DNA from: Rotaria sp.
Taxonomy: Eukaryota
DNA: 16,372 bases
Assembly: GCA_905250055.1 (NCBI GenBank)
Contig: CAJNOF010000033.1
Span: 895,821 to 912,192, forward strand
Direction of reading: 5' to 3'
Shown here: in pieces, positions 1 to 16,372 of the stretch
Numbering within the stretch: position 1 is the first letter of the stretch
How the letters are laid out: each line of letters begins with the position of its first letter
The notes under the pieces: model-generated
The model's database searches: none
Told to the model about the DNA's origin: nothing
Seen by the model: the letters and a program-made list of their open reading frames with translations, nothing else
Made by a program: the position numbers and the translations under genes

Positions 1-52
1 CATTACAATTAGGAACAGTTTGCTTTAGTCAGGGATCAGGCCCAGTGATTTA

Positions 53-148
53 TCTACTGGGTGGGCTCGGTGGGCGCCGCCCACTCGAAAATATACAGCA
101 GCCATTCGTCTACTGGGTGGGCCGAATGGGCGCCGCCCACCCGAAATT
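53..148. repeat. GC-rich tandem repeat of about 56 nt, 2 copies (53-92 and 109-148, about 36/40 identical). Each copy carries the near-palindrome GTGGGCG-C-CGCCCAC
   Basis: The copies are tctactgggtgggctcggtgggcgccgcccactcgaaaat and tctactgggtgggccgaatgggcgccgcccacccgaaatt. Local GC is far above the window average. A gatcaggcc motif flanks the repeat on both sides (about 35-43 and 192-200). Confidence 0.7.
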
Positions 149-356
149 TCGACTCGCTCACTCGGAAAACGAAATCTAGATAAAACACTGATCAGGCCTA
201 GACCAAATTGAGCGGAACTATGAATGAAATCTTTGAACAAAAAGTTATCAGGACCCTCACTGGGGTTTTAAACCAATCTGATGAGCCCTGCCTGCGCATC
301 TCTAGTAGTGAAGGACCGGTTTACTTCAATCTTTATATGATTTTCTATTAGGATGT

Positions 357-857
357 ATGTGTGTTATATATTTTAATTTCAAAGAAGTTTCCTCTTACAA
401 CTTTCTTTTTGTATTTTTGTTTGAAGTTCCTTATTTGGCATGCAAACCATTCGAACATTATCCTGAATCAAAAGTTTATCAATATTGTCAAGATTTTCAA
501 GAATATAGAGATAAACAATTAAAAAATTCCTATAATAAAATTTATGAACAAACATATTTTCGTGGTAGTCATTATATTAAAAAATTTTTTAATTTTTTAA
601 TTGGTATAAAAGATTGGATTATGAATTTTTTGGATGATATTTATTATTCAATAAAAAAAACATATCATCGACAAGTTAATAAAGTTAAAGATCGTGTTGA
701 TGATGTTGTATCAACAACAAAAGATAATGCTAAAGAATATTGTGATGCTAGTTTAGAAAAAGTTAAAACTTTAGTTGATGAATTTAAACGTGAAAAAGAT
801 AAATTACTTGGTAGTCGACATGCATTAAAACCTGGACAAGAAAAAGAATTAGAAGGT
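357..857 (+). CDS. SUN gene, first visible coding exon; the 5' boundary is uncertain (an acceptor-like ttgtttgaag ends at 426) and the 3' end is firm
   Basis: ORF 357-923 in the track. It shows the MVP-like codon bias (cgt/ggt/gct/tta/aaa/gaa) from about 470 onward. The donor is ggt|gtaagt at 858. The N-terminal part MCVIYFNF.. is probably intronic read-through. Confidence 0.55.
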
Positions 858-2819
858 GTAAGTAGAAAATTATTGACACAAAAAAAAAAGCAATTTTTAT
901 TAAGAAAATTGTTTTTGTTTTAGCTTATTCGACAGTTACTTGATGAATATGCTGCTGATGAAACTGGTCAAGCGGATTATGCACTTGAAGCTAATGGTAA
1001 GAAAATAAAAAAAACCAACGAAGAGAAAATGTTTCGTATTATTTTTTTTGTGTATCTTAGGTGGAAAAATTGTTGATACAAGATGTACTGAATATACTGA
1101 TGAACCTCGACAAAATGTTGTGAAATTTCTTGGTATTCCGATAGTACATATGTCTAAACAACCAGATATAATGATAAAAGTTTGTTAATTTTGATGTTTG
1201 AATTTTTATTTGCTTTGTTATTTATAGGCTGGTCGAATGCCTGGTCAATGTTTTCCATTTAAAGGTGATCAAGGTAGTGTTATTATTAAATTAGCTGTAC
1301 CCGTTAAACCAACTGAATTTGTACTTGAACATTTATCGAAAAGTATTTCAATTGTTGGACATATTAATAGTGCACCGAATAATTTTACTGTTTATGTAAG
1401 TAGAAATTTAAAATTATATTTTTATAGAATTGTAGAAGTTAATTTTAATTAATCCTAATAAAGAAACTTGTAAGAATAGTTGATAGATTCTATGTAATGT
1501 TCTAATAAAAAATTGTAAAAAAAGGATTCGGGTTTCTATTAACATGGCATTAAGTTATGGAATTTTATTCCAGACGTTATAGTATCTATAGGCATTAAAT
1601 AATTGAAATAGATCCGTTGAAGAGATTCGCTCGTCAGTGATAGCAGTAAGAGCTTAAGCTCCCTCTCAAAAATCGATCTCAGCCCAGGAACATTCAAATG
1701 ACATGAAAAAAACAGCTCTTTAGTATCTCCATGTTTTCTCTGTGGGTCTTCATTCTAGACATTTAATTTTTTTTTTGTTTGAAAGAGCATATCAGAATGC
1801 AGCGACTCTCGCGGCCCTTTTTTTTTAAAGTCTTACTTTTTAGGAGAAAAAACCGGAGCGAAAGTTCAATGACTCAAAAAATCTCTCTAAAAATTGCGCT
1901 GCTTCGATAGAGATGTTATCTTCTATGATAATAAAAAACTTATTTTAAAAAAAGGGCCACGAGAGTCGCTAGCCTTGCACATAAGCTTTCAAAAAAAAAA
2001 TATTTGGCTTTATCTCTTACTATGATGGAGTTCTGCTGGAGATACGTCGTTGAACCCATGTTCTGAGAAAAACAAAAAATGATTTTCGGTTTTTTGTAAA
2101 AACGGCCTGTTTTTCGGAGTTATGACTAGTTTATTGCATTTTTGACTTATTCTTGTCTACTTGTCGTGACAGTCAAATCACTGAAGTTCGATCGAAAATT
2201 TCACCCATAGGTAAGACTCGTAGTAGATAAAATATCCTGAACAGAATGCATCGTTGTTGAGGTATGAAATGTTGAAAAAAAAAGTATGTCGAATGCGACC
2301 TGTGATGATTCCTTTGTATTAGAGATTATTAATGAAAAAGTTCTAAAACTTTATAGGAAGATTAATTTAATTTGATCGGTAAGATGAAAATATAATGAAA
2401 TAATCAAAGTAAAAATTCAATATTGTAGTGAAGAGCTTTTAGTTAAACATGCTTATTGTTTGAAAGTATTTTGTTTTTGAATTTTTATACGAAAGATTTA
2501 TTTTTGTTTTATTTTTAGGCTTTGAAAGATAAAAATGATAAAGAAGGTACAGTTTTGGGTCGATATTATTATGATGCAGAGAACGGTCCATCACTTCAAC
2601 GATTTAAACCTCAAGTTTGTTTTATTTTTTTTTTGTTATATTATCAATAAAATAAATTTGTTTTGTATTTAGCTTCGTCATGTACCGACAATTGAATATA
2701 TTGAACTTCGAGTAACATCAAATTGGGGAAATCCAAATTACACATGTGTATATCGATTTCGTGTTCATGGTGATTTGCCAGCGGTTCAACCATCAGCACC
2801 ACCAGCACCGGCTGCATAA
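357..2819 (+). CDS. SUN-domain (Sad1/UNC-84 family) nuclear-envelope protein gene, 5'-partial, about 6 coding exons: (357/427)-857, 924-996, 1061-1179, 1228-1395, 2519-2614, 2673-2819
   Basis: Spliced translation gives a coiled-coil-like segment (..[30 protein letters not shown]..). The rest reads [25 protein letters not shown]|[39 protein letters not shown]|[56 protein letters not shown]|[32 protein letters not shown]|[36 protein letters not shown]. This matches the conserved SUN-domain core (DYAL..G..I....CSETY / W.F.G..G...I.L / Y..F.V.G) from established knowledge. All junctions have GT donors and pyrimidine-rich AG acceptors and keep the frame. No transmembrane segment is visible, so the true 5' exons probably lie upstream or outside the window. 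Confidence 0.8.
924..996 (+). CDS. SUN gene exon ([24 protein letters not shown], phase-1 end)
   Basis: Acceptor ttttgttttag at 913-923; donor g|gtaaga at 997. Confidence 0.7.
1061..1179 (+). CDS. SUN gene exon ([40 protein letters not shown])
   Basis: Acceptor gtatcttag at 1052-1060; donor gtttgt at 1180. The frame is restored by a single G carried over from the previous exon. Confidence 0.7.
1228..1395 (+). CDS. SUN gene exon ([56 protein letters not shown])
   Basis: Acceptor tttatag at 1221-1227; donor gtaagt at 1396. Lies within ORF 1237-1452. Confidence 0.75.
1770..2000. mobile_element. Foldback / MITE-like inverted-repeat element inside the 1.1-kb SUN intron
   Basis: The left arm tgaaag..gcagcgactctcgcggccc-T9 lies at about 1780-1829. 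The right arm A7-gggccacgagagtcgctagc..ctttca lies at about 1944-1995. The core is 18/19 bp complementary, flanked by complementary T and A runs and a weaker outer tgaaag/ctttca pair. The internal spacer is about 115 bp. No ORF is present. Confidence 0.5.
2519..2614 (+). CDS. SUN gene exon ([32 protein letters not shown])
   Basis: Acceptor atttttag at 2511-2518, following a 1123-nt intron; donor gtttgt at 2615. Confidence 0.7.
2673..2819 (+). CDS. SUN gene terminal exon ([48 protein letters not shown], stop TAA 2817-2819)
   Basis: Acceptor ttgtatttag at 2663-2672. The conserved C-terminal SUN motif is NW..P.YTC.YRFRVHG. Confidence 0.75.
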
Positions 2820-2921
2820 TATGCATTATTTGTTGTTTTCTTCTTTTTTCCTCTTACAATAACAAAAAAAAAACAAAAAAAAAAAACCAAATTCTAAACA
2901 TTATCGCGGTAATTCATATTG

Positions 2922-2927
2922 AATAAA
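2922..2927 (+). other. AATAAA polyadenylation-signal candidate for the SUN gene
   Basis: The hexamer lies about 100 nt downstream of the stop. An A-rich tract (2861-2886) sits between them. Confidence 0.35.
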
Positions 2928-5900
2928 CGCATAATGAAAATTATCTTTTGTTTATTTCTAAAAAACGTCTAGCTTGTGTATTTAGAAAAAAAAACAGATT
3001 AAAAAGGTGTTTATGAACAATTAATGTAGACATTCTTTTTTTTCTTTTGTTTATTTGTATGTTTATGTGGTTATTCTATGTGTTGAATCACGCTTCTTTT
3101 CTTTTTCCTTTTTTGTGTAATTGTCGGTGTGCTTCTTTCATTTTTTTTTGTCAACTTATATGTTCGAAAATAAAAATCTAGAAATCTTTGCAAATAACCA
3201 CGAAGAAAAAAATAAAATATGATTTCGTATTTAACAAAAGTAATAACAGTGACATTAGAATACTACAAAGAAAAAGCTCAAGAGAATTTTCTTTTTATAC
3301 ATTTGATAATCTGAAAAGTAGTACTTTATACTTCTATAATATCTCATCATTCTTCAGCTGATTTCATAGAAATAAAATTTCAATGAAAGCTGTTCAGCTT
3401 ATAGTTCGACATGATAATCTCGATATATTTTACTCCTTTGTATTAAAACATGTCGTAAACTTTAATTATTTCTTTTCTCAGAAATATCTTGATATAAATC
3501 GAAAAAAAAACTAGACTGCATGAGTTCGAAAAATGTCAAAAAGCGATGGTATAAGACTTTTTTGTTATTTCGAAATCTCAGGCTTTCATAGAGAAACTAA
3601 TAATGAATTACACTCATGTTCAGTCATTGTGACTCGGCCATCGAACTGATATTTTGTCAATAACTCGTTGCCAATGACACTAGTCGATGTCTATGAGAGT
3701 TCGCTTCCATGCATTGTTGTTCTTTAGCCATTTCAGTTTTACTAAATTTTTTATTTCTGGAAAGGTATGTACGAAAAATCAAAGTATGGAACTTTCACAG
3801 ATACCTTTCGACTAGTGTTATTGGATCTTACTTATAAGTAAAGCATTAGTTCAATTGACAAATCACACTTGAGAACTCTTTCTCATTAACTGACAAATAA
3901 AATATCAATAATATTTTTCAGATTGAATCATCTATGACCATATAAAAGAACTCGCAGATTTTAATTATCATTTTCAGAATTTTCATAACCTCTTAGCAAT
4001 CAAGTTTTTGAGAAAACGGATTTCAGGTGTGCACTCGTCACATTCTCAAGATTTTGAAAAATTTTTTCTCATTTCAAAATGGTAGTTGGACATGCAGAAC
4101 GATTGAGTGGATTGAGCCTTAATCACTGCATCGAAAAGAAGAATGAACTAGTCATTGTAGCTGAGCTAATGAAAAGCAATCACTCGGCTACTGTACTTGG
4201 TCCAATAAATCAATTTTTCATTCAAAGACACAAAGTGCATTCAGAAAACGAAAAAATTTTGTCTCACATGACTCTGATTCTTCTCTATCTACTTATTGAT
4301 ATTATCACTTGCGTCTGCTTCAAGTCAACTGATTCTGTTGTAACCCATTATGGCCTTTGTTCGATACTTATGTTACTTGACTTCATGAACATACTCAGAA
4401 GCATATGTTCACTTATTTTGAATCGATGGACCTCACGATAAAGCTATATTACCTTATTTTCTGAGTCTGAAATCACGTAGTTTTAATTATTGAATGTGAT
4501 AAATTTCATTTTACAGTGAATTTCATAAATTTCAAGAGCAAAGAAGAATATAAAAAACCTATTGATAAATGGATACAATTTTCTATATAAACAACCAGAA
4601 TGTCTACTTCGAACCTCTAATGAAATGAAAACTAAATGAACATATGACTATATTTTTCTAGAAGCCCTGTTTGAATTATTACTATATAAAGAGAGAAAAT
4701 TTTCTTTAATTTTCTAAATAGTATAATAATGCATCAAACAGATTATGCTCTCTAATGAACAGTCAATGATGACTTGTTTATTATAAGACCACTATTCGGA
4801 TTGTCTAAACTATGTGTACATTGTGTTAGTAGTCGAATATAATTAGTTGAGAAGAGTCTCGCGCATCTGCCAAACGACTTCAACACTTAGTATAAAACAT
4901 GTCGCTAAAAATAAGATTCACCCATGTAAGAGCTACTGAGAAACTAATACTAGTATACAAGATCAGCATAATGCATGCTATACCAGCGTTCTTTCTTGAA
5001 AGTGTGGTATCATGGTACATTGTTATTAAAACGGGTGAATATTTTTGAAATCTGATAAAATAGGCAGAATTGAGTCGACTTCAATGCACTCCAATAACGT
5101 TGAACCGTCTGTACTCTAACTGCATTGCCCCAATCGACTCCATTTATGAAATGAATTTTTATTAGTAAAATATATTCTGAAACTGTGCTTTTTTCGGTTA
5201 AGTTGAATTGAGGTAGAACATACTTTATGCACTGTTTTATAGTTAAAACCGAAAGTTGTAAATGCTACCACCGGTAAATTGCCGATAGTGCAAAGAAACA
5301 TGTGAGATTGGTACGGTTCAGATTCGGATGCTAAAGTTTTGGATCGGACAATATCAAACATATAGGGTCATCTTTCAAAATTGATACGACTAAGAATAAT
5401 GTGTAGGAATGTACCGAGATTTTAACTAATAGAAAAAGTATTGAAATTTACATCTGTAGATACTTGTCATGATGGTTCGAGTATACAAAAACTTCGAACT
5501 CTTGTATGATAAACGAAGTTAATAAAAAGCTTTAAGTTTTAAGCAAGATTGTTATAATGTTTTAAGTATGAGTACAATGAATTGTCAATTATTCGTAATC
5601 CTATGTTCAATAGAATACAGGTCGTAGTATGATAACTTAAAATATATTAAGTTAAATTATTTAGTGTCTTTTTTTTCATATTAGAATGAAATTTAAAATC
5701 AAAATTATCAAGGTAATACTCAAGATTTATTTATCTTTTCGGGAAATAATAAATCATTAGTAAATATTCATAAAAATGTCACAATTTTAAAAACAAAGAT
5801 TTAATTAATAATGCTTTTACATAAACTAGGTCAACTTTTTTCTATCAACAGACGTGTACGTTGTGGAATACTTTTTATACATTTCATCGGCATTGGGTTG

Positions 5901-6060
5901 TTTTTAAACATCGGAATCATTTATCAATAATTTGTTTTTTTTTTTTTAAGTGATGTTTTGCTCATGATGATTCATAGAGATTTACACGTCTGTGTTCTGT
6001 CATCGTTATTACTAACTTGAAAGAATATAAAAAACAAGCTACACGTTGTGCAATAACAAC

Positions 6061-6126
6061 GATGGCGATGATGACGACGATACAGAGAGAGAGAAATATA
6101 GATTTTTTTTCTCTCATTCTCTCTCT
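6061..6126. repeat. Cluster of simple repeats, (GATGRC)n, (GA)6 and (TC)n, about 160-220 nt upstream of the MVP-A ATG
   Basis: The sequence is gatggcgatgatgacgacga tacagagagagagaaatatag ...ctctcattctctctc. Confidence 0.7.
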
Positions 6127-6223
6127 TTTTTTTTGTGAGGGGCAAACTTGCACAATACTTTGAAAAAAAATATTTCACTGTCTCCCGTGTAATATCTTGT
6201 GCATGTCTCTATTGTTTTTCATT

Positions 6224-6233
6224 ATTTTATAAG
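6224..6233 (+). promoter_or_regulatory. TATA-like element (ttttataag) about 50 nt upstream of the MVP-A start codon
   Basis: The call rests on sequence motif and position only. Confidence 0.3.
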
Positions 6234-6282
6234 TAGGCATTCATTTTCATATATTCGTCTAGATTATAATTCACCAAACGAC

Positions 6283-6476
6283 ATGAATCCATCGACTACG
6301 ACTACATCTACTAATAAAGGTGGCTCAGGTCCATTGTATCGTATACCACCTTACCATTATATACATGTTTTGGATCAAAATACAAGTGTTACAAGACTTG
6401 AAGTTGGTCCTAAAACATTTATTAAACAAGACAATGAAACAGTTACTATCGGACCTGAAAAGATGATTACAGTACC
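6283..6476 (+). CDS. MVP: MVP-A exon 1 ([65 protein letters not shown], phase-2 end)
   Basis: The ATG at 6283 is preceded by a TATA-like ttttataag about 50 nt upstream. The upstream in-frame ATG at 6199 has non-genic codon usage. The donor is cc|gtacgt at 6477. This junction gives ..TVPPRHYC, the same position as in MVP-B. Confidence 0.75.
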
Positions 6477-9400
6477 GTACGTAAATCATTTCTAAATAAA
6501 GAAAAATAAGTAAATCAATACTTATTTTAAATTATTTCTAGACCACGTCATTATTGTGTGATTGAATCACCTGTAGTACGTAATGAAGCAGGAGAAGTAC
6601 AATATGATCAAAATGGTCAAGCTAAACTTGTTCATGCTGATTTGGATATTCGTCTTGCACAACCTGATCAAGCACCATTCCCACTTTATCCTGGAGAAGT
6701 TCTTCGTCAAGTATGAAAAACAAAAAAAAAGAAAAATCGATATTTTTCTTATTTCTATTTTATTTGTTTGATCTTATTTTTAGCCAGTTACACCTTTAAA
6801 AGTTGTACCAGCTAATTCAGCATTACGCTTAAAAGCTGTACTTGATTTTGAAGATGAAACAACCAAAGAACAACGTCGTGCCGGTGATGAATGGTTATTT
6901 GAAGGACCTGGAACATATATTCCACGAAAAGAAGTTAGTGTAGAAGAACAAATTCGTGCAACTATAATTGGTCCTAATCAAGCTATTCGACTTAGTGCAA
7001 AAAAAGAAATCATTGATCGATCAGGACAACGACGTGTTACTGGTGAAGAATGGTTGGTTAAAAAAACTGGTGCCTATTTACCACTTGCCTATGTAAATAA
7101 AATCAAGTGTCTTTTTTTTTAGAAATTTTAATTTTTTTTCTTATTTATTAAATATTTTAGGAAACAGTGGTTTCTGTTGAAAATGCACATGTTTTAACAG
7201 ATAAAAAAGCTCTTCATCTTCGTGCTCTTAAAACTTTTACTGATGATTTTGGTAAGAAACGTATGAATGGTGAAGAATGGCTTGTTACTCTTAACGATAC
7301 TGAAACACATACACTTAGTGTTTATGAACAATTAGTTGCTATTGTTGATGTAATAACACTTAATTCACGTCAATATTGTGTTATTCTTGATCCAGTTGCT
7401 GCTGATGGAAAACCACAATTAGGAAAAAAGGTTTGTTTTATGAACTAAGATCTAAAACGAGTGTTGAAGTAGAAATTTGGGCTAATATACAGATATTGAC
7501 GGACATCTTAGTAACATATGTCTGAAAATTGAGTTGAGACATTGGATAGTTTAAAAAATCAAACATATATTTTTGTGCCGTAACGGAGGCAGTGATGACT
7601 CAACCGATTGTCTTACAGTTCTAATACCAGATCTGTCTCAAAATAGATAAACAAAACCATTTTTCTATGGTTAAGTGTGTTTTTTATATTGGAATTTCTT
7701 TACTTTTTTGTTTTTAGAAACTTATTGTTGGTGAAAAATCATTCTTTCTTCAACCGGGTGAAAGACTTGAAAATGGTATTCAAGATGTTTATATATTAGG
7801 TGAAGATGAAGGTGTTATTCTTAAATGTATTGAAGCATTTACTGATGAACAAGCTGGTACAGAACGAAATCCAGGTGATCGATGGATGATTCGTGGTCCA
7901 AGGTAAGATATTGATTTGTTTTTTTTTCTTTCAAAAAAATAAAATAAAATCTTTATTTTATTTTATTTTATTTTAGTGAATATATTCCTCCAACACAAGT
8001 TGAAGTTGTTACACGTCGTAAAGCAATTCCATTAGATGAAAATGAAGGTATTTATGTTCGTGATATAAAAACAGGTCGTGTACGAGCTGTTATTGGTGAA
8101 ACATATATGTTAACACAAGATGAAGAACTTTGGCAAAAAGAATTACCTAAACAAATTGAAGATTTACTTTCACGTGATCCATTAGCTGAACGAAATGTTC
8201 CAACACGTAATCAAACATCAGATAAAACTCAACAACAAACATCTACTACTACACAAGCAACAAGTTCAAAATCAAGTACAACAAGACGTGACAAATCCCA
8301 ATTAATTACTTATCGTGTACCACATAATGCTGCTGTACAAATATATGATTATAAATCTAAAAAAGCACGTATTATTTTTGGTCCTGAACTTGTTATGCTT
8401 GGTCCTGATGAACATTTTACATTACTTTCATTAAGTGGTACTGTACCAAAAAAACCAAATCAAATTCAAACACTTTGTTTACTTCTTGGTCCTGATTTTT
8501 TTACTGATGTTATTGTTATTGAAACAGCTGATCATGCTCGTCTTTCACTTCAACTTTCATATAGTAAATGAATGAATTCGAATTGATTTTATTTTTTTTA
8601 TTTTTTTATTTATTTAGATTGGCATTTTGAAGTTAGTGATATGAAAGATGAAAAAGAAGCTGCAAAACTTTTTTCAGTTCCTGATTTTGTTGGTGATGCA
8701 GCTAAAGCTATTGCATCACGTATTCGTGGTGCTGTTGCTGGAACACAATTTGATGATTTTCATAAAAATTCAGCACAAATTATTCGTGCATCTGTATTTG
8801 GTCTCGATGCTAATCAACATATACGTGATCAATTTGTTTTTCCACAAAATAATCTCGTTATAACATCAATTGATATACAAAGTGTTGAACCAGTTGATCA
8901 ACGTACACGTGATGCACTTCAAAAAAGTGTACAATTAGCTATTGAAGTAAAATAAATTAAATTATTTTATTTAATAGATGCAAAAAAAAAATCTATTTTT
9001 CAATTAGATAACAACAAATTCACAAGAAGCTGCAGCTAAACATGAAGCTTCACGTCGTGAACAAGAAGCTAAAGGTTTATTAGAACGTCAACGTATTAAA
9101 GATGAAGCTGATGCTGAACAAGTTCGTAAACAACTTTTGGAATTACAAGCTCTATCAGCTGCTGTTGAATCAGCCGGTCAAGCTAAAGCTGAAGCACAAA
9201 GTCGTTCTGAATCAGCTCGAATTGAAGGAGAAGCTGCTGTTGAACAAGGTACAAAGAATATTAATAAAAAAAAATATATATAATATCTAAATAATGAACT
9301 TTTTTTTTTCCATTATTTCTTTTGAATAGCTCGTCTTAAAGCTGAAGCTACACGAATTGAAGCTGAAGCTGAATTAGCACGTTTGAAATTAGCACGTGAA

Positions 9401-9730
9401 GCTGAAATAAAATATTTAGGTGAACAAAATGAATTAGAAATAAGTAAAAAATCTGAAATGTCAAGAATTGAAACAGACAAATTCAAATTACAAGTTGAAT
9501 CAATTGGTGCATCAACTATACAAGCTATTGCTACTTCTGGTCCAGATACACAAGTTAAACTTTTACAAGCACTTGGTCTTCAATCAATGTTAGTTACCGA
9601 TGGTCGTACACCAATTAATCTTATGGGATTTGGACAAGGTCTTTTAGGTGGTTTGACTAGTAATACAAATAAAAAAATACGATCATCAACTACAGCTTCA
9701 AGTAATTATCATGTTGAAGAACATGAATAG
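6283..9730 (+). CDS. MVP: Major vault protein paralogue A (MVP-A), complete, 9 exons, about 894 aa: 6283-6476, 6542-6710, 6784-7092, 7161-7430, 7718-7902, 7977-8563, 8618-8946, 9008-9248, 9330-9730
   Basis: The spliced product is collinear with the MVP family along its whole length. It contains [73 protein letters not shown] and [10 protein letters not shown]. It also contains [117 protein letters not shown] and [38 protein letters not shown]. The C-terminal coiled-coil and cap-helix region is present (..[22 protein letters not shown]). Total exon length is 2685 nt, which equals 895 codons. Every junction is GT...AG and keeps the frame. Confidence 0.9.
6542..6710 (+). CDS. MVP: MVP-A exon 2 ([56 protein letters not shown])
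   Basis: Acceptor ttatttctag at 6532-6541; donor gtatga at 6711. Confidence 0.8.
6784..7092 (+). CDS. MVP: MVP-A exon 3 ([25 protein letters not shown]...[17 protein letters not shown])
   Basis: Acceptor ttatttttag at 6774-6783; donor gtaaat at 7093. Confidence 0.8.
7161..7430 (+). CDS. MVP: MVP-A exon 4 ([42 protein letters not shown]...[19 protein letters not shown])
   Basis: Acceptor aatattttag at 7151-7160; donor gtttgt at 7431. Overlaps ORF 7167-7448. Confidence 0.8.
7718..7902 (+). CDS. MVP: MVP-A exon 5 ([61 protein letters not shown], phase-2 end)
   Basis: Acceptor ttgtttttag at 7708-7717, following a 287-nt intron; donor ag|gtaaga at 7903. Confidence 0.75.
7977..8563 (+). CDS. MVP: MVP-A exon 6 ([30 protein letters not shown]...[15 protein letters not shown], phase-1 end)
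   Basis: Acceptor tattttag at 7969-7976; donor a|gtaaat at 8564. Contains ORF 8107-8571. Confidence 0.8.
8618..8946 (+). CDS. MVP: MVP-A exon 7 ((N)[41 protein letters not shown]...[12 protein letters not shown])
   Basis: Acceptor tttatttag at 8609-8617; donor gtaaaa at 8947. Contains ORF 8641-8955. Confidence 0.8.
9008..9248 (+). CDS. MVP: MVP-A exon 8 ([80 protein letters not shown], phase-1 end)
   Basis: Acceptor ttcaattag at 8999-9007; donor g|gtacaa at 9249. Confidence 0.75.
9330..9730 (+). CDS. MVP: MVP-A exon 9 ([37 protein letters not shown]...[57 protein letters not shown], stop TAG)
   Basis: Acceptor tttgaatag at 9321-9329. Contains ORF 9383-9730. AATAAA candidate at 9829-9834. 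Confidence 0.8.
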
Positions 9731-9828
9731 ATGAGAACATTCGACAATTAATACGTTCTTTATTCATGTGTGTTTACGTTATTTTCTATACACTTAGTTT
9801 GATTTCTTTTTAAATACTTATGTAAGAT

Positions 9829-9834
9829 TAATAA
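9829..9834 (+). other. AATAAA polyadenylation-signal candidate for MVP-A
   Basis: It lies about 100 nt downstream of the TAG stop. A second AATAAA lies at about 9921. Confidence 0.35.
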
Positions 9835-11049
9835 ACTTAACGAACAATTCTTTTATCGATTCAATTTTCTATTCTATACTGAAGTTAAATGAAGATGTTT
9901 ATATAGTTTCAATTATTATAGAATAAATATTCGACTTGAAACAAAAAAACTATTGTGTATTAAATGAATATAAATCGAGAGAGAAATAATAGACTTCAAA
10001 TGATGTGCAAAGATTTTCGGAGGTTCAATAAAAAAAACCATAAAAAAAAAAGTTTCATAGATAGATATGATCATGACGAATACTTTTTCATTCGGAACGA
10101 TACCATTTATGTAAGAGTAAAAATTGCATCGAATGTCAAGTTGACCCGATTTATGTGTCCCACCATAAATATAATAATCATACATTGTTATTTTCTTTCT
10201 TTTTGTGAAATTTCATTGCGAAGGTATTATGAAATATAGGTTGCAATATCACCATAAACTCTGATAATCATAGTTTACCAGTAGGATGATTTTTGTCCTA
10301 ATCTAGAAAAAAAACATATTCTTAATTGTATTCGTATTGTAGATAAAAATCGAATATTCGATTGAGATATGGTATTTTGTTTTCTCATTCTGATCATCAT
10401 GATTTAAAAATTTGACATCATACATCATTATTTACAGCTTATAAAATAAGCATAAAAATCAAAATATCTATCATTCATACTCTTTTCATAACGTATGACA
10501 GACAATATATAATAACTAATATATTGAATAATATTTGACTTCTTATTTTAATTTCCTTTTGATAGTGTAAATCATTTTCTATCCAAACTAATGAATTGCA
10601 CTCTGAATAAGGTCACAAGAATTTTTATTCGATCTTTTTTTTTTCTTTCATAAATTCAAGGTTATTCTTTTGTTAATTACATTTTCGTTCTGCTTACTAG
10701 GTATTTCTATGTTTTATTTTACCTGTCGATGGATACTTATGTAAATAACTATGCACATCTTACTTTTCTTTTACCTTGAAATTAATAATGTTTTCAAGTA
10801 TTACTTGAATAGAATATGTGATTCATATTTAATGCTTTTTTGTTTTCAAAGAATACTAATTCTTATAATATTTTATTGTTGATAATAATGATTCAAAAAA
10901 AAAAATGTCTATACGTTACACAAATACATAAAACGAAATAAATGTTATAATAAAAATGTTTCGAATTTTGTTTGTTTGTTTTTTTTTTCTTTCAAAAATC
11001 TGACTGCACTCGAGTCAAAATTATTTTAAGTTGTTTAAATAACGAGTGC

Positions 11050-11169
11050 TCAATTTTGTTGTACCATACTTGATCCAACTAAATCAACAGCTGTATTAAA
11101 AAGATTAATTGGGCTACGTCCATCAGTAATTAATGTTGATTTAATACCAAGAGCTTGAAGAAGTTTAAC
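11050..11169 (-). CDS. MVP: MVP-B exon 13 ([39 protein letters not shown], stop TGA)
   Basis: The acceptor ttttttaag is the reverse complement of 11170-11178, after an intron carrying an A16 tract. The stop is the reverse complement of tca at 11050-11052. Confidence 0.75.
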
Positions 11170-14100
11170 CTTAAAAAAAAAAAAAAAACAATAACAAAAG
11201 AAAAAATAAAGATAAAACAAAAAATTCACTTGATTGTCTGGTCCACTAGTAGCAATAGCTTTAATTGTTTCTGGTCCAATAGAACTAACATGTTCTTTAA
11301 ATTCATTGATTTCAATTTCAGCTAATCGTTTAGCTTTATCAATATCTAGATCAGTTGTTAATTTCGAATAATTTATATCTAATTCACGTGCTTGTGTTAA
11401 ACGTTGAAGTTCCATATCAGCTTCAATTTTTGCTGCTTTAGAACGAAGTGTAGCTAAAATGAAAATATATATATGAATATGAATAAAAATATATAATTGA
11501 AAAAATTAATGTTTATTTACCTTGTTCAACAGCAGATTCACCCTCAATTTTAGCAGCTTCAGCTCGTGATTGAGCTTCAGCACGTGATTGACCAGTTGAT
11601 TCAACAGCTGCTGATTCAGCTTGAAGTTGTAATAATTTTCGACGTTCCTTTTCAGCTAAACAAATAAAAAATGAATTTATATTATAAAACAATCTTTAGA
11701 TAAGATATATAAAAATAATTACCTTCAGCTTCATCAGTAATCTTTTGTCTTTCTAAAAGACCTTTTGCTTCTTGTTCTGTTCGTGAAGCAATATGTCTAA
11801 AAAGAATATTTTAATAATGAAAATGTATTTTATTATTTCTAATAAATCATTTTTACTTTGCTTGAGCTTCTTGAGAATTCGTTGTAATCTAAAGAATTGA
11901 TTTATATTAATTATAATAAAAAAATCAAATTGATTTATTTTCTTACTTCAATAGCTAATTGTACACTCTTTTGAAGTGCATCACGTGTACGTTGATCAAC
12001 TGGTTCAACACTTTGTATATCAACTGATGTTAAAACTAAATTATTTTGTGGAAATAGAAGACGTTTATTAACACGTTTATTTTCATCAAGACCAAATACA
12101 GATGCACGAATAATTTTTGCTGAATTCTTATGAAAATCATCAAATGATATACCAGCAACAGCACCACGAATTTTTGCTGCAACAGCTTTACAAAAATCTC
12201 CAATAAAATCAGGAACAGAAAAAATTTTTGAAACTTCTTTATTATCACTACGATTATTAACCTTTATAAGAAAAAATAATAATAATAATAATAAAATTTC
12301 AAAATCAAACAACAATTTTTCTTTTTTTTTTTTGTCTTACTTCAAAATGCCAATTATATGAAAGTCTAAGTGAAAGACGTGCATGATCACTTGATTCAAT
12401 TGTAACAATATCACTTGAAAATTCTGGTCCCAATAAAAGACATATAGCACGAATTTTATTTGGTACTTTAGGTTTTTCACCCGATAAATTTAAAACTGTA
12501 AATTGTTCATCAGGATCAAGTATAACAAGTTCAGGACCAAAAACAATACGTGATTTTTTAGATTTAAAATCATATATTTGTACAGCAGCATTATGTGGTA
12601 CACGATAACTAACAACTTTTGATTTATCTCTTGGTGGAGTAACATTTGGTGTATTAGATTTATCTTCAAAATGTCGTGCATCTAATACAAGTAATTGTTC
12701 AACTTGTGCTGGTAATTCTTTTTCCCATAATTCTTCATTTTCAGTTAATAAATATGTACTACCAATAACTGAACGAATTTTACCAGTTTTAACATCACGA
12801 ACATAAATACCTTCATTAACATCTAATGGTACAGCTTTACGTCTTAGAATAACTTCAGCTTCAACAGCTGGTATATAATCTTTTGGACCTCGAACCATCC
12901 AACGATCACCAGGATTACGTACAACTTTCTATTTAAATAGAATATAATTAATTAATTAATTTTTTTTTTGTGAAAGGAAAAATTAAAATCATATAAATAC
13001 TTACTCCATCTTCTTTAAATGATTCTGTACAACGAAGAATAAGACCTTCATCTTCTTCAAGAACATATACATCTTGTATACCATTAGCTAATTTTTCACC
13101 AGGTTGAAGAAAAAATGTTTTTTCACCCTTAAAAAAGAAATTGTTTTTTATTTTTAATGTTATAATTAAATCAAATTTATTTATACTTTAATTAATTTTT
13201 TCTTTCCTAATTGAGGTTTACCATCGGAATCAACTGGATCAAGAATAACACAATATTGACGAGAATTTAATACTGTTACTGATACAACACCAACAACCTA
13301 TGTTTAAATATTAAATTATTTCTATTTTTGTCTTTCTATTCAAAAAAAAAAAATGAACCTACTTCTTCATATACATCAGGAATATATGTTTCAGCATCTT
13401 TTACATATACTAACCATTCTTCTCCATGAAGACGTTTACGTTTGAATGCATCAGTAAATGTTCGTAATGCGCGAACATGAAGAGCTTTCTAAAAAAAGAT
13501 CAACATCAATATAAGATTATAATAATAATAATATCTTATCTACTTTATCAGTAAGAACATAAGCTGTGACAGTTGAAATAACTTCTTCATAGGCTAATGG
13601 TAAATATGAACCAACAGTTCTATTAAGCCATTCTTCACCTGTTTCTCGTTCAATACCATCACGATCAGTCATTTCTTTTTTAGCACGTAAACGTACAGCT
13701 TCATTAGGTTTAAGAATAACAGCTTTAATTTGTTCTTCAACACTAACTTCTTTACGTGGAAAATATGTTCCAGGCCCTTGAAAAAGAAATTCATCACCAG
13801 CTCGAATTTGTTCACCTTGTTCATTAATAAAATCAAGAACAGCACGAAGACGTAAAGCACAATTAGGTTCAATAACTTTTAATGGTGTTACAGGTAGTTT
13901 AAGAATTTCTCCTGGATAAAGTGGAAATGGTTCTTGTGCAAAACGTATATCAACATCAGAATGAAATAATTTAACTTGACCATTTTTATCTATAACAACT
14001 TTATCATTTTTATCTCGAACTGCTGGATTTTCAATAACAGCATAATGACGTGGACTATATACAACAACAATAAAAAAAAAATAAAACAATATGATAAAAA

Positions 14101-14345
14101 CTAATTTTCAACCTACGGTATGATTAACATGCGTTCAGGTCCAAGTATAACTTTTTCATGATCTTGTTTAACAAAAGTTTTTGGACCTACTTCAAGTCGA
14201 GTTACATTTGTATTTTGATCAAGTACATGTAAATAATAGAAAGGAGGAATTCGATATACTAAATATATAATCATATAGTAAAAAACCAAAACGTCATTAT
14301 TTATTAATGATATATCTTACCACCGCTAAGTTTTGGATCAGCCAT
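11050..14345 (-). CDS. MVP: Major vault protein paralogue B (MVP-B), complete, 13 exons, about 841 aa (plus-strand coordinates): 14321-14345, 14117-14258, 13544-14054, 13363-13488, 13187-13297, 13005-13127, 12341-12928, 11947-12261, 11857-11888, 11723-11796, 11521-11655, 11230-11453, 11050-11169
   Basis: The reverse-strand spliced product begins MADPKLSG|[48 protein letters not shown]|[18 protein letters not shown]...[32 protein letters not shown]. It continues |[42 protein letters not shown]|[37 protein letters not shown]|[41 protein letters not shown]. The next segment is |[73 protein letters not shown]...LSYNWHFE|[37 protein letters not shown]...SVQLAIE. It ends |[11 protein letters not shown]|[24 protein letters not shown]|[45 protein letters not shown]|[32 protein letters not shown]...SGPDNQ|[39 protein letters not shown]. 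This is about 65-70% identical to MVP-A across the alignable regions. Total exon length is 2526 nt, which equals 842 codons. Every intron is GT...AG and 55-79 nt long. Confidence 0.88.
11230..11453 (-). CDS. MVP: MVP-B exon 12 ([75 protein letters not shown])
   Basis: The acceptor attttag is the reverse complement of 11454-11460. The donor gtgaat is the reverse complement of 11224-11229. Upper part of ORF 11050-11415. Confidence 0.75.
11521..11655 (-). CDS. MVP: MVP-B exon 11 ([45 protein letters not shown], phase-1 end)
   Basis: The acceptor tttgtttag is the reverse complement of 11656-11664. The donor g|gtaaat is the reverse complement of 11515-11520, the same position as the MVP-A exon 8 donor. 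Confidence 0.75.
11723..11796 (-). CDS. MVP: MVP-B exon 10 ((K)[24 protein letters not shown], phase-1 end)
   Basis: The acceptor ctttttag is the reverse complement of 11797-11804. The donor g|gtaatt is the reverse complement of 11717-11722. Confidence 0.7.
11857..11888 (-). CDS. MVP: MVP-B exon 9, a 32-nt microexon ([10 protein letters not shown] + aa, phase-2 end)
   Basis: The acceptor ctttag is the reverse complement of 11889-11894. The donor aa|gtaaaa is the reverse complement of 11851-11856. It is flanked by introns of 58 and 60 nt. The frame only works with this exon included. Confidence 0.65.
11947..12261 (-). CDS. MVP: MVP-B exon 8 ([37 protein letters not shown]...[13 protein letters not shown])
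   Basis: The acceptor tcttataaag is the reverse complement of 12262-12271. ORF 11935-12315 covers it. The donor gtaaga is the reverse complement of 11941-11946, the same position as the MVP-A exon 7 donor. Confidence 0.8.
12341..12928 (-). CDS. MVP: MVP-B exon 7 ([45 protein letters not shown]...[15 protein letters not shown])
   Basis: The acceptor atttaaatag is the reverse complement of 12929-12938. ORF 12305-12898 covers it. The donor gtaaga is the reverse complement of 12335-12340. Confidence 0.8.
13005..13127 (-). CDS. MVP: MVP-B exon 6 ([41 protein letters not shown])
   Basis: The acceptor ttcttttttaag is the reverse complement of 13128-13139. The donor gtaagt is the reverse complement of 12999-13004. 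Confidence 0.75.
13187..13297 (-). CDS. MVP: MVP-B exon 5 ([37 protein letters not shown])
   Basis: The acceptor aaacatag is the reverse complement of 13298-13305. The donor gtataa is the reverse complement of 13181-13186. Confidence 0.75.
13363..13488 (-). CDS. MVP: MVP-B exon 4 ([42 protein letters not shown])
   Basis: The acceptor tttttttag is the reverse complement of 13489-13497. The donor gtaggt is the reverse complement of 13357-13362. Confidence 0.75.
13544..14054 (-). CDS. MVP: MVP-B exon 3 ([18 protein letters not shown]...[20 protein letters not shown]). It spans the region that MVP-A splits into exons 2, 3 and part of 4
   Basis: The acceptor atatag is the reverse complement of 14055-14060. 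ORF 13517-14089 covers it. The donor gtagat is the reverse complement of 13538-13543. Confidence 0.8.
14117..14258 (-). CDS. MVP: MVP-B exon 2 ([48 protein letters not shown], phase-2 end)
   Basis: The acceptor tatttag is the reverse complement of 14259-14265. The donor cc|gtaggt is the reverse complement of 14111-14116. Confidence 0.75.
14321..14345 (-). CDS. MVP: MVP-B exon 1 (MADPKLSG, 25 nt, phase-1 end)
   Basis: The ATG (reverse complement of cat at 14343-14345) sits in the context cactATGG. The donor is g|gtaaga, read from the reverse complement of 14315-14320. No alternative in-frame ATG exists in exon 2. Confidence 0.6.
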
Positions 14346-14401
14346 AGTGGTTTGTTTTTGTTATCAAAAAAGAAACGACAAATCTGCAAGAATAAAACGT
14401 C

Positions 14402-14411
14402 CTTTTATGTA
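14402..14411 (-). promoter_or_regulatory. TATA-like element (minus strand ACATAAAAGG) about 60 nt upstream of the MVP-B start codon
   Basis: It is the reverse complement of ccttttatgt. The call rests on motif and position only. Confidence 0.25.
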
Positions 14412-16372
14412 TGTTAATATCCGTGTAGAAAAAAAAAATGTGCATTAAAAAAGGGTTATATGAAACAAGAAGAAAAAAAACAACAATTTTCAACTTGATT
14501 GTGAAATGACATTAGTATAAGTTAACGTTAAACATTGCACGACTAACCTACAATAATAACTGAATAAGGTTGATTCATGTCATAAATAAGAAGAAAGAAA
14601 GAAAAAAACAGACGATACAAAGAGAGTGAATTAGAGAAAGAACGCAAGAGCCCCTTTTTGACACATTATATTGCAACATAGTCATGAAAGTATAAAAACT
14701 TAGCAATTTCATTTAATTCTGAAATATTCTAAATGCGTAAAAAAAAATGCGATAATGAGTTGCTTCTTTCTGATGTAATAATTGATATCTAAAATAAAAT
14801 CTAATATGATTGGATATGACGTCTACTTTTTTTTTTTGATCTAGATAAGAAAGAAATCAAATAGAGCAAAAAAAGAAATTTTACTTTTTTTAAATTTCGT
14901 TATTATTGAATATGATAAGTATATGTGTTTGTCAAAAAAATAACCATGGCTATGGTGAAAACAAGACTTACATTCGAATTTTTATTGATTTAGGATAATT
15001 ATATTTATATGTCATTCATAGCCGAGCGAGCGAAACAGCAAATTTTAAGATAGAAGTCGATAGTTCCAAAAAAAAAATATTCGGAATCGAATCGACGATC
15101 TAATAATAGTATATTTGATAACTGATACAATAATTTTTCTTCTCGAAGTTGTTAACGTCTATTTTGTTTCTTTAATGAAGAATTATATTGAAGTGAAACT
15201 TTGTACAAACATAAGGGGGTGTCTAATTATACATACAAAGATATTTCAGATTTGTATCTCATTGTTAGTAGGACCTAGGACAATTTCAATATATTTATAA
15301 TACTTAATTTTGATATCTATGGCATTCAATCAACTGAGTAGAAAATGTCTATTCAGTTTTTTTTCTTTATTTAACCCAAGACACTGCTTTCTATTAACTC
15401 TTGTAAATCTCTTCTAATGTTTTCCTTCTTTCTCTGATCTTGAGACATAGACTACGTCAAAAACGTTTTGCGAAAACTGAGAAAATTTTATGAAAAGATG
15501 AACTTGAAGTTAGGATGATTATGACAATGCTAAATATTTTCTGTGCTCTTAATCATACTTTTGGCTGCTTTTGATTTTTCTTTTCATCAAGGTGTAAGAA
15601 ACATACATAGTTTATCTTTAGTGTGATCGTAGATTGTTCCCTTCGACTTTAGTTTATGAAACATTCGAACAGCTTACCACTGATTATTTCAAGAGGTTTT
15701 AGTGCAAGGGGGAGAGCAGCTAAAACTTTCATGTTAAACTCTCATGAAATCTTCTGAAACCCTGCAAAATCTTTGGAAAGAATTTCGACCAATACCCGAC
15801 AAAACATTTGAAGAGGTAATTAAGTTTAGTAAATCTGTTACCGACTTTATTTGCAATCAGACAAAGACCTGAAGTTAGTCATAGTTCTTGAATTGTCAAG
15901 TCTTCCGATATCTTGAAGGTAGAGTCCTAATATGCTCAAGTTTTTTAACTTTCTCCCCCTATCAAAAGGGTGTAAGTATAAGTGCGTGCGATGGATAAAA
16001 TAGAGTTCTTGCCTTCACCTACATCCTATTAGTACGACAGTTTTATCCATGAATATTCAAAAATGTTGATAGAATATTTCTTTTCTAGCGATTTTCAAAA
16101 TCGAAAAAATTATTGATGCAATCCTTGTTTAGTATTTTCCGATAAATTTGTACGTAAATCATCAAATACTATCTTGACTTTCTTCAAAGGTAACAATACC
16201 AAAGCCATTAGTTTTCGAAAGCTAGTATGAGTATCCATATCTTCGACATAATTTTTTTGTAAAATATCCTGAATTGTCAATATATAGTTACTAAACGGAA
16301 ACTATGACACTACTTTATTTCTTTTCTGTTATCTTTTGACTTGTGTATGATCTATGTGATAATGTTAGTATC

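Follow-up and report, generated by a model that had tools for sequence, protein, structure and literature searches.

To our knowledge, nearly all structural and cell-biological work on vaults has used the single-subunit particles of mammals. [quoted passage not shown] Dictyostelium is, according to the same part of PMC3762200, the only studied case in which the shape of the vault depends on both paralogues (Vasu and Rome 1995, cited there). In the salmon louse, LsMvp2 and LsMvp3 share one chromosome and represent a recent, highly similar duplicate (PMC11219742).

We analyzed a stretch of 16,372 nucleotides from the bdelloid Rotaria sp. (contig CAJNOF010000033.1), further called the window. It was 100% identical to positions 3719-20090 of the Rotaria sp. 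Silwood1 contig CAJNOP010000073.1 (locus L004). The preliminary description claimed two complete MVP genes of about 894 and 841 aa, arranged tail to tail with 1.3 kb between their stop codons and about 65-70% identical as proteins. Hand-built models, verified by translation, agreed with it in each of these points. The genes, MVP-A and MVP-B, were convergent, their stop codons lay 1,319 bp apart, and global protein alignment gave an identity of 66% (556/840). The public annotation of the Silwood1 contig likewise contains genes of 894 and 841 aa, with coordinates identical to those of our models. The MVP-A protein was 100% identical to CAF0982318.1 and others, each described as "unnamed protein product [Rotaria sp. 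Silwood1]"; no exact match to the modelled MVP-B protein was found in the protein collection, although the annotation places a gene of 841 aa at the coordinates of the model. Canonical GT...AG ends were present in 19 of the 20 introns of the two models. The exception was intron 5 of MVP-A, where the modelled site reads CT...AG and the printed sequence listing shows GTAAGA. The introns measured 54-81 nt in both genes, with a single exception of 287 nt. The features are listed in Table 1.

Table 1. Coordinates of the MVP pair and its surroundings in the window
Feature	Position	Strand	Remarks
SUN-domain (Sad1/UNC) gene, 3' part	1..2819	+	upstream neighbour of MVP-A; 653-aa annotated gene, L004 257-6537
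A-type promoter block TTGTGCAATAAC	6046..6057	+	about -237 from MVP-A ATG
A-type promoter block AAACTTGCACAAT	6144..6156	+	about -135 from MVP-A ATG
MVP-A gene, 894 aa	6283..9730	+	9 exons; hand-built model, verified by translation; ATG at 6283, TAG at 9728-9730
MVP-A exons 1-5	6283-6476, 6542-6710, 6784-7092, 7161-7430, 7718-7902	+	
MVP-A exons 6-9	7977-8563, 8618-8946, 9008-9248, 9330-9730	+	TAG included in last
Spacer between stop codons	9731..11049	.	1,319 bp, AT-rich; contains the 3' UTR and polyadenylation region of each gene; AATAAA at 9830-9835 (+) and 10872-10877 (-)
MVP-B gene, 841 aa	14345..11050	-	13 exons; hand-built model, verified by translation; ATG at 14345-14343, TGA at 11052-11050
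MVP-B exons 1-5	14345-14321, 14258-14117, 14054-13544, 13488-13363, 13297-13187	-	
MVP-B exons 6-9	13127-13005, 12928-12341, 12261-11947, 11888-11857	-	
MVP-B exons 10-13	11796-11723, 11655-11521, 11453-11230, 11169-11050	-	TGA included in last
B-type promoter / 5' region	14401..14647	-	blocks conserved Rotaria-Adineta; alignment of four B-type upstream regions
B-type block CATACATAAAAGG	14401-14413	-	TATA-like
B-type block TGTCATTTCACAATCAAGTTGAAAA	14487-14511	-	
B-type block TTGCGTTCTTTCTCTAATTCACTCTCT	14621-14647	-	

Nothing gene-like was found among the open reading frames in the 3.4 kb upstream of MVP-A, in the spacer or upstream of MVP-B, and the spacer held neither an ORF matching any family nor an Rfam match. 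An Rfam E-value scan of the window detected no vault RNA or other Rfam family; its one match, to mir-7359 at 6081-6133, scored 29 bits and so fell below the gathering score, which is 90. Part of the supplement of PMC10809525 lists PARP4-like genes with a VIT domain in Adineta vaga.

Both proteins carried the complete Pfam set of MVP, namely four Vault repeats, Vault_2, Vault_3, Vault_4 and MVP_shoulder (E-values from 1e-17 to 1e-67). PF01505 matched four stretches in each of them (E 1e-64 to 1e-67), PF17794, PF17795 and PF17796 were also matched by both, and all repeat-domain matches exceeded the curated cut-offs. The shoulder (PF11978), covered over positions 1-118 of the 118 of the profile, was located at residues 547-665 of A (176 bits) and 513-631 of B (165 bits). 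Further, both proteins aligned end to end with the solved human/rat MVP in a phmmer comparison with PDB entries (residues 18-868 of A with MVP 7-850, 1129 bits; residues 9-835 of B with MVP 7-851, 1124 bits). The alignments ran unbroken to MVP residue 850/851, so cap-helix and cap-ring are present and contiguous with the shoulder, and the cap fragment 9z5n_B was matched separately (A 771-868, B 737-835). Judged by their sequences, A and B are canonical vault-shell proteins with nine repeat domains, shoulder, cap-helix and cap-ring. Being 63-66% identical to MVPs that assemble, either of them would be expected to form the 78-subunit particle.

Human/rat MVP (PDB 4V60, 4HL8, 7PKR and others) shares its Pfam architecture with A and B, at approximately 1120-1130 bits, and differs from each in a few places. 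In the mammalian protein QDNE of R1 is followed by a basic residue and the cap-ring reads LFNTA. The A-type has lost the basic residue (T stands there) and has LMGFG in the cap-ring, while its long acidic C-tail is kept. The B-type retains K after QDNE as well as LFNTA; its C-tail is very short and the acidic tail is gone. Across A, B and outgroups 377 of 894 columns were near-invariant (at least 80-85% consensus per group). Fixed changes derived in B numbered 31, of which 6 fall in R4 and 9 in the shoulder; those derived in A numbered 12, 4 of them in the cap-ring.

The pair was not restricted to the window. We observed it, convergent, in five Silwood1 assemblies at 99.1-99.9% nucleotide identity. 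The homoeologous locus of Silwood1 (L016) carries Sad1_UNC, A (P0009), B (839 aa) and TPT, and a third, more diverged A/B pair occurs in the same genome (L008/L009). The A/B pair is thus present at three paralogous loci of Silwood1, whose genome holds at least seven MVP loci; a solo A-type gene (P0021) exists as well. A comparison of synteny in relatives, which the preliminary description had proposed, found the same pair with its SUN-domain neighbour in R. socialis and A. vaga. The gene order in R. socialis (L013/L014) is TPT, B, A, Sad1_UNC, Exostosin, and on the A. vaga chromosome CP075497.1 (8.18-8.21 Mb; L010, locus tag I4U23_029823), from a chromosome-level assembly, A is flanked by Sad1_UNC and B by a TPT transporter. 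Sad1_UNC also adjoins A at the homoeologous locus of Silwood1. Didymodactylos carnosus carries a convergent A/B pair (L006). Local duplication of MVP looks common among rotifers.

The preliminary description regarded the pair as an old, retained inverted duplication and not a recent copy, and the phylogeny and the intron positions bear this out. In a neighbour-joining tree, the only type of MVP tree built, A and B grouped by type across genera: the A-type and the B-type clades each had 100% bootstrap and each contained Didymodactylos, Adineta and Rotaria. Monogonont MVPs branched outside A+B with 71% support, and the same node puts the duplication after the monogonont split. Among 17 intron positions, 3 were common to A and B, 5 were found in A only and 9 in B only. 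Between orthologues, dN/dS was 0.135 and 0.146 for the A-type and 0.178, 0.203 and 0.071 for the B-type; these are rough values (NG86 on HSP-derived codon pairs, in genes with a GC3 of 3-8%). The ratio was low over the full length of both types. As read from the coding sequences, purifying selection acts on both.

The upstream regions differed between the types. The TTGTGCAATAAC block recurred in A-type promoters of R. socialis, A. vaga and Silwood1 (P0009, P0021, P0034), where it lay between -209 and -237; we take it to resemble a C/EBP-type bZIP site. Five A-type promoters of Rotaria and Adineta contained the AAACTTGCACAAT block, between -132 and -135. TTGYGCAA, conserved in position in A-type promoters, was also present in the B promoter of A. 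vaga. It was not found within 1 kb of the B genes of Rotaria; the block aligned there has the sequence TTTCACAA. No cis-motif common to the A and B promoters, which could have explained co-induction, was demonstrated.

Both types are probably transcribed, as indicated indirectly by a B-type mRNA from JGI data and by a syntenic pair in A. vaga. The former is an intronless 841-aa B-type ORF (P0122, L011) on 2.75-kb contigs from two samples, and the transcript contig is 86-87% identical to MVP-B. The latter comes from Table S5 of PMC10809525 (Moris et al. 2024, BMC Biol), whose relevant rows give two MVP genes responding to X-rays, FUN_011957 (mean 8758, log2FC 2.55) and FUN_011958 (mean 8625, log2FC 2.48). 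They are adjacent, with the Exostosin gene FUN_011960 two genes away, and are co-induced approximately 5.5-fold. These genes belong to the same family in a sister bdelloid genus, and are linked to the locus described here only by synteny (the block with Exostosin) and by relative similarity to Lottia; they may correspond to this locus or to its homoeologue. The passages of that paper on MVP speak of "five over-expressed MVP genes" in A. vaga and make no mention of A and B types, their pairing or conservation. An adjacent, co-induced MVP pair thus already stood in this part of a published expression table, without comment.

We conclude that the window very probably holds an ancient, selectively retained MVP-A/MVP-B pair common to the bdelloid genera sampled, with co-assembly of the products as the favoured function. 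A single ancestral rotifer MVP gene would have undergone local duplication in the bdelloid stem lineage, and convergence may have arisen either by inverted duplication in place or by tandem duplication followed by inversion. While Didymodactylos, Adineta and Rotaria diverged, the copies would have kept their convergent orientation, their spacing of a few kb and their place next to one and the same SUN-domain gene. Later the whole pair would have been re-duplicated, giving the homoeologous locus and the third, more diverged pair. The A and B proteins would provide two subunit types for the vault system.

Our tentative preference, ahead of separate vaults, is that A and B co-assemble, into mixed particles or particles with an A half and a B half. 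We favour it because the syntenic pair in A. vaga is expressed, and induced by X-rays, to almost the same degree, because the ancestral features retained by the two proteins are complementary, and because Dictyostelium alpha/beta offers a precedent. Against it, no motif was obviously common to the A and B promoters of Rotaria, and mammalian MVP builds vaults by itself. A half-vault has 39 subunits, so strict alternation of A and B cannot close the ring.

It is quite possible, if somewhat less probable, that A and B form separate homomeric vault populations differing in regulation, cargo or tissue, and that their linkage is inherited microsynteny. No MVP domain is missing from either protein, and the two score equally against solved MVP, hence each should be able to self-assemble. 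The model of polyribosome-templated assembly points the same way, as it would favour vaults built from one mRNA. Further, the conserved promoter blocks of A and B differ in Rotaria, a solo A-type gene exists, and the flanking genes are syntenic across genera too, so the linkage need not be selected. However, separate vaults do not require the matched levels that the rows of Table S5 give for the A. vaga pair (8758 vs 8625; 2.55 vs 2.48). They also do not fit well with Dictyostelium, where loss of either paralogue deforms the vaults (cited in that part of PMC3762200), or with A, which has lost the ancestral basic residue of R1 and altered the cap-ring motif, whereas B retains both.

We consider it improbable that one copy left vault-shell duty and became, for example, secreted or structural material. 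The salmon louse, with MVP in its egg-string cement, offers a precedent (PMC11219742), and the 31 clade-specific fixed substitutions of B and its lack of an acidic C-tail could be read in this way. However, an N-terminal extension that might act as a signal peptide is absent from both models, conservation extends to all vault domains, with the near-invariant columns noted above, and dN/dS is low throughout.

Still less credible is a recent, fast-diverging duplicate, or a pair of paralogues whose inverted copies were partly homogenised by gene conversion. Patches with 80-87% nucleotide identity (8653-9031 vs 11865-12246 and 8277-8421 vs 12497-12641) and the apparent A-B dS (0.54 overall, 0.2-0.3 over A codons 476-700) would suit such an origin. 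However, at the GC3 of the two genes (3-8%) a shared amino acid leaves almost no choice but a shared codon (identical codons: 412 observed, against 380 predicted by codon usage), and this explains both the patches and the low dS. We rejected gene conversion on these grounds and because dN in the similar region was not reduced (0.21, compared with 0.21-0.25 for cross-species A-versus-B). Moreover, A and B each join their own orthologues (100%), and 14 of the 17 intron positions are not shared.

Bdelloid draft assemblies have yielded false palindromes in the past, and one Silwood1 assembly (L017) shows no B-type gene at the homoeologous locus, but an assembly or haplotype artefact or a pseudogene copy is next to inconceivable, given that the breakpoint in L017 is precisely a scaffold gap of 67 N and is no evidence of deletion, that the pair recurs in five Silwood1 assemblies, four species and one chromosome-level assembly, that 66% identity is far from haplotype-level similarity, and that both ORFs are intact, with the splice sites described above.

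To return to co-assembly, its strongest form is that bdelloid vaults are two-subunit particles, mixed or with an A half and a B half, and that the pair was kept and is co-induced after radiation or desiccation since equal amounts are needed; we regard this as rather unlikely. If the two-subunit reading were true, bdelloids would provide the first case of heteromeric vaults among animals, and vaults would be tied to extreme stress tolerance. Bdelloids offer a tractable animal system for asking whether a second shell subunit alters the architecture or the cargo of vaults, and whether these particles aid desiccation and radiation tolerance. In kind, the locus consists of ordinary vault genes that were duplicated and is not a new kind of system. 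The find is a family expansion of a well-known protein in public, annotated genomes, useful and, in kind, unsurprising.

Most animals have a single MVP gene (PMC11219742), whereas here there are two ancient types and at least seven loci per genome. The claim of the preliminary description that linked MVP pairs are not standard stands for most animals; it is weakened by the paralogues documented elsewhere and by the apparent frequency of local duplication in rotifers. Dictyostelium discoideum likewise has two diverged paralogues, MVP-alpha and MVP-beta, in one genome, and the bdelloid genes correspond to this, as two diverged MVPs (66%; clades 100%) are under selection (dN/dS 0.07-0.20). The two pairs are independent in origin, with the bdelloid A/B split falling inside the rotifer clade (100% support). 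The MVPs of the salmon louse (LsMvp1-3), kinetoplastids and Paramecium are lineage-specific family expansions, like those of bdelloids. Unlike LsMvp2 and LsMvp3, the bdelloid pair is old (66%), convergent and conserved in Rotaria, Adineta and Didymodactylos.

The window was AT-rich (24-33% GC), and a prokaryote-style ORF listing fragmented it into numerous short pieces, a pattern typical of eukaryotes whose introns are short. We read both strands and joined the MVP-like pieces at presumed GT...AG sites; translation bore out the resulting models. Two convergent major vault protein genes, MVP-A and MVP-B, were obtained (see the table), with 1,319 bp from stop to stop and a global protein identity of 66% (556/840). 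The starts, ends, lengths, orientation, spacing and identity reported in the preliminary description were all matched by these models. The GT...AG ends were unambiguous in 19 of the 20 introns. The exception was the MVP-A exon 5/6 junction, modelled at 7902/7977: counted this way, the intron opens at 7903, on the second G of 'aaGGtaag', and reads GGTAAG, while a scripted listing, which printed a GT...AG pair for every one of the 20 introns, gave GTAAGA, fitting a start one base later. This one-base ambiguity touches residue 376 only (S or R), and the downstream frame stays the same because the acceptor can move by the same one base. Introns of both genes were 54-81 nt long, except for MVP-A intron 4 (7431-7717), which at 287 nt was four times the length of any other and less AT-rich. 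It may be a lineage-specific insertion, since the R. socialis A gene is approximately 330 bp shorter overall.

MVP-A and MVP-B in the window, their conserved promoter blocks, and convergent pairs at other bdelloid loci
Feature	Position	Strand	Description
MVP-A gene	6283-9730	+	9 exons, 894 aa
MVP-A exons	6283-6476, 6542-6710, 6784-7092, 7161-7430, 7718-7902, 7977-8563, 8618-8946, 9008-9248, 9330-9730	+	
MVP-B gene	14345-11050	-	13 exons, 841 aa
MVP-B exons, first seven	14345-14321, 14258-14117, 14054-13544, 13488-13363, 13297-13187, 13127-13005, 12928-12341	-	
MVP-B exons, last six	12261-11947, 11888-11857, 11796-11723, 11655-11521, 11453-11230, 11169-11050	-	
A-type promoter block TTGTGCAA(T/G)AAC (TTGTGCAATAAC in window)	6046-6057	+	at -209 to -237 across A-type promoters
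A-type promoter block AAACTTGCACAAT	6144-6156	+	at -132 to -135 across A-type promoters
B-type promoter conserved blocks	14621-14647, 14487-14511, 14401-14413	-	differ from A-type blocks
Silwood1 homoeologous locus (L016)	GCA_905250075.1 CAJNOP010000029.1		Sad1_UNC, A-type P0009 (887 aa) -> <- B-type (839 aa), TPT transporter
Silwood1 third pair (L008/L009)			B-type P0125 -> <- A-type P0034 (840 aa); more diverged
R. socialis (L013/L014)			TPT, B (841 aa) -> <- A (892 aa), Sad1_UNC, Exostosin
A. vaga (L010)	chromosome CP075497.1		TPT, B -> <- A (890 aa), Sad1_UNC
Didymodactylos carnosus (L006)			B-type 861 aa -> <- A-type 864 aa

The Pfam MVP architecture was complete in both proteins, with scores well over the curated thresholds. 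Both are canonical full-length MVPs: each gave a single uninterrupted alignment with solved human/rat MVP through the cap-ring (A 18-868 with 7-850, 1129 bits; B 9-835 with 7-851, 1124 bits). MVP-A owes its greater length to low-complexity sequence inserted into the R8 loop (residues approximately 443-478) and to a 26-residue C-terminal tail. Across A, B and outgroups, 377 of 894 columns were near-invariant (consensus at least 80-85% per group). Fixed B-derived changes occupied 31 columns (including 6 in R4 and 9 in the shoulder) and fixed A-derived changes 12 (including 4 in the cap-ring), with domain limits carried over from the human MVP alignment and boundaries that we take to be those of Tanaka et al. 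2009. The cap-ring motif reads PINLMGFGQ in A-type proteins, the bdelloid class of MVP-A, and PINLFNTA in all others. A-type proteins retain a long tail with an acidic end motif (YHVEE-), like many invertebrate MVPs, and B-type proteins end only a few residues beyond the cap-ring. In R1, the residue after QD(N/H)E is basic in B-type proteins, monogononts and outgroups and T in the A-type. This basic residue would correspond to rat Arg42, whose salt bridges link the two half-vaults at the waist; if so, one waist contact kept in the B-type is gone from the A-type, which is a lead.

The MVP-A protein was 100% identical to CAF0982318.1 and others, annotated as 'unnamed protein product [Rotaria sp. 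Silwood1]', and the entire window was 100% identical to contig CAJNOP010000073.1 of GCA_905250075.1. The modelled MVP-B protein had no exact match in the protein collection, and it was compared with the deposited model by coordinates and length. The pair was present in five Silwood1 assemblies, and a sixth contig was reported with the same protein. These five share the A(894) -> <- B(841) layout at 99.1-99.9% nucleotide identity, with annotated 894-aa and 841-aa genes at the modelled coordinates, which argues against an assembly artefact or a mixture of haplotypes. The A/B pair in the window is real. Two other Silwood1 assemblies (L003/L005, 13832-13911) had a spacer approximately 56-68 bp longer, in which window 9798-9879 recurs in inverted orientation at 94-95% identity (compare window ~10120-10132); this is a small structural polymorphism of the shared 3' region. 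One Silwood1 assembly (L017) seemed to have lost the B-type gene from its homoeologous locus. The 7.8-kb difference falls exactly on a 67-N scaffold gap (13880-13946), so the absence is an assembly gap and a deletion is not demonstrated.

The convergent pair was also found in R. socialis, A. vaga and Didymodactylos carnosus. The homoeologous Silwood1 block belongs to the same assembly as the 100% identical contig (L004), and with a solo A-type gene (P0021, L018) Silwood1 holds at least four loci of the A-type and three of the B-type, at least seven in total. The Sad1_UNC gene ends at 2819 in the window, and in L004 an Exostosin gene lies directly upstream of it. Within the Sad1/UNC gene region, whose surroundings have ~30% GC, two GC-rich 48-nt tandem copies (43-90 and 99-146, 81% identical) carry the palindrome GTGGGCGCCGCCCAC; Rfam gave no match for this element. 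The A. vaga B gene is annotated as partial, yet tblastn spans residues 9-836. The annotated model of P0125 (L008/L009, 10001-17961) begins with leucine-rich-repeat sequence instead of MVP R1. Since tblastn places the true R1 exon at approximately 14450, the model looks like a fusion of this gene with an LRR gene upstream of it.

We constructed a neighbour-joining tree (54 sequences, 847 columns, 100 bootstraps). Rotifer MVPs were monophyletic (bootstrap 100), as were the bdelloid A-type and B-type clades (100 each). Because each of these two clades contains Didymodactylos, an early-branching bdelloid, together with Adineta and Rotaria, the duplication is older than the deepest sampled bdelloid split. 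The A+B group was sister to a monogonont clade of Brachionus and environmental sequences, and the duplication is probably younger than the bdelloid-monogonont split; as this grouping has 71% support, it is conceivable that monogononts lost one MVP type and that the duplication is older than that split. Only three intron positions are shared (A1=B2, A7=B8, A8=B11), with five A-only and nine B-only, in agreement with a great age of the A/B split. The pair had been described as old and retained rather than a recent copy, and tree, intron positions and synteny bear this out. The convergent arrangement of A and B has persisted since the bdelloid ancestor, and the pair was later re-duplicated as a unit.

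Orthologue dN/dS was 0.135 (R. socialis) and 0.146 (A. vaga) for gene A, and 0.178 (R. socialis), 0.203 (A. vaga) and 0.071 (JGI transcript) for gene B; these are rough values, calculated by the NG86 method on codon pairs from tblastn HSPs at extreme base composition. Between A and B within the window, dS was unexpectedly low (0.54 overall, 0.2-0.3 over A codons 476-700), with nucleotide patches of 80-87% identity. We rejected gene conversion between the inverted copies as a significant factor. With GC3 at only 3-8% in MVP-A and MVP-B alike, the same residues nearly force the same codons (412 identical codons observed, 380 expected), and dN over the low-dS region was not reduced (0.21, cross-species A-versus-B values being 0.21-0.25). 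The strong local codon bias of both window genes thus imitates low synonymous divergence. GC3 was ~20% in the R. socialis orthologues and 22-35% in the diverged A2/B2 pair of the same genome (L008).

The B-type protein P0122, from two JGI samples, has exactly 841 aa, is 86-87% identical to MVP-B and runs uninterrupted on 2.75-kb contigs; these represent spliced B-type mRNA and validate the exon structure. The A-type promoter blocks are common to Rotaria and Adineta, including the old paralogues P0009, P0021 and P0034. A third block, GAAATATAGATTT (window 6093-6105), is positionally conserved. Upstream B-type blocks include a TATA-like CATACATAAAAGG (region 14401-14647, minus strand), and TTATTCTTGCAG just 5' of the B-type ATG is splice-acceptor-like, a hint of a 5'-UTR intron and an upstream non-coding exon. 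No element common to the A and B promoters was demonstrated in Rotaria. The footprints support the view that both genes are functional transcription units, as judged from conservation. The A-type blocks, with palindromic TTGYGCAA cores, resemble C/EBP-type bZIP sites.

In A. vaga, Moris et al. 2024 reported five MVP genes over-expressed after radiation and counted a C/EBP gene among the induced genes (PMC10809525). Two of its genes, FUN_011957 and FUN_011958, are consecutive and both encode full-length MVPs (Table S5, PMC10809525), with mean expression of 8758 and 8625 and log2 fold-changes of 2.55 and 2.48 at 2.5 h after X-rays; FUN_011960 is an Exostosin-family gene (PMC10809525). These three fit the order B, A, SUN, Exostosin of the window locus, and FUN_011958 is closer to Lottia than FUN_011957 is, a tendency also seen for the A-type in searches. 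The two MVP genes are a putative syntenic counterpart of the window locus, as orthologue or homoeologue.

A and B are intact, selected and transcribed vault-shell genes, transcription being known from the JGI B-type contigs and the A. vaga pair. They would supply two subunit types for vaults. Co-assembly into mixed particles has, in our estimate, a little less than an even chance; it is favoured by the equal expression and induction of the A. vaga pair, by the complementary pattern in which A and B kept or lost ancestral features, and by the Dictyostelium precedent (PMC3762200). Separate homomeric vault populations are a plausible, somewhat doubtful outcome: the two promoters are distinct, each protein is a complete MVP, and general microsynteny can account for the linkage. 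Such populations would also suit the polyribosome-templating model of vault assembly. A non-vault role of one copy is possible but unlikely.

In summary, MVP-A and MVP-B form an undescribed paralogue pair, specific to this lineage, in a family that is itself well known. The genomes that carry the pair are already public and annotated. Among full-text literature combining vault or MVP with rotifer or bdelloid, the A. vaga expression paper was the sole match, and its passages matched by keyword do not describe A/B types or pairing (PMC10809525). Local MVP amplification extends beyond bdelloids, since an environmental contig (L015; JGI 3300071516, Ga0620986_00212, 2974-18591) bears three or four MVP genes in a head-to-tail array. 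One of these genes is complete and has no introns, two contain a pair of small introns apiece, and one is truncated. The MVP of this contig falls in the Brachionus clade. MVP paralogues are on record in Dictyostelium, kinetoplastids and Paramecium (PMC3762200) and in the salmon louse (PMC11219742). In Dictyostelium, loss of either of the two paralogues deforms vaults (PMC3762200).

Follow-up and report, generated by a model that had tools for sequence, protein, structure and literature searches.

Two Vault Protein Genes at One Locus

The window, a 16,372-nt stretch of contig CAJNOF010000033.1 from the bdelloid rotifer Rotaria sp. Silwood1, holds two complete and convergently transcribed genes for major vault protein (MVP), MVP-A and MVP-B (Table 1). 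Gene models were first built by hand and then by spliced alignment guided by homologous proteins of Adineta and R. socialis, and the models predicted by these two independent routes agreed exactly for both genes. All 20 introns are GT–AG. A intron 4 is unusually long (287 nt; orthologous introns are 54 to 66 nt), and B intron 9 leaves an exon of only 32 nt (11857–11888).

Table 1. Coding regions and introns of MVP-A and MVP-B, in positions of the window
Feature	Coordinates	Strand	Junction	Phase	Position	Remarks
MVP-A coding region	6283..9730	+				ATG to stop; 9 exons, 8 introns, 894 aa
A intron 1	6477..6541	+	TVP^P	2	64/2	common to A and B; rotifer-specific
A intron 2	6711..6783	+	LRQ|PVT	0	122/0	sole ancestral intron retained by A
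A intron 3	7093..7160	+	LAY|ETV	0	225/0	novel, A-lineage; 45 nt upstream of ancestral 240/0
A intron 4	7431..7717	+	GKK|KLIV	0	315/0	novel; 12 nt upstream of ancestral 319/0
A intron 5	7903..7976	+	RGP^S	2	380/2	novel; 47 nt downstream of ancestral 365/0
A intron 6	8564..8617	+	SY^N	1	579/1	novel, SYNWHFE hot spot; 4 nt upstream of ancestral 580/2
A intron 7	8947..9007	+	LAIE|ITT	0	708/0	common to A and B; bdelloids only
A intron 8	9249..9329	+	VEQ g|ct	1	788/1	common to A and B; rotifer-specific
MVP-B coding region	11050..14345	-				ATG 14345, stop 11050; 13 exons, 12 introns, 841 aa
B intron 1	14259..14320	-	SG^V	1	17/1	novel, B-lineage
B intron 2	14055..14116	-	IIP^P	2	64/2	common to A and B
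B intron 3	13489..13543	-	TDK|KAL	0	240/0	ancestral metazoan; also Lingula, Saccoglossus, Nematostella
B intron 4	13298..13362	-	YEE|VVG	0	282/0	ancestral; also in Nematostella
B intron 5	13128..13186	-	KLIK|GEK	0	319/0	ancestral metazoan
B intron 6	12929..13004	-	EDG|KVV	0	365/0	ancestral metazoan; sequence resembles A intron 5
B intron 7	12262..12340	-	WHFE|V	0	584/0	novel, in hot spot; 10 nt downstream of ancestral 580/2
B intron 8	11889..11946	-	LAIE|ITT	0	708/0	common to A and B
B intron 9	11797..11856	-	QA^K	2	718/2	ancestral metazoan
B intron 10	11656..11722	-	EAE^A	1	743/1	B-lineage; older than Didymodactylos split
B intron 11	11454..11520	-	VEQ g|ct	1	788/1	common to A and B
B intron 12	11170..11229	-	DNQ|VKL	0	863/0	ancestral metazoan

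The coding content of the two genes is typical of animal MVPs. The vault repeat domains PF01505, PF17794, PF17795, and PF17796 all score far above the cut-off in MVP-A and MVP-B, and both have the shoulder domain PF11978 (E = 1e-48 and 2e-52), followed by the C-terminal helical region in the order seen in animal MVPs. The proteins align colinearly over their full length with MVP of Lingula, Saccoglossus, and Nematostella at 64 to 72% identity, and a dN/dS of ~0.19 indicates purifying selection. Judged by these sequence features, MVP-A and MVP-B are both predicted to be functional genes.

That the public annotations of several related MVP copies are wrong lends some weight to the suspicion, raised as a possible refutation in the original prediction, that the junctions are mispredicted or that one copy is a dead pseudogene with unreal "introns." Against this stand, besides the agreement of the modeling routes, the intact reading frames, the full domain sets, and the dN/dS value, an MVP-A model without any difference from the annotated protein P0001 of the species, and contigs of relatives that are mRNA-like, intron-free, and 86 to 88% identical, and that run colinear and ungapped across all 12 MVP-B and all 8 MVP-A junctions. 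On three further contigs of the same species (L007–L009), an 841-aa product is annotated at the place of MVP-B, and the MVP-B model has the identical 12 intron positions there with one to three amino acid differences. We consider an artifact extremely improbable.

Shared and Near-Miss Intron Positions

As had been predicted from the sequence, MVP-A with its 8 introns and MVP-B with its 12 have three positions that are the same in place and phase, TVP^P (phase 2), LAIE|ITT (phase 0), and VEQ g|ct (phase 1), leaving five introns private to MVP-A and nine private to MVP-B. The four reported pairs of near-misses are real, with offsets of +45 nt (LAY|ETV vs. TDK|KAL), +12 nt (GKK|KLIV vs. KLIK|GEK), –47 nt (RGP^S vs. 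EDG|KVV), and +14 nt (SY^N vs. WHFE|V). Two details of the third pair needed correction: The codon split by A intron 5 is AG|T and encodes Ser, giving RGP^S and not "RGP^R," and its distance from B intron 6 is ~15.7 codons, not "about 13." No shift of the junctions would bring the positions into agreement, each gene having an uninterrupted reading frame across the junctions of the other. Among 15 mapped genes, the two members of a near-miss pair are never found together.

The closeness of the paired positions is itself close to the chance expectation, with a marginal excess at most (P values of 0.03 to 0.34 across the tests). No more than 47 nt separate four of the five A-private introns from a B-private one, for which P = 0.03 with a threshold picked after the data had been seen, and two lie within 14 nt (P = 0.08). 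For all 19 bdelloid-novel positions, the mean distance to ancestral positions was 38.9 nt, with 41.9 nt expected (P = 0.34). Clustering at the SYNWHFE hot spot gave P ~0.05, and some nonrandom placement of introns is still compatible with this value and with the P of 0.03. Near-misses at about the chance rate are explained by the spacing of ancestral introns, which occur every ~45 to 70 codons, such that a new intron is likely to fall within ~16 codons of one. Near-misses between paralogs are thus to be expected by chance where the ancestor was intron dense, and a claim of sliding first requires polarization against outgroups.

Polarity of the Intron Positions

Mapping the positions onto an MVP alignment of relatives and three nonrotifer outgroups (Lingula, Saccoglossus, and Nematostella), as the original prediction had proposed, made gains separable from losses. 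Judged by matches in place and phase to any of these outgroups, six ancestral metazoan introns are retained in MVP-B and one in MVP-A, together 7 of the 17 positions of the two genes; the remaining introns of MVP-B are the three rotifer-specific ones common with MVP-A and three novelties of its own. None of the 10 nonancestral positions was found in the three outgroups or in monogononts, and most are also missing from Didymodactylos. In three of the near-miss pairs, the MVP-B member (TDK|KAL, KLIK|GEK, or EDG|KVV) is ancestral, occurring also in Lingula, Saccoglossus, and Nematostella, and the MVP-A member is novel.

The four MVP-A introns of the near-miss pairs are absent from the three outgroups, from both Didymodactylos genes, and from the monogonont genes. 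The novelties of MVP-A recur in the copies A2 and A3 and in the A gene of Adineta steineri, and are partly retained in a metagenomic bdelloid (L059). The exception is 579/1, present in A and A2 and missing from A3, Adineta A, and the L059 A copy; 225/0 is confined to A-type copies of Rotaria and Adineta. Of the positions common to both genes, 64/2 occurs in the A and B copies of Rotaria and Adineta and in L059, and 788/1 in the A and B copies of Rotaria and Adineta; both are missing from Didymodactylos and the outgroups. Position 708/0 is found in all nine bdelloid genes of the position table and in no outgroup, and has been lost from both L059 copies. The ancestral 122/0 is also present in Lingula and in Didymodactylos A and B. 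Didymodactylos A, the ortholog of MVP-A, has none of the eight positions of the near-miss pairs, consistent with an intron-less intermediate, and retains the ancestral 164/1. The classification depends on the outgroups: Adding Nematostella turned 282/0 from seemingly B-private to ancestral, and a "novel" position of A could be an old intron lost in all three mapped outgroups.

In the phylogenetic tree, rotifers are monophyletic (bootstrap 85) and the A and B clades are recovered with bootstraps of 86 and 100, Didymodactylos being basal in each; the sister grouping of A and B received 68%. The tail-to-tail arrangement is conserved in five independent loci or species, and the same Sad1/UNC gene adjoins MVP-A in Rotaria (two loci) and Adineta. 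MVP-A and MVP-B are old, bdelloid-specific tail-to-tail duplicates of the major vault protein gene. The preduplication gene had at least nine ancestral metazoan introns and at least one rotifer-specific intron (708/0), and the B lineage has retained most of them.

A Probable History of Intron Retention, Loss, and Gain

We regard it as probable that the divergent maps reflect introns being differently retained, lost, and gained in the two copies and that the introns themselves did not move. Before the bdelloid radiation, the A lineage would have lost the block 240, 282, 319, and 365 as well as 633, 718, and 863, the pattern suggesting recombination with a partly reverse-transcribed mRNA as the most likely route, neighboring introns being taken out together. 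An intron-poor A gene would have remained, with 122, 164, 708, and one intron in the hot spot, and new introns would then have arisen independently within its long intron-free exon: 225/0, 315/0, 380/2, and 579/1 in the lineage of Rotaria and Adineta and 305/1, 371/1, 400/1, and 746/0 in Didymodactylos A. We infer both the mechanism of gain and the cDNA-mediated mechanism of loss; the introns showed no trace of tandem duplication, of a transposable element, or of an introner family. Of the repeated gain at neighboring sites proposed earlier, gain in one copy is supported, while the "neighboring" component is close to chance.

A history of loss alone, with all 17 positions present in an intron-rich ancestor, could draw on the seven positions that are demonstrably ancestral and on the capacity of sparse outgroups to hide old introns, as 282/0 illustrates. 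Such an ancestor would, however, have had to combine introns separated by 12 nt (315/319) with a set of four packed into 14 nt at SYNWHFE, close pairs of a kind that co-occur in none of the 15 mapped genes, and the distribution of the 10 nonancestral positions also speaks against it. We give this history a very small chance of being correct.

The proposal that one copy was retroposed and then re-intronized captured a real feature, MVP-A having lost nearly all ancestral introns and gained new ones, but the process was not a whole-gene event. The case for an intron-less retrocopy that was completely re-intronized could draw on the at least 12 ancestral positions missing from A, on the four lineage-specific introns added, and on the MVP genes of monogononts, evidence that copies with no or almost no introns do arise in rotifers. 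A retrocopy would normally land elsewhere in the genome, yet the convergent A–B pair stands beside Sad1/UNC at two Rotaria loci and in Adineta. Full retroposition is contradicted by this conserved tandem position and by the ancestral intron 122/0 retained in A; 164/1 in Didymodactylos A and the three positions common to A and B likewise oppose it. Whole-gene retroposition of MVP-A is, in our judgment, very improbable.

Under differential retention, loss, and gain, the pattern suggests that bdelloids gained introns after the paralogs had split and that monogononts stripped the same gene almost bare. To our knowledge, documented intron gains in animals are scarce. The MVP family offers an unusually clean polarity, as bdelloid gains and losses are separable within a single slowly evolving and easily aligned protein, with six ancestral introns kept by MVP-B, a single one by MVP-A, and no fewer than 10 lineage-specific positions.

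Intron Sliding and the SYNWHFE Hot Spot

Sliding would make each near-miss pair a single intron whose splice sites moved by 12 to 47 nt in one paralog. Its criteria, and the definition of near intron pairs as lying <32 nt apart, were taken from Lehmann, Eisenhardt, Stadler and Krauss (2010; PMC2891723). The 12- and 14-nt pairs fall in that range, and the ~76% identity across ~60 nt between the introns of the 47-nt pair is similarity of a degree that suffices for those authors as evidence of sliding (PMC2891723). In all four pairs, however, the codons that separate the two positions are conserved in A, B, monogonont, and outgroup genes, which argues against sliding, as sliding would swap exon and intron sequence. 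For three of the pairs, the sliding suggested by the original prediction is thus unsupported: The B member is ancestral, the A member novel, and the 4 to 16 intervening codons are homologous. Two of the offsets, 47 and 14 nt, are not divisible by three (45 and 12 are), Didymodactylos A has neither 315 nor 319, and the similarity between introns is confined to this one locus and thus of recent date, in contrast to the old positions.

The fourth pair, SY^N vs. WHFE|V, belongs to a real hot spot. At SYNWHFE, four different positions fall into a span of 14 nt, with offsets of 1 and 3 nt among them, as sliding might produce; against this, the site is intron-less in A3, Adineta A, and L059 A. Sliding and recurrent gain are indistinguishable there. 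As an account of the four pairs together, sliding is very unlikely.

Gene Conversion Between A and B Copies in a Sister Locus

In the sister locus L011, the introns at 708/0 of A3 and B3 are 100% identical over 56 nt, the intron being B-like, and ~80 nt of the exon upstream are also identical between the two. A–B gene conversion has occurred around 708/0 in this locus. The joint absence of 708/0 from the two L059 copies also counts in favor of conversion. In the window, A/B exon identity reaches 0.92 to 0.96 in three segments, and cross-locus identity is likewise 0.89 to 0.91. Conversion between inverted neighbors could copy or erase introns between paralogs, and it plausibly explains positions that are common to A and B in one lineage and missing from orthologs elsewhere.

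Relation to Known Systems

The MVP pair is a new example of an already known pattern of intron loss and gain. Near intron pairs (PMC2891723) resemble it in that mutually exclusive positions lie a few nucleotides from each other and an ancestral position is paired with a derived one, and 315/0 vs. 319/0 (12 nt) and the hot-spot positions 579 to 584 fit the <32-nt limit. Unlike them, the MVP case involves ancient paralogs and not orthologs, its pairs at 45 and 47 nt exceed the distance, and signatures of sliding or tandem duplication were not found, the intervening codons being conserved. A further precedent is alpha-tubulin (Eyres et al. 2012; PMC3464624), whose monogonont gene is intron-less and whose bdelloid paralogs differ markedly in the number and place of introns, with gene conversion noted among the copies. 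The animal group and the pattern are the same, down to monogonont genes with no or nearly no introns; the gene family differs, and in MVP the positions are polarized on nonrotifer outgroups and the paralogs are physically adjacent.

Two mechanisms listed by Lehmann et al. (PMC2891723) have counterparts here. Loss of adjacent introns through reverse-transcribed mRNA would match the contiguous block 240, 282, 319, and 365 missing from MVP-A, a mechanism that we infer from the pattern alone. For transfer of introns by paralog gene conversion, the counterpart is the identical A-type and B-type introns of L011, where conversion is demonstrated; in the window, it is ambiguous.

Similarity Between A Intron 5 and B Intron 6

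Over ~60 nt, the sequence of A intron 5 is ~76% identical to that of B intron 6, with an alignment score of 31 against a null maximum of 24 to 26. The introns of the other three near-miss pairs showed no significant similarity (z ≤ 1.45), and it is missing between the orthologous introns (A3, Adineta A, or A2 vs. B3 or B2; scores 6 to 13). The similarity is not predicted by the model of loss and gain.

It could alternatively indicate that bdelloid MVP genes record active relocation of introns in place of independent loss and gain, a reading that we consider unlikely. In its favor, new introns at a distance of a few nucleotides appear to have repeatedly taken the place of ancestral ones, as at SYNWHFE, the same regions were re-intronized independently in two lineages, and, in this locus, A intron 5 has sequence in common with B intron 6 at a nonhomologous position. 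If relocation were true, the similarity would record a recent movement of intron sequence between different positions in the neighboring paralogs. The paralog might have served as template for double-strand-break repair, or reverse splicing might have been the route, which would suit a desiccation-tolerant animal. The hot spot, the identical intron of L011, and the similarity of A intron 5 to B intron 6 provide leads on the mechanisms of intron turnover and transfer.

Gene Models and Junctions

The two major vault protein (MVP) genes of the window are both complete and are oriented tail-to-tail in AT-rich sequence (GC ~30%). We built their models by hand, and a purpose-written dynamic-programming spliced protein-to-genome aligner, guided by an Adineta steineri protein for MVP-A and a Rotaria socialis protein for MVP-B, returned exactly the same models. 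MVP-A matches the annotated Rotaria sp. Silwood1 protein P0001 at every residue. The exact spliced MVP-B protein had no identical entry in the protein collection searched; Silwood1 contigs have an 841-aa product annotated just downstream on the opposite strand, at the place of MVP-B, and the MVP-B model on three Silwood1 alleles (L007–L009) retained the same 12 intron positions with differences of 1–3 aa. The proteins are 66% identical, and neither lacks any of the vault repeat or shoulder domains.

Features and intron positions. Coordinates refer to the window unless a locus is named; introns are given as alignment codon position/phase, those shared with Lingula, Saccoglossus, or Nematostella being called ancestral, and ^ marks a splice point.
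Feature	Position	Strand	Details
MVP-A	CDS 6283–9730	+	8 GT-AG introns; 894 aa; hand model from sequence
MVP-B	CDS 14345–11050	−	12 GT-AG introns; 841 aa; hand model from sequence
A intron 4	7431–7717		287 nt
SNORD22-like match	7587–7639		in A intron 4
Inverted repeat	7420–7438 and 7649–7667		edges of A intron 4
A intron 5	7903–7976		position not identical to B intron 6; 47 nt apart in coding alignment
B intron 6	12929–13004		position not identical to A intron 5
A3, Silwood1 sister locus L011	10001–13084	+	
B3, Silwood1 sister locus L011	14961–18243	−	
A-type gene, L059	4001–6795	+	3 introns (64/2, 315/0, 380/2)
B-type gene, L059	about 7600–10570	−	9 introns
MVP-B, ancestral metazoan (n = 6)	240/0, 282/0, 319/0, 365/0, 718/2, 863/0		
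MVP-A and MVP-B, shared (n = 3)	64/2, 708/0, 788/1		rotifer-specific
MVP-B, B-lineage novelties (n = 3)	17/1, 584/0, 743/1		
MVP-A, ancestral (n = 1)	122/0		
MVP-A, novelties (n = 4)	225/0, 315/0, 380/2, 579/1		
SYNWHFE site	579/1		A^AT; Rotaria A and A2
SYNWHFE site	579/2		AA^T; Didymodactylos A and B
SYNWHFE site	580/2		TG^G; three outgroups (ancestral)
SYNWHFE site	584/0		GAA^GTT; Rotaria B copies

As a transcript proxy for the junctions, we used mRNA-like contigs from JGI environmental samples, derived from relatives 86–88% identical. Two of them (L013 and L014) contain an unbroken 841-aa ORF, 86% identical to MVP-B and aligned to it in one ungapped block crossing 12 of 12 junctions, and two others (L015 and L017) contain an A-type ORF, 87–88% identical to MVP-A and colinear over all eight. 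Because these contigs read through every junction and dN/dS against sister copies is ~0.19 for MVP-A and MVP-B alike, we rejected the possibility, considered in the original prediction, that one copy is a dead gene with artefactual introns.

Among the genes used for comparison, three public models (Didymodactylos B, A2, and B2) showed evident errors at junctions or N termini and were re-predicted by homology before mapping. At the Silwood1 locus L006, the annotation of P0125 joins LRR exons to the MVP gene across a 4.4-kb intron and that of P0034 omits an N-terminal exon; P0124, from the Didymodactylos locus, has two misplaced junctions costing 6 and 3 conserved residues. The homology-guided models for all three recover the conserved sequence.

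Polarity of the Intron Positions

Mapping on the A/B alignment bore out the predicted counts: three introns coincide in both position and phase, A has five private introns, and B has nine. The four near pairs were also recovered, with offsets of the A intron relative to a B intron of +45, +12, −47, and +14 nt. The third pair (RGP^S in A) is a near miss as proposed, but the split codon of A intron 5 is AG^T and encodes Ser, not Arg, and the distance, put at about 13 codons, measures ~15.7. Alternative splice sites cannot reconcile the positions, as each gene is an uninterrupted ORF at the junctions of the other. In the window, the introns at the three shared positions have no residual sequence similarity.

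To polarize the positions, we mapped annotated MVP proteins exactly to genomic loci of Lingula, Saccoglossus, Nematostella, and the monogonont Brachionus. The bdelloid set consisted of Didymodactylos carnosus A-type and B-type, Silwood1 A2/B2 (L006) and A3/B3 (L011), and Adineta steineri A, with the B-type loci of R. socialis, R. sordida, and Adineta vaga outside it. All four A near-miss introns are novelties of the A lineage, and in three of the four pairs the B partner is an ancestral intron; in the fourth, the A and B members are both derived and lie on either side of a lost ancestral intron, 580/2. The A-type map is unchanged across A, A2, A3, and Adineta A, except for 579/1, which is absent from A3 and Adineta A. 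Didymodactylos A has kept the ancestral 122/0 and 164/1 and has its own novelties at 305/1, 371/1, 400/1, and 746/0. A metagenomic bdelloid locus (L059) has a convergent pair in which the A-type gene contains just 3 introns.

The MVP genes of monogononts are intron-less or nearly so, and the same contrast between bdelloids and monogononts has been reported for alpha-tubulins (PMC3464624). A 488-kb, monogonont-like JGI contig (L016; 26% GC) contains two MVP genes in head-to-tail tandem, at 3001–5544 and from 5795 onward. The first is an 847-aa ORF with zero introns; the second has four introns, all in the 3' half, one at the ancestral KK(A/S)^R phase-2 position and another apparently 1 nt off the sole Brachionus intron. 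A 1-nt offset also separates the bilaterians from the cnidarian at the first ancestral intron, located at 52/2 in Lingula and Saccoglossus and at 53/0 in Nematostella.

In a bootstrapped neighbor-joining tree, rotifers were monophyletic (bootstrap 85), and the A (86) and B (100) clades each had Didymodactylos as the basal branch. The convergent A-B arrangement is found in the window and at L006, L011, the Didymodactylos locus (L003), and L059. Given the tree and this shared arrangement, the A/B duplication is older than the bdelloid radiation. Comparison of the A-type maps with that of Didymodactylos A suggests that the A stem lost the block 240–365 and several 3' introns early, and that the resulting long intron-free exon may have been re-intronized later, independently in two lineages.

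At the Adineta steineri locus (L010), a Sad1/UNC gene adjoins the A-type MVP as in Rotaria; the B-type gene was not found within 10 kb after it and has moved away or been lost. In the window flank before MVP-A (1–6282), the 3' part of a Sad1/UNC-domain gene ends near 2832 (by offset from L007), leaving ~3.4 kb before MVP-A without an annotated gene. This gene-free stretch and the flank upstream of MVP-B (14346–16372) contained only short ORFs and no Rfam matches.

Origin of the Near Misses

Sliding of an intron would swap exon and intron sequence between the old and the new position. This explanation, one of those suggested in the original prediction, is not supported for three of the four pairs: the 4–16 codons between the paired positions are conserved in A, B, the monogonont, and the outgroups, intron-less intermediate states are present in the tree, and only two of the four distances are divisible by three. 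Retroposition of one copy had been raised as a further possibility; for MVP-A as a whole gene, it is contradicted by the one ancestral intron that MVP-A retains, by the three that it has in common with B, and by its conserved genomic position.

We evaluated chance proximity by Monte Carlo intron placement. Four of the five A-private introns lie within 47 nt of a B-private intron (P = 0.03, with the threshold picked post hoc), and two lie within 14 nt (P = 0.08). For the 19 bdelloid-novel positions, the distance to ancestral positions was not below random expectation (38.9 vs. 41.9 nt; P = 0.34). With ancestral introns spaced every 45–70 codons, near misses are expected. Nearby intron positions in homologous genes are a known concept, "near intron pairs," defined by a distance below 32 nt (PMC2891723); here, only the 12-nt and 14-nt pairs are that close. 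As for the source of the introns, a tandem-duplication footprint, with the intron end resembling the adjacent exon, was absent from all 20 introns checked, and no introner-like family was found, nonhomologous introns being mutually dissimilar apart from A intron 5 and B intron 6.

The original observation was accurate and its mechanistic readings right only in part. In the explanation that fits best, B retained introns, A lost a block of them and later gained new ones, positions came to lie close by chance because the ancestral map is dense, and the paralogues occasionally underwent gene conversion; the case is a well-polarized new example of phenomena already known. The parts deserving follow-up are the similarity of A intron 5 and B intron 6 and a hot spot of intron positions. 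This hot spot lies at the SYNWHFE motif, which is invariant and contains four distinct positions inside 14 nt (P about 0.05 under a uniform null); several MVP copies have no intron there.

Gene Conversion Between the Paralogues

Some lineage-specific positions are shared by paralogues. Introns 64/2 and 788/1 are found in the A and B copies of Rotaria and Adineta and in neither of the two Didymodactylos genes; 579/2 and 608/1 have the reverse pattern, being present in both Didymodactylos copies. At the sister locus L011, the 56-nt introns of A3 and B3 at 708/0 (LAIE^ITT) are 100% identical, ~80 nt of exon upstream is identical as well, and the intron is B-like; this tract is a recent B-to-A gene conversion. 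The same intron is missing from both L059 copies and present in 9 of the 9 other mapped bdelloid MVP genes. Conversion is thus able to transfer introns between the A and B neighbors or to remove them, and it offers an explanation for the shared lineage-specific positions.

Within the window itself, the evidence for conversion is only suggestive: profiles of synonymous-codon and nucleotide identity, whose baseline is raised by codon bias, revealed no clear locus-specific tracts. At 0.55, dS for the A/B comparison is half of the A/A2 value (1.10), though the protein tree has the A/B split older; the low value reflects either strong codon bias or continuing conversion between the neighbors.

Intron Sequences

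Among 2,034 intron pairs at nonidentical positions, A intron 5 and B intron 6 were the top match (score 31; ~76% identity over ~60 nt), compared with a mean of 10.3, a next best of 26, and maxima of 24 for length-matched and 25 for order-2 Markov nulls. Their common core, tttttc(c)tttca(c)aaaaaaa, was not found elsewhere in the window or in 96 fetched loci, except in alleles of the same locus. Because the orthologous introns of other copies do not share it, the similarity is recent and locus-specific, not a relic of the origin of the positions.

A intron 4 has an AT content of 70%, compared with 83–90% in the other introns, and as its orthologs in A3, Adineta A, A2, and L059 are merely 54–66 nt long, the extra length looks like an insertion. 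Rfam gave no match above threshold anywhere in the window; the intron contains a sub-threshold C/D-box snoRNA-like match to SNORD22 (17 bits vs. a gathering score of 50; E = 0.42), and its edges carry an inverted repeat of 19 nt that is imperfect.
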